Shown here one piece after another: positions 1-64,000 of a DNA stretch of 64,000 bases. The translations under genes were made by a program, and so were the position numbers. This DNA comes from an uncultured Trueperaceae bacterium (GTDB lineage: Bacteria; Deinococcota; Deinococci; Deinococcales; Trueperaceae). The notes under the pieces are model-generated. The model was not told the DNA's origin. It worked only from the letters and a program-made list of their open reading frames with translations, and ran no database searches. The DNA lies in NCBI GenBank assembly GCA_963727505.1, contig CAVSGP010000009.1, positions 384,001 through 448,000 on the forward strand. The letters run 5' to 3'. Numbering within the stretch: position 1 is the first letter of the stretch; the number at the start of each line of letters is the position of its first letter.

Positions 1-162
1 GCCGCGGAGGCACGGCCGGGCTGGGCGGGGCTCCGCGCAGTGAAGGACGGCCGCGTGGTGGCGCTCGATCACCAACAGGTCGACCTGCTCAGCCGCGCCG
101 GGCCGCGCATGGGCGACGCCGTGTTGTTGCTGGCCAGGCTCCTTCATCCGGATCGATTCTGA
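1..162 (+). CDS. ABC transporter substrate-binding protein (BtuF/cobalamin-iron type), C-terminal fragment
   Basis: Frame 1 reads AAEARPGWAGLRAVKDGRVVALDHQQVDLLSRAGPRMGDAVLLLARLLHPDRF*, the typical C-terminus of this family; immediately upstream of a FecCD permease; 5' end outside the window. Confidence 0.8.
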   Translation, partial: AAEARPGWAGLRAVKDGRVVALDHQQVDLLSRAGPRMGDAVLLLARLLHPDRF

Positions 163-165
163 GCC

Positions 166-1203
166 GTGGCGCGCGTCCTGCACCGTACGGCAGCGCCCCC
201 GGGCAGGGGCGTGGCGCCCGTGGTGGTCTCGCTGCTCGCGCTGGGCGTCGTGCTGGTCGCGGCGGCGTCGATCGGCAGCGTGAAGGTCGAGCCGGGAGCC
301 CTGCTGTCGGCGGTGGCGGACGGCGTGCGGGGCCAGTTGCACGGCCCGCTCGACACCATCGTGTGGCAGCTCCGCTTGCCTCGCGTGATGCTGGCGGCGC
401 TGGTGGGGGCGGCGCTTGCGCTGGCCGGCGCCGCTTTCCAGGGCGTGTTCCGGAACCCGCTGGCCGACCCCTACCTGCTGGGGGCCGCCAGCGGAGCGGG
501 ATTCGGTGCCAGCGCCGTTCTCGTGCTGGCGGGCAGCGTGCCCTGGCTCACCTGGCTGGGCGTGCCGGGTGCGGCGTTCGTGTGCGCGCTGGCGACCGTG
601 GCCGTGGTCATGCTGCTGGCTCGGCGCGACGGCGGTCTCCCGGTCGTGTCGCTCATCCTGGCAGGCGTGGTCCTGGGCTCGAGCCTGAGCGCCGCCACCT
701 CCTTCCTGATGCTGGCCGCGCGCGACCGCGCCGCCGGGATCCTGAGCTGGCTCCTGGGCAGCTTCGCCTTCGCCAGCTGGGAGCGCGTCCTCACCGTCGT
801 CCCGCTCCTCGTGCCGGCCGCCGCGCTGCTCCTGCTGGCTGGCCGCGCTCTGGACGTGATGCAGCTCGGCGAGGAGTCGGCGGCTCAGCTCGGGGTGCCG
901 GTCGAACGGGTGCGGCTGCTCCTGCTGGCCGCCGCGACGCTGGCGACCGCCGCCGCGGTCGCGGTGGCCGGCGTGATCGGCTTCGTGGGTCTGGTGGTGC
1001 CGCACGCCGTGCGGCTTGCGTTCGGGCCCCGGCACGTTCGGTTGCTGCCCCTGTCGGCCGTGTGGGGAGCGGCCTTCCTGGTCCTCGCCGATCTGTGCGC
1101 ACGGACCGTGCTGGCGCCCGCCGAGCTCCCCGTCGGCATCGTCACGGCCCTGGTGGGCGGCCCCTTCTTCCTGTTCCTGCTCAGGAAGCAACGCACCCCG
1201 TGA
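166..1203 (+). CDS. FecCD/BtuC family ABC transporter permease
   Basis: Motifs WQLRLPRV, FRNPLADPYLLG, GEESAAQLG, IGFVGLVVPH, ELPVGIVTALVGGPFF. Confidence 0.93.
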   Translation: MARVLHRTAAPPGRGVAPVVVSLLALGVVLVAAASIGSVKVEPGALLSAVADGVRGQLHGPLDTIVWQLRLPRVMLAALVGAALALAGAAFQGVFRNPLADPYLLGAASGAGFGASAVLVLAGSVPWLTWLGVPGAAFVCALATVAVVMLLARRDGGLPVVSLILAGVVLGSSLSAATSFLMLAARDRAAGILSWLLGSFAFASWERVLTVVPLLVPAAALLLLAGRALDVMQLGEESAAQLGVPVERVRLLLLAAATLATAAAVAVAGVIGFVGLVVPHAVRLAFGPRHVRLLPLSAVWGAAFLVLADLCARTVLAPAELPVGIVTALVGGPFFLFLLRKQRTP

Positions 1204-1210
1204 GGCGGCC

Positions 1211-2002
1211 GTGAGTATCGAGGTGCGCGAGGTCTACGCCGGGTACGGGGGGCGCGACGTGCTCTCGGCCTGCGACGTGCGGCTCGAGCCCGGCGAGGTG
1301 CTCGGCGTGATCGGGCCGAACGGAGCCGGCAAGTCGACGCTGGTGCGGGTGTTGACGCGTCGGCTGGTGCCGCGCGCCGGTCGCGTGTCGGTCGACGGAC
1401 GCCCGCTCGCGCGGTACGGGCGGCTCGACCTGGCCCGTGCCCTGGCCGTGGTCCCGCAGGTGCCGGAGCTGCCCGCTGGTTACACCGTGCGCGACCTGGT
1501 CGCGATGGGGCGCACGCCCCACCTGGGGCTCCTTCGTGCGGAACGCGAGGAGGACCGGCGGGCGGTCGAGCGGGCCCTGCGGGCTACCGACACCGCCGCC
1601 CTGGCACGTCGCGACGCCACCCGGCTCTCCGGCGGCGAGCGGCAGCGCGTCGTCCTGGCCCGGGCGATCGCTCAAGAGCCGCGCTACCTGCTGCTGGACG
1701 AACCGACCAACCATCTCGACCTGCGCTACCAGGTCGAGATGCTCGCCTACACCAGGCGCGAGGTCGAACGGGGTGTCGGCGCCCTGGTCGTGCTCCACGA
1801 TCTCAACCTGGCGGCCCGTTTCTGCGACCGGCTGGCGGTGCTTCAGGGCGGCCTCGTGGTGGCCCAGGGCGCACCCGAACAGGTTCTCACCGAAGCGCTC
1901 GTGTCCCGCGTCTATGAGACGGAAGTGGACGTGCATGTGGTCGATTCCCGGCCGATGATCCTCCCGCGGCTTCCGAGGCGCCCGGGCTCGCTCGAGTCGT
2001 GA
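1211..2002 (+). CDS. ABC transporter ATP-binding protein (FecE/BtuD/HmuV type)
   Basis: Walker A GPNGAGKST, signature LSGGERQR, LLLDEPTNHLD, HDLNLA; GTG start chosen 7 nt after the permease stop. Confidence 0.92.
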   Translation: MSIEVREVYAGYGGRDVLSACDVRLEPGEVLGVIGPNGAGKSTLVRVLTRRLVPRAGRVSVDGRPLARYGRLDLARALAVVPQVPELPAGYTVRDLVAMGRTPHLGLLRAEREEDRRAVERALRATDTAALARRDATRLSGGERQRVVLARAIAQEPRYLLLDEPTNHLDLRYQVEMLAYTRREVERGVGALVVLHDLNLAARFCDRLAVLQGGLVVAQGAPEQVLTEALVSRVYETEVDVHVVDSRPMILPRLPRRPGSLES

Positions 2003-2024
2003 GCGGCGCCGCCTCCGCGCCGGA

Positions 2025-3170
2025 TCAGGCGGCGCTGGGCGGGTCGAAGCGCTCCCGGACCCGGACGGCGAGACGGTAGAAGTCCACCAGGCCCTCGGTG
2101 GCCGAGCGCCAGTCGAAACGCTCCATCTCTCGCCGCGCGGCGGCGCCGAGGCGCTTGCGGAGCGCGGCGTCGGTCAGCAAGGTGCTGAGCTTCTCGGTGA
2201 GGTCGCCGAGGTCGCCGGGGGTGAACATGAGGCCGGTTTCGCCGTCGCGGATCACGTCCGGGATGCCGCCGGCGCGGGCCCCCACGGCCGGGACTCCGGA
2301 CGCCATCGCCTCCATCGCTACGAAGCCGAGCGTTTCGGTATCCGAAGGGAACGCGAACACGTCGGCGGAAGCGTACGCCGCCGCCAGCTCCGAGCCGGAC
2401 ATGTAGCCGGTGAAGACGGTGCGCGTGTCCTTGAAGCGCTCTCGCAGCACGGATTCGGCCGGGCCCGATCCCACCAGCGCCAGCCGCACGTCGGGGAGCT
2501 GGGTGACGGGGGCGTACAGCCAGTCGAGTCGCTTCTCGAACGACAGGCGGCCGACGTACACCATCAGCGGCGCGTCGGGGTGTCCACCGGTGAGGCGAAC
2601 GCGCATGGCGTGCGAGCGCTTGTCCGGGTGGTACAGATCGGTGTCTACCGCCTTAGGCCACAGCCGCACGCGACGGATGCCCAGGCCCCGCGCCGAGTTG
2701 ACCATCGGCACGCTCGTACAGAGGTTGACGTGGGCCTGGTTGTGGACGTCGCGCAGGAAGATGCGCGACGGTTCGGACAGGAAGCGGAGACGCAGGGCTT
2801 CGGCGTACTGGGTGACGTCGGTGTGGTAGCTGGCGAGCAGCGGCAGGTTGCGTTGCTTGGCGATGGCGGTGCCCCACAGGCCGAGCACCACCGGGTTGAT
2901 GACGTGGACGATGTCCGGTTGGAAGCGATCGAGCTCCCGGCCCAGCCGCGGTCGGGGGAGGCCCAGGAAGAGCTCCGGGTACCAGGGTTTGAAGGGGACG
3001 CCGGGCACGCGCACGACCCGGTGGCCGGCGTACGCCTCCGGAGGGTTGTGGGGGGCGAAGATCAGCGCCTCGTGCCCCAACTGCCCGAGCTGCTCGAGGG
3101 TGCGTACGAGGCGGGTGACCACCCCGTCGATCTTGGGCAGGAAGGTTTCCGTGAAGAAGGCGATGCGCAT
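2025..3170 (-). CDS. sqdX: GT4 glycosyltransferase, SqdX/SQD2-like sulfoquinovosyltransferase
   Basis: N-terminus MRIAFFTETFLPKIDGVVTRL, ASYHT, YVGRLSFEK, FPSDTETLGFVAMEAMASG resemble cyanobacterial SqdX; directly downstream of sqdB. Confidence 0.8.
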   Translation of the reverse strand: MRIAFFTETFLPKIDGVVTRLVRTLEQLGQLGHEALIFAPHNPPEAYAGHRVVRVPGVPFKPWYPELFLGLPRPRLGRELDRFQPDIVHVINPVVLGLWGTAIAKQRNLPLLASYHTDVTQYAEALRLRFLSEPSRIFLRDVHNQAHVNLCTSVPMVNSARGLGIRRVRLWPKAVDTDLYHPDKRSHAMRVRLTGGHPDAPLMVYVGRLSFEKRLDWLYAPVTQLPDVRLALVGSGPAESVLRERFKDTRTVFTGYMSGSELAAAYASADVFAFPSDTETLGFVAMEAMASGVPAVGARAGGIPDVIRDGETGLMFTPGDLGDLTEKLSTLLTDAALRKRLGAAARREMERFDWRSATEGLVDFYRLAVRVRERFDPPSAA

Positions 3171-3227
3171 GGTGGGTGAAGCGGGCGCGCCGCGGCGTCC
3201 GGTGGCCGGGTCCGGTTTGCCGGGGCG

Positions 3228-4442
3228 TTATGCCTCTTCCGGAGTCTTTCTGTTGGTGTGGGGTGTTCCGGCTTGTTGTTGGCGGGTCCAGGTGCTGGTG
3301 CAGGGGATCTTGTCGAGGTTGGCGCGCTGCCGGTATTTCTTGGCGATGGTGGTGACTTCTTCGAGGAGGCCTTGTTCGAGGGTGGTGGGCTTCAGGCCGA
3401 GGTCGAGGAAGAGGTCGTTCTTGACGTGGAGTTCGTTCTCGGGGTCTTCCTTGCGGGGGTTGGGGACGTTCTCGATGGTGGCGCCGGTCTGTTTTGCGAC
3501 GAGTTGGGCGAGGTCGCGGACGCGGTGGGTTTCGGTCATCTGGTTGAGGATCTTGACGCGTTCGCCTTTGTCGGGGGGGTTCTCGAGCGCGAGTTGGAGG
3601 CACCTTACGGTGTCGCGGATGTGGATGAAGGCGCGGGTCTGTCCGCCGGTGCCGTGGACGGTGAGGGGGTAGTCGACGGCGGCTTGCATGAGGAAGCGGT
3701 TGAGGACGGTGCCGTAGTCGCCGTCGTAGTCGAAGCGGTTGATGAGGCGTTCGTCTTGGAGGGTGTCGGGGGTGTTGGTGCCCCAGACGATGCCCTGGTG
3801 GAGGTCGGTGATGCGCAGGCCGTCGTTCTTGGCGTAGTAGGCGAAGAAGAGTTGGTCCTGGGTCTTGGTGAGGTGGTAGATGCTGCCGGGGTTGGGGGGG
3901 TAGAGGATTTCTTGTTGGACTTTGGTGCCTTCGTCGGTGGTGACTTCGATGGGGAGGTAGCCTTCGGGGATCTTCATGCCGGCGGTGCCGTAGCCGTAGA
4001 CGCCCATGGTGCCGAGGTGGATGAGGTGGGTGTCGGTGTTGGCTTCGACGATGGCGGCGAGGGTGTTGTGGGTGGCGTTGAGGTTGTTGTTGACGGTGTA
4101 GCGCTTGTGGGCGCTGCTTTTCATGCTGTAGGGGGCGGCGCGTTGTTCGGCGAAGTGGATGATGGTGTCGGGCTGCTCGTCCTGGATGAGGGTGAGGAGC
4201 CGGTGGTAGTTGTCGGCGACGTCGAGGCGTTCGTAGTGGATGTCGCGGCCGCTGACTTGTTTCCAGGCCTTGAGGCGCTCTCCCATGGGTTGGATGGGGG
4301 TGAGGCTGCCGGCTTCGAGTTCGTTGTCGATGTTGCGGCGGCTGAGGTTGTCGATGATGGTGATGTCGTGGCCGAGCTTGCTGAGGTGGAGGCTGGTGGG
4401 CCAGCCGCAGAAGCCGTCACCGCCGAGAACGAAAACCTTCAT
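3228..4442 (-). CDS. sqdB: UDP-sulfoquinovose synthase
   Basis: GGDGFCGWPT, DNLSRR, HFAEQRAAPYSMKS, HLGTMGVYG, PGSIYHLTK, TDLHQGIVWG, RFDYDGDYGTVLNRF are SqdB/SQD1 hallmarks. Confidence 0.95.
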   Translation of the reverse strand: MKVFVLGGDGFCGWPTSLHLSKLGHDITIIDNLSRRNIDNELEAGSLTPIQPMGERLKAWKQVSGRDIHYERLDVADNYHRLLTLIQDEQPDTIIHFAEQRAAPYSMKSSAHKRYTVNNNLNATHNTLAAIVEANTDTHLIHLGTMGVYGYGTAGMKIPEGYLPIEVTTDEGTKVQQEILYPPNPGSIYHLTKTQDQLFFAYYAKNDGLRITDLHQGIVWGTNTPDTLQDERLINRFDYDGDYGTVLNRFLMQAAVDYPLTVHGTGGQTRAFIHIRDTVRCLQLALENPPDKGERVKILNQMTETHRVRDLAQLVAKQTGATIENVPNPRKEDPENELHVKNDLFLDLGLKPTTLEQGLLEEVTTIAKKYRQRANLDKIPCTSTWTRQQQAGTPHTNRKTPEEA

Positions 4443-4715
4443 GGGGTACCTCCGGGCGTCGGGACGGACGCTCGGCCGCTATCGGCCTGTGGGTCGCCCC
4501 GGCGAAGCGTCGAGTCGGTTCCGGGGCCACACATCGCCCTGGTCCGCGGTTCGTGCGGAACCCCGCGAGAGCAGGCCGTGGATGGTGCCCTAGGGCCCCC
4601 GGGGGTGACGCCTGCGAGTCCCTGGGAGTGTACCACCGGGCTCCCCCCGCCCGGGTCCGGTCGAGCGTGGCCGCGGCGGGTGCCGTATGCGCCCGGGCGC
4701 GGTACGCTTCCAGAC

Positions 4716-7007
4716 GTGGCGCGGGACCGGGACGAGAGCTTCCATGCCCTGTTGACGGGGCTCGAGAGCTACGAGGATCAGGTCGCCTCGTACGCCTTCT
4801 ATCCGCCGCGTAGCGGGCGCACCGCGGTCGACGACAGCGGTCGCTATGCGGCGCGGCTCGCAACGCTCGGGTTGAAGCCGTACCTGCATCAAGCACGCGC
4901 CCTGGCCCTCGTGGAGGCACGGCACAACGTGGTGGTGGCGACGCCGACGGCATCGGGGAAGTCGCTGGTGTACCAGCTCCCCACGCTGGAAGCTGCCGCG
5001 GAGGGCGGCACCAGCCTGTACCTGTATCCGACCAAGGCGCTGGCGCACGACCAGCTGGGCCGCCTCCGGACCATGGCGGAGCGTCTCGGACTCGAGCTCG
5101 GCGGGCGCAGCATCGCCACCTACGACGGCGATACGCCGTCCTCGATCCGGGCGGGGGTGCGCGACGACGTGGGCTGCGCGCTGACCAATCCCGACATGCT
5201 GCACTACGGCGTCTTGCCCTACCACGCGCGCTGGGCGCGCTTCCTGGGGAGGCTCGACACCATCGTGCTCGACGAGCTGCACAGCTACCGCGGCGTACTC
5301 GGCACTCACGTCGCCAACATCGTGCGGCGCTTGCTGAGGATCGCCCGGCACTACGGAGCGGCGCCGCGACTGATCGCGGCCAGCGCCACCATCGGCAACC
5401 CGCTCGACCACGCGACGGCGCTGAGTGGCGAGCCGTTCGAGCTCATCGAGGAGGACGACGCCCCGCGCGGCGCCCGCGAGTTCATCCTGTGGCGCCCGGC
5501 ACAGGTCGGCGGTGGGCCCGGCGCGGCCACGAGACGCCGCAGCGCCACGACCGAAGCGGCGGAGTTGGCGGCTGCTTTCGTGCGGCGCGACGTCAAGAGC
5601 ATCTTCTTCTGCAACTCCCGCAAGGTCGCCGAGCTGCTGCGGCGCTACGCCAGCGGCCACCTCCGCGGTGAAGAGGTGCCGCTGCTCCAGAGCTACCGCG
5701 CCGGCTACAGTCCCGAGGACCGACGTCTGATCGAGCAGGGCTTCAAGCGCGGCGACATCCGGGTGCTGACGGCCACTAGCGCGCTGGAGCTGGGGATGGA
5801 CATCGGCGGTGTGGACGCCGTGGTGCTGGTGGGCTACCCGGGTTCGAAGATGGCGCTGTGGCAACGCTCCGGTCGAGCGGGGCGCGAGGGACGCCGCGCC
5901 CTGACGCTGCTGATCCCGGGCAACGATCCGCTCGACGAGTACTACCTCCACCATCCCGACCTGCTCACCGAGGGGCGGATCGAGGACGCCGTCGCCGATC
6001 CGTTCAACAGCGAGCTCCACCCACTCCATGTCGCCTGCGCGGCGGCCGAGCGCCCGCTGCGCGACGATGAGCGCGGCGTGGTCGATCCGTCGCTCGAGCT
6101 GGCGAGCGTGACGGGGCTGCACCGCATCGAGGGTGGCTGGACCCACATGGGGCGCTATCCCCATCGGCGGGTGCGCATCCGTGGCAGCGGCGACCGCATG
6201 GTCCGTCTCAAGGACGCCACCGGGCACTCCCTGGGCACCGCCGACCTGGCCACCGCGCTGCGCGAGCTGCACCCGGGCGCGGTCTACCTGCACCAGGGCG
6301 AGCCCTACCTGGTCGTCCGGCTCGACCTGGACCGGGGCCTGGCGGAGCTGCTCCCGCACATCGAGGACTACTACACACAGCCCCGGTCCGAGACCGATAT
6401 CGAAGTGTTGCCGGGCGTCGCGGACCGCGTCGAGCGCGTCGAGGCCCCAGGCGACATCCGGGTGGGCCGCGTGCGCGTCAGCACCGCGATCACGAGTTTC
6501 GTGCGCAAGCGCTACCTGTCCGGGCAAGTCCTCGAAGAACGCGCGCTCGATCTCCCGGAGCTGAGCTATCCGACGCAGGCGCTGTGGTTCAGCGCCCGCG
6601 CGGTCGAGGACGCGGTCCGTCCCGACGAGCTCCCGGGAGCGTTGCACGCGCTCGAGCACACCCTCATCGGGCTGCTGCCCGCCTTCGTGCTGTGTGAACG
6701 CGCCGACGTCGGTGGTGTGTCCTACCCGCTCTATCCTCCCACCGGGGAGAGCACCGTATTCATCTACGACGGTTACCCCGGCGGCGTGGGCTACGCCCGG
6801 GCAGGGGCCTCCCAGTTCGTTGCCTGGCTGACCGCCGCGCGTGACCTGCTCCGGGACTGCCCGTGCGAGAGCGGCTGCCCCCGTTGCGTGCTGTCGCCGA
6901 AGTGCGGGAACGGCAACCAGTTCCTTGACAAGGGCGCTGCGCGGAAGCTTGCCGACGCGCTGCTGTTGCGCCTGCAGGTCTCCGCCGCGATCCCCGCTCA
7001 GGCCTGA
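4716..7007 (+). CDS. DEAD/DEAH-box helicase with C-terminal DUF1998 (MrfA/SftH/Hrq1-like)
   Basis: TPTASGKS, PTKALAHDQ, TNPDMLH, DELHSYRG, SATIGNP, TSALELGMDIG, QRSGRAGR, IYDGYPGGVG, CPCESGCPRC; start set at GTG 7 nt after TACGCT (4703-4708). Confidence 0.92.
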   Translation: MARDRDESFHALLTGLESYEDQVASYAFYPPRSGRTAVDDSGRYAARLATLGLKPYLHQARALALVEARHNVVVATPTASGKSLVYQLPTLEAAAEGGTSLYLYPTKALAHDQLGRLRTMAERLGLELGGRSIATYDGDTPSSIRAGVRDDVGCALTNPDMLHYGVLPYHARWARFLGRLDTIVLDELHSYRGVLGTHVANIVRRLLRIARHYGAAPRLIAASATIGNPLDHATALSGEPFELIEEDDAPRGAREFILWRPAQVGGGPGAATRRRSATTEAAELAAAFVRRDVKSIFFCNSRKVAELLRRYASGHLRGEEVPLLQSYRAGYSPEDRRLIEQGFKRGDIRVLTATSALELGMDIGGVDAVVLVGYPGSKMALWQRSGRAGREGRRALTLLIPGNDPLDEYYLHHPDLLTEGRIEDAVADPFNSELHPLHVACAAAERPLRDDERGVVDPSLELASVTGLHRIEGGWTHMGRYPHRRVRIRGSGDRMVRLKDATGHSLGTADLATALRELHPGAVYLHQGEPYLVVRLDLDRGLAELLPHIEDYYTQPRSETDIEVLPGVADRVERVEAPGDIRVGRVRVSTAITSFVRKRYLSGQVLEERALDLPELSYPTQALWFSARAVEDAVRPDELPGALHALEHTLIGLLPAFVLCERADVGGVSYPLYPPTGESTVFIYDGYPGGVGYARAGASQFVAWLTAARDLLRDCPCESGCPRCVLSPKCGNGNQFLDKGAARKLADALLLRLQVSAAIPAQA

Positions 7008-7068
7008 TGGACCGGCCCGCCCTCCGGCGGCCTCCGGGACGCGGCGGCGCGTGCTAGACTTCGCAGCC

Positions 7069-7956
7069 GTGCGGGTCGGATTCGTCACTCAACTGCTGTG
7101 GTCGCGTTACGGCGCTCTCTGGATGCGCCTGGTGCGCGATGCCGGCGCCGAGGGTCGGGTCGCCGGCGCCGACGGTGTCCGGGAGGCGCTGCGCGATCCC
7201 CGACTGGCGGCCGTCACGCCGATCGTCTTCCGGCTGGCGGCGGCGCAGGCCGTGGCGCTGGGGGACGCCGATGTACTGCTGGTGCCGGACCTGCACGCCG
7301 GTACTCGCGGCGACGACGCCGTTGCCGGACGCCTCGCGCGTGGCGCCGGCGCCGACCCCTGGATCGCCGACTTCCCGGACGCGCTGAGGACGGCGATCGC
7401 CGGTCTGCCCCCGCTGGTGTCGGTGCCCGCCTCGCTCGGCCCGGGCATCGAGGGAACGGTCGTCACTGCACTGCAGAACCTGCTTCACGACGCGCATGCC
7501 GTACGCCGCATCTGGGCGCGGCGTCGGGCCGAAGCGCGACCGCCGCGGCCGCGGCCGCCTCGGTGGACGCTGGTCCCCGGTGAGCGGCGGACGGTTGGCC
7601 TCCTCGGCCAGCCCTGGCTCCTCAGTGACGGGCTTGCCGAGCTTGCGGCAGACGAGGGAGACCACGTCGTGGCCCAGCATCGCCTCGATCCGGTGCAGCT
7701 CCGCGAGGAGGCCTCGCGCCTCGACGAGAGGCTGGCGCCGACCGATGCCGAGGTGCTGGGGGCAGCCCGGTTGTTCGACCGGCGCGGCGGCGTGAGCCAG
7801 GTGCGCTTCCTGGCCGACCGCGGCTCGGGCGCCGATGCCTGGCTGGCGGACCGGCTGCGTGCGCTGCTCCGCAAGCCGCTCGAGGTTCGTTATCTCCAGG
7901 ACGTCCTGGGGGACGCCGATCCGGTCGACACGCTGTTGGTGACGCCGGTAGACTGA
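7069..7956 (+). CDS. Hypothetical protein, distant acyl-CoA dehydratase activase-related (DUF2229-like), cysteine-less
   Basis: RVGFVTQLLWSRYGALW, DVLLVPDL, DPWIADFPD, TVGLLGQPWLL resemble DUF2229 family blocks; GTG start 8 nt after TAGACT (7055-7060). Confidence 0.55.
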   Translation: MRVGFVTQLLWSRYGALWMRLVRDAGAEGRVAGADGVREALRDPRLAAVTPIVFRLAAAQAVALGDADVLLVPDLHAGTRGDDAVAGRLARGAGADPWIADFPDALRTAIAGLPPLVSVPASLGPGIEGTVVTALQNLLHDAHAVRRIWARRRAEARPPRPRPPRWTLVPGERRTVGLLGQPWLLSDGLAELAADEGDHVVAQHRLDPVQLREEASRLDERLAPTDAEVLGAARLFDRRGGVSQVRFLADRGSGADAWLADRLRALLRKPLEVRYLQDVLGDADPVDTLLVTPVD

Positions 7957-7959
7957 CCC

Positions 7960-8277
7960 GTGGCGGTCCTCCTGATGGTCGTCGTGCTCGGTGTGGTCGC
8001 CGTCAACGCCTTCGGTGCGTGGGCGGTGAGCCGTCGCAAGCCGCGCGTGGCGCGGCTGTTCCTGCTGAGCGCGGTGGTCCTCGTGGTGGCTGCGGTTGCC
8101 CTGGGGTACGGGCTGCGCTTCGCCTCCTGGATCCTCGCGGTCGGTCTCGCCCTGACCTGGCTCACTTCCTACCTCAACGCGCGCTGGGTGCTCGGTCGGG
8201 TGGTGTGGCGCTTCCACGCCCTGCGGGCGGTCGCGATGGTGGCCCTACTGGTCCTCGCCGTCGCCGTCTTGCGTTGA
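7960..8277 (+). CDS. Small integral membrane protein (about 4 TM)
   Basis: 105 aa with four hydrophobic stretches; starts 3 nt after the upstream stop. Confidence 0.7.
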   Translation: MAVLLMVVVLGVVAVNAFGAWAVSRRKPRVARLFLLSAVVLVVAAVALGYGLRFASWILAVGLALTWLTSYLNARWVLGRVVWRFHALRAVAMVALLVLAVAVLR

Positions 8278-8308
8278 ACGGGCGCACGGTCCCGCGTGCG
8301 GCGGCGCC

Positions 8309-9499
8309 TCAGAACGCGCTGGTGCCCGTGATCTCCCGGCCCAGCACCAGCGTGTGCACCGTGTCCGTGCCCTCGTACGTGGCCACCGTCTCGAGGTTCA
8401 GCATGTGACGGATGCTGGCGTACTCGGTCGTGATGCCGTTGCCGCCCAGCAGGTCGCGGGCCGCTCGCGCCACGGCCAGCGCCGTGCGGACGTTGTCGCG
8501 CTTGGCGAGCGAGACCCGCGACGGGCGATCGCCCCCCTGCTCCTTGAGACGCCCCAGCCGGTAGGCCAGCAGACTCCCCTTGGTGATGCCCGCCAGCATG
8601 TCGGCCAGTCGCTCCTGCACGATCTGCTTGGCGGCGAGTGGCTCGCCGAAGCTGGGGCGGTCTGCGACGTAGGCGGTCGCCTCGTCGAAGCACGCCTGCG
8701 CCGCGCCGAGCACACCGTAGGCGATCCCGAAACGGGCCTGGTTGAGGCAACTCAGCGCGCCCTTCAGGCCGGTCACCTCGAGCTTGTCGGTGGCCGGCAC
8801 GACGACGTCGTCGAAGTAGAGCTCAGACGTCACGGAGGCACGCATGGAGGCCTTGGTCTTGATGTCGAGTGCCTGGAAGCCCTCGGCCGTGGTGTCCACG
8901 GCGAACCCGAGGATCTCCCCGGAGTCCTCGTCGCGCGCCCATACGACGGCCACCTGCGCCCGCGAGCCGTTGGTGATCCAGCGCTTCACGCCGTTGAGGA
9001 CGTATTCGTCGCCGACCTTGCGCACGCGCGTGCGCATCGCGCCGGGATCGCTCCCCGCGTCCGGCTCGGTGAGCCCGAAGCAGCCGACAGCCTCGCCGCT
9101 AGCGAGCGGCGGCAGCCAACGCTTGCGTAGCGCCTCGGACCCGTAACGGTGGATGGGGTACATCACGAGGCTCGATTGCACGCTGACGAACGAACGCATG
9201 CCCGAGTCGGCGTACTCGAGCTCGCGGTTGATGAGGCCGTAGGCCGTGTAGGAGGCCTCCGAGCCGCCGTAGCTCTCGGGTAGCGTGACGCCCAGCATGC
9301 CGAGCTCTCCGAAGCGGCGGGGAAGATCGGTGGGGAAGGCGTCCTCCCGCCACCAGTCGGCGACGTTGGGAACGATCTCGCTTCGGATGAAGTCCCGGAC
9401 GCTGTCCCGGATCATGCGCTCTTCAGGGCTGTAGAGCGCGTCGAGATCGTAGAAATCTTCCAGAGACACGGCCGAGGCCGACGTAGCGCGGGTGGTCAT
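8309..9499 (-). CDS. Acyl-CoA dehydrogenase (glutaryl-CoA dehydrogenase-like)
   Basis: DSGMRSFVSVQSSLVM, GCFGLTEPDAGSDP, GVKRWITNG, CLNQARFGI, LGGNGI, TYEGT; GGAGG SD before ATG 9499. Confidence 0.92.
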   Translation of the reverse strand: MTTRATSASAVSLEDFYDLDALYSPEERMIRDSVRDFIRSEIVPNVADWWREDAFPTDLPRRFGELGMLGVTLPESYGGSEASYTAYGLINRELEYADSGMRSFVSVQSSLVMYPIHRYGSEALRKRWLPPLASGEAVGCFGLTEPDAGSDPGAMRTRVRKVGDEYVLNGVKRWITNGSRAQVAVVWARDEDSGEILGFAVDTTAEGFQALDIKTKASMRASVTSELYFDDVVVPATDKLEVTGLKGALSCLNQARFGIAYGVLGAAQACFDEATAYVADRPSFGEPLAAKQIVQERLADMLAGITKGSLLAYRLGRLKEQGGDRPSRVSLAKRDNVRTALAVARAARDLLGGNGITTEYASIRHMLNLETVATYEGTDTVHTLVLGREITGTSAF

Positions 9500-9534
9500 C
9501 GTTCCTCCAGGTCGGGGTGTCAGGCGGTGGCCGC

Positions 9535-9777
9535 TCAGCCGTCGCCGAAAAGCTTCTTGAGGGCGTCTTCCTTGCTGGTACGTTGCACGACAGCGTAGCG
9601 GGTGCCTTCGAGGCTGAGACGTCCCTGGTCGACCAGGGACGTCAGGGACGACTCGATGGTGTCGACGGCCAGCTCTTCGAAGTGCCTCTCGTCGATGGAG
9701 CGCTGCACCTCGCGGAGCGTCGCACCCTTCACGCCCGACAACTCCACGGCCTCGAATACCCAATCGTCCACCGTCAT
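9535..9777 (-). CDS. Small acidic hypothetical protein, possible winged-helix fold
   Basis: 80 aa ORF with host-like codon use; TACACT (9783-9788, minus strand) 5 nt upstream of the ATG. Confidence 0.7.
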   Translation of the reverse strand: MTVDDWVFEAVELSGVKGATLREVQRSIDERHFEELAVDTIESSLTSLVDQGRLSLEGTRYAVVQRTSKEDALKKLFGDG

Positions 9778-9845
9778 GCGTCAGTGTACGCCGCTGCGCC
9801 GCCCTCTCCCCGGGCATCCCGGGGGGAGGTACGTAAACAGGTCGC

Positions 9846-10856
9846 TCAGCGGTAGATGCTGCCCTGGGGGCCGTCGTCCTCCGCGCTCCGGTAGGCCTCT
9901 ACCGTACCGCCGGAGACTTCGCCCCACGCGGCGTCGTCGTCCATGTGGATGACCTTGACGGGACAGGCGCGCACGCAGGCGTCGCAGTCGACGCAGCGCT
10001 CGGGTTCGAGACGAAGGACCGGCCGACCGCCGTCGTCGGGCTCGAAGTCTCGAGAGAAGGCGTCGGTGGGGCACACGCGCGTGCAGACGGGGCACATGAT
10101 GCAGCCGTCGTCGACCCGTGGCAGGCGCCACGGCACGCGGTCCTCGGGTTGCGGACGCGCGAGCTCGAGCACCCGGTAGCGTCGCGTGAGCTCGCGCGGC
10201 AGCGGTGTGGGCTCGTCGGGATCGTCCGGCACCCGAAGCAGAGTCTCCAGCGGGGCCAGCGCCCCCGCCGCCGAGCGCCGCACGTTGCGCAGGCCTCCCG
10301 TCAGCAGGGCACGGCGGCTGACGCCTGCCGGTGCCCGGTCCTGCTCGAGGCTGTCACGCTGCTCCACCCGCACGGTGATGGTCCGGTCGTGCTGAGCGAC
10401 CAGCGCCTTGGCGTCGTCCACCGCGGCGGCCAGACCCTCCAGGATCTTCGGGACGCCGATCGGGCAGTCGGCGCAGTCGCCGTGCGCCAGCGTCACGTCG
10501 CCGTGCCGGGCCGCGAGGCGCACGACATCGGTCGCCTGCAGGCGACCGAGGCAGAGCACGCTCTGCGCGCTCCCCTCGACCTGCGAACAGCGTAGCGACG
10601 TTCCCGGCTCGTAGCTCACGCGCGGCTCGAGCGCCTGCGAAGGGCATACCTGCACGCACAACCCGCACCCCGTGCAGTCCACCGGGTCGATCTCCACCTC
10701 GCGCCCCAGCTTCACGGCGTAGTGCGGACACGCGGCGACGCACGCGTGGCAGGCGGTGCTCGACTGCGTGACGGCGATGCATCGGTCCGCGCTGTAGCTG
10801 GGCGCCACGTTGGTGGCCTTCAGCACGAAATTGAGGAGGTCGTCGAACCCCGGCAT
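9846..10856 (-). CDS. 4Fe-4S binding (poly)ferredoxin-like protein
   Basis: CxxCxxxCP and CxxCxxCxxxCP motifs: CHACVAACP, CTGCGLCVQVCP, CIMCPVCTRVCP, CVDCDACVRACP. Confidence 0.88.
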   Translation of the reverse strand: MPGFDDLLNFVLKATNVAPSYSADRCIAVTQSSTACHACVAACPHYAVKLGREVEIDPVDCTGCGLCVQVCPSQALEPRVSYEPGTSLRCSQVEGSAQSVLCLGRLQATDVVRLAARHGDVTLAHGDCADCPIGVPKILEGLAAAVDDAKALVAQHDRTITVRVEQRDSLEQDRAPAGVSRRALLTGGLRNVRRSAAGALAPLETLLRVPDDPDEPTPLPRELTRRYRVLELARPQPEDRVPWRLPRVDDGCIMCPVCTRVCPTDAFSRDFEPDDGGRPVLRLEPERCVDCDACVRACPVKVIHMDDDAAWGEVSGGTVEAYRSAEDDGPQGSIYR

Positions 10857-10868
10857 CCGAAAGGCCTC

Positions 10869-11969
10869 CTAGAAACCGTACACTTCGTGTCGCTTCTCGG
10901 AGAGTTTGCTGTGGTAGCCCGTGTCCTCCAAGTAGCGGTCGAAGGTCTCGAAATCCACCTGCTGCTTCTGGTCCGACAGCGCCACCGCCGGGTTGGGGTG
11001 CACCTCGATCATGATGCCGTCGGCCCCGATCGCCAGGCCCGCCTTGGTCAGCGGCACCAGCAGGTCGCGCCGGCCGCCCGAGTGCGTGACGTCGACCAGC
11101 ACCGGCAGGTGGGTCTCGAGCTTGGCCAGGGCGACGGCCGACACGTCCAGCGTGTTGCGCGTGTAGCGCTCGAAGGTGCGGATGCCGCGCTCGCACAGCA
11201 CCACATTGGGGTTGCCCTCGTTGAGCAGGTACTCGGCGGCCATCACCCACTCCTCGACCGTGGCCGAGAGGCCGCGCTTGAGCAACACCGGCTTGCGGCT
11301 GCGCCCCGCGGCCTTCAGGAGCGTGAAGTTCTGCATGTTGCGGGCGCCGATCTGCAGCATGTCAACGTAGTCCTCGAACATCGGCAGATGCTCGGCGTCC
11401 ATGATCTCGCTCACGAACGCGAGACCGTGACGGTCACAGGCCTGGCGCGCGAGGCGAAGCCCCTCCTCGCCCAGGCCCTGGAAGCTGTAGGGGTCGGTGC
11501 GGGGCTTGAAGGCGCCGCCGCGGAACAGGCTCACGCCCTGCGCTGCCACGTGCGCCGCAACGGCCTCCACCTGCGCGGCCGACTCGACGGCGCACGGGCC
11601 GGCGATCAGCACGGGAGAGTGCTTGCCGCCGATCGGTACGTCGCCGACCCGTACGACCGTGTCGCCATCGTGGGCGCGGCGCGAGGTGAGGTAGTGCCGC
11701 TTCTCCTGCGTCTCCTCGAGCTGCATGCTCGCCTGGAACACTTGCTTGAACAGGCTCTTGACGGCGGCGTCGGAGAACGGACCTTCGTTGGCCGCGGTGA
11801 GAGCTTCGAGCATCTCCTGCTCGCGCACCGGGTCGTAGTGCGACAGCCCCATGGCGCTCTGCAGCTCACCGATGTCCTCGGCGAGCGCGGCGCGCTGCGA
11901 CAGAAGGTCCAGGATCCTCAGGTTGAGATCGTCAATTCGGGCTCGTAGGCTCTGGATCTTCCCGTCCAT
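10869..11969 (-). CDS. Bifunctional chorismate mutase / DAHP synthase (type I-beta)
   Basis: N-terminal CM domain (LRARIDDLN...YDPVRE) plus IAGPCAVES, GGAFKPRT, QIGARNMQN, LLKRG, CERGIRTFE, VDVTHS. Confidence 0.93.
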   Translation of the reverse strand: MDGKIQSLRARIDDLNLRILDLLSQRAALAEDIGELQSAMGLSHYDPVREQEMLEALTAANEGPFSDAAVKSLFKQVFQASMQLEETQEKRHYLTSRRAHDGDTVVRVGDVPIGGKHSPVLIAGPCAVESAAQVEAVAAHVAAQGVSLFRGGAFKPRTDPYSFQGLGEEGLRLARQACDRHGLAFVSEIMDAEHLPMFEDYVDMLQIGARNMQNFTLLKAAGRSRKPVLLKRGLSATVEEWVMAAEYLLNEGNPNVVLCERGIRTFERYTRNTLDVSAVALAKLETHLPVLVDVTHSGGRRDLLVPLTKAGLAIGADGIMIEVHPNPAVALSDQKQQVDFETFDRYLEDTGYHSKLSEKRHEVYGF

Positions 11970-12666
11970 ACCCCATCCTACGCTGCGAGAAGTGCACCAC
12001 CCAGATCGTGAGCTCGTACAGCACGATGAGCGGAACCGCGACCAGGGAGAGGTTGAAGGGATCGCCGGTGGGGGTGATCACGGCGGCGAACACCAGCCCG
12101 ATGACGATGGCGTAGCGCCGGTTCTGCGAAAGCGGCCGCGAGCGCAGCACTCCGATACGCGCCAGCAGGTAGCCCAGCACCGGCATCTCGAACATGAGCC
12201 CGAAAACCCCCATCAGCATCAGGATGGTGGAGATGTAGCGGCCGATCGACAGCAGGCCGGTGGCGACCGACCCCAGGAAGCCCAGCAGGATCGGGATGGT
12301 GATGGGCAGCACCACGTAGTAGGCGAAGCCCACGCCGCACAGGAACGCCACCACCGCGAAGAAGATGAAGGGGACGGCGTAGCGGCGCTCCTGCCGGTAG
12401 AGGCCCGGGGCGATGAAGCCCCATATCTGGCCCAGGATGACGGGGAAGGCGATCACGAGCCCGAAGAAGCTGGCGATCTGCATCGAGACCGTGAACGGCT
12501 CGAGCACGCCGAAGTAACTGAGCGTGGTGTTGCCGGGCAGCGGGTTCTTGAGCCAGGTCAGCACCTGGAAGCGGAACACGAACGCCACGCCCGAGCCGAC
12601 GATCCAGGCGGCGAACGTGATCAGGAGCCGCGTGCGGAGCTCCTCGAAGTGTTCGATCAGCGTCAC
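11932..12666 (-). CDS. tatC: Twin-arginine translocase subunit TatC
   Basis: MTLIEHFEELRTRL, FIAPGLYRQERRY, FEMP, AAVITPTGDPF. Confidence 0.95.
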   Translation of the reverse strand: MTLIEHFEELRTRLLITFAAWIVGSGVAFVFRFQVLTWLKNPLPGNTTLSYFGVLEPFTVSMQIASFFGLVIAFPVILGQIWGFIAPGLYRQERRYAVPFIFFAVVAFLCGVGFAYYVVLPITIPILLGFLGSVATGLLSIGRYISTILMLMGVFGLMFEMPVLGYLLARIGVLRSRPLSQNRRYAIVIGLVFAAVITPTGDPFNLSLVAVPLIVLYELTIWVVHFSQRRMGYGREDPEPTSPN

Positions 12667-12739
12667 AGGGATGTTGGAACCCAGAAAGACCCGCGGCCGC
12701 GCGCTTCACGCTCGCGGCCGTCATCGGGTGGGTGCGGGT

Positions 12740-13087
12740 TCAGGCGCCCTTCGGCTTGGTGTCGCCGTCCTCGGTGGACGCGGCGGTCACGGGGGCGACC
12801 TCCGGCTCCTTGGCTTCGGGCGCAGGGGCCGCAGGCGCGCTCGTGTTGGCCGGCTCGGCCTGCGCGGCGCCTTCCTGGGCGGCTGCCTTCGAAGGCTTGC
12901 TCTGCGGGTCCGGATCGTTCGCCTCGGACTCGAAGTCCTCCTTCATGTCCTTGACGCCTTTTCGGAACTCGCGGACGGACTGGCCGAGGCCCTTCGCCAT
13001 CTCCGGCAGCCTGCGAGGCCCGAAGATCAGGAGAACGACCAACAAGATGATCAATAGCTCGGGAACGCCCAGCGACCCTATTCTCAT
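12740..13087 (-). CDS. tatA: Twin-arginine translocase TatA/E subunit
   Basis: LGVPELLIILLVVLLIFGPRRLPEMAKGLGQSVREFRKG; GGAGG SD 7 nt before ATG. Confidence 0.92.
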   Translation of the reverse strand: MRIGSLGVPELLIILLVVLLIFGPRRLPEMAKGLGQSVREFRKGVKDMKEDFESEANDPDPQSKPSKAAAQEGAAQAEPANTSAPAAPAPEAKEPEVAPVTAASTEDGDTKPKGA

Positions 13088-13288
13088 GCGATTGCCTCCA
13101 TCACGGGTAGCGTAGCATTGGTGGCCTTCGCACAAGGTGGTTTGGCGCGACGCTTGGCGTGCGCGGCGGTCATGGTCGCGCACGGTCCTCCGGACGCCGC
13201 CTCGCGGCCCGCAGCAGGCGCTGCGGGGTCGCCTGCCAGGGCGGCCCGGCCGCGCCGTTAGCAGCGTCACGAACGGCAATTTCTACCG

Positions 13289-13318
13289 TTGACAAGGGAA
13301 AATCGCGCGTGCTAACTT
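13289..13318 (+). promoter_or_regulatory. Sigma-A promoter of the tRNA-tuf operon
   Basis: TTGACA (13289-13294), 18 nt spacer, extended -10 TGcTAACTT (hexamer 13313-13318). Confidence 0.75.
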
Positions 13319-13394
13319 AGGCATTCGGACGTCAGCCCGGGCCCGGTCGGATCGGGAACGGAGCGCGTCGGTGAGGCCGTTCGAAACGCGGCGC

Positions 13395-13470
13395 GCCACC
13401 CTAGCTCAACCGGTAGAGCATCCGACTTGTAATCGGAAGGTTGTCGGTTCGACTCCGATGGGTGGCTCCA
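13395..13470 (+). tRNA. tRNA-Thr(TGT)
   Basis: GCCACCC/GGGTGGC acceptor stem, TCCGA-CT-TGT-AA-TCGGA anticodon arm, GTTCGA, encoded CCA. Confidence 0.96.
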
Positions 13471-13497
13471 CGACGCGGGCCTCGGCGTCCACGGTGC

Positions 13498-13583
13498 GGG
13501 TAGGTGCCCGAGTGGTTAAAGGGGACGGACTGTAAATCCGTTGGCTTTCGCCTACGCTGGTTCGAATCCAGCCCTGCCCACCA
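13498..13583 (+). tRNA. tRNA-Tyr(GTA)
   Basis: ACGGA-CT-GTA-AA-TCCGT anticodon arm, long variable arm, GTTCGAATC, encoded CCA. Confidence 0.96.
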
Positions 13584-13641
13584 GGTGCGCGGTCGTCGCG
13601 GTCGCGCCGCCCGAGAGGGCGCGCCCGGTTTCGGGCGATTT

Positions 13642-13717
<76 letters not shown>

Positions 13718-13791
13718 AGCACGGTCCCGCGTGCAGGCACGCCGCACGCGTCGGCACGCCGGGACCGGGCGATCGACGGGGTCGAAGGCGG

Positions 13792-13866
<75 letters not shown>

Positions 13867-13944
13867 AAGCGCGACCCCGAAGTCGAGTCGAGTCGCGCCT
13901 GCGGTGAGCAGGCCGGCTCGTTTCGGCTGGGAAAGGATAGAGCC

Positions 13945-15163
13945 ATGGCTAAGGGTGTGTTTGAGCGTACGAAGCCGCATGTGAATGTGGGGACGATTGG
14001 GCATGTGGATCATGGGAAGACGACGTTGACGGCTGCGATTACGTTTGCGGCTGCGGCGGCGGATCCGAGTGTGGAGATTCAGGATTACGATCAGATTGAT
14101 AAGGCGCCGGAGGAGAAGGCGCGGGGGATTACGATTAATACGGCGCATGTGGAGTATCAGACGGTTGCGCGGCATTATTCGCATGTGGATTGTCCGGGGC
14201 ATGCGGATTATGTGAAGAACATGATTACGGGTGCTGCGCAGATGGATGGTGCGGTGTTGGTGGTGTCGGCTGCGGATGGGCCGATGCCGCAGACGCGTGA
14301 GCATATTTTGTTGGCGCGTCAGGTGGGGGTGCCGTCGATTGTGGTGTTTTTGAACAAGGTGGATATGGTGGATGATGAGGAGTTGTTGGAGTTGGTGGAG
14401 ATGGAGGTGCGGGAGCTTTTGTCTTCGTATGAGTTTCCGGGGGATGAGATTCCGGTGGTGTCGGGGTCTGCGTTGAGGGCGTTGGAGGCGTTGCATGGGA
14501 ATCCGAATATGCAGCGTGGTGAGGATGGGTGGGTGGATAAGATTTGGGAGTTGTTGGATGCGGTGGATTCGTATGTTCCGACGCCGGTTCGGGATACGGA
14601 GAAGCCGTTTTTGATGCCGGTGGAGGATGTGTTTACGATTACGGGTCGTGGGACGGTGGCTACGGGTCGTATTGAGCGTGGTGGGGTGAAGACGGGGGAT
14701 GAGGTTGAGATTGTTGGGTCTTGGTGATACGCGGAAGACGGTGGTCACTGGGGTGGAGATGCATCGGAAGACGTTGTCGTCGGGGATGGCTGGGGATAAT
14801 GTGGGGGTTTTGTTGCGGGGTGTGGGGCGTGAGGAGATTGAGCGGGGTCAGGTGTTGGCGAAGCCTGGTTCGATTACGCCGCATACGGTGTTTCGGGGGT
14901 CGGTGTATGTGTTGAAGAAGGAGGAGGGGGGGCGGCATTCGGCGTTTTTTTCTGGGTATCGGCCGCAGTTTTACTTTCGGACGACGGATGTGACGGGGGT
15001 GGTGTCGTTGCCGGAGGGTGTGGAGATGGTGATGCCTGGGGATAATGTGGAGCTTGCGGTGGAGTTGATTAAGCCGATTGCGATGGAGGAGGGGTTGCGG
15101 TTTGCGATTCGTGAGGGGGGTCGGACGGTCGGTGCGGGTGTCGTGACGGCCGTGACGAAGTAG
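13945..15163 (+). CDS. tuf: Elongation factor Tu, with a +1 frameshift at 14716-14718 (assembly error or pseudogene)
   Basis: [59 protein letters not shown]; span is 1219 nt, so removing one G restores a 405-aa ORF reading [13 protein letters not shown]. Confidence 0.95.
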
Positions 15164-15249
15164 TCTTCGCCTCTTTCTCGTGCCGGGGCCCGCTGCATCA
15201 CCACGGCGGGGCCCCGACTCTGGTATGCTCTTTCGATTGGGAGACCATC

Positions 15250-15414
15250 ATGGCCAGTGACGTCCGCATCAAACTGCTTCTCGAGTGCACCGAGTGCAAG
15301 CGCCGTAACTACACGACGCACAAGAACCGGCGCAACAGCCAGGGCAAGCTCGAGCTCCGCAAGTACTGCCCCTGGGATCGCAAGCACACCGCGCACCGTG
15401 AGGTGAAGGTCTAG
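15250..15414 (+). CDS. rpmG: 50S ribosomal protein L33 (absent from the ORF track)
   Basis: Manual translation [54 protein letters not shown]; position between tuf and secE. Confidence 0.96.
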
Positions 15415-15424
15415 GCCGGCCCGT

Positions 15425-15607
15425 ATGTTCAAAGGATTCGTCAACTACCTGCGCAACTCACGCGCCGAGCTCGGTCGCGTCACCTGGCCCACCCGTAAGG
15501 AAGTGCTTCAGGCGACCGAAGCGACGCTGTTGTTCGTGGTGCTTACGGCGCTCTTCCTGCTCATCGCGGACGCCACGTTGGGGAACCTCATTGGCCTCCT
15601 CACCTGA
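15425..15607 (+). CDS. secE: Preprotein translocase subunit SecE
   Basis: ELGRVTWPTRKE followed by one TM helix; synteny. Confidence 0.93.
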   Translation: MFKGFVNYLRNSRAELGRVTWPTRKEVLQATEATLLFVVLTALFLLIADATLGNLIGLLT

Positions 15608-15679
15608 GGTCGACGCCCCACCCCGTCGCCGCGGCCAGGGTTCCGGCGCGGGGGCTCACGAGACGAGGTATGGACCCGA

Positions 15680-16237
15680 ATGAGCATCGAGTGGTACGCC
15701 GTCCACACCTATGTGGGCCACGAGGAGAAGGTGAAGGAGAACGTGATGAGTCGGGCGAAGTCGCTCGGCATTGCGGAGTGCATCTACCAGGTGGTCGTGC
15801 CCACCGAGGAGACGGTGGAGCACGCGGGCGGCGGCAAGAAAGAAGTCGTCAAGCGCAAGCTCTTTCCCGGATATATCTTCGTGCAGATGGATCTCGGCGA
15901 CAATCCCGACGAGCCCAACGAGGCATGGGAAGTCGTGCGCTACACGCCCGGCGTGACCGGTTTCGTGGGCACGGCGACGCGTGCGGTGCCGCTCTCCCCG
16001 GAAGAGGAGCTGCGGATGCTCGGCACGCTGGGCATCACCGGCTCGCGGGAAGCGCCCAAGATCAAGATCACCTTCAACGTCGGCGACATGGTCCAGGTCA
16101 CGGCCGGCCCCTTCGCCGACTTCACAGGTGTCGTCTCGGAGGTCAACCCCGAGCGCGGCAAGGTCAAGGTACTTGTCTCGATCTTCGGCCGGGAGACCCC
16201 GGTCGAGCTCGACTACTCTCAGGTCGTCAGGGCGTGA
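15680..16237 (+). CDS. nusG: Transcription termination/antitermination factor NusG
   Basis: [35 protein letters not shown] motif [19 protein letters not shown]. Confidence 0.97.
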
Positions 16238-16260
16238 GCGTGACCTCCCGTCACGATAGC

Positions 16261-16301
16261 GCGATGCCGAAGGCATCGCCCGGGATGCCTTCGGCATCCC
16301 G
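16261..16301. repeat. Doublet of palindromes that are reverse complements of each other
   Basis: GATGCCGAAGGCATC (16263-16277) and GATGCCTTCGGCATC (16284-16298), 6 nt apart. Confidence 0.8.
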
Positions 16302-16364
16302 CGCCCTCACGGAGCGTTCGAACCCCGCAGCGGGCCATGCCGGCGGGGGAGCTTAGGAGGAATC

Positions 16365-16805
16365 ATGGCCAAGAAGATCGCGGGTATCGTGAAGCTCCAA
16401 CTGCCCGCCGGAGGCGCCACGCCGGCGCCGCCGGTCGGCCCTGCGTTGGGGCAGTACGGTGCCAACATCATGCAGTTCGTGAAGGAGTACAACGCCACCA
16501 CGGCCTCCCAGGCCGGCGCGGTGATTCCGGTCGAGATCACCATCTTCGCCGACCGCTCCTTCACGTTCATCACCAAGACGCCGCCGGCCAGCTACCTCAT
16601 CAAGAAGGCGGCCGGGATCGACAGCGGCTCCGGTGAGCCGCACAAGGTGAAGGTCGGCAAGATCAGCTGGCAGCAATGCCTTGAGTTGGGCGAGCAGAAG
16701 ATGACCGACCTGAACGCGGGCAGCCCCGAGGCTGCGGCGCGTATCATCGCCGGTACGGCGCGCTCGATGGGCGTCACCGTGGAGGGAGCGCCGACCGATG
16801 GCTAG
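16365..16805 (+). CDS. rplK: 50S ribosomal protein L11
   Basis: [39 protein letters not shown]. Confidence 0.97.
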
Positions 16806-17481
16806 ACGTGGCAAGCGCTACCGCGAGCTCGAGAAGCGCGTCGATCGCGCCCAGCTCTACGCCCCCGATGAGGCGGCGGCGCTGGTGAAGGAACTCGCCA
16901 CGGCGAAGTTCGACGAGACGGTCGAGGCGCACTTCCGGCTCGGCGTCGACCCCAAGAAGTCCGATCAGACGGTGCGCGGCACCGTGGCTCTTCCGCACGG
17001 CACCGGCAAGACCGTCCGGGTGATCGCCATCACCCAGGGCGACAAGGTGGCGGAGGCGGAGGGCGCCGGCGCCGACGTCGTCGGCGGGGAGGATCTCATC
17101 CAGCGGATCGTCGACGGCTGGATGGATTTCGACGCCGTGGTCGCCACCCCGGACATGATGGCGCAAGTCGGGGGCAAGCTGGGCCGCGTGCTCGGCCCCC
17201 GCGGGCTGCTCCCGAACCCCAAGGCGGGCACCGTAGGCCCGAACATCGGCGATATCGTCGGTGCTTTGAAGGCCGGCCAGATCGAGTTCCGCGCCGACAA
17301 GACGGGTGTGGTGCACGCGCCCATCGGCAAGGCTAGCTTCGACACGGACAAGCTCGCGGAGAACCTCTCCGCGCTTCGTACGGCGTTGGATGCGGCGAAG
17401 CCCGACGCGGCGCGGGGCCAGTACGTCCGTACCGTCCACCTCAGCTCGACCATGGGCCCCAGTGTCCGGGTCGCCCTGTAG
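16798..17481 (+). CDS. rplA: 50S ribosomal protein L1
   Basis: [42 protein letters not shown]. Confidence 0.97.
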
Positions 17482-17531
17482 GGCGGTTGCATTCACGGCA
17501 TCCCGGTGCGTAGCGGTTGCGATGCACCTCT

Positions 17532-17585
17532 GGCGTTGGAGACAGCAGGGGCCTGCCAGGCTTAAAGATCCTGCCGAGGCGTTCA
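17532..17585 (+). promoter_or_regulatory. L10 leader (rplJL autoregulatory RNA element), core region
   Basis: GAGACAGCAGG...GCTTAAAGATCCTGCCGAGG matches the characteristic L10-leader core upstream of rplJ; boundaries approximate. Confidence 0.8.
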
Positions 17586-17710
17586 AGGTTGCCAGTTTCG
17601 GCTCGTTTCGAGACGAACAGCGTGACCCCGCTGCGCTTCGCGGCACGCGCCCTTCGATAGCGGCCCCCTGGGGCCGCGGGCGCACGTTCTAGACAAGGTG
17701 AGAGGGTTCC

Positions 17711-18241
17711 ATGGCCAACCCAAGGAACGAGGCGTCCGTTCGCGAGCTGCATGGTCTGCTCGACGACGTTAAGACGTTCTTCCTGGTGGACTACCAGGGG
17801 CTCTCCGCTGGTGAGCTCGGCCGGCTGCGCGCTTCGGTGCGCGCGTCGGGCGGGCGCATCCTGGTCGCCAAGAACACCCTCATCGACGTCGTGCTCAAGC
17901 AGCAAGGCGTCGAGGGGTTCAGCGACACGCTCACGGGTCCGACGGCCCTGGTGCTCGTCGGCGAGGACCCGGTGGCGCCTCTGAAGGCGATCGCCGACTT
18001 CGCGAAGGACCACCCAAGGGACCTGCCCAAAGGCAAGGGCGGGCTCCTGCAGGGAGGCATCGTGAGCGCGGATGCCCTCGACCGCATCGCCAAACTGCCG
18101 TCGCGGCAGCAGCTGCAGAGCGAATTGCTCGGCACGCTGCTCGCGCCGCTGCAGCAACTGGTGGGCGTGTTGGAGGGACCACAGCGGAACCTGGTATCCG
18201 TCATGCAGAACTACAGCGAGAAAGTGAAGGAGGAACAGTAG
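17711..18241 (+). CDS. rplJ: 50S ribosomal protein L10
   Basis: LVDYQGLS, VAKNTL, LTGPTAL, IAKLPSR. Confidence 0.96.
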   Translation: MANPRNEASVRELHGLLDDVKTFFLVDYQGLSAGELGRLRASVRASGGRILVAKNTLIDVVLKQQGVEGFSDTLTGPTALVLVGEDPVAPLKAIADFAKDHPRDLPKGKGGLLQGGIVSADALDRIAKLPSRQQLQSELLGTLLAPLQQLVGVLEGPQRNLVSVMQNYSEKVKEEQ

Positions 18242-18622
18242 ATGGCGTTCGACAAGGAAGCGATGGTGGAACAGCTCAGTGGCCTGACGGTGCTGGAGCT
18301 GGTGGATCTGGTGGATGCCCTGAAGGAGAAGTGGGGCGTCGAAGCTGCTGCCGCGATGCCGGCAGGGATGATGGCGGCCGCGCCGGCCGCCGCCGAAGCT
18401 GAGGCCGAGGAGCAGACCGAGTTCACGGTCAGCATCAAGTCGGCGGGCGACAAGAAGCTGCAGGTCATCAAGGAAGTCCGCGCGATCACGAGTCTGGGTC
18501 TGAAGGAAGCCAAGGACCTGGTCGAGGCCGGCGGCGTCGTGAAGGAGAGCGTCGGCAAGGACGAGGCCGACGAGATCAAGGGCAAGCTGGAAGCCGCGGG
18601 CGCCACCGTCGAGGTCAAGTAA
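18242..18622 (+). CDS. rplL: 50S ribosomal protein L7/L12
   Basis: [43 protein letters not shown]. Confidence 0.97.
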
Positions 18623-18645
18623 CGCGCTTTGCGCGCCGGATGCAC

Positions 18646-18671
18646 GGAGGGCCCGCGCACGCGGGCCGTCC
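18646..18671 (+). terminator. GC hairpin after rplL (putative terminator/attenuator, no U-tract)
   Basis: GGAGGGCCCGCG-CA-CGCGGGCCGTCC, one mismatch. Confidence 0.5.
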
Positions 18672-19155
18672 AGAAGGAGACGCCCAGGCGTGTGGCGACC
18701 GTACTCGGGTCGTCGCACGCCGGAGGGCGTATCGACGGGTCCGTTCGGGCATGGCAGGCGACGTGACTGGGAGCCGCGAAGCGGTAGGATGCGAATTCGT
18801 GGTTTCAGGCCCGCTAGCGGGGAGATCGGTCGGAGTCGGTACGAAAGACAGGTTGGCAGGTCACAGCGAGACGGGTTGGATGCTGCGTCCCGGACGAACC
18901 TCACGGTTCGAAGAGGCGGCGAGCGCGCGATGCGATGCCGCGGCCGGGCCGCCCGACACGTTCTCCCGATGGGACACGGTATTTTGAGTCAGGGGATTCG
19001 TACTTGACGTCGAACGTTTCTGTACGGCAAGGCGTACCGGGAGACCGCACGCGGCCCTCCCGCGATGCGCTTTGTCGCGTCACGGCTTGAACGGCACACG
19101 CGGCGTCGGCCGCGTAGACGCTCCGGGCGACACGGCTTCGAGCGAAGGGGTGAAG

Positions 19156-22530
<3,375 letters not shown>

Positions 22531-22573
22531 GCCGGGTGAGGACCGCAAGTGGCGCTTTCCTGAAGGGACGGAC

Positions 22574-27160
<4,587 letters not shown>

Positions 27161-27186
27161 TCCGCTCGGGAACACCACATCGTCCC

Positions 27187-27216
27187 GCGGGGGCCGGCGC
27201 ACGCGCCGGCCCCCGC
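27187..27216 (+). terminator. Hairpin after rpoC (putative terminator, no U-tract)
   Basis: GCGGGGGCCGGCGC-AC-GCGCCGGCCCCCGC perfect inverted repeat. Confidence 0.65.
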
Positions 27217-27244
27217 TCACGTTGGGGCTGCTACGCTGTCGGAG

Positions 27245-27667
27245 ATGCCAACGAGCGTGCCCGAGGGGCCGTACACCGGCGCCGCGTTGGACGCGGTGGT
27301 GCTGGCGTTCGACCCCGGGCGCAATGTGGGTGCCGCCTGGGTGCGTCGTGACGGCACCGCCGAGCGCCTCGCCATCCTTGCGCTGCCCGACCTCGAGCAG
27401 CTCGTCCTACCACCCGGCGCCGTCGTTCTGGTAGGGGACGGCACGGGTAGCAGAGCCGTGGTGGAGCGCCTGCGCGCGCGCGGCGTGGCGCCCACGCTGG
27501 TCGACGAGCGCGACACCACCCTCGTGGCGCGGGGGCTCTACTTCCGGGACCATCCGCCGCGGGGGCCGTTGAGGCTGCTGCCGCCCGGCATGCGCTCGCC
27601 GCCCCGCCCGATCGACGACTACGCCGCTTATGCCATCGCGCTGCGCTGGCTGGGGGTGCACCGGTAG
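27245..27667 (+). CDS. YqgF/RuvX-like RNase H-fold nuclease
   Basis: VLAFDPGR, VGDGTGS, VDERDTT, IDDYAAYAIA; TACGCT 7 nt upstream of the ATG. Confidence 0.8.
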   Translation: MPTSVPEGPYTGAALDAVVLAFDPGRNVGAAWVRRDGTAERLAILALPDLEQLVLPPGAVVLVGDGTGSRAVVERLRARGVAPTLVDERDTTLVARGLYFRDHPPRGPLRLLPPGMRSPPRPIDDYAAYAIALRWLGVHR

Positions 27668-27709
27668 CGCGCCCGCGCTCTTCAGGGCGGAACGCAACGG
27701 GCATGCGCC

Positions 27710-28351
27710 TCAGGGGCGCTGGGCGCGCACCGTCACGATGGGGAAGAACCAGTCCACGCCGGGAGGCAGGGGCACCGTGTCGAGGCGCTCGAAACGGAAG
27801 CCGGCCTCCTCGACGGCGCGCGGGGTGTCGCGCCCGATGTGGCAGCCGCGTCCCTCGAAGGCGTTCCAGAGAGGATCGACGGCATCCTGCAGGCGTCCGA
27901 TCCAGGGACGGGAATGACGGACGTGCTCCAGCAGGCGCAGCGAACCGCCCGGGCGGAGCACCCGTCGCGCCTCGCGCAGTGCGACGTCGGGCCGCGCCAC
28001 GCTGCAGAGCATCAGCTCGGCGACCACGGCGTCGAAGGTGCCGTCGCGGAAGGGCAGGTCGTGAGCGTCGCCGGGAAGCACCGTAACGTCGGCCGTGGCC
28101 GTGCGTGCCCGTCGCGCCGCCGTCAGGCGGAATGCCGGCTCCGGCTCGAGTGCCGTGACCTGCGCCTCCGGAGCGTAGTGGACGAAGCCGGCACCGGTGC
28201 CACACCCCAGCTCCAGCACCTTGCCCTTCACGTCCTCGAGCAAGCTCCGCCGCGCCTCGGCCAGCGCCATGCGGTCCAGGCGCCCCACGACGCCGTCGTA
28301 GAGAGCGGCGGCGCCGCCTGACCGACGTTCCAGCCAGTCGCGTGGTCCCAT
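27710..28351 (-). CDS. Class I SAM-dependent methyltransferase
   Basis: VLELGCGTG, LPFRDGTFDAV, RRVLRPGG, LEHV; start uncertain. Confidence 0.88.
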   Translation of the reverse strand: MGPRDWLERRSGGAAALYDGVVGRLDRMALAEARRSLLEDVKGKVLELGCGTGAGFVHYAPEAQVTALEPEPAFRLTAARRARTATADVTVLPGDAHDLPFRDGTFDAVVAELMLCSVARPDVALREARRVLRPGGSLRLLEHVRHSRPWIGRLQDAVDPLWNAFEGRGCHIGRDTPRAVEEAGFRFERLDTVPLPPGVDWFFPIVTVRAQRP

Positions 28352-28463
28352 CCGGTCGCCTCCCCGGGGCCGGTGACGCCCCGGGACGGGGGCGCCATAC
28401 GAAGGGCCGGGGAGGATCCCCGGCCCGCATCCGGCGCGCGGCCCTTGGCCGCAGCGCGTCATG

Positions 28464-28970
28464 TCAGTTCAGCTCGTCGTCTTCCCCCGCGTCCATCATG
28501 GCGCGCGCTTCCTGCACGTTGATCGACAACACAGCACTGATCTCGCCGGCCAGCAGGCGCAGGGCCCGCCGGTAGGCCTGACGGTCGAGGTCGGGGAGGC
28601 CGCGTTCGAGATCCCAGCGGCGCAACTCGCTGGCGAGCGTGGCGATCTGGTAGGGGTCGCCGCTCGTCAGGATGTCCGTCACCTTGCGGTGACGCGCCGC
28701 CCATTGCTTCGGCAACGTGATGCGACCGTTGTTGAGGCGCTCCAGGACGCTCTGGACCTCTTCACTGGTGAGTGCCGGGCGGAGCCCGGCCTCCTGGGGC
28801 GCGTGTACCGGGACGTAGGCGCGCGAGGTGCCATTGGGGAACTCGACCTCGTAGTAGTCGAGGTCCGCGCCCGCGATCGTGCGCACCGTGGTCCCGGAGA
28901 CGATGCCGACGCCGTACGGCGGGAGGACCACCTGATCACCGCTCTTGAAGGTCTTGGATTGATCTTTCAA
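28464..28970 (-). CDS. carD: CarD family RNA polymerase-binding regulator (Thermus CarD-like)
   Basis: GDQVVLPPYGVG, AYVPV, GLRPAL, LPKQWAARHRK, ERGLPDLDRQA closely match Thermus CarD; TTG start with GGGAG SD. Confidence 0.92.
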   Translation of the reverse strand: MKDQSKTFKSGDQVVLPPYGVGIVSGTTVRTIAGADLDYYEVEFPNGTSRAYVPVHAPQEAGLRPALTSEEVQSVLERLNNGRITLPKQWAARHRKVTDILTSGDPYQIATLASELRRWDLERGLPDLDRQAYRRALRLLAGEISAVLSINVQEARAMMDAGEDDELN

Positions 28971-29113
28971 CGTTGCCTGCTCCCTTCTTTCAGGGCTCGT
29001 TCATGCTTGCGCGGCCGCCGACTGCGGCGGCACCGGGTTGGACAGGTTGTTGAGGTGATAGCTGTGGGGGGCTCGCCCCAGAGAAAATACGCGGCTCCAG
29101 CGAGCACATCCAC
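28967..29113 (-). CDS. Candidate leaderless uORF (48 aa) upstream of carD
   Basis: Extended -10 TGcTAGAAT (29121-29126), 7 nt, GTG; its TGA overlaps the carD TTG (TTGA). Confidence 0.3.
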   Translation of the reverse strand: MDVLAGAAYFLWGEPPTAITSTTCPTRCRRSRRPRKHERALKEGSRQR

Positions 29114-29259
29114 GTACGGCATTCTAGCAGATTCGAGGGCGCCTTGCACGGGGTCGAAGGTTCCGACCGGAGCTTCTTCAGAAACCTTCGAAGTTCGTCC
29201 TGGTCGGCGTTCTGGCGCGTGACGCGTGACGCTTCGAAACGGCACTCGTGGAACTGCGG

Positions 29260-30171
29260 TCAGTCTCCCGGCACCTCCGGCGGCGCTGCCTCCGCGGCCG
29301 GGTGCTCGCTCGACCGCACGGTGAAGACCACGCCGGCCAGCAGGATGGCGGCGCCGACCAGCGTCAGTGCCGACGGCACCTCTCCGAAGACGGCGAGCGC
29401 CAGCAGGGTGGACCCGACCGGTTCCAGCAGGGTCGTGGTCGCCACGAGCGTGGGATCGAGGTGCCGCATGGCGTAGTTGATGCCGTTGTGCCCGATCAGC
29501 TGGGGCAAGAGCGCGAGAAGCGCGATCCACGCCAGGCTCGAGACGGGGTAACCGGTGTAGGGAATCGCGAACAGCGCCGGCAGCGGCAGCAACGCCAGCG
29601 CAGCCACCGCGTACGCGACGCCGGCGTAGGCGTCGAGCCCCACGCCGGAACGCTGCACGGTGCGGCCGAGAAGCAGGTATCCCGCCGCACTGGCCGCGCC
29701 CACGAGCGCCAGCGCGTCGCCCAGGAGCGGCGCAGTGCCCCCGCCGAGGTCGCCGAAGCCGATGACGGCGGCGCCTCCCACCGCGAGCACGACGCCGATG
29801 AGGACCGAGAAGCTGGGCGCGCGGCCGGTGAACAGCCAGGCGAACAGCGCCACCCACAGCGGGGAGGTCGTGACCAGCGTGACGCTGGCCGCCACCGACG
29901 TCAGGTTGAGCGAGGTGATCCAGGTCGCGAAGTGGATGCCCAACAGCACGCCTGCCGCCACCGTCAGGAGCGCGGCCCGACCCTTGAGCGGCGTCCGTCG
30001 GAGCCCACGAACGGCCAGGGGCGCCATCACGAGCGACGCCAGCACCATCCGGTAGAGCGCGATCACCACGCCCGGGGCATCGGCCAGACGGATGAAGATC
30101 GCCGCCAGGCTGATCGCCGCGATCGCGGCCGCCAGCACCAGAGAGACCCGCGTGGTCGGAGGCGGCGCCAT
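29260..30171 (-). CDS. DMT/EamA family transporter
   Basis: About 10 TM helices, HFATWITSL, LLGDALAL, PQLIGH, LLEPVGS; ATG 7 nt after TAGGAT. Confidence 0.9.
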   Translation of the reverse strand: MAPPPTTRVSLVLAAAIAAISLAAIFIRLADAPGVVIALYRMVLASLVMAPLAVRGLRRTPLKGRAALLTVAAGVLLGIHFATWITSLNLTSVAASVTLVTTSPLWVALFAWLFTGRAPSFSVLIGVVLAVGGAAVIGFGDLGGGTAPLLGDALALVGAASAAGYLLLGRTVQRSGVGLDAYAGVAYAVAALALLPLPALFAIPYTGYPVSSLAWIALLALLPQLIGHNGINYAMRHLDPTLVATTTLLEPVGSTLLALAVFGEVPSALTLVGAAILLAGVVFTVRSSEHPAAEAAPPEVPGD

Positions 30172-30302
30172 GAGCGCCATCCTACCGTGCCGCCGCCGTG
30201 AGCGCCCTCCAGGTCGCCCTTCGACGGCCTGCGCGAGGTGCTCGGCCGCTGGGAGAGCACCGTTGGTAGAGTGGGGCGGTCGCAGGACGAGAGGGGGGCC
30301 GC

Positions 30303-31658
30303 GTGGCAGCATTTCCGTCGGACTTCACATGGGGCGTGTCGACCGCCGCCTACCAGATCGAGGGTGCAGTGGCGGACGGCAAGGGCGCCAGCATCTGGGA
30401 TACGTTCGCGCACGGAGCCGGACACATCGTCGACGGCAGCGACGGCGATGTCGCGTGCGAGCACCTCGAGCGCATCGACGAGGACCTCGACCTGCTGGCC
30501 GAGCTGGGGGTGGGCGCCTATCGCTTCTCCACCGCCTGGACTCGCATCTTCCCCGAAGGGAGCGGCCGGCTCCGGCGCGCCGGACTCGATACCTACGAGC
30601 GCATCGTGGACGGCCTGTTGGAACGCGGCATCGAACCGTGGCTCTGCCTCTACCACTGGGATCTTCCCCAGGCGCTGCAGGACCGCGGAGGATGGGCGCA
30701 GCGCGACACCGTGCACTACTTCGCCGACTACGCCGCCGCGGTGGCCGAACACCTCGGCGACCGCGTACGCCGGTTCCTGATGTTCAACGAACCCAACGTG
30801 CACGCCGTACTCGGTCACCTGCTCGGTGTGCACGCGCCCGGTGTGACCGATCCGGCCGCCTTCGCGGCCGCCCTCCACCACCAGAACCTGGCGACCGGCG
30901 TGGGGGTGGCACGGCTGAGGGACATCGACCCGTCGTTCACCCTGGGCACCGTCGTGAACGTCCAACCGGTGATGGCGGCGGCCGACGGCGAGGAGCACCA
31001 GCGAGCGGCCGAGCTGCTCGACGCCGTGTGGAACCGCGCCACGCTCGACCCCTTGCTGCTGGGGCGTTACCCCGAGGCGGCCGCCGGACTACTGGGCGAG
31101 GTCGCTGACGCCGACGATCTCGGCCTCATCCAGCAGCCGCTCGACGTTCTGGGCGTCAACTACTACAGTCGCGCCTGGGTGCGCGCCAGCGCGACGAGCC
31201 TGGTAGGGCTCGAGCCGGTCGACCCGCCCGCCGGATCCGCGACCACCGCCATGGGGTGGGAGGTTGCCCCGGAAGCGCTGACGGGCGTGCTCGCCGAACT
31301 GCGGGACGCCTACGGCAACCCTCCGGTCGTGATCACCGAGAACGGCGCCGCCTACGAGGACGCGCCCGGACCGGACGGGCGAGTGGAAGACGTGGCGCGC
31401 GGCCGCTACCTCACGCGCCACCTGCGAGCGGTGCAGGAGGCGATCGACGCAGGCTGCGACGTCCGCGGCTACTTCGCCTGGACCCTGGTCGACAACTTCG
31501 AGTGGGCGGAAGGGTTCAGCAAGCGCTTCGGGCTGGTGCATCTCGAGCGCGCCACGCAGCGTCGCACGCCCAAGCGCTCCTTCGACGTATACCGGAGCGT
31601 CCTGCGAAGCGGCATGCCCGAGGCAGTCGAGGAGGAGCTCCCGGCGGAGGACGGCTGA
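30303..31658 (+). CDS. GH1 beta-glucosidase
   Basis: FTWGVSTAAYQIEG, YRFS, LYHWDLPQAL, NEP acid/base, ITENG nucleophile, DNFEWAEG. Confidence 0.95.
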   Translation: MAAFPSDFTWGVSTAAYQIEGAVADGKGASIWDTFAHGAGHIVDGSDGDVACEHLERIDEDLDLLAELGVGAYRFSTAWTRIFPEGSGRLRRAGLDTYERIVDGLLERGIEPWLCLYHWDLPQALQDRGGWAQRDTVHYFADYAAAVAEHLGDRVRRFLMFNEPNVHAVLGHLLGVHAPGVTDPAAFAAALHHQNLATGVGVARLRDIDPSFTLGTVVNVQPVMAAADGEEHQRAAELLDAVWNRATLDPLLLGRYPEAAAGLLGEVADADDLGLIQQPLDVLGVNYYSRAWVRASATSLVGLEPVDPPAGSATTAMGWEVAPEALTGVLAELRDAYGNPPVVITENGAAYEDAPGPDGRVEDVARGRYLTRHLRAVQEAIDAGCDVRGYFAWTLVDNFEWAEGFSKRFGLVHLERATQRRTPKRSFDVYRSVLRSGMPEAVEEELPAEDG

Positions 31659-32084
31659 TCACGCTCCGCGCGGGTCACCATCGTCCGTCGGCCACCCGCT
31701 GCGCGCCAGGCCGACGGCCAGCACCGCCCAGCCTGCGATCTGCAGCAGGCCACCGAGCGGGGTGATCGCGCCCAGCACGCCGACGCCCGTGAGGACGAGC
31801 ACGTAAAGGCTCCCCGAGAAGATGATCGAGCCCACCAGAAGCAGGAGCGCGGCCAGCCGGCTGCTGCGGGGCAGGGCGGCGATCAGCAAGAGTCCCAGCG
31901 CGTGATACATCTGGAAGCGCACGGCGGTCTCCCACACGCCCATGCGCTGGCTCCCCAGCACAGGGGCGAGCGTGTGCACGCCGAACGCCCCGAACACCAC
32001 GGCGAGCCCGGCCAGCGAAGCGCCCCACACGGCAGAGCCGCGTGGGCTCAGGCCCGCGCTGCGCAGGCTCCGACGTCCTGTCAT
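31659..32084 (-). CDS. DUF423 family membrane protein
   Basis: GAFGVH, WETAVRFQMYHAL, IFSGSLY, GAITPLGG; AAGGAG SD. Confidence 0.88.
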   Translation of the reverse strand: MTGRRSLRSAGLSPRGSAVWGASLAGLAVVFGAFGVHTLAPVLGSQRMGVWETAVRFQMYHALGLLLIAALPRSSRLAALLLLVGSIIFSGSLYVLVLTGVGVLGAITPLGGLLQIAGWAVLAVGLARSGWPTDDGDPRGA

Positions 32085-32166
32085 GAGGGTCTCCTTCCGT
32101 GCCGACGGGCGTCGCGCCGGCCGACACGCCGGCGATCCTACCGCGGGCGCGTTCGCCGGGAGGGGC

Positions 32167-34002
32167 TCAGCGCCCGCCCGAGCTGCCGCCGCCCCCGCCG
32201 CCGCCCCCGCCGCCGGAGGACGAGCCGCCCGACGACGCCGACGCCGAGGCCGACGCCAGCGCGCTGGAAAGCGACTGGATCTGCGCTGACATGGACGCGA
32301 GATCGGTGATGCCGGTCCCGGCATGCGCGCCGAGCCAAGCGCCCCGGCTCAGCATGGCGCCCTGGTCGGCGCCGGCTAAAGGCGCCGCGCGGGCGAGGGT
32401 CTTCAGGTAGCGATCGGCCACGCCGAGTGCGGCGGCGTAGCAGTAGTAGACATCCCAAAGGCCGAAGAAGTCGAGCGGCGCGTTCTTCATGCGGGTGTAG
32501 TCGGTGAGCGTGCGCCGGAAGCCGTTCCAGCCGTAGATCTCCGGGGCGATCTCCTCGCGCCACGCCGGCAGGCTGGCGCCCGCCGTGATCGCAAGACCCA
32601 CGGCCAGCGCAGCACCGCCGATGAACAAGCCGCGGGCAGTGCCGTGGGCGAGGTACGCGCCGCCGCCCAGGACCGCCGCCATCACGATGGCGAGGCCGCT
32701 CCAGCGGCGCGTGGCGCTACGACTCACCGCGCTGACGAGCGGTCCGCCGCGCCGCTCCTCCAGCCAGTCGCGGACCTTCCTCCCCCAGGCGCGCACGAAG
32801 GTCTGACCGTGACGCCTGGAGTAGGCCTTGAGCTCGTTGAACTCGAGGTAGTCCGGATCGCCCCGGCGGTGGGTGCGCGCGGCGCTCTGCAGGTAGCCCA
32901 GCACGTCGCGTTCGAAGGGCTCGAGCCCCTCGGTCGACTTGCCGGGGTCGAGACGCATCTCGAAGCGCTTGCCCTTGGGCGTGAACGAGCCGTAGCCGCG
33001 GCGCGCCAGGTCCATGATGGTCGCGAAGAATGCCGGTCCCATCGAGGAGGCGCTGAAGTTCTGCATGCGCATGGCGCTCACCGCTGCGGGCGGCAGATCG
33101 CTGGGGGGCTCGAAGGGGTATTTCATCGACGCCGCACGGGGCTCACGGCCGTAGCGACGGTAGTCGCGCCACACGCCGCTGCCCAGCCACAGCACCACAC
33201 CGAGCGGCACGAGCCCCCACAGCCAGTGGGAGCGCAAGCGCTCGAAGGTGCGCTGGCGGCTCTGCACGCCGGCGATGCGCGTCTCGTCCTGCAGCAACCG
33301 CTTCATCCCGAGGCCCGTCCCTCGCAGTGTGAACAAGGCGGGGTCCATCAGGTAGCGGACCTCGACGCCGTCGCCACCGGGGATGCGGTCGAAGGCCACG
33401 CTCAGGGTGCTGCGATCGTCGGAGAGCGTGACAGAGGGCGTCTCGGGGTTGGCGTAGCGGTGGACGTAGGCGTCGTAGGGCGCGGCCATCGGCCCCGGCG
33501 CGTGCACCGTCAGATGGTAGCCGAGGATGGTCGGGTGGTCGAGCTGGACGAGGTTCCAGTACCACTGCACGACGTCGCTGTACGCGTCCATGCTGCCGTC
33601 CAGGCGGTACACGAAGCGGACGCGACGCTCGGCGATGCGGCGGCTCATGTGGACGACCACCTCGGTGCCTCCCTGGCAGGGCTGGCTGTAGGCGCGTGCG
33701 TCCGGACCGGCGCCCAGCGCCTGGGTGCCGGGCAACAGCGTGACGGTCTGGTTGGGGCCGTGCCCCACGCAGATGAAGGCCTCGCCGAAGTCCCCGGTGG
33801 TGGTGAGGGTACGGGTATCGTGCACCACGACGGCGCCGTCGGCTTGCAGCGTGACGTCCTGGACGACATCGTTCCACTGATAGCTCTGCCCCAGGGCGGT
33901 GCTTGCCAGCACCGCCACGAGCAGGAACGCCAGGCGGAGCCGGCAGCCGGGTACCGGTGATCGCGTGTCGGGGCTCACGACTTCACGGGGCTGGGAACGC
34001 AC
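32167..34002 (-). CDS. DUF2207 (YciQ-like) membrane protein
   Basis: Signal-like N-terminus, PPSDLPPA, ATIMDLARRG, WNGFRR, YAAALGV, Gly/Ser-rich C-terminus; start uncertain. Confidence 0.82.
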   Translation of the reverse strand: MRSQPREVVSPDTRSPVPGCRLRLAFLLVAVLASTALGQSYQWNDVVQDVTLQADGAVVVHDTRTLTTTGDFGEAFICVGHGPNQTVTLLPGTQALGAGPDARAYSQPCQGGTEVVVHMSRRIAERRVRFVYRLDGSMDAYSDVVQWYWNLVQLDHPTILGYHLTVHAPGPMAAPYDAYVHRYANPETPSVTLSDDRSTLSVAFDRIPGGDGVEVRYLMDPALFTLRGTGLGMKRLLQDETRIAGVQSRQRTFERLRSHWLWGLVPLGVVLWLGSGVWRDYRRYGREPRAASMKYPFEPPSDLPPAAVSAMRMQNFSASSMGPAFFATIMDLARRGYGSFTPKGKRFEMRLDPGKSTEGLEPFERDVLGYLQSAARTHRRGDPDYLEFNELKAYSRRHGQTFVRAWGRKVRDWLEERRGGPLVSAVSRSATRRWSGLAIVMAAVLGGGAYLAHGTARGLFIGGAALAVGLAITAGASLPAWREEIAPEIYGWNGFRRTLTDYTRMKNAPLDFFGLWDVYYCYAAALGVADRYLKTLARAAPLAGADQGAMLSRGAWLGAHAGTGITDLASMSAQIQSLSSALASASASASSGGSSSGGGGGGGGGGSSGGR

Positions 34003-35164
34003 GGCTCACCACCGCCCCGGGGGAGCCCATGGCGCCGAGGTCCTGGCCGCCCACCACGATGTCCACGCCTGCGGCGTTGCCGACGTGGAGGTACACCGGG
34101 AGATCGAAGACGTAGTGTTGCCCCGCGTCTACCGTGGCGTAGACGAGCCGGTCGCCCTGGTTGCGGTTGTTGCTGTGATAGACCTCGAGCCAGGTGCGGG
34201 CGGTGATGTTGATGCCGATCTGGTTGGGTCCCACCGAGGTTGGCGTGACCGATGCGTTCGACGGACCGGAAGCCTGCGTCGGCGCCTGCGGCTTGGGGGT
34301 CAGCGTGTAGCTGAGGGTGCGGTCCTGCGCGAGGTTCACGGTCGTCACCAGGGGTTGGTAGCCGGGGAGCGTGATCTCGATCTGGCGGCCCTCCCTGGCG
34401 GTCACCGGTGCGTCCTTGATGGGCGTGGTGCCGGGCAGGCCGAAGCCGTCGATGCTGACGCTGGCGCCAGGCGGCTTCGTGTCGATGGTGACCTGGACGG
34501 TGCGCGATTGCACGGCGTCACCGACCACACCCGCAGGCGTCGAGGAGGCACCGCTGGTCGTACCCGCAGGCGTGGAGGAGGCACCCGCCGTCGAGTTGGT
34601 GCCCGCGGCAACCGCCCCGGACGATCCGCCGCTCTGCTGCGGCGCGCTCGCCACGGTCGGCTCGCCACCGGTCGGGACGGGGGCGCGACTGGGCCGGAAC
34701 AACAGGCTGTTGAAGCCCCACACCGCCAGCCCCACCAGCACCGCCACCAGCAGCAACGTAGGGAGCAGCGTTCCGAACGGCAGGCCCGAGCGCCGGTCCT
34801 GGGTTGGGACCTCGCCGCGGCGCTCCTGCTCGAGATGCCGCTCGAGGGTGGACATGCCCACCGCGCGACGGCGCTCGCGGGCGTAGCTGTCGAGCAACGT
34901 GGCGGCGTCGAGCCCGGCGGCCTGGGCGTACAGGCGCACGTAGTTGCGGCTGTAGACGTCCTCCGGAAGGTCCTGGTAGCGCCCTTCCTCGAGCGCTCGC
35001 AGGTACTCCAGGCGTACGTGCGTCAACTCGGCGATGTCGGAGAGCTCGAGACCCTTACGGGTACGTGCCTCCACCAGCATGTCGCCGAGCCCTTGGGGGC
35101 GGCCCCCCGGCGGGTGCTCACCCTCCGGCGCCGCACTCCCGGAATTCACGTCGTGCTCGCTCAT
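33983..35164 (-). CDS. RodZ-like protein (HTH, TM helix, PEGA-like domain, DUF4115)
   Basis: LGDMLVEAR...YLRALEEG...YVRLYA, one TM helix, IDTKPPGASVSIDG...GTTP (PEGA-like), TWLEV...VGNAAGV. Confidence 0.85.
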   Translation of the reverse strand: MSEHDVNSGSAAPEGEHPPGGRPQGLGDMLVEARTRKGLELSDIAELTHVRLEYLRALEEGRYQDLPEDVYSRNYVRLYAQAAGLDAATLLDSYARERRRAVGMSTLERHLEQERRGEVPTQDRRSGLPFGTLLPTLLLVAVLVGLAVWGFNSLLFRPSRAPVPTGGEPTVASAPQQSGGSSGAVAAGTNSTAGASSTPAGTTSGASSTPAGVVGDAVQSRTVQVTIDTKPPGASVSIDGFGLPGTTPIKDAPVTAREGRQIEITLPGYQPLVTTVNLAQDRTLSYTLTPKPQAPTQASGPSNASVTPTSVGPNQIGINITARTWLEVYHSNNRNQGDRLVYATVDAGQHYVFDLPVYLHVGNAAGVDIVVGGQDLGAMGSPGAVVSRAFPAP

Positions 35165-36111
35165 GCTGACCCTCCGGAAGGAACGCCGCTCGCCGTCGGT
35201 CGCGGTGCGGGACGGGACGTGGTGAGGGCGGCGAGTTCCACGGCCACGGCGGCGGCGAGGCGTGCGTTCTCCTCGAGCAACCGCAGGTTGGTTTCGACGG
35301 TGGCGCCCTCCGAGAGCTCGGCCAGCCGCGCCAGCAGGTATGGGGTGGTGTCGCGGCCGCGCACGCCGCGCGCCTGCAGGTCCGTGCGCGCCCGTTCCAG
35401 CCACGCCGCGAAGCGTTGGGGGTCCAGGCCGTCCGACACGGGGTTGGACAGGACGATGCCGGCGTCGAGCCGGAGCGCGCGCTGCGCGAGCAGCACCTGC
35501 GCGGCTTCACGCGGCGTCTCCACGCGCGTGGGCAGGGGGAGGTCGATCTCGGAGACGACGAAGCCCGCCAGCCTGGCAGAACGGAACCCCACCACGGGGA
35601 CACCGAGGCTCTCCAAGCGCTCCAGGGTACCGGCCGCGTCGAGGATGCTCTTGGGGCCCGCACACACCGTCAGGACCGGGTAGCGCGCGAGCGCGCCGAG
35701 GTCGGCCGACTCGTCGAACGGGTGATCGTGGACACCGCCGATGCCTCCGGTCGCGAAGACCGGGATGCCGGCGCGGGCGGCCGCGTAGAGGGTGGCGGCG
35801 ACGGTCGTGCCGGCACTGGCCCCGCCGGCAAGCAGGGCAGCCAGGTTCCAGAGCGAAGCCTTGTCGGCGCCGTCGTCGTGCGCCAGCCGCTGCAGCGCCC
35901 CATCGTCGATGCCCACCATCAGCTCTCCGTCGAGAACGGCGACCGTTGCCGGTGTGGCTCCCGCTTCGCGCACCACCTGCTCGAGGCGGCGTGCGAGGGC
36001 GAGGTTCCGGGGGCGTGGCAGCCCATGGGTCACCACGGTCGACTCGAGCGCCACTACCGGGCGGCCCGTGCGCAGGGCCTCTCGGATCGGCGGGGCGATG
36101 CGCAGGCTCAC
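35161..36111 (-). CDS. psuG: Pseudouridine-5'-phosphate glycosidase
   Basis: VVALESTVVTHGLP, GTTVAAT, FATGGIGGVH, DESADL, CAGPKSILD, TTPYLL. Confidence 0.93.
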   Translation of the reverse strand: MSLRIAPPIREALRTGRPVVALESTVVTHGLPRPRNLALARRLEQVVREAGATPATVAVLDGELMVGIDDGALQRLAHDDGADKASLWNLAALLAGGASAGTTVAATLYAAARAGIPVFATGGIGGVHDHPFDESADLGALARYPVLTVCAGPKSILDAAGTLERLESLGVPVVGFRSARLAGFVVSEIDLPLPTRVETPREAAQVLLAQRALRLDAGIVLSNPVSDGLDPQRFAAWLERARTDLQARGVRGRDTTPYLLARLAELSEGATVETNLRLLEENARLAAAVAVELAALTTSRPAPRPTASGVPSGGSA

Positions 36112-36219
36112 GCGGTCATCTTACCTCAGCCCTCCGGCCGCCCCCGGGCGCCGATGGAGCCGATGCGCCGGGGTTCCCCCCGGCATGCACGTGAGCGCGG
36201 GTCATGCTACGCTCGGGCC

Positions 36220-36549
36220 GTGCAGAGCCCGGATCTGCAGACCGTCTTCCCGTTCGTAGAACAGCTAGGGTTCGGCGCGGTGGCCGGCTTCGCGGCGGGT
36301 TTCGCGCTCAAGAAGGTCGGGAAGCTGGTGGCGATCGCCGTCGGCTTGCTGTTCGTGGTCGTGCAGGTGCTCGCTTATTACGGGTTCATCTCCATCAACT
36401 GGACCGCGGTGCAGAGCAGCGTCGACCCCATGTTGACGCCGAACTCGCTGAACGGGGCGTGGCACACCGTGCTCGCCGTGCTCACCTACAACATCGCCTT
36501 CGCGGCGGCCTTCGTGCCTTCGTTCGTGTGGGGGTTGAAGCGCGGCTGA
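36220..36549 (+). CDS. FUN14 domain membrane protein
   Basis: QLGFGAVAGFAAGFALKKVGKL, LAYYGFISINW; GTG 6 nt after TACGCT. Confidence 0.85.
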   Translation: MQSPDLQTVFPFVEQLGFGAVAGFAAGFALKKVGKLVAIAVGLLFVVVQVLAYYGFISINWTAVQSSVDPMLTPNSLNGAWHTVLAVLTYNIAFAAAFVPSFVWGLKRG

Positions 36550-36693
36550 ACGCCGGCACTCCGGTGTGGTCGCCGTCGCGGCTCACGCGTCGAGGGCCCG
36601 CTGTCCCCGCGGTGGCGGGCTCGGCGGACCGGCGTGTCGTCGGCGACCCTGCGCCCGGGGGCGGTGGGCGGTAGGCTAGAAGGGTGTGAAAAA

Positions 36694-36714
36694 CCTGAGT
36701 GCTTGGCGCTCAAA
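36694..36714. promoter_or_regulatory. HAIR-like (HspR) operator
   Basis: CCTGAGT-N7-GCTCAAA versus consensus CTTGAGT-N7-ACTCAAG; lies just upstream of the groES -35. Confidence 0.65.
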
Positions 36715-36718
36715 GTCC

Positions 36719-36747
36719 TTGACAACGCACCCCAGCGCGGATACGAT
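36719..36747 (+). promoter_or_regulatory. Sigma-A promoter of groESL
   Basis: TTGACA, 17 nt, TACGAT. Confidence 0.85.
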
Positions 36748-36755
36748 GATCGCAG

Positions 36756-36782
36756 TTAGCACTCACGTGTCGTGAGTGCTAA
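36756..36782. promoter_or_regulatory. CIRCE element (HrcA operator)
   Basis: Perfect TTAGCACTC-N9-GAGTGCTAA. Confidence 0.97.
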
Positions 36783-36820
36783 TCTCATGGAGACCCAACC
36801 CATCCGACACGGAGGAAACT

Positions 36821-37129
36821 ATGGCAGTGACCGAGGACAAGATGACCCTGAAGCCACTCGGTGACAAGGTCGTCGTCGAGGTGATCGACGAGCCGCAGAC
36901 CACGGCGAGCGGCATCGTCCTTCCCGACACGGCGAAGGAGAAGAGTCAGCGTGGCAAGGTCCTGGCCGTCGGCCCGGGCAAGGTGCTCGACAGCGGTGAG
37001 CGCGAGCCCATGGAAGTGAAGGTCGGCGACACGGTGGTGTTCGCCAAGTACGGCGGCACCGAGGTCAGCCTCGGCGCCAAGGATCTGATGATCCTGAGCC
37101 AGCGCGACATCCACGCCGTCGTCAAGTGA
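36821..37129 (+). CDS. groES: Co-chaperonin GroES
   Basis: [47 protein letters not shown]. Confidence 0.97.
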
Positions 37130-38800
<1,671 letters not shown>

Positions 38801-38834
38801 TCCAGGCGGCCCGATGTCGAGCGCGTACCGCGCT

Positions 38835-38884
38835 CACACTACGAGCGGGGCGGTTCCTTCGGGGGCCGCCCCGCTCGTAGTGTG
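38835..38884 (+). terminator. Long hairpin after groEL with cUUCGg tetraloop
   Basis: CACACTACGAGCGGGGCGGTTCC-TTCG-GGGGCCGCCCCGCTCGTAGTGTG. Confidence 0.75.
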
Positions 38885-38980
38885 CGTCGCCGTGTCCCTC
38901 GTCGTTCGCGCCGCTGGCCGCGCGGGTCGCGCGGAGCGCCGGACGGTGCGCGCCGGCCGGCACAGGAGTATCGTCACGCC

Positions 38981-40222
38981 ATGAGCGAGCTCCAGGCGTG
39001 GCTGGCGACCCGGGCGGAGACCTTCGTGCCGCCCGACTACGAGGGCGGGTCGTTGGTCAACGTGCCGGCCACGGTGGGGCACCTGCTCGGCGTGCGGCGG
39101 GGCTGGTCGTCGCCGCCGCTGGCCGCCGCGCACGGCCTCGGTGGGATCGAGGCGTCGCGGGTGCTGCTGCTGGTGATCGACGGCCTGGGCCTCGAAGCTC
39201 TGGAACGCCACAGCGCGTTCGCGGCGCGCGTGCGCGCTCTGGCAGAGGAGGCCGGTGGCCGGATGACGACCCTGACGTCGGTGGTCCCGTCAACGACCAG
39301 CGTTGCAACCACCACGTTGCTGGGAAATGGCTCGGCGCCTGCCGAGACGGGGATGCTGGGCTTCAGTCAGCGCCTGCCGCGGCTCGGTCTGGTCGGCAAC
39401 ATGTTGTTCTGGACCGTTCCCGGAGAAGTCGGCGGTCTCGAGCGCCGAGGCCTGCGGCCCGAGGCCTTCGTGCAGAGCCCCTCCTTGTTCCAGACGCTCC
39501 AGGCGGGTGGCGTACCGTCCGCCGCCTTCCTTCCCGCGTCGATCGCGCGCAGCCCACTCTCACGCCTGCAGTTCCGGGGCACGGCGCCCCACGGGGCGCC
39601 CGACCTTGCGGCGGCGTTCGCGGCCGCCGAGCGCTTCCTGCGCTCGATTCGGTCCGGCTTCGCCTACGTCTATACCCCCGACCTGGACACCGTCAGCCAC
39701 CGGGAGGGTCCCGAGACACCGGGTTGGGAGCGTGTCCTGGACTCCATCCTTGCGGTGCTCGAGGCTTGGCGCCGGGGGTTGCGACCGTTCTCGGGACCTC
39801 CACCCTGGCTGCTGATCACCGCCGACCATGGCCTGGTGGCGACCCCTCCGGAAGAGCGCCGGCGCGTCGCCGAGCTCGACGGGGTAGGGCCCTTGCTGGC
39901 CCTGCGTCCCGGGGGTGAGCCGCGGCACCTCTACCTGTACGCGCGGGCCGGGGCCAGGGCGGAGCTGCTGGCGGCAGCATCGGAAGCGCTGTCGCCCGCC
40001 TTCCTGGTCGTGGATGGCCGGGAAGCGCTGGAGGCGGGCCTCTACGGCGACCCCGCCCGCTCGCATGTGGAGGCGGGCGACAGGGTCGGCGACGCAGTGG
40101 TGCTGGCGCGGGGCCGGGCATCGCTCTGGGCCGACGACGTGGACACCGTGCTGCTGGGGATGCACGGCTCGCTCGAGGCCGACGAGATGCGCATTCCGCT
40201 GCTCGCGCTGCCGTTGGGTTGA
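38981..40222 (+). CDS. Alkaline phosphatase superfamily protein (type I phosphodiesterase/nucleotide pyrophosphatase)
   Basis: LLVIDGLG, SVVPSTT, DLDTVSH, ITADHG, GMHGSL. Confidence 0.88.
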   Translation: MSELQAWLATRAETFVPPDYEGGSLVNVPATVGHLLGVRRGWSSPPLAAAHGLGGIEASRVLLLVIDGLGLEALERHSAFAARVRALAEEAGGRMTTLTSVVPSTTSVATTTLLGNGSAPAETGMLGFSQRLPRLGLVGNMLFWTVPGEVGGLERRGLRPEAFVQSPSLFQTLQAGGVPSAAFLPASIARSPLSRLQFRGTAPHGAPDLAAAFAAAERFLRSIRSGFAYVYTPDLDTVSHREGPETPGWERVLDSILAVLEAWRRGLRPFSGPPPWLLITADHGLVATPPEERRRVAELDGVGPLLALRPGGEPRHLYLYARAGARAELLAAASEALSPAFLVVDGREALEAGLYGDPARSHVEAGDRVGDAVVLARGRASLWADDVDTVLLGMHGSLEADEMRIPLLALPLG

Positions 40223-40241
40223 CGGGCGCCGGCCGCCCCGA

Positions 40242-41795
40242 TCAGGGCTGCAACAGGCTCCGGCCGGTCATCTCGGCGGGTTGCTCCAGGCCGAGGAGCT
40301 CGAGCAGGGTAGGGGCGACGTCGCCGAGCACGCCTCCGCTGCGTAGCGTTCCACGGCGCAACTCGGGATCGTCCGTCACCAGCACACAAGGTACCGGGTT
40401 GGTGGTATGGGACGTGTGGGGGCTGCCGTCGGCCTCCACCATCATCTCGGCGTTGCCGTGGTCGGCGATGATGATGGCCGCCCCGCCCTTGGCCAGCAGG
40501 GCCTCGAGCAGCCGCCCGAGGCCGGTGTCGGCGGCCTCGCACGCGGCGATGGCCGCGCGCAGCACGCCGGTATGCCCCACCATGTCTGGGTTGGCGTAGT
40601 TGAGCAGCAGGAAGTCGTCGTCGTCTTCCTTCAGGCGCCGGACGCTGGCGTCGGTGAGTTCCGGCGCGCTCATCTGCGGTTGGAGATCGTAGGTGGCCAC
40701 CTTGGGCGAGGGCACCAGCAGGCGCTCCTCGCCGGGATAGGGCTCTTCCCGCCTGGCGTTGAAGAAGTACGTCACGTGCGCGTACTTCTCGGTCTCCGCG
40801 GTGTGGTACTGCCGAAGGCCGGCCTCGCTCACCACCTCGCCGAGGACGTGCTGGAGCGCCGGAAGCTCGAAGGCGTAGGGGGCGTCGATCTCACGGTCGT
40901 ACTGCATGAGCGAGGCATAACGAACGCTCGGGTGCCGGCAGCGTTCGAAGGCGTCCCAGCCGGACCCGCCCAGCAGGGCGTAGGTGAGCTGGCGCGACCG
41001 ATCGGCGCGGAAGTTGAAGAACACGACGGCGTCGCCGTCGTCGATCTGGCCCACCGGGGCGCCGTCGTCCCCCGTGATCACCGTGGGTCGGATGAACTCG
41101 TCGGTCTCGCCACGCTGGTAGGCCGCCTCCACCGCCTCGGAGGCGCTCGAGGCGGTGCTCTCGGATTGCCCGCACACCACCGCCTCGTAGGCCAGGCGGG
41201 TGCGTTCCCAACGCTTGTCGCGGTCCATGGCGTAGTAGCGGCCCGACACGCTGGCCACGGCCGCGCCGGCGTCGAGCTCGGCGATCCGTTCCTCGAGCTC
41301 GGCCACGAAGCGGCGAGCGCTGTCCGGCGGGGTGTCGCGGCCGTCGGTGAAGACGTGAACGTACACCGGCGCCGTTCCGCGGCGCTTGGCGAGCTCGAGA
41401 AGCGCGAACACGTGCCGGAGATCGGAGTGGACGCCACCGTTGCTCAGGAGCCCCATCAGGTGCAGTGCGTGCCCTTCGGCCGCGTCGTAGGCCTGCGTCA
41501 GGACCTGGTTCTCGAAGAAGCTGCCGTCGTCGATCGCGTTCTGGATGAAGCTCAGGCTCTGCATCACGACGCGACCGGCACCCAGGTTCAGGTGGCCGAC
41601 CTCGCTGTTGCCCATCTGACCTTCCGGAAGCCCCACGCCGCGTCCCGACGCGGTCAGCTCGGTGTGCGGGTAGTCGCGCCAGATGCGGTCGAAGGTGGGC
41701 GTGCGGGCCAGTGACACGGCGTTGCCGGGACCGGCGGGGGCGAGGCCGAAGCCGTCCAGGATGAAGAGCGCCACAGGTTTGACAGGGCTTGTCAT
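40242..41795 (-). CDS. gpmI: 2,3-bisphosphoglycerate-independent phosphoglycerate mutase
   Basis: ILDGFG, GQMGNSEVGH, DGRD, GRYYAMDRD, ETEKYAHVT, NPDMVGHTG, ADHGNAE. Confidence 0.97.
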   Translation of the reverse strand: MTSPVKPVALFILDGFGLAPAGPGNAVSLARTPTFDRIWRDYPHTELTASGRGVGLPEGQMGNSEVGHLNLGAGRVVMQSLSFIQNAIDDGSFFENQVLTQAYDAAEGHALHLMGLLSNGGVHSDLRHVFALLELAKRRGTAPVYVHVFTDGRDTPPDSARRFVAELEERIAELDAGAAVASVSGRYYAMDRDKRWERTRLAYEAVVCGQSESTASSASEAVEAAYQRGETDEFIRPTVITGDDGAPVGQIDDGDAVVFFNFRADRSRQLTYALLGGSGWDAFERCRHPSVRYASLMQYDREIDAPYAFELPALQHVLGEVVSEAGLRQYHTAETEKYAHVTYFFNARREEPYPGEERLLVPSPKVATYDLQPQMSAPELTDASVRRLKEDDDDFLLLNYANPDMVGHTGVLRAAIAACEAADTGLGRLLEALLAKGGAAIIIADHGNAEMMVEADGSPHTSHTTNPVPCVLVTDDPELRRGTLRSGGVLGDVAPTLLELLGLEQPAEMTGRSLLQP

Positions 41796-41975
41796 GCGTC
41801 ACCTCGTTCACGCGGGCGCTACGGGCGCCGCCGCGATGGTGTTCTCATCGTCCGCGGGACGGCGGGCGGCGTTTCCACCCGGGCAGTCCCGCGGAAGCGC
41901 TGCCGCGGCTAGTCTACCGCCGCGCCCCCGCTGTTCGGCAGGGGAGCGAGACGGTCGTGGCGGCCGCGCAAGCGT

Positions 41976-42821
41976 TCACAGCGCACCGAGGACGCGCCGT
42001 ACTCGCTCGGGAAGGTAGAGGAGATCGTCGGCCTCCACGTCGTCGAGTGCTTTGCCCGCGGCAAGGGCGGCACGGCAGCGCGCGGCGCGCTCGAGCTGCG
42101 GCTTCAGGGCGGGGTCGGCCAGAACCTGCGGGAGCAGCTCCACGAGCGTTGCGTCGAGCGCGCGCTCGGCCAGGTGCTCGGCGACCGCACGCTCCTGCTC
42201 GCCGAGCTGTGGCGTGAGCGCCCCCGGCCGTACGGCCAGCTCGCGGGCCGCGTCGTTCACGCGCCCGCCCGCGGCGTAGCGGCTGCAGGCGTCGCAGAGG
42301 CCCGGTTCCGGCACCAGCGCCCCGCAGGTGGGGCAGGGCTGCCACCCCTCGCTCCTGCGCCGGGCCCGGTAGCCGAGCATGGCCCGTCCCGCGCGCAGGG
42401 CCGCGCCGGCGACCTCGTCGGGCAGGTCGAGCTCGCCGAGTCGGCGTGCCAGATCGGCCAGTGCCTCCGGGTCGGGACGGTCGGGCCCGGACTCGGGCGG
42501 AGCCTCCTCGGGAGCGCGGGGCCGTCCGACGGTGAAGCGGATGTCGCGCACCTCGCGGGCCTCGAATCGGCCGTGATAGACGTCCAGGAATCGCTGCCGC
42601 TGGAGGCTCAGGTGCATCGCGGTCTCACTGTCGCTGACGTCGACGTACAGGACGCCGTCCCGCAGGACCCTGGCCTCGGTGAAGCGCGCCACTTCTGCGC
42701 CGGCCACCTGGGGCCACAGCAGCACCGCCTCGGCCCGGCGCACGGCGCGCTTCAGGCCCGAGCGGCGGAAGAACTCGCCCAGCAACTCGGAGACGTGACG
42801 CTCAGACACGCTCGACCACAC
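41976..42821 (-). CDS. DUF721/DciA family protein with C-terminal Zn-finger-like CxxC pairs
   Basis: LWPQVAGAEVARFT, GVLYVDV, CPTCG...LCDAC; overlaps the recF 3' end. Confidence 0.85.
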   Translation of the reverse strand: MWSSVSERHVSELLGEFFRRSGLKRAVRRAEAVLLWPQVAGAEVARFTEARVLRDGVLYVDVSDSETAMHLSLQRQRFLDVYHGRFEAREVRDIRFTVGRPRAPEEAPPESGPDRPDPEALADLARRLGELDLPDEVAGAALRAGRAMLGYRARRRSEGWQPCPTCGALVPEPGLCDACSRYAAGGRVNDAARELAVRPGALTPQLGEQERAVAEHLAERALDATLVELLPQVLADPALKPQLERAARCRAALAAGKALDDVEADDLLYLPERVRRVLGAL

Positions 42822-43848
42822 CCTCCACGATGCTCAGAAGGCGGTCACAAGCGGGTGGGGGCTCGGTGCCGCTGACCAGGGCCTGCGGCGTGCGCGCGGT
42901 GAGATCGAGGAGGAACGCGCGGCGGCCGGCATCCAGCTCGGCCGTGAAGTCGTCGACGAGCAGGACGGGGGGTTCGTCGTGCTTCTCTTCGAGCAGATGG
43001 TACTCCGCGACCCGCAGGGCGAGCGCCGCGGTGCGGGCCTCACCGCGCGAGCCGTAAGCTTGCACGCTGTGCCCGTCGAGCGTGAGAGCCAGATCGTCGC
43101 GATGGGGGCCGACCGGGGTGAGCGCGCGCGCCTGCTCCTCGGTGCGTGCCAGCGCCAGCGCCTCTCCGAGTTCGCAGGCGGCGCGGTTCTGCTGAAGCGC
43201 CACGCCCAGGGCCTTGCCGTCGCCGGCGACCTCGGCGTATGTGGTGCCCGCCAACTCGGACACGCGCCGCACCACGCGAAGGCGCAGCGCGTCGATCTCG
43301 CCGCCGACCGCCACGAAGCGCTCCGTCCAGATTTCCAGTCCGGCACCCGACGTGCCGGCGCGCAGGAGCGCATTGCGCTGTTCCAGGACGCGCTGGTACT
43401 CGCGCAACAGGGCGGCGTAGCGGGCCGAGAGCTTGCAGAGCAGCGTGTCGAGGTAGCCTCGCCGCTTGCCGGGTGAGCCGTGCACGAGGTCGGCGTCTTC
43501 GGGCGTGATCAACACCGCGCTACTCACGCGGGCGATGTCGACCACACGTACCACCTGTCCGTCCAGGCGGAGCTGCTTGCGGCCCGGTGCCAGGCCGACC
43601 TCGATGCGGCTGACGCCCGCGGCGTGCTCGAGCTCGGCGGCCACGAACCCCTCGTTCTCCCCGATGCGCACGGTCTCGGCGATGGTGCCCGCCGGGAGCT
43701 CTCCGGTGCAGGCCAGGTAGGCGGCGTCCATGACGTTGCTCTTGCCTGACGCGTTGCGCCCGACCAAGGCAACGACGCCGGCGCCGAGCTCGATCTGCGG
43801 GGTACGTAGGTTCCTCAGGTTGAGCTGCGACAAGGAGCGCAGGACCAC
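42802..43848 (-). CDS. recF: DNA replication/repair protein RecF
   Basis: GRNASGKSN, QRNALL, GPHRDDL, GSRGEAR, VDDFTAELD; GTG 6 nt after TACACT. Confidence 0.95.
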   Translation of the reverse strand: MVLRSLSQLNLRNLRTPQIELGAGVVALVGRNASGKSNVMDAAYLACTGELPAGTIAETVRIGENEGFVAAELEHAAGVSRIEVGLAPGRKQLRLDGQVVRVVDIARVSSAVLITPEDADLVHGSPGKRRGYLDTLLCKLSARYAALLREYQRVLEQRNALLRAGTSGAGLEIWTERFVAVGGEIDALRLRVVRRVSELAGTTYAEVAGDGKALGVALQQNRAACELGEALALARTEEQARALTPVGPHRDDLALTLDGHSVQAYGSRGEARTAALALRVAEYHLLEEKHDEPPVLLVDDFTAELDAGRRAFLLDLTARTPQALVSGTEPPPACDRLLSIVEGVVERV

Positions 43849-43910
43849 GACCTCAGTGTAGCCTTCCGCCTGGGCGCGCCCGGCGCGCGTTGGGCCGCTG
43901 CAGCTGCCCT

Positions 43911-45131
43911 TCAGGCGGCGTTGGGCTGGACCGCCGGTCTGCTGTCCAGGCCGCGCGACAGCGTTGCCCACACTGCCGCCAGCGCGAGCAGGGCGGCGCC
44001 GGCCGCCAGGAGCACGGTGGCGTAGGAGGGCAGAGGCGCCACCGCTCCCGCCACGGCGGCGCCTATGGTGAGCCCAAGCGCGTTGGCGGGCAGAACGAGG
44101 CCGAGCACCTTCCCCCGCAGACCGTCGGGGACGATGAGCTGCAGGAGCGTGATCGACGCCACCTCGCCCAGGCCGAGGCCCGTACCGATCACCACGCCGC
44201 CGCCGAGCAGGCGGGGGAGCGTGCCGGTCGCGAGCAGCGCGAAGCCGATCGCGACGATCGTCTGTGCGACGGTCACGAGGTGGCGGGTGGGGACGCGCTG
44301 CACCAGCGCCGTGACGGCGGCGATGCCGATCAGCGTGCCAGCACTGATGAGCGCCTCGAACAGGCCGTAGCCGCGCGCTCCGTGGTGGGCCCGCTCCATC
44401 GCTAGCGGCATCAGCACGTTGAGCAGGTTCAGTGCGGCGTTCAGAACCAGAGTGGCGACCAGAAGAACCTGCAGCGGCGGCCGGCCGGCGAGGAAGCGGA
44501 CGCCGCCCGCCAGATCGGTCAGGAAGGGCGTGCGCTCTACCTGGGGGCCGCCGGGGAAGCGCACGACCAGGGCGGCAACGGCGAGGGCCAGCAGGCAGGG
44601 GGTGGCGAGAGCCAGGGTGGCCGGAGCACCGACGGTGGCGACCAGCGCGCCCCCTGCGCCCAGTCCCACCATCGGGATCCCCATGGTGGCCGCCTGCATC
44701 AAGGCGTTGGCTTGTGCGAGGCGCTCGGCAGGCACGATCCGTGGCAGGACGACGTTCCCCGCCGCGAAAGTGAAGATGGTGACGAGGCCGTTCAGAGGGG
44801 CGGCCAGGTAGAGCAGCCACAGCGGCAGCGCTCCGGTCAGGGCCAGCCCCGCCACCGCGGCAGTCAGCAGCGCGCGCGCCAGCGCGCCCGTCAGCAACGG
44901 CAGTCGCAGGGGGAGACGATCGGCGAGCGCACCCAGCAAGGGACCCCCGAAACGCGGCAGCGACGCCAGCAGCATCACGGTCGCCAGCTCCGCGCCGGAT
45001 CCGCCGAGGCCGAGCACCAGGAACGGCATGGCGATGAAGCCGAGCGCGTCGCCGATGGCGCTGACGGCGATGCCGAGCCAGTAGGCGGTGAAGTCGCGGT
45101 TGAACAGACGTGCGTGGCTGGGTTCCGACAT
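43911..45131 (-). CDS. MFS transporter
   Basis: About 12 TM helices, GALADRLP motif A, QLIVPDGLRGKV. Confidence 0.9.
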   Translation of the reverse strand: MSEPSHARLFNRDFTAYWLGIAVSAIGDALGFIAMPFLVLGLGGSGAELATVMLLASLPRFGGPLLGALADRLPLRLPLLTGALARALLTAAVAGLALTGALPLWLLYLAAPLNGLVTIFTFAAGNVVLPRIVPAERLAQANALMQAATMGIPMVGLGAGGALVATVGAPATLALATPCLLALAVAALVVRFPGGPQVERTPFLTDLAGGVRFLAGRPPLQVLLVATLVLNAALNLLNVLMPLAMERAHHGARGYGLFEALISAGTLIGIAAVTALVQRVPTRHLVTVAQTIVAIGFALLATGTLPRLLGGGVVIGTGLGLGEVASITLLQLIVPDGLRGKVLGLVLPANALGLTIGAAVAGAVAPLPSYATVLLAAGAALLALAAVWATLSRGLDSRPAVQPNAA

Positions 45132-45160
45132 GCCCTCAGCATGCTAGAGTTCTACTGGAG

Positions 45161-45871
45161 ATGGAACAACCGAATTCCAGTAGTTCCTCGGACAACGCCT
45201 GGGAGGTTCGTACTCCCCTCCAGGCCCGCCTTCTGAGCGACGCGACGAGTCGCGCATACTTCCAGCCCTTCCTGGGGCGGACACGCTCCGTCTCGCAGGC
45301 GGCGAAGGAGGTCGGCTGCGCGCTCGACGCCATGCACTACCGCGTCCGGCGCTTCCTCGCGGCGGGGCTGCTGGAGATCCAGGGGGAGCGGCCCCGCGCC
45401 GGGCGGCCGATCAAGCTCTACCGGTCGGTGAGCGACGCCTTCTACATCCCCTTCGCCCTCACCCCGTACAGCGAACTGGAGGAGCGCATCCTCGCCGACG
45501 TGATCCGTGAGGACGAACGCGTGGTGAAGGCGCTGGCACGGGCGCTACGAGCGGGCGGGGTGGAGGGGCGACGACTCTACCGGGGCGCCGACGGCCAGAA
45601 CATGTACGAGTCGGCCGCGGACGCCGGGGTCGGGCGCGACTGGCGGGCCGCGGTAACGGCGTGGCCCCCGGGCTGGCCGGTCACGGAACGGCTGGAGATG
45701 GAGTTCGCGTTGACCGACGACGAGGCCCGCAGGATGCTCATCGAGCTGTACGAGGTGCTGGAGCGCTACCGCACGTTGGAGCGCGACGAGCGGCCCCGAA
45801 AGACCTACCACGCCCAGGTCACCGTCGTTCCCTGGGAGGATCGATCCGCCCCGAGCGGGCCCGAGAGGTGA
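45161..45871 (+). CDS. Winged-helix (ArsR-like) transcriptional regulator
   Basis: SVSQAAKEVG...MHYRVRRFLAAGLL...GRPIKLYR; divergent from the MFS gene. Confidence 0.8.
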   Translation: MEQPNSSSSSDNAWEVRTPLQARLLSDATSRAYFQPFLGRTRSVSQAAKEVGCALDAMHYRVRRFLAAGLLEIQGERPRAGRPIKLYRSVSDAFYIPFALTPYSELEERILADVIREDERVVKALARALRAGGVEGRRLYRGADGQNMYESAADAGVGRDWRAAVTAWPPGWPVTERLEMEFALTDDEARRMLIELYEVLERYRTLERDERPRKTYHAQVTVVPWEDRSAPSGPER

Positions 45872-45908
45872 AGGGGACGGCGGAACCCCGATGCTACACT
45901 GGCCCGTG

Positions 45909-47144
45909 ATGAGCCCGCTCGATTCGCGTGCCCTGCGGCGCGATTTTCCTATTCTGGAGCGCTCCGTGAACGGGCACCCGCTCGTCTACCTGGACAGCGC
46001 CGCTTCCTCGCAGAAGCCGCGCCAGGTGGTCGAGGCGATGGCCGCCTACTACTACGGGCACCACGCCAACGTGCACCGCGGAGCACACACCCTGTCCATG
46101 GAGGCGACCGAGGCCTACGAGGGAGCGCGTGCCCGGCTAGCCGGCTTCTTGAACGCACCCGAGGCGCGCTCCGTGGTCTTCACGCGCAACACCACCGAGG
46201 CGCTGAACCTCGTCGTCTCGAGCTGGGGAGGGGCGAACCTCGCAGAAGGCGACGAGGTCGTGGTCACGGTGGCGGAGCACCACGCCAACCTCGTGCCATG
46301 GCACTTCCTGAAGCGCGAGCGCGGCATCGTGATCCGGCACGTCGGCCTGACGGCGGATCAACGCGTCGACCTGGAGGCGCTGGAGCACGCGATCGGCCCG
46401 CGTACCCGGGTCGTCTCGACCTTCCACATGAGCAACGTCCTGGGCGTCATCAACCCGGTCCGCAGCATCGCAGACATGGCGCACCGGGCGGGCGCGCTGC
46501 TCGTCATCGACGGTGCACAGGGCGCTCCGCACCTGCCCGTCGACGTGCAGGCGCTCGGATGCGATTTCTACGCCCTGTCCGGTCACAAGATGCTGGGGCC
46601 GACCGGCGTCGGAGCGCTATGGGCGCGCGCCGACGTGCTCGACGCCATGCCACCGTTCCTGGGCGGCGGCGAGATGATCCGTCGCGTCACCATCGACGAC
46701 AGCAGCTACGCCGGCATCCCCGCGCGCTTCGAGGCGGGTACACCGCCGGTGGCCGAGGCGGTCGGGCTGGCCGCCGCCGTCGACTACCTGGAGGCGGTGG
46801 GCATGGCGGCGATCGCCGAGCACGACGCCGCGCTCACCCGCTACGCCCTGGAGCGACTGGACGAGGTTGCGGGCGTGACCCTCTTCGGCCCGCGCGGCGA
46901 CGACCGCGGCGGCATCGTCACGTTCAACATCGACGGCGTGCATCCGCACGATGTCGCGACGGCCCTCGACGCGGAGGGGATCGCAATCCGCTCGGGTCAC
47001 CACTGTGCGCAACCGCTCGGCCGCGCGCTGGGGGCTAGCGCCACCGCGCGAGCGAGCTTCTACCTCTACACCACCGAGGACGAGGTGGACCGCTTCGCCG
47101 AGGCCGTGGTCAGGACGCGCGACTTCTTCGCGGCCTACGCGTGA
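45909..47144 (+). CDS. sufS: Cysteine desulfurase SufS
   Basis: VYLDSAASSQKP, ANVHRG, EHHAN, SGHKMLGPTG, RSGHHCAQP; start 45906 or 45909 after TACACT. Confidence 0.95.
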   Translation: MSPLDSRALRRDFPILERSVNGHPLVYLDSAASSQKPRQVVEAMAAYYYGHHANVHRGAHTLSMEATEAYEGARARLAGFLNAPEARSVVFTRNTTEALNLVVSSWGGANLAEGDEVVVTVAEHHANLVPWHFLKRERGIVIRHVGLTADQRVDLEALEHAIGPRTRVVSTFHMSNVLGVINPVRSIADMAHRAGALLVIDGAQGAPHLPVDVQALGCDFYALSGHKMLGPTGVGALWARADVLDAMPPFLGGGEMIRRVTIDDSSYAGIPARFEAGTPPVAEAVGLAAAVDYLEAVGMAAIAEHDAALTRYALERLDEVAGVTLFGPRGDDRGGIVTFNIDGVHPHDVATALDAEGIAIRSGHHCAQPLGRALGASATARASFYLYTTEDEVDRFAEAVVRTRDFFAAYA

Positions 47145-47151
47145 GGGCACC

Positions 47152-47592
47152 GTGAGCTTCCTCGAGAGCCTCTACAAGGACGTCATCCTGGAACACTACA
47201 AGCGCCCCCACAACCGTGGCACGGTGGACGCTCCGAGCCATGTCCACGAGGGCGTGAACCCCTCGTGCGGCGACGAGCTCACTCTCTACATGCGGGTCGA
47301 ACAGGGCGTCATCCGAGCCGTCGGTTTCGAAGGGGAAGGCTGCGCCATCAGTCAGGCCTCGGCGTCCCTCATGACCGACGCGCTCAAGGGGCGCAGTGTC
47401 CAGCAGGCCCTGGAGCTCTCGCGCGCGTTCCGTGACATGATCCGCGGCCGGCCGCCCGCGCCCGAGCTGGGTGAGCTGAGCGCGCTGCAGGGCATCGCCA
47501 AACTGCACGCCCGCGTCAAGTGCGCCACCCTGCCGTGGACGACGCTGGACGCGGCGCTCGGAGCGCCGGAGGGGGACGCCACACCCGACTGA
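47152..47592 (+). CDS. sufU: SufU/NifU-like Fe-S assembly sulfur transfer protein
   Basis: LYKDVILEHYKRPHN, NPSCGD, GCAISQASAS, ARVKCATLPW. Confidence 0.94.
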   Translation: MSFLESLYKDVILEHYKRPHNRGTVDAPSHVHEGVNPSCGDELTLYMRVEQGVIRAVGFEGEGCAISQASASLMTDALKGRSVQQALELSRAFRDMIRGRPPAPELGELSALQGIAKLHARVKCATLPWTTLDAALGAPEGDATPD

Positions 47593-47635
47593 CGCCCGTT
47601 TCGGGCGGTGCGCGTCTCCGTGGAAGGGGTCTGGT

Positions 47636-48178
47636 TCAGTGGGAGCCGGCCGCAGCCTTGGAGCGCTCCCGCTCGTCGGCGTCGACACCGAGGTCGTCCG
47701 CGTCCTCGACCTCGCTGGCCGCAACCGCGCGCGGGTAGGGCTGACTCTCCAGCGAGCGCATGTAAGCCTCCAACATGCCGCGGAACTGTTCGCGGAACAG
47801 CGAGGTCTCGCGCTCCACCCGCGCAAGCTCGGCGTTGGCGGTACGTAGGCGCGTCTCGGCGCCGTGAAGGCGCTCCTCCTTGAGGCGGTCCGCCTCCTGT
47901 AGGACGAGCTGCGCCTCCTTCTTGGCATTCTCCTTGATCTCGTTGCCGATGCGTTCGGCGGCGATGATGGCCCGCTGCAACTCGGCCTCGGCCGCCTGCA
48001 ACTCGGCGATCTGCTCGTCGCGACGATCGAGGCCCTCCCGCAAGGTCTGGACCTCGCGGAGCAGTTCCTCGCGCTCCAGGGCCACCCGTTCGAGGAACTC
48101 GCGCACCTGCCGCCGGTGGTAGCCGCTGGCAGTGCGCTGGAACTCCATGTGCTGGATGTCGAGCGGGCTCAGTCTCAT
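47636..48178 (-). CDS. DivIVA domain protein
   Basis: MRLSPLDIQHMEF...GY...VREFL followed by coiled coil. Confidence 0.9.
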   Translation of the reverse strand: MRLSPLDIQHMEFQRTASGYHRRQVREFLERVALEREELLREVQTLREGLDRRDEQIAELQAAEAELQRAIIAAERIGNEIKENAKKEAQLVLQEADRLKEERLHGAETRLRTANAELARVERETSLFREQFRGMLEAYMRSLESQPYPRAVAASEVEDADDLGVDADERERSKAAAGSH

Positions 48179-48203
48179 GGTCGCACCGTCCCTTGGGGGC
48201 TCG

Positions 48204-48842
48204 TCAGCGGAACAGGGCCGTGCCGACCCGCACCCAGGTGGCGCCCTCTTCCACCGCGACTTCGAAGTCACCGCTCATGCCCATCGAGAGCCCTGTCAAC
48301 CCAAGCGTATCACCCAGCCGCCTGAGATCCCGGAAGACGGGGCGGCTGGCCTCGGGATCGTCGCTGTACGGTGCCATCGTCATCAAGCCCTCGAGGGTGA
48401 CGTGCTGCAGTCCGGCAACATGCCGCACCATGCCGGCGGCGGCCTCGGGCGCCACCCCGTACTTGCCGGGCTCGCGTGCAACGTTGACCTGGAGCAGTGT
48501 CCGGAACGTCGTCTCCTGCCTCGTCCCCTCCACCTCCAGCGCGTCCGCCAGGCGCTCCGAATCGAGCGAGTGGAGGAGCGCCACCGACGCCACGTACTTG
48601 ACCTTGTTGCGCTGCAGGTGGCCGACGAGATGCCACGCCACGTCCGGACCGAGATCCGCAGCTTTGTCGCGCCACTCCTGCACGCGGTTCTCGCCGAGGG
48701 TGCGGTGGCCGTGCGCCAGCACGCGTTGTCGGATCTCGTCGACACCATGGCCCTTCGTGACCGCGACCAGCGTGACCTCCGAAGGGGCGCGGCCCACACG
48801 CGCACAGGCGGCCTCGATGCGCTGCCGGACTTCCGTGATCAC
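48204..48842 (-). CDS. yggS: YggS family PLP homeostasis protein
   Basis: LVAVTK, LGENRVQE, WHLVGHLQRNK, GLMTMAP, LSMGMSGD, VRVGTALF. Confidence 0.94.
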   Translation of the reverse strand: MITEVRQRIEAACARVGRAPSEVTLVAVTKGHGVDEIRQRVLAHGHRTLGENRVQEWRDKAADLGPDVAWHLVGHLQRNKVKYVASVALLHSLDSERLADALEVEGTRQETTFRTLLQVNVAREPGKYGVAPEAAAGMVRHVAGLQHVTLEGLMTMAPYSDDPEASRPVFRDLRRLGDTLGLTGLSMGMSGDFEVAVEEGATWVRVGTALFR

Positions 48843-48846
48843 CGCG

Positions 48847-49671
48847 TCACAGCTCGGGCAGCAAGGCGCCGACGAGTGCCCGGAAGCTCGCGCCACTCTC
48901 GGAGGCGACGCGCAACACCTCGTCGCCGGTGGCATGCTCCTTCCGGTCGGGAAGGGCGATGTCCGTCACCGTCGACAGCCCCAGAACCCGCATTCCCAGT
49001 TGCCGAGCCTGGATCACCTCGTGCACCGTCGACATGCCGATGGCATCGGCACCCCAGCGGCGGTAGGCACGCAACTCGGCGCGAGTGGCGTAGCTGGGTC
49101 CGGCGACGGCGAGGTAGACGCCCTCCCGCAGCAGGACGTCCTGGCTGCGAGCGGCGGCGCGCGCCACGTCGAGGTAACGCGGGTCGTAGCAGTCGAACAT
49201 CACCGGGAAGCGTGGGCCGGCGGCATCGTCGTTCGGTCCGGTCAGCGGGTTCTGACCGGTGGCGTTGATCAGGTCGAGATGGAGCATCAGCTCCCCGGCG
49301 CGGAAGCTCGGCGCCAACCCACCGCAGGCGTTGCTGACCAGGAGCGTGCCGGCGCCGAGCCCGTGCATCACCTTGACCGGGAAGGCGCATTGCGCCGAGC
49401 TGAAGCCTTCGTAGAGGTGGACCCGACCCTGCATGGCGACGACGCGTCTTCCGGACAGCGTGCCGATGATGAAGCGCCCGGCGTGGCCGGGGGCGCTGCT
49501 CACGGGCATCCCGGGGACGTCGCCGTAGGGTAGGACCGCTTCGGCCTCGATCTCGTCGGCCAGCGGGCCCAGCCCGCTCCCAAGCACCAGCGCGATCTCG
49601 GGCGGAGCAGGGGCGTGCCGGCGGATGGCGGTGACGGCGTCGTCCGGGGAGGGTTGAGGAGCTACGTCCAT
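48847..49671 (-). CDS. punA: Purine nucleoside phosphorylase (trimeric PunA type)
   Basis: VLGSGLG, PGHAG, QGRVHLYEG, GPSYAT, GMSTVHE. Confidence 0.92.
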   Translation of the reverse strand: MDVAPQPSPDDAVTAIRRHAPAPPEIALVLGSGLGPLADEIEAEAVLPYGDVPGMPVSSAPGHAGRFIIGTLSGRRVVAMQGRVHLYEGFSSAQCAFPVKVMHGLGAGTLLVSNACGGLAPSFRAGELMLHLDLINATGQNPLTGPNDDAAGPRFPVMFDCYDPRYLDVARAAARSQDVLLREGVYLAVAGPSYATRAELRAYRRWGADAIGMSTVHEVIQARQLGMRVLGLSTVTDIALPDRKEHATGDEVLRVASESGASFRALVGALLPEL

Positions 49672-49780
49672 AGCGTCAATTCTACTGGGGACGAGGCGTG
49701 GCCGAAGGGGCGCCGCCGGGCCGGCGAGGGCGACCGGGACGCTCTAAGTCCTCTCACGCGAACTCGGGTACACTGCACGC

Positions 49781-52435
49781 ATGCCGAAATTCCGCCACCT
49801 GGTGGCTGCCATGCTCGTCGCCGTGGGCGCTCTCGCGTTCGCCCAACAGCAGCCGACCCCCCAGGGACGACTCGCTGACGTCCGTGTCGAGGGCACCACC
49901 AACTACGCCGACATCGTCAAGACCATCATCACGGCGCGCAAGGGCACGCCGGTGGACAGCATCGACCTGGAAGCGGAACGGAGTCGCGTCTACAGCCTGG
50001 GAACGTTCCAGGAGGTCTCGGTCAGCATCCAGTCGAGCCCCGGAGGGCCGGTGCTGCTGATCAAGGTCAAGGAGAACCCCTTGATCGGGGCGATCGCCTT
50101 CCAGGGCAACAGCTCGGTCGACACGCAGACGCTCACCGACGCGCTGAAGTCCAACAACCTGGTCGAGACCGGCAGCGTATACAACACGAGCCGTGCCGAA
50201 CAGGCCAAGCAGACCATCCAGCAGGTCTACCGCCAGAACGGGTTCCCCTTCGACGTCGATGTCAACCTCACCGAGGAAGCCGCCCCGGACCTCGCCACCC
50301 AGGGTGGCGCCGTGCCCGTACGGCTGACCTACACGGTCGACGAGCAGGCGAAGGTCGACAAGGTCGCCTTCCAGGGCAACACGGTGTTCGACGACGCGGC
50401 GCTCAAGGGGCCGTTCGACGCGCTGCTCAAAGCGGGTACCTTCCAGCTCTCCAGCTACCGCTCGGCACTGCAGCAGATCGGGACGATGTACGTCGACAAG
50501 GGCTTCCGCGGAAGCGGTGTCGACAGTCAGAACAGCGAGCTCAAGGATGGCACGCTGACGGTGAACATCCAGGAACTCCGCATCGACTCGATCGACACCA
50601 CCGCGCTGGGGGTCGACCCCTCCAGCCTGAGTCTGCATTCCGGTGACCTGTTCAACTACGACAAGCTGCTGAGCGACGTCAAGAAGCTCGCCAAGGGCCG
50701 CAGCAGCGACATCCAGCTGCAGACCCTGCGTTCCCCGACCGGGGGGGTGCGCGTGGTCTTCAGCCTCGGCGCTCCCGACAGCGCAGGCCCGATCACGGCC
50801 ATCAAGATCGAGGGCAACACCGTGCTCTCCAAGGAGCAGATCGACAAGGTGCTGTCGCTCAAGGTCGGCGACACCTTCACCTCGGCGGTCGCACGGGAGG
50901 ATTTCGGCGCCCTTGTCAAGGCCTACAACGACCAGGGCTACATCATCGCGACCCAGCCGGACTTCAGCTACGACAACGGCACGTACATCCAACGCGTGAC
51001 CGAGATGAAGATCGCCGGCTACAGCATCCAGTACCAGGGCAAGCCCGACAACACCAAGCCCTTCGTCATCACCCGCTACCTACCGAAGGTGGGCAGCGTC
51101 GCCAACGTCCAGCAGATCGACAACGGACTGCGCCAGGTGTACCGTACCGGGTCCATCACCCCGGTCAACCGCTCCTTCCAGCAGGCCGCCAAGCCCGACG
51201 AGCTCACCGTCGTGATCACGGTGAAGCATGCCAGCACCGGCAGCTTCCAGCCCTCGGCTCAATACGCCACCGACACCGGTCTCTCCGCGTCATTGAGCTA
51301 TCAGGAGAAGAACTTCCTGGGCCGCGCACACCACGTCAGCGTCGATGTCAACGGCACCAGCACCGACCTCGGTGTGATGTTCGGCGGGAGCCTGCGCTAC
51401 AACATCCCCTGGCTCTACATCCCCGCCGACAGCTTCGAGACCACGCCCACCTCGTACTCCATCCAGCTGTTCAGCACGATCCGCAACAACCAGCCCCTGA
51501 GCACCTCCGACGGCAGCACCACGGTCACCTACCCGGGTCTGGCGGCTACCGAGACGAACCGCGTGAAGGTCGGCGAGTACACGGTACGCAATACCGGGCT
51601 CGGGGTCAGCGTCACCCGCCAGATCTATCCCCACACCTCCATGAACCTGAGCGGAAGCGCCAGCTACGCCCAGTACAAGCTGGAGCCGCCCAGCGTCGAC
51701 TGCACCGTGCAGAGCGGTACGGTCACCAACAACGGGACCTGCTCGCTGCCGCGCTCCGATGCGCTGCGGTACGTTCCCACCAGCGGCATCTCCACCTTCT
51801 TCTCGGCGGGCGTGGCCTACGACAACCGCGACAACCCCGACTTCCCGACCACCGGCCTCCACGCCTACGGAAACTTCGGGATCGGCATCGGCGGCGACTA
51901 CACCGACCCCAACACCGGCCAGCGTCAGACCTATGCCTACCAGCAGTTGACCGGCGGCGTCCGCACGTACACCAAGCTGTCGACGCTCGACCCGTCGGAG
52001 ATCAAGGACCCCAACCACGTGTTCGCGGTGCGCTTCGACGCCGGCACCCAGATCGGCGACAGCTACCCCAGCTCCAAGCAGTTCCAGGTGGGTCGCACGA
52101 ACCTCACGCGCACCCTCATCCGCGGCTACACGGTGAACGACTTCAACCTCTCGAAGAGCTACCTCACGAGCTCGCTGGAGTACCGCTACAACTTCAACCT
52201 CAACACCGTCGCCACCCAGACGGTGATCGGCGTCGCATTCGTAGATCTCGGCTGGGCGTCCAGCGTTCCCAACTACCCCGATTACCAGACGCCCGTCTTC
52301 GCCGGGGCCGGCGTCGGCGTGCAGATCAACCTCGGCTTCGGGAGCGTGGTGTTGCCGGCCATCCGGATGGACTACGCCTTCAGCCAGCGCCACCCCTCCG
52401 GCGTGTTCGGGTTCCGGGTGGGTCCGGTTTTCTAG
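49781..52435 (+). CDS. bamA: Omp85/BamA family outer-membrane protein assembly factor
   Basis: Signal peptide, repeated POTRA motifs (FQGN, IEGN), EKNFLG, IRGY motif, C-terminal Phe. Confidence 0.88.
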   Translation: MPKFRHLVAAMLVAVGALAFAQQQPTPQGRLADVRVEGTTNYADIVKTIITARKGTPVDSIDLEAERSRVYSLGTFQEVSVSIQSSPGGPVLLIKVKENPLIGAIAFQGNSSVDTQTLTDALKSNNLVETGSVYNTSRAEQAKQTIQQVYRQNGFPFDVDVNLTEEAAPDLATQGGAVPVRLTYTVDEQAKVDKVAFQGNTVFDDAALKGPFDALLKAGTFQLSSYRSALQQIGTMYVDKGFRGSGVDSQNSELKDGTLTVNIQELRIDSIDTTALGVDPSSLSLHSGDLFNYDKLLSDVKKLAKGRSSDIQLQTLRSPTGGVRVVFSLGAPDSAGPITAIKIEGNTVLSKEQIDKVLSLKVGDTFTSAVAREDFGALVKAYNDQGYIIATQPDFSYDNGTYIQRVTEMKIAGYSIQYQGKPDNTKPFVITRYLPKVGSVANVQQIDNGLRQVYRTGSITPVNRSFQQAAKPDELTVVITVKHASTGSFQPSAQYATDTGLSASLSYQEKNFLGRAHHVSVDVNGTSTDLGVMFGGSLRYNIPWLYIPADSFETTPTSYSIQLFSTIRNNQPLSTSDGSTTVTYPGLAATETNRVKVGEYTVRNTGLGVSVTRQIYPHTSMNLSGSASYAQYKLEPPSVDCTVQSGTVTNNGTCSLPRSDALRYVPTSGISTFFSAGVAYDNRDNPDFPTTGLHAYGNFGIGIGGDYTDPNTGQRQTYAYQQLTGGVRTYTKLSTLDPSEIKDPNHVFAVRFDAGTQIGDSYPSSKQFQVGRTNLTRTLIRGYTVNDFNLSKSYLTSSLEYRYNFNLNTVATQTVIGVAFVDLGWASSVPNYPDYQTPVFAGAGVGVQINLGFGSVVLPAIRMDYAFSQRHPSGVFGFRVGPVF

Positions 52436-52457
52436 TGCTTTCCGGACGTCGCCGGCA

Positions 52458-53066
52458 TCACTCGCCGGCGACGTCGCGCAGCACGTCCAGACTGCTGAGT
52501 CGGATCTTGCCGTACCCGGCGTCGATCGCCCCGAGGCGAACGAGCTCGCCCACGACCTTGGTGACGGTCTCGCGGACGGAGCCCACGGCGGCCGCCAGGT
52601 CGTCGTGGGTGATGTGCACGACGGGGTCGCCGCCTTCGTCCACGGTCGCCAGGTCGCTGGTGCCGAGCTCGAGGAGCTCGGCCGCGATGCGCGAGCGCAA
52701 GCGCTTACCGGCCAGGCGGTTGAGCGCCCCGTAGAGTCCCTCGACCACGTGAACGAGGTGCGCAAGGAGCTGGTGGCGCTCCTCGCGGCTCAACGAGCCG
52801 GCGTCCAGGACCACCACCTCGGTGGCGGTGACGGCCTCCGCGAAGTAGCGGCGCCCTTCACCGGTGAGGGCCTCCTCACCGAAGAAGCCGCCCGGCTTGA
52901 CGTAGCGCAGGGTCAGTCCGTTGCCCTCGTCGTCGACGGTATGCACCCGGACCAGCCCGCTCCGGACCCGGAAGACGTACTCCGGCCCCCCGGGGAAGAG
53001 GACGACCTCCCCAGCCTGGTAGCCGCGCACATCCACGACTTCCGCGCCCCCCAGCGATGGGCTCAT
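52458..53066 (-). CDS. Crp/Fnr family regulator (Thermus SdrP / Deinococcus DdrI-like)
   Basis: DDEGNGLTLRYVKPGGFFGEEAL, THDDLAAAVGSVRETVTKV, GYGKI. Confidence 0.9.
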   Translation of the reverse strand: MSPSLGGAEVVDVRGYQAGEVVLFPGGPEYVFRVRSGLVRVHTVDDEGNGLTLRYVKPGGFFGEEALTGEGRRYFAEAVTATEVVVLDAGSLSREERHQLLAHLVHVVEGLYGALNRLAGKRLRSRIAAELLELGTSDLATVDEGGDPVVHITHDDLAAAVGSVRETVTKVVGELVRLGAIDAGYGKIRLSSLDVLRDVAGE

Positions 53067-53287
53067 GGCGTGCTCCCTTCTCGCGGCCGCTCGCGGCACC
53101 CTGGTGGACCTTTTTGAGACCCAAGCACAAATCGAGGATACCGCCGCGCCTTCTCTGGCGAAAACGGCCACGTTACGTACTGAGGCTGGGTGGCATCGGC
53201 CCGGCAGGCTTCGCCGAACGCGCCGATCGCCTGCTGCGAGCGCTGGAGGCGGGCCGCCGGCCCATGTTCCGACGTTGAGGCCGGCCC

Positions 53288-54373
53288 TCAGACGTTGAAG
53301 AGGAAGTGCATGACGTCGCCGTCCTCGACGACGTAGTCCTTGCCCTCCGTACGGAGCCAGCCGCGACTGCGCGCCGCGGCGATCGACCCCGCCTCCACCA
53401 GCTTGTCCCAGGCGATGACCTCAGCGCGGATGAAGCCGTGCTGGAAGTCCGTATGGATCACGCCGGCGGCCTCCGGAGCACGGGCGCCGCCCCGCACCGT
53501 CCAAGCCCGGACCTCCTTCTCGCCTGCCGTCAGGAAGGTGATCAGGCCCAGCGTGCGGTAGCCGACCTCGACCAGGCGGTCGAGACCCGGCTCGCTCAGC
53601 CCCATGTCGTTGAGGAACGCGTGCGCCTCTTCGTCGCCCAGCTCGGTGAGCTCCTCCTCGATCCGCGCGGAGATCACCACCACGTCCGAGCCCTCTTCGG
53701 CGGCCAGGGCCCGCACCTCCTCGACGTAGGCGTTGCCGTCCGGCAGCGCGTCCTCCGACACGTTGCAGACGTAGATCATGGGCTTGGCCGTGAGCAGGTT
53801 GAAGTCGGGGGGAAGCTCGTGGCCCCCGGAGCGCGCCGGGACTCCCTGTTCGAGTTTCGCCAGCACCGCCTCGGCCTCGGTCAGCACGGCCGCATCTTCG
53901 GCGTTGCCCTTGGCACTGCGGCGCAGCTTCTCGATGCGCTTCTCCAGCGTGGCGATGTCGGCGAGGGCGAGCTCCGTGCGGATCGTCTCGATGTCGGAGG
54001 TCGGCGCCACCTCGCCCGCCACGTGGACCACGTTGGGGTCGTCGAAGCAACGCACCACGTGCGCGATGGCGGCGACCTCGCGGATGTTCGCCAGGAACTG
54101 GTTGCCCAGCCCTTCACCGCGGCTGGCCCCCTTCACGAGGCCGGCGATGTCGACGAACTCCACGCTCGTGGGGACGAGCGGGGGTACGCGCTCGCCCTTG
54201 ACGTAGAGCGCCTGGAGTGCGTCCAGACGTGCGTCCGGCACCGCCACCACGCCGACGTTCTTGTCGATGGTGGCGAAGGGGTAGTTGGCGGCTTCCACGC
54301 CCGCCTTGGTGATGGCGTTGAACAGCGTGCTCTTGCCGACGTTCGGCAGACCTACGATTCCGATGCCAAGCAT
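53288..54373 (-). CDS. ychF: Redox-regulated ATPase YchF
   Basis: GIVGLPNVGKST, ANYPFATI, DIAGLVKGASRGEGLGNQFL, EGKDYVVEDGD. Confidence 0.97.
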   Translation of the reverse strand: MLGIGIVGLPNVGKSTLFNAITKAGVEAANYPFATIDKNVGVVAVPDARLDALQALYVKGERVPPLVPTSVEFVDIAGLVKGASRGEGLGNQFLANIREVAAIAHVVRCFDDPNVVHVAGEVAPTSDIETIRTELALADIATLEKRIEKLRRSAKGNAEDAAVLTEAEAVLAKLEQGVPARSGGHELPPDFNLLTAKPMIYVCNVSEDALPDGNAYVEEVRALAAEEGSDVVVISARIEEELTELGDEEAHAFLNDMGLSEPGLDRLVEVGYRTLGLITFLTAGEKEVRAWTVRGGARAPEAAGVIHTDFQHGFIRAEVIAWDKLVEAGSIAAARSRGWLRTEGKDYVVEDGDVMHFLFNV

Positions 54374-54607
54374 GACCTCTCCCGTGCGGCGGCGCGCCGA
54401 GTTGGCGGGTTTCCGGTGCGACCGGCCAAAGCCGCAGTATAGCGCGCGGCCGAAGCGGGATGCTCGGGACCGCGAGCGGTGCACGGACGGCGCGGGCGCC
54501 CCGCGCGGTGTACGGAGGGTGCGGGTGCCAGAGGCCCTCCGAAGGACGCTGAACACCGTACCAGACGTGGGTTCGGCGCGCGCGGCAGGCGTGGTAGGAT
54601 CGCCGCC

Positions 54608-54673
54608 ATGACGCTGCAGCACGCATCCATGGCGCTCCGCCAGCCGGGTTGGGCGACCGGCCTACCGGTATGA
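54608..54673 (+). CDS. Candidate leaderless leader peptide (21 aa) upstream of thrC
   Basis: Extended -10 TGgTAGGAT (54595-54600), 7 nt, ATG; MTLQHASMALRQPGWATGLPV*; stop overlaps the thrC ATG (ATGA). Confidence 0.4.
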   Translation: MTLQHASMALRQPGWATGLPV

Positions 54674-55980
54674 ACGAGGTGCGATACCACAGCACCCGAG
54701 CGGCCGAGGCAACGCCCGGCATCGCGTTCGAGGAGGCCCTGCTGCGCGGCCTGGCACCGGACGGCGGCCTCTATCTGCCCCGACCGCTTGTGCAGCTTCC
54801 GCAGGACTGGCGCGAAGCGAGCTCGCCGGCCGACCTGGCGGCCCGCATCCTCCCTCCCTACCTGGGTGCGTCTCGGACGGACGTCGAGCCCCGGCTCCAG
54901 GCGGCGCTGGACTTCCCGATGCCGATCCAACCGCTGTCCCGGGAGCGCTACGTGCTGGAGCTGTTCCACGGCCCCACGCTGGCGTTCAAGGACGTCGGAG
55001 CGCGGTCGATGGCGCAGCTCATGGCCGATGCCGCCGCCCGTCGGGGCCAGCGCGCGACCGTGCTGGTCGCGACCTCGGGCGACACCGGCAGCGCTGTCGC
55101 CGACGCGTTCAAGGGCTTCGACGCGGTGCGCGTGGTGCTCCTCTACCCGGAGGGGAGGATCAGCGAGATGCAGGAACGGCAGCTCGCGGCCGCTCGCCCC
55201 GGTGTGCAGGCCTACCGGGTCCGGGGCTCGTTCGACGATTGCCAGCGCCTGGTCAAGGGTGCGTTCGCGGATCCCGCACTGTCCGGCCTGGGGCTGACCA
55301 GCGCCAATTCCATCAACGTCGGCCGGCTGCTGCCGCAGACGCTGTACTACCTTTGGGGGGCGTTGCAGGTCGAGCGGCTGCGCGGCCGCCGTGAAGCGCT
55401 CGACGTATGTGTCCCCAGCGGCAACCTCGGCAACGTCACGGCGGGCGTTCTTGCCGCCGGTATGGGCTGGGGCGTGGGGCGCTTCCTGGTGGCGCACAAC
55501 ATCAACGATTTCTTCCCCGACTTCCTGCGCTCCCGCGCCGAGGCGTACGCCTTCCGTCCGACGCGGGCGACGCTCTCCAACGCCATGGACGTGGGGGCGC
55601 CGTCGAACTTCGAGCGCTTGTTGACGCTGGCGGGCGACGATCTGCCGCGGATGATGTGGGGCACGAGCGTGGATGACGCCACGACGCTCGCGCGCATGCG
55701 ACAGAGCGACCGGGAGGACGGCTACCTGCCCTGCCCGCACACGGCCGTGGGTCTGGAGGCCGTGGAACGCTATCGCCGGGAGGCCGGCGACGTGCGGCCG
55801 GTGATGATCCTCGCCACCGCGCACCCGGCCAAGTTCCCGGATGCGGTGCGCCGCGCGACCGGCCGCGAAGCGCCGCGAAGCGAGGTACTCGAAGGCCTCG
55901 CGTCGGCGCCGCGCAATGCCCTCCCCCTGGCACCCGAGCCGGACGCCCTGCGTGAGGCGCTCCTGGCCCTGGACGCTTGA
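54670..55980 (+). CDS. thrC: Threonine synthase
   Basis: RYHSTR, GLAPDGGLY, ELFHGPTLAFKD, ATSGDTG, SANSINVGRL, PSGNLGN, ATAHPAKF. Confidence 0.96.
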   Translation: MNEVRYHSTRAAEATPGIAFEEALLRGLAPDGGLYLPRPLVQLPQDWREASSPADLAARILPPYLGASRTDVEPRLQAALDFPMPIQPLSRERYVLELFHGPTLAFKDVGARSMAQLMADAAARRGQRATVLVATSGDTGSAVADAFKGFDAVRVVLLYPEGRISEMQERQLAAARPGVQAYRVRGSFDDCQRLVKGAFADPALSGLGLTSANSINVGRLLPQTLYYLWGALQVERLRGRREALDVCVPSGNLGNVTAGVLAAGMGWGVGRFLVAHNINDFFPDFLRSRAEAYAFRPTRATLSNAMDVGAPSNFERLLTLAGDDLPRMMWGTSVDDATTLARMRQSDREDGYLPCPHTAVGLEAVERYRREAGDVRPVMILATAHPAKFPDAVRRATGREAPRSEVLEGLASAPRNALPLAPEPDALREALLALDA

Positions 55981-56018
55981 GGGTCTGGCCCGCGACGGGT
56001 GGTTGCGGGGTCAGCGCC

Positions 56019-56858
56019 TCAGCGCCTCAGGGCGTAGGGGCCGGACGCGTCCTCGCCGAGGTGCACGACCTTCATCTCGTGCATGAGCTTGGCCAGGTGC
56101 GCCAGTAGGCTGCGTTCGACCAGGGTGAAGGCGCTGTCGGGGAGCGACGGATAGATGCGCTGGCGAAGCTCGCCCAGGGTTTCGGCGCCGCCCGCGAGTG
56201 CGGTCACGACCTGGCGCTCGCGTTCGAGGCGGTGCGCGGCGCTGTCGGCGAGCTTCCGGTCCGCGTCGTGGACGAGCGGTCCGTGGCCGGGTCCGAGCAG
56301 ACGCGGCCGGAGCCCGCGAAGGCGCGCCAGCGACTCGAGGTAGGCGCTCACGTCGCCCTCCGGAAGTCCCACCCAGGTCGAGCCCTCGCCCGCTACCAGG
56401 TCGCCCAGGAGCAGCACGCCCTCCTCCGGCAGGAGGTAGCTCAGGTGGCCTGGGCTGTGGCCCGGGGTGTGCAGCGCGCGGACCACGACGTCGCCTACCG
56501 TGATGCGGCGGTCGTCGCCGAGGGGGACGATCCCTGCCGTCCCCTCCAGGCGGTCTGCCTCGAGCGGATGGACGTACACGGCGAGCGGGCCCTCGGCCTC
56601 GAGCAGGGCTCGCAGGCCGCCGACGTGGTCGGGGTGCGTGTGGGTGAGGAAGACCGCCTTGAGCAGGCGCACCCCGGCCGCGGCGAGCGCCGCGCGCGTG
56701 TCCCGCAGCGCGCCGGCGTCGGGTGAGCCGGGGTCGACCAGCGCACCTACGCTGCCCGAGACGATGAGGTAGCTGTTGACATGGTCGAACGGCGGCAGCG
56801 TGTCGCTCGGCAGCGGCAGGCGCCAGACATGCTCGGAGATGTGCTCAGCTTCGCTCAT
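56019..56858 (-). CDS. MBL-fold metallo-hydrolase (LACTB2-like with C-terminal wHTH)
   Basis: THTHPDHVGG, HTPGHSPGH, LGD, PGHG. Confidence 0.9.
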   Translation of the reverse strand: MSEAEHISEHVWRLPLPSDTLPPFDHVNSYLIVSGSVGALVDPGSPDAGALRDTRAALAAAGVRLLKAVFLTHTHPDHVGGLRALLEAEGPLAVYVHPLEADRLEGTAGIVPLGDDRRITVGDVVVRALHTPGHSPGHLSYLLPEEGVLLLGDLVAGEGSTWVGLPEGDVSAYLESLARLRGLRPRLLGPGHGPLVHDADRKLADSAAHRLERERQVVTALAGGAETLGELRQRIYPSLPDSAFTLVERSLLAHLAKLMHEMKVVHLGEDASGPYALRR

Positions 56859-56859
56859 G

Positions 56860-57828
56860 TCAGGGACTTCCGGCCGCAGGGTCCCGGCGCAGCCAGGCGG
56901 CGGCGGCCTCGAGGGCGTTCGCGGGAGCGGTCGGCTGGTCGGGGACGACCCCGCGGCCCTCCCAGGTAGGGCCGCCGATCGGTGCGAGCACGCCCGTGGC
57001 GATCCAGGCCTGCGACCCGTCGGCGAGGCAGAAGGGCAGCACGGCCTCCACGTTGCCGGCGCTGGTAGCGCCGAACACGGTGGCGCGGGCGCGTAGTTGG
57101 AGCGCTCCGGCCAGCCCCTCGGCGGCGCTGTTGACATCGCCGTCGATCAGCACGGCCAGGGGGAGCTGCGTCGCGACGGGACCGATGGCAGGGTAGGGAA
57201 GGGGCAGGGCCCAGCGCGTGACCACGCGCCATAGGAAGCCACGGGTGAAGAGACCGGCGATCTGCATCATGCTGACGAGACGCCCTCCCGGGTTGCCGCG
57301 CAGGTCGAGGACCAGCCCTCGGGCGCCCGCTGCTTGCAGCACCGTGACCGCGCTGCGAACATCGCCCACCACGCCGTCCGAGGCCAGGTCGGGAAGGCGC
57401 ACATAGCCGATGGAGCCGTCCAGCATCCGGTAGGTGACATGACCGTGCGTTTGGGCGGACTGGGCCATGCCGAACACGCCGAGGCAGGGAAGGTCGCCGT
57501 AGAGGCGATGGATCTCTGCCACGCGAGCGGGAGGCACGAAGACCGAGTGGCCGTCCTGGATGCGGCCGTACATGGCGACGAGCACCGCGTAGAAGGCGCT
57601 GTCGTCCTTGGCGGCGAGCGCTTGCGGCTCGTACTCCCGGCGCATCTGCTGCCAGTCGACCTTCAGCCCCCCGACGTCCCAGTAGCGCTGTTGGACGAGC
57701 GTCCAGGCGACGTCGAAGCGCTGCGCGTAGTCGTGCGGAGAGGCCGCCAGCGCCGCCGCGCCGAACGCCAGCCAGCTCAGGCAGGCGCCCAGGAGAACGG
57801 CCGCGAGGCCGCGCTCAGCTGCCCGCAC
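56860..57828 (-). CDS. S41 family peptidase, secreted, no PDZ domain
   Basis: Signal peptide, DGHS, IGYVRL, LVLDLRGNPGG, SAAE, GRGVVPD; start uncertain. Confidence 0.85.
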   Translation of the reverse strand: MRAAERGLAAVLLGACLSWLAFGAAALAASPHDYAQRFDVAWTLVQQRYWDVGGLKVDWQQMRREYEPQALAAKDDSAFYAVLVAMYGRIQDGHSVFVPPARVAEIHRLYGDLPCLGVFGMAQSAQTHGHVTYRMLDGSIGYVRLPDLASDGVVGDVRSAVTVLQAAGARGLVLDLRGNPGGRLVSMMQIAGLFTRGFLWRVVTRWALPLPYPAIGPVATQLPLAVLIDGDVNSAAEGLAGALQLRARATVFGATSAGNVEAVLPFCLADGSQAWIATGVLAPIGGPTWEGRGVVPDQPTAPANALEAAAAWLRRDPAAGSP

Positions 57829-58759
57829 CAGCGAAGGCCGTTGCGTGGCGCTCCAGCGTGTCGGCATCGATGATGACGCTCTGTGCGCCAACCTGGGTGG
57901 TGTTGAGTGCGCCGGCGACGTTCCCCATCCGGGCGGCCTCGAGCAGGTCGTAGCCCTTCATGATGGCGTGTGCGAAGGCGGCGGTGTAGTAGTCGCCTGC
58001 GCCGGTCGAGTCGATGACGCCGTCGATGTCGTACGCCTCGACCAGTTCCGTGAGCTCGGGCGTGATCACGATGCTGCCCATCGCACCGACCTTGACGATG
58101 AGCCGTTCGATGCCGTGACGGTTCAGCCCGGAGACGGCGTCGGAGATCGAGGACTCGCCCGTGAGTGTGTAGAGCTCGTGCTCGTTCATCAGGAGGTAGT
58201 CGACGTCACGGACCACCGTGATCAGACGGTCACGCAAGGCGTTCACGGCGCCGCTGCCGAGGTCGACGAAGGTGGTGACCTTGGCGTCGCGCGCGAACCC
58301 GAGTGCCTGTACGGCGTACTCGCGCTGCCGCCCGCCCACCAGGCTGTATGCGCTCATGACGAGGGCGTCCACCGAGCCGATGTCGTCCTTGCGGATCTCG
58401 GCGGAGTCCAGGTGACGGCTGGCGCCGGCAGCGCTGATCATGGTGCGCTGCGCGTCCGGCGTGATGATGAGGGTCACGCTGCTGGTCTGGAGGTGCTCGT
58501 CGACCTGGACCAGTGCGTCGTCCACGCCCGCCTCACGGACGTGCTTGAGGGCGAGTTCGGAGAAGGGCCCAGTGCCGACGCGCGTGGCGATACGCACCTC
58601 GTTGCCGAGGCGGCCCAGGACGGTGGCGATGGTGCCGCCCGCCCCTCCGGGCTCCATGACGGCACGCAGGGCGTTCACCTCACCTCCCGGTTCAGGGAAG
58701 TCCTTCACGAAGTACATCTGGTCGACGGTCGCATCGCCGACCACCACAAATCGTCCCAT
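57815..58759 (-). CDS. PfkB/ribokinase family carbohydrate kinase
   Basis: PGGAGG, MNEHE, KVGAMG, DSTGAGD; GGAG SD. Confidence 0.92.
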   Translation of the reverse strand: MGRFVVVGDATVDQMYFVKDFPEPGGEVNALRAVMEPGGAGGTIATVLGRLGNEVRIATRVGTGPFSELALKHVREAGVDDALVQVDEHLQTSSVTLIITPDAQRTMISAAGASRHLDSAEIRKDDIGSVDALVMSAYSLVGGRQREYAVQALGFARDAKVTTFVDLGSGAVNALRDRLITVVRDVDYLLMNEHELYTLTGESSISDAVSGLNRHGIERLIVKVGAMGSIVITPELTELVEAYDIDGVIDSTGAGDYYTAAFAHAIMKGYDLLEAARMGNVAGALNTTQVGAQSVIIDADTLERHATAFAGAGS

Positions 58760-58823
58760 GACTCTCCAGATCCATCGCTGGGATGGAGTCGCTTGTTCGC
58801 TTAGCGCAGTATACCGAATCGAC

Positions 58824-59690
58824 TCAAGGCGGGTCCTTCCTGTCTTGCACGACGCGCTTGAGTTCGCGAAAGGCGTCCAGGCCGAGCGCTTCGGCGCGGA
58901 CGCGGTCATCCATACCGAGCCGAAGGAGCGCCCCTTCCACCTTCTGGCGGGCGTGACCCGCCATCGTGAGGTTCTTCACCAGCGTCTTGCGTCGGTGCGC
59001 GAAGCAGGTGCGGATGAACGCGAACAGCTCGGGGTCGGTGCGCGTGCCGGCCCGAACGTCGATGCGTACGACGCTGGAGGTGACCTTGGGGGGCGGCAGG
59101 AACGCCCCTGGCGGGATCCGCCGCACCTGTCTGGCGGTCCCGAAGTGGCGCACCAGCAAGCTCAACGAGCCGTAGGCGGGCGTGCCGGGTCCGGCCGTCA
59201 GGCGCTCGGCGACCTCGCGCTGCACCAGGAACACCAGCCGCTGGAAACGAGCGGACTCCAGGGCGCGCGTCAGCACCGCGGTGGCCGCGTTGTAGGGCAG
59301 ATTGGCGACCAGCAGCGCACCTTCGGGGAGCGTGGCGAAGTCGAAGCGGGCGGCGTCCCCCTCGACCAGCTCCACGTTGGTGAGCCCGTGCAGCGTCTCG
59401 GCCAGCACGGGCTTCAGCCGACGATCGAGCTCCACACTGACGACCCGCCCGGCGCGCTGCGCCAGCGCCCGCGTGAGGACGCCCAGCCCCGGGCCCGCTT
59501 CGAACACGGTATCGGTAGGACCGACCTCGGCGGCATCGACGATGGCTCTCAGGGCAGAGGCGTCGACGAGGTAGTTCTGGCCGAATCCCTTGTCGGGGGT
59601 CAGGCCGTGGCGCCGAAGGAGTTCTTGGACGCGCGAGGGAGCCGTGAGGGGTAGCTCGGGACCGGCGGCAGGGTCGCCGCTGCCGCTCAC
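58824..59690 (-). CDS. rsmA: 16S rRNA adenine dimethyltransferase RsmA/KsgA
   Basis: KGFGQNYL, EAGPGLG, VANLPYN, QREVAERL, FLPPPKVTS, RRKTL. Confidence 0.95.
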   Translation of the reverse strand: MSGSGDPAAGPELPLTAPSRVQELLRRHGLTPDKGFGQNYLVDASALRAIVDAAEVGPTDTVFEAGPGLGVLTRALAQRAGRVVSVELDRRLKPVLAETLHGLTNVELVEGDAARFDFATLPEGALLVANLPYNAATAVLTRALESARFQRLVFLVQREVAERLTAGPGTPAYGSLSLLVRHFGTARQVRRIPPGAFLPPPKVTSSVVRIDVRAGTRTDPELFAFIRTCFAHRRKTLVKNLTMAGHARQKVEGALLRLGMDDRVRAEALGLDAFRELKRVVQDRKDPP

Positions 59691-59720
59691 GGGACCTTCT
59701 CGGTCACGGCCTGGGCAGGC

Positions 59721-60212
59721 TCATGCGATGCGTTCGGCGATGAACGCCTCGAGCTGGCTCGAAGCCTCGGCGAGCGAGAGTTTCTGTACGACGGCGAGCT
59801 CGCTCGAAAGCATGTTCTTAGCGCTCTCCAGGACCTCGCGCTCGGTGGCCGCTAGGCCTTTCTCGATGTCACGCTTCGAAAGGACGCCGATCAGCCGCGA
59901 CAGGTCGTAGGCGCTGCCGCCGGCGAGGATGTCCTGCTCGGCGCGGTAGCGGGGCGGCCACTGGGTCGGCAGGGAGAGGTCGGCCTTGGCGAGCGCCTCG
60001 TACACCTGGTCGATCTCATCACGGCCGACGGTGTGCCGGAGGCCGACGTCCTGCCCCTTGCGAAGAGGCACCAGGACCTCCATGTCGCCCCGAACGAAGA
60101 CGATCTTAAGGTACTTCTGGGTTTCCCCGAGGATTTCCCGCGTCGTCATCTCCTCGACGACGCCCGCCCCCTGCGAGGGGTAGACCACGTTGTCACCGAC
60201 CTGGAATGTCAC
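59721..60212 (-). CDS. Second CarD family regulator
   Basis: FQVGDNVVYPSQGAG, VLVP, VGLR, TQWPPRYR, MLSSELA. Confidence 0.9.
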   Translation of the reverse strand: MTFQVGDNVVYPSQGAGVVEEMTTREILGETQKYLKIVFVRGDMEVLVPLRKGQDVGLRHTVGRDEIDQVYEALAKADLSLPTQWPPRYRAEQDILAGGSAYDLSRLIGVLSKRDIEKGLAATEREVLESAKNMLSSELAVVQKLSLAEASSQLEAFIAERIA

Positions 60213-60280
60213 AGTGGGGCAACGTTACCATAGCCGCTTCGAAGCCGGAGTACGGGGCTGTACGACCGTTCGCGCAGACT

Positions 60281-62308
60281 TCAGGCGCGCGCCGGGCCTG
60301 CTCTTCCGGGCAGCGTGGCGACGCGCACGCGCTTCCCTTCGAGGCGGGCCTCGATCTCGTGGATGCGGTCACGGATCCGCGCGGCCCGTTCGAAGTCGAG
60401 GTCCTCCGACGCCTTCCACATCTCGGTCTCGAGCTGCGCCAGCTCCTGCTTGAGGTCGTCGAAGAGCAGCTCGCGCTCCCAGGGATCGAGGTCCGGCGCC
60501 TTGCCCTCTTCGTCCACCTCCTCGCCGCGGATCACCTCGTGGATGCGCTTGCGGATCGTCTCCGGCGTGATGCCGTGGAGCTCGTTGAACGCGAGCTGCT
60601 TGTCGCGGCGGCGGTTGGTCTCGTCGATCGCACCCCGCATCGCGTCGCTGACCTCGTCGGCGTAGAGGAAGACCTCGCCGTTGACGTTGCGGGCCGCCCG
60701 GCCGATGGTCTGGATGAGCGAGCGCTCGCTCCGCAGGAAGCCGGCCTTGTCGGCGTCGAGGATGGTGACGAGGCTCACCTCGGGCAGATCGAGCCCCTCG
60801 CGGAGCAGGTTGATGCCGACCAGCACGTCGAAGTGTCCCAGCCGAAGGTCGCGGATGATCACCTGGCGTTCGACCGCGTCGATGTCGGAGTGCATGTAAC
60901 GCACGCGCACCCCCTGCTCGGCCAGGTACTCCGTGAGGTCCTCGGACATCTTCTTCGTGAGGGTGGTGACGAGCACGCGTTCGGACTGTTTGGCTCGCTC
61001 GCGTACGGCGAACACCAGGTCGTCGATCTGGCCGCGGCTGGGTTTGACGGTGATCTTGGGGTCGACCAGGCCGGTCGGGCGGATGACCTGTTCGACCGTC
61101 TTGTCACTGAGGCGCGCCTCCTGGTCGGCGGGGGTGGCGGAGACGAACACCACCTGCCCGACCCGCGAGAAGAACTCCTCCTCCTTGAGAGGCCGGTTGT
61201 CCAGCGCGGCGGGAAGCCGGAAGCCGTAATCCACCAGCGTCTGCTTGCGTGCGCGGTCGCCGTTGTACATGCCGCGGATCTGCGGCACCATCACGTGGGA
61301 CTCGTCCAGGAAGGTGATGAAATCGTCGGGGAAATAGTCGAGCAGCGTGTTGGGCGGCTCGCCGGGCTTGCGCCCTTCGAGGTAGCGCGAGTAGTTCTCG
61401 ATCCCGCTGCAGTACCCGAGCGTGCGAAGCATCTCCAGGTCGTAGAGGGTGCGCTCGCGCAGCCGCTGTGCCTCGACCAGCTTGCCCGCCTTCTCGAACA
61501 GGGCCAACCGCACGTGCAGGTCGGCTTCGATCTGCTCCACGGCCGGCTGGAGCTTCTCGAACGGGGTCACGTAGTGCTTGGCGGGGAACACCATGGTCTT
61601 GTCGAGCTCGCCCGTCTCGTCCCCCGTGACCGGGTCGAGCATGGTGAGGCGGTCGATGTCGTCGCCCCACAGCTCGACGCGAAGGGGTTGCTCCTCGTAC
61701 GCCGCCCATACCTCGATGACGTCGCCCCGGGCGCGGAAGCGGCCGGGAGCGAGCTCGATGTCGTTGCGCTCGTACTGCTGCGTGACCAGCGTCTCCAGGA
61801 TGGCGTCGCGGCCGACGCCCCGACCGACCTCCAGGATGAGGTGGAGCCGCTGGTACTCGTCGGGCGAACCCAGGCCGTAGATCGCCGATACCGAGGCCAC
61901 CACGATGACGTCATTGCGGGTCAGCAGGCTGCGGGTGGTGGAGTGGCGCAACCTCTCCAGCTCCATGTTGATGTTGGCGTCCTTCTCGATGAAGAGGTCG
62001 CGCGCCGGGACGTACGCCTCGGGCTGGTAATAGTCGTAGTAGCTGATGAAGAACTCGACCGCCGCGGTGGGGAAATAATCCCGGAACTCGGCGGCGAGCT
62101 GGGCGGTGAGGATCTTGTTGGGCGCGAGGATCAGCGCCGGGCGTTGCACGCGCTCGATGATCTTGGCCATCGAGAAGGTCTTGCCGGTACCTGTCGCCCC
62201 CAGCAGCGTCTGGAAGCGGAGCCCGTCGCCAAGCCCTTCGGTGATGCCTTCGATGGCCTGCGGCTGGTCGCCCCGCGGCTCGTAGGGGGAGTGCACGTCG
62301 AGCGGCAT
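60281..62308 (-). CDS. uvrB: Excinuclease ABC subunit B
   Basis: [47 protein letters not shown]-terminal UVR domain. Confidence 0.98.
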
Positions 62309-62386
62309 GTCCTCATAGTCTAAGGTACGTTCCCGACCGCCGAGCGCGTGGAGCCGACGTGAACCCGCCCCGGCCGCGGGCGTCGC

Positions 62387-64000
62387 TCAGACCGCGGCCG
62401 GCGCCACGTCGAACGACCGGAACTGGCGCTCGAACAGCTCGCGATAGAGTCCGCCCTCGGCCAGCAGAGCCTCGTGCGTGCCGCGTTGCACGATGCGCCC
62501 TCCGTCCATGACCAGGAGCGTGTCGGCCCCCTTCACGGTCGACAACCGGTGAGCGATCACGAACGTGGTGCGTCCCACCATCAGTCGTTCCAGGGCTGCC
62601 TGCACCAGCGCCTCCGATTCGCTGTCGAGCGAGCTCGTGGCCTCGTCCAGGATCAGGATGCGCGGATCCTTGAGCAGCGCACGGGCGATGGCCACCCGCT
62701 GACGCTGGCCACCCGACAGCTTCACCCCGCGCTCGCCGACGAGCGTGGCGTATCCGTCGGGGAAGGCGCTGATGAACCCTTCGGCGTTGGCTGCGCGAGC
62801 GGCCTCCGCCACCTCCTCGTCGTCGGCGCCGGGCCGGCCGTAGCGGATGTTGTCGGCGACGGTCCCCGAGAAGAGCTGCGTCTCCTGCGGCACGATGCCG
62901 ATGTGTCCGCGCAGCTCTCGGGTCGGTAGCCTCCGCAGGTCGACGTCGTCCAGCAGGATGCGCCCGTCGATAGGGTCGAAGAAGCGCGGGATCAGCGACA
63001 CCAGGGTGCTCTTGCCGGCACCGCTGGGACCGACCAGCGCGATCACCCGCCCCGGCTCGGCCTCGAGGTCGACGCCGTCGAGCACCGGTGCGTCGCCGCG
63101 GTCGCCGTAGTGGAAGCGCACGCCCTCGAAGCGCACCGCGCCAACGGGCGCCGCGAGGTGGATCGGCATCGCGGGCTCGGGCAGGTCGCTGTCGGTGTCG
63201 AGCAGCTCGAAGATGCGCTTGGAGGCACCCAGGGCCTCCTGGAGCTGCGAGTAGAGGCCGGTGAAGGAGCCGATGGAGCCCGCCACGAAGACCGTGATGA
63301 GCAGGAAGGCGATGAGGTCGCCGCCCTGCAACGAGCCCTGCAGCACCAGGTGGCCCCCGTACCAGAGCACCACGCCGATACCCGTGAACATCGCCAGGAT
63401 GACGGTCGGCACGAACAGCGCGCGGACGCGCAAGCGCTTGAGCGCCAGGGCGTAGGAGAGATCGATGCCTGCGCCGTAGCGCCGCCGCTCGACGTCCTCG
63501 GCGGTGAAGGACTTGACCACCCGAACCCCTTGGATCGCTTCCTCGGCGCTGGCGTTGGCGTCGCCGACGGCGTCCTGGAAGCGGGTGCTGATGCGCCTCA
63601 GCTGGCGCCCGAAGTAGGCGGCGGCCAGCACCACGGCGGGGACGATGGCGAGCATGACCAGGGTGAGCTTGAAGTTCAGCACCAGCAGCACGATCACGCC
63701 GCCCACCAGGGTGATGAGCTGGTTGACGAACTGTGCGAGGGCCTGGGACACCGCGTTCTGGACGGTGCTGATGTCGGACGTGAGACGCGAGGTGATCTCG
63801 CCCGTCTTGCGCTCCTCGAAGAAGCGGACAGACAGGTCGATCAGGTGGCCGAAGAGCGTCTTGCGCAGGTCTGCCACCAGGGCCTCGCCCACCAGGCCGA
63901 GGTTGTAGGTGCGCACGTAGTTGAACACCGCCTGCATCGCGAACAGGCCGAACAACAGTGCGGCGATGCTGTTGAGGCCCGCGGCGCTGCGCTGCCCACC
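62387..64000 (-). CDS. ABC transporter ATP-binding/permease (MsbA-like exporter), 5' end outside the window
   Basis: TM domain plus GPSGAGKST, LSGGQRQR, ILDEATSSLD, IAHRLST. Confidence 0.93.
   Translation of the reverse strand, partial: GGQRSAAGLNSIAALLFGLFAMQAVFNYVRTYNLGLVGEALVADLRKTLFGHLIDLSVRFFEERKTGEITSRLTSDISTVQNAVSQALAQFVNQLITLVGGVIVLLVLNFKLTLVMLAIVPAVVLAAAYFGRQLRRISTRFQDAVGDANASAEEAIQGVRVVKSFTAEDVERRRYGAGIDLSYALALKRLRVRALFVPTVILAMFTGIGVVLWYGGHLVLQGSLQGGDLIAFLLITVFVAGSIGSFTGLYSQLQEALGASKRIFELLDTDSDLPEPAMPIHLAAPVGAVRFEGVRFHYGDRGDAPVLDGVDLEAEPGRVIALVGPSGAGKSTLVSLIPRFFDPIDGRILLDDVDLRRLPTRELRGHIGIVPQETQLFSGTVADNIRYGRPGADDEEVAEAARAANAEGFISAFPDGYATLVGERGVKLSGGQRQRVAIARALLKDPRILILDEATSSLDSESEALVQAALERLMVGRTTFVIAHRLSTVKGADTLLVMDGGRIVQRGTHEALLAEGGLYRELFERQFRSFDVAPAAV

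Follow-up and report, generated by a model that had tools for sequence, protein, structure and literature searches.

The tuf gene at 13945..15163 (+ strand) of the window, the whole 64,000-nucleotide stretch of DNA that was analysed, is written almost entirely in codons ending in G or T, against the codon preference of its own genome. The skew is sharply limited, is inherited and is restricted to the converting parts of duplicated genes. The best reading, to which we give a probability of about 0.5, is a keto bias on the sense strand that is tied to gene conversion between paralogues.

By codon count, 397 of the 405 sense codons of tuf end in G or T. The remaining eight (codons 48, 92, 137, 267, 343, 395, 399 and 402) all end in C, and none of the 405 ends in A. 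Codons 1–47 are all G/T-ending, a run with a probability of ∼1e-16 at the genome mean GT3 of 0.459, and codon 48 is TAC, as the sequence-only reading of this DNA had described. That reading also had the skew set in at the ATG and fade over the last dozen or so codons; this 3′ fade is borne out, with three of the eight exceptions among the last 11 codons (395–405; 15127..15160, + strand), where GTC, GTC and GCC return. The tract was said to be sharply bounded, and it coincides with the tuf coding sequence, the whole of which is keto (G/T) tract. Its sense strand contains 14% C and 43% G, and its G+C content is 0.57 compared with 0.70 for the genome, in which ∼7% of codons end in T. In the composition profile the tract lies at 0.55–0.59 G+C and its surroundings at 0.62–0.70, with the GC skew climbing only from about 13900.

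The product is EF-Tu, with the Pfam domains GTP_EFTU, D2 and D3 present in order on two frame pieces, and the gene lies in the canonical tRNA–tuf–rpmG–secE–nusG–rplK context. Upstream is a cluster of four tRNA genes (Thr-TGT, Tyr-GTA, Gly-CCC and Thr-GGT by ARAGORN; 13395..13866, + strand), which gives a tufB-type setting and is unskewed. Downstream, rpmG, secE, nusG and rplK (15250..16805, + strand; Pfam L33, SecE, NusG with KOW, and L11) serve as unskewed controls on the same strand, with GT3 values of 0.47 for nusG and 0.50 for rplK. The ORF list also contains an antisense open frame of 398 residues (13552..14748, − strand). This frame is a by-product of the skew, because the A/C-rich antisense strand seldom spells a stop codon; we reject it as a gene, as its R/H/P/Q-rich sequence is of low complexity and matches no Pfam family at E <= 0.01.

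As assembled, tuf carries an apparent frameshift in a short patch (14720..14752, + strand). Contigs from four of four public runs, each from an independent study, omit one base at 14720 and differ further at six positions (T>G at 14722 and 14725, G>T at 14743, C>G at 14746, T>G at 14749 and G>T at 14752), so that the patch is a mistake in the present assembly. The tuf gene is intact and encodes 405 residues; this was the length claimed earlier after repair of the frame, and of that claim the length stands while the frameshift itself belongs to the assembly. The same four runs support the consensus independently, as the G/T-rich tract is present in the contigs of all of them (three X2 contigs, of 403, 284 and 324 nt, for instance, show no differences from it). 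Words of the stretch occur in 20 listed runs from 11 studies, and assemblies of relatives, one-contig genomes included, also show the skew. An assembly or polishing artefact could point to the error patch with its false frameshift, but as the source of the tract as a whole it is refuted by these data and has practically no chance of being correct. The observation of a G/T-rich tuf is confirmed.

Within the genome the skew is confined to very few genes. Over 2,489 ORF-genes the standard deviation of GT3 is 0.056; the tuf pieces reach 0.91–0.96, two recA genes 0.79–0.82 and the next-highest gene 0.70. A G+T scan of 65,142 segments of 300 nt (mean 0.500, s.d. 0.040) returned seven extreme tracts, of which four, the two tuf and two recA genes, are the extreme sense-strand keto tracts. 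Unskewed GT3 values are found for rplA (0.47), rpoB (0.45), rpoC (0.45) and groEL (0.44), for the ribosomal protein genes that were measured, for fusA (0.48), which lies directly upstream of the second tuf copy on the same strand, and for rpsJ (0.42), which lies downstream of it. The claim that tuf opposes the codon usage of other highly expressed genes is borne out by these values, which span 0.42–0.50 for rpoB, rpoC, groEL and the ribosomal protein genes. The further suggestion of a process acting on repeated DNA in general fails: the other near-identical repeats (4819, 1267, 711 and 554 nt) have G+T contents of 0.50–0.56, and one relative, G012, has homogenized tuf and recA pairs that are unskewed. 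Repeats as such are accordingly rejected as the target.

The second tuf copy, which the sequence-only reading had proposed to look for, lies at G000:C9:647858-649076 and shows 99.7% identity over 1219 nt. The two copies agree throughout their sense codons, the ATG included, except in the patch at 14720–14752, their sole place of difference. Their flanks are unrelated, the contexts being tRNA–tuf–rpmG–secE–nusG and fusA–tuf–rpsJ. Pairs of tuf genes are 100% identical in G003, G012 and G024, with 80–98% identity between species. The relative orientation and spacing of the copies follow no rule among the placements listed. The proposed tie to a duplicated, homogenized gene gains a second instance, as recA is also duplicated and skewed; for both tuf and recA paralogues, identity ends where homology ends, as in concerted evolution.

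The duplicated recA, which is new here, provides a rare built-in control that separates the converting stretch from the transcribed and translated gene. Its core of 943 nt is 100% identical between the copies and has a GT3 of 0.77–1.0 per 30-codon window, whereas the copy-specific parts (the N-terminal ∼15 codons and the C-terminal part) have a GT3 of 0.43–0.67. This arrangement of a skewed core and unskewed copy-specific ends is repeated in G003, G100, G145 and G055. The copy-specific N-termini are orthologous across genera and are therefore old. The skew ends near codon 300 and identity runs to about codon 329–336, so that the skew stops about 30–35 codons short of the end of identity, alike in four genera; the polarity of the 3′ fade is common to tuf and recA. 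That the skew does not fill the identical recA tract counts against the conversion reading. With the leading strand assigned by GC skew, the recA copy on C9 is head-on to replication and the copy on C2 is co-directional. The replication strand is rejected as symmetry breaker, since the two copies lie opposite to each other relative to the leading strand. It also counts against the conversion reading that, with the recA copies so placed, the direction of transcription is the one direction common to all copies, and that transcription by itself cannot account for where the skew begins and ends.

At every type of silent site keto bases are favoured over amino bases, by ∼20- to 300-fold in odds. 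From the genome to the tract, the keto:amino odds at four-fold sites rise from 0.89 to 47.7, the T:C odds in NNY codons from 0.119 to 18.6, the G:A odds in NNR codons from 6.4 to more than 120 and the TTG:CTG odds for leucine from 0.14 to more than 47 (TTG 23, CTG 0). The G:T ratio is roughly unchanged relative to the genome background (5.6 against 3.7), and T:A at four-fold sites goes from 1.3 to 91. Four-fold sites in the tract contain 0.78 G and 0.21 T, the move being mainly from C to G and not to T; in G017, T stands at 0.47 against 0.01 for A. The A share of Lys, Glu and Gln codons is 0.33–0.91 in most unskewed tuf genes and 0.00–0.05 in most of those with a GT3 of at least 0.78, with exceptions. 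Among strongly skewed tuf genes G<->T exchanges make up 1703 of 2161 four-fold differences, so that turnover at these sites stays inside the keto class. The shift depends on the class of base and not on particular codons.

Translational selection, in which G- and T-ending codons would be the best decoded for these mRNAs (for instance under stress-altered tRNA modification), fits this poorly. The translation of tuf and recA matters under stress, and stress genes with codon-biased translation are known from other systems, but G- and T-ending codons need different tRNAs and yet interchange freely in the 1703 exchanges above, which argues against selection through tRNAs. Codons ending in NNC and NNT share tRNAs, the silent first position of leucine obeys the same rule as third positions, and the other highly expressed genes and the ends of recA lack the pattern. 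We consider this explanation very unlikely.

The sequence-only reading had favoured a strand-asymmetric C>T / A>G process. The strand-asymmetric shift from amino to keto bases is upheld; as a process of mutation the proposal is not, as the shift includes C to G and leaves G:T near the genome's own value. Mutation bias would act on a sense strand that is single-stranded and deaminated (C to U and A to hypoxanthine, giving C>T and A>G), the exposure coming from the transcription bubble or an R-loop, or from the displaced strand of long-lived ectopic D-loops. A change from amino to keto bases on the non-template strand is in the expected direction, transcription of tuf should be very high, and the D-loop version would stay within the homologous tract; several skewed lineages also resemble Thermus in genome size, a possible sign of thermophily. 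Transcription-associated mutation, however, should span the transcript and grade with expression, and fusA (0.48), the recA ends (0.43–0.67) and rpoB, rpoC, groEL and the ribosomal protein genes (0.42–0.50) are normal. Four-fold sites went mainly to G, and the purging of A is at least as complete as that of C, despite the far slower deamination of adenine. In G145 the private polarizable variants of recA (n = 3, anecdotal) go towards C: the silent changes GCG>GCC and CGT>CGC, and ATG>CTC (Met to Leu). We regard mutation bias as distinctly improbable; the uniform preference for G and T is no less compatible with a fixation bias than with deamination.

The uniform preference at all silent sites and the free exchange of G and T are what would be expected of selection on base class, and direct selection for a keto-loaded sense strand would also accord with the occurrence of G/T-coded EF-Tu genes in many phyla. 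Possible reasons include an mRNA or single-stranded DNA unable to self-pair (Watson–Crick pairing always joins a keto to an amino base), escape from Rho, which loads at C-rich sites, and G/T-rich DNA as a preferred RecA pairing substrate that would keep the copies homogenized; RecA is known to prefer GT-rich DNA. Avoidance of Rho predicts loss of C and gain of G, but not T far above A as seen in the T:A shift and in G017. Selection of any of these kinds also has to accommodate the lack of skew at the copy-specific recA ends and in fusA, next to tuf on the same strand, the ribosomal protein, rpoB, rpoC and groEL genes without skew, and the normal single-copy recA of tuf-skewed lineages, and its strength per silent site would need to be very high. 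We judge it unlikely, although with some claim to consideration.

The pressure reaches the EF-Tu protein. On the branch to this genus ten non-synonymous changes go towards keto, three towards amino and two are neutral, and the keto content of codon positions 1–2 rises with GT3 from 0.48–0.50 to 0.50–0.53 (Spearman 0.88 over 15 related, non-independent rows).

The skew is not peculiar to this genome: it extends across this genus and other genera of Trueperaceae, occurs in milder form in two other families, and a motif search for G/T-coded EF-Tu matches contigs labelled with many other phyla. Among relatives the GT3 of tuf forms a continuum from 0.27 to 0.99. In five complete relatives a search for further skewed genes, by G or T at every third base over 30 codons, equalled its reversed control, with hundreds to thousands of matches per genome and strand and with other codon periodicities matching too. 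Five of five skewed genomes of other phyla have two tuf copies, a count that discriminates little because most of these phyla have a duplicated tuf anyway. In the tuf-skewed lineages g1, g7, g10, g21, g24 and g31 recA is duplicated and has a GT3 of 0.80–0.89; where recA is single-copy despite a skewed tuf, its GT3 is 0.52 (G011), 0.45 (G024) and 0.56 (G025). In G012 both tuf and recA are duplicated and perfectly homogenized and neither is skewed, and the Deinococcus-size genomes of family f2 contain near-identical tuf pairs without skew (tuf only), with all seven of the f2 tuf genes measured at a GT3 of 0.35–0.55.

Import of the tracts by homologous recombination from a donor with such codon usage would account for the sharp boundaries and for the low G+C of the tract relative to the genome. 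The EF-Tu trees (18 and 53 rows), however, follow the family structure, with support of 95–97 for the f1 clade, and the skewed f3 and f4 genes group with their own kin. The phylogeny is concordant with the host lineage; because it follows taxonomy, transfer between families is excluded, and the trait is inherited. The earlier judgement that plain horizontal transfer is a poor fit thus holds. The GT3 continuum and the canonical gene contexts also speak against a foreign origin, and we know of no donor with such codon usage genome-wide. We give this origin only the slimmest of chances.

Under the conversion-linked reading, two paralogues of tuf, and in Trueperaceae also of recA, stay identical through gene conversion, and within the converting stretch alone a persistent strand-specific bias favours keto over amino bases on the sense strand wherever the protein allows a choice, strongly enough to override the codon preference of the genome. 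We infer an origin of the bias in the intermediate formed when the paralogues recombine. A candidate is a heteroduplex of fixed polarity in which keto–keto (G.T, G.G and T.T) and amino–amino (A.C, C.C and A.A) mismatches are repaired differently, so that conversions of the sense strand towards G/T would succeed more often than the reverse. The strength of the bias would depend on lineage and is probably opposed by translational selection; a balance of this kind would account for GT3 forming a continuum among relatives. Unequal efficiency of mismatch repair by mismatch has been invoked, in the sections of PMC5485169 drawn on here, for which positions convert in Salmonella tuf. Counted for the reading are the restriction to duplicated genes, the core and ends of recA, the unskewed fusA and rpsJ and the recA copy-number contrast, together with the shift by base class, the purging of A as well as C, the turnover within the keto class and the changes in the protein. 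Conversion alone is insufficient, as seen from tuf and recA of G012 and from the unskewed tuf pairs of f2, and this is counted against it.

More tentatively, and with the odds rather against it, there may be a general strand-asymmetric drive of gene conversion in bacteria, in which a fixed-polarity intermediate and unequal resolution of keto–keto and amino–amino mismatches would ratchet the sense strand towards G/T. If general, such a drive would produce keto-coded tuf in many phyla, and here recA too, where selection for translation is too weak to contain it. Non-adaptive fixation biases would then number three, with mutation bias and GC-biased conversion as the other two, and this one could recode even the gene with a cell's highest expression in the codons that the cell uses least.

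EndoMS/NucS cleaves G/T, G/G and T/T mismatches in vitro (PMC6159521, in the portion cited), a specificity that is exactly the keto–keto class, and this genome encodes a NucS (G000:C6:77545-77862; 87.5 bits). NucS is found in 26 of 44 f1 genomes, with a tuf GT3 of 0.65–0.99 in NucS-bearing f1 genera compared with 0.37–0.72 in those without a match; within Trueperaceae its presence accompanies higher GT3. It is also found in 21 of 44 f2 genomes, and four of the seven unskewed f2 tuf genes come from NucS-bearing genomes. None of the 43 f4 genomes has a match, although tuf GT3 there reaches 0.83; this family includes all 24 genomes of genus g13, with a tuf match of ∼80–82% identity or a measured GT3 of 0.78–0.83. 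None of the five skewed genomes of other phyla has a strong match, and one has a weak partial match of 30 bits. Four independent pairs of NucS and skew are supported on the tree, which is not significant. We reject NucS as the cause, as it is neither necessary (f4 and the other phyla) nor sufficient (f2).

EF-Tu is the most abundant protein of the cell and tuf the standard illustration of optimal codon use, yet here the gene is written in the rarest codons of its genome with no sign of decay. If the skew is linked to conversion, recombination between paralogues can overpower translational selection and leave an imprint even on the amino-acid sequence of EF-Tu, which bears on tuf and recA as phylogenetic markers. 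It would also create islands of composition that are misread by gene finders, detectors of horizontal transfer and codon-based predictors of expression. Thermus has a milder form and is genetically tractable, making the question directly testable. A search of the literature on tuf and recA codons, keto skew, gene conversion, Thermus and Truepera, the 1980s work on Thermus tuf apart, found no published account of G/T-only coding of either gene.

Among known systems, strand asymmetries include the GC and keto skew of leading strands, the G+T-rich heavy strand of vertebrate mitochondrial DNA and the excess of C>T on non-transcribed strands. The present skew has the chemical direction of the replication and transcription skews, from amino to keto bases on whichever strand is more often unpaired. 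They, however, are weak, vary gradually and cover regions or whole genomes; the skew of tuf and recA is close to saturation, stays inside the converting part of the two genes and, unlike a replication skew, is present on head-on and co-directional recA copies. It shares with fungal RIP a change of sequence aimed at duplicated DNA, but RIP affects both strands, is blind to frame and destroys genes, while here the proteins are intact and conserved and the other repeats are untouched. With GC-biased gene conversion it would share a fixation bias that is tied to heteroduplex repair, mimics selection and can override codon preference. GC-biased conversion, however, favours G and C on both strands and raises G+C, while the present bias is towards G and T on a single strand, with loss of C and a G+C below that of the surroundings and of the genome. 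A parallel in arrangement is the concerted evolution of tufA and tufB, with two contexts, identity exactly over the coding sequence and identity within a genome far above that between species. Its models are Salmonella and E. coli (PMC5485169; PMC6053082); conversion of tuf has been reported in six phyla including Deinococcus-Thermus (PMC6053082), its dependence on RecA and modulation by mismatch repair are known from Salmonella only (PMC5485169), and the term recA is absent from the text of PMC6053082. The accounts of tufA and tufB, in the sections of PMC6053082 and PMC5485169 used here, make no mention of strand-specific G/T recoding, which in the present genes amounts to a 20- to 300-fold shift in odds.

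At 3.26 Mb and 70% G+C, the genome of the uncultured Trueperaceae bacterium is assembled into 15 contigs and carries two copies of tuf. The window corresponds to C9:384001–448000; within it, copy 1 lies on the plus strand (13945–15163) and is flanked by four tRNA genes on its 5' side and by rpmG, secE, nusG and rplK (Pfam) on its 3' side, which bears out the canonical tRNA–tuf–rpmG context proposed in the sequence-only reading. The gene has 405 sense codons, of which 397 are G/T-ending when counted through a one-base error; the other eight all end in C and none in A. As had been read from the sequence, codons 1–47 are all G/T-ending with the first exception at codon 48 (TAC), and the fade near the 3' end is reflected in three of the eight exceptions falling within the last 11 codons. 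The share of codons ending in G or T (GT3) averages 0.459 (sd 0.056) over 2,489 ORF-genes, among which the tuf pieces reach 0.91–0.96 and the highest gene other than tuf or recA reaches 0.70. Neighboring and other genes are ordinary in GT3 (nusG 0.47, rplK 0.50, rplA 0.47, rpoB 0.45, rpoC 0.45, groEL 0.44). A second copy, the search for which had been suggested as a check, was found at C9:647858–649076 between fusA and rpsJ. Over the coding sequence, ATG through final sense codon, it is identical to copy 1 save for one patch (14720–14752), the sole difference between the copies in the assembly, and the flanks of the two copies are unrelated. The otherwise unrelated upstream regions have in common the word CTCGTTTCGG, located ∼20–30 nt before the start codon (window 13917–13926, and just before the ATG of copy 2 in the fetched locus L015), which might serve both copies as a regulatory or ribosome-binding element.

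Words of the tuf stretch are present in 20 listed public runs from 11 studies, and contigs from four runs of four studies were compared with the window. Independent support for the G/T-rich consensus, for which read mapping had been suggested as a check, was obtained at contig level: the gene is covered by contigs of all four runs, and three X2 contigs (403, 284 and 324 nt), for example, show no differences. An artefact as the source of the tract is contradicted by these contigs. The base at 14720 is missing in all four runs and six further sites (14722–14752) read differently in all four, five of them as third-position G↔T swaps. These sites coincide with the only inter-copy difference. Accordingly, tuf is intact with 405 residues and the frameshift is an artefact of the assembly; the G/T tract is not. 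Contigs of two of the four runs carry a 9-base insertion, GGAGACCAC, at window 15239 just 5' of rpmG, together with many secE substitutions; these differences reflect strain variation of the operon in other samples.

A genome-wide G+T scan (65,142 windows of 300 nt; mean 0.500, sd 0.040) yielded seven extreme tracts: the two tuf copies, two recA tracts (C2:79671–80613 and C9:351401–352343, both on the minus strand and in full RecA proteins by Pfam), one epimerase gene of opposite sign and two short, minor tracts. The proposal that the process acts on repeated DNA holds for the tuf and recA pairs but is too wide, as other near-identical repeats (4819, 1267, 711 and 554 nt) show no skew (G+T 0.50–0.56). 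The skewed tracts belong to two gene pairs that have long evolved in concert. Contigs C10 and C3 are collinear over ∼44 kb at 85–94% identity which may reflect a pair of related replicons or a second strain included in the bin.

The gene of opposite sign is a single-copy NAD-dependent epimerase/dehydratase (window 3231–4442, minus strand; PF01370), presumably similar to UDP-sulfoquinovose synthase, which lies ∼10 kb from tuf both here and in the relative G003. Its third positions are C 0.76, A 0.12, G 0.11 and T 0.01, with four-fold C at 0.91, all 127 NNY codons C-ending and 40 of 42 Leu codons CTC. The A+C-ending share (0.88) exceeds that of every gene in the set; the pattern recurs in same-genus relatives (0.70–0.91), is weaker in other genera and resembles the far end of the ordinary C-ending preference of the genome.

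The recA pair (C2:79570–80721 and C9:351351–352673, both minus, outside the window) serves as an internal control. The copies agree at 100% over a 943-nt core, and the coding sequence of their N- and C-terminal parts is specific to each copy. In successive 30-codon windows GT3 is 0.63, 1.0, 0.97, 0.93, 0.90, 0.90, 0.80, 0.93, 0.77, 0.93, 0.53, 0.43 and 0.67, with onset near codon 16, the point where the copies become identical, and an end near codon 300; identity continues as far as roughly codon 329. The pairs of G003, G100, G145 and G055 (four genera) share this profile. The copy-specific N-termini are of two types, each orthologous across genera, which indicates that the duplication is old and that these ends have been unskewed throughout. 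At least four other genera, as well as the relative G012, have both paralogue types, and recA is under long-lasting concerted evolution in Trueperaceae. As core and ends share one transcript and are translated together, a cause acting on the whole transcript does not fit, and transcription-associated mutation, mRNA-level selection and codon-level selection are disfavored; fusA, the same-strand gene immediately 5' of tuf copy 2, has a GT3 of 0.48 and also speaks against such a cause.

The bias concerns keto (G, T) versus amino (A, C) bases. From genome to tuf, the odds at four-fold sites change from 0.89 to 47.7 for keto:amino, from 0.84 to 37.7 for G:C and from 1.3 to 91 for T:A, with T:C in NNY codons going from 0.119 to 18.6, G:A in Lys/Glu/Gln codons from 6.4 to more than 120 and TTG:CTG for Leu from 0.14 to more than 47; G:T odds are 5.6 and 3.7. 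The shifts in the recA core are of the same kind but weaker. In pairwise comparisons of eleven strongly skewed Trueperaceae tuf genes, G↔T accounts for 1703 of 2161 four-fold differences, so the sites are still turning over, but only inside the keto class. As synonymous codons ending in G and in T need different tRNAs and the Leu first position obeys the same rule, the bias acts on bases and not on decoding, which contradicts tRNA-based selection. Loss of A as a side effect of high G+C is ruled out by unskewed tuf genes, most of which have an A share of Lys/Glu/Gln codons of 0.33–0.91 (the strongly C-ending genes of genus g12 in family f3 are a low exception at 0.07–0.10). This share is 0.02–0.41 at GT3 0.65–0.77 and 0.00–0.05 in most genes with GT3 of at least 0.78, the exceptions being G182 (L182) and G155 (L155), at up to 0.12. 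The bias extends to the EF-Tu protein: replacement changes on the branch to this genus number ten towards keto, three towards amino and two neutral, and keto content at codon positions 1–2 increases with GT3, a correlation overstated by the relatedness of the rows. Deamination fits in part, as does the C>T/A>G process of the sequence-only reading: the direction of change agrees, but the tract limits, the C-to-G shift and the complete loss of A do not. Direct selection for a keto-loaded strand, through unstructured mRNA or ssDNA, Rho avoidance or a RecA pairing preference, likewise fits in part, agreeing with the base-class pattern and disagreeing with the unskewed recA ends, the unskewed fusA and T lying far above A.

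Among relatives, 30 of 31 genomes contain a DNA match to tuf, as do 142 of the 151 genomes from the order. Tuf GT3 is 0.95–0.98 in this genus, 0.95–0.99 in five further Trueperaceae genera, 0.65–0.88 in other Trueperaceae and 0.37–0.57 in a second group of genera. Beyond the family it is 0.35–0.55 in family f2, 0.27 to 0.78 within f3, 0.78–0.83 in all five measured genomes of genus g13 of f4 and 0.49–0.80 in the sister genus of the latter. In two genomes of Trueperaceae genus g23 (G136 and G094; L066 and L063), A ends 0.61–0.68 of four-fold codons and T ends 0.70–0.75 of NNY codons, a pattern unlike anything else measured. Both EF-Tu protein trees (18 and 53 rows) agree with the families, with skewed f3 and f4 genes beside their own kin; the skew has thus spread by descent and not by transfer of one allele. 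Plain horizontal transfer is a poor fit, as the sequence-only reading held, and a foreign origin of the tract is contradicted. The trees require at least two to three gains or losses of skew (18 rows) and seven (larger tree). With one genome per species, a scan for an 11-codon motif of EF-Tu in G/T-ending spelling returned at least 119 stretches, and record titles among the matches listed include Gemmatimonadota, Actinomycetota, Acidobacteriota, several Proteobacteria, anammox Planctomycetota, Chloroflexota and Thermodesulfobacteriota, among others. Of 80 loci fetched, 46 had at least 100 codons and about 36 of these had GT3 of at least 0.75; being motif-selected, the set indicates recurrence of G/T-coded tuf and not its frequency. 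Two equal-scoring tuf copies were present in all five genomes tested from this set. One match (L117, GT3 0.82), a bacterial EF-Tu motif on a 3.4-kb contig titled as a Methanomethylicota archaeon MAG, is suspected to be a binning contaminant.

In tuf-skewed lineages, recA is skewed where it is duplicated (six genera) and normal where it is single-copy despite a skewed tuf (0.52 in G011, 0.45 in G024 and 0.56 in G025). In G012 both genes are duplicated and perfectly homogenized (1218 and 972 nt at 100%), and both are unskewed. Gene conversion therefore looks necessary, but not sufficient, for the skew. A lineage-varying factor sets its strength and may be the balance against translational selection; tuf is very strongly C-ending in some unskewed relatives (four-fold C 0.85–0.86 in g12 of f3).

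Two processes sort keto from amino bases: deamination of ssDNA (C to U, A to hypoxanthine) and the division of heteroduplex mismatches into G·T-type and A·C-type classes. If the paralogue heteroduplex always kept one polarity with respect to the gene, a difference in how the two mismatch classes are handled would drive one strand towards G/T, which would account for the tract limits, the uniform odds shift, the free G↔T exchange and the amino-acid spill-over; the unskewed final 30–35 codons of the identical recA tract and the sharp 5' onset would be left unaccounted for. By contig-wide GC skew, the leading strand is plus in C9 and minus in C2, so that replication runs co-directionally with both tuf copies and the C2 recA and head-on to the C9 recA; transcription direction is the only orientation common to all copies. 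This genome encodes NucS, whose presence goes with the skew inside Trueperaceae. NucS was found in none of 43 genomes of f4, some of them skewed, and in about half of the genomes of f2, in which all measured tuf genes are unskewed, and no strong match was obtained in any of five skewed genomes of other phyla. This distribution rejects NucS as the cause and leaves it at most a modifier.

No description of the G/T coding pattern was found in the full-text literature searched. C. glutamicum EndoMS/NucS cleaves G/T, G/G and T/T mismatches in vitro (PMC6159521), and unequal mismatch-repair efficiency among mismatches was invoked for which tuf positions convert in Salmonella (PMC5485169). A survey of tuf concerted evolution (PMC6053082) records such evolution of tuf in six phyla, including Deinococcus-Thermus, and the word recA is absent from its text.
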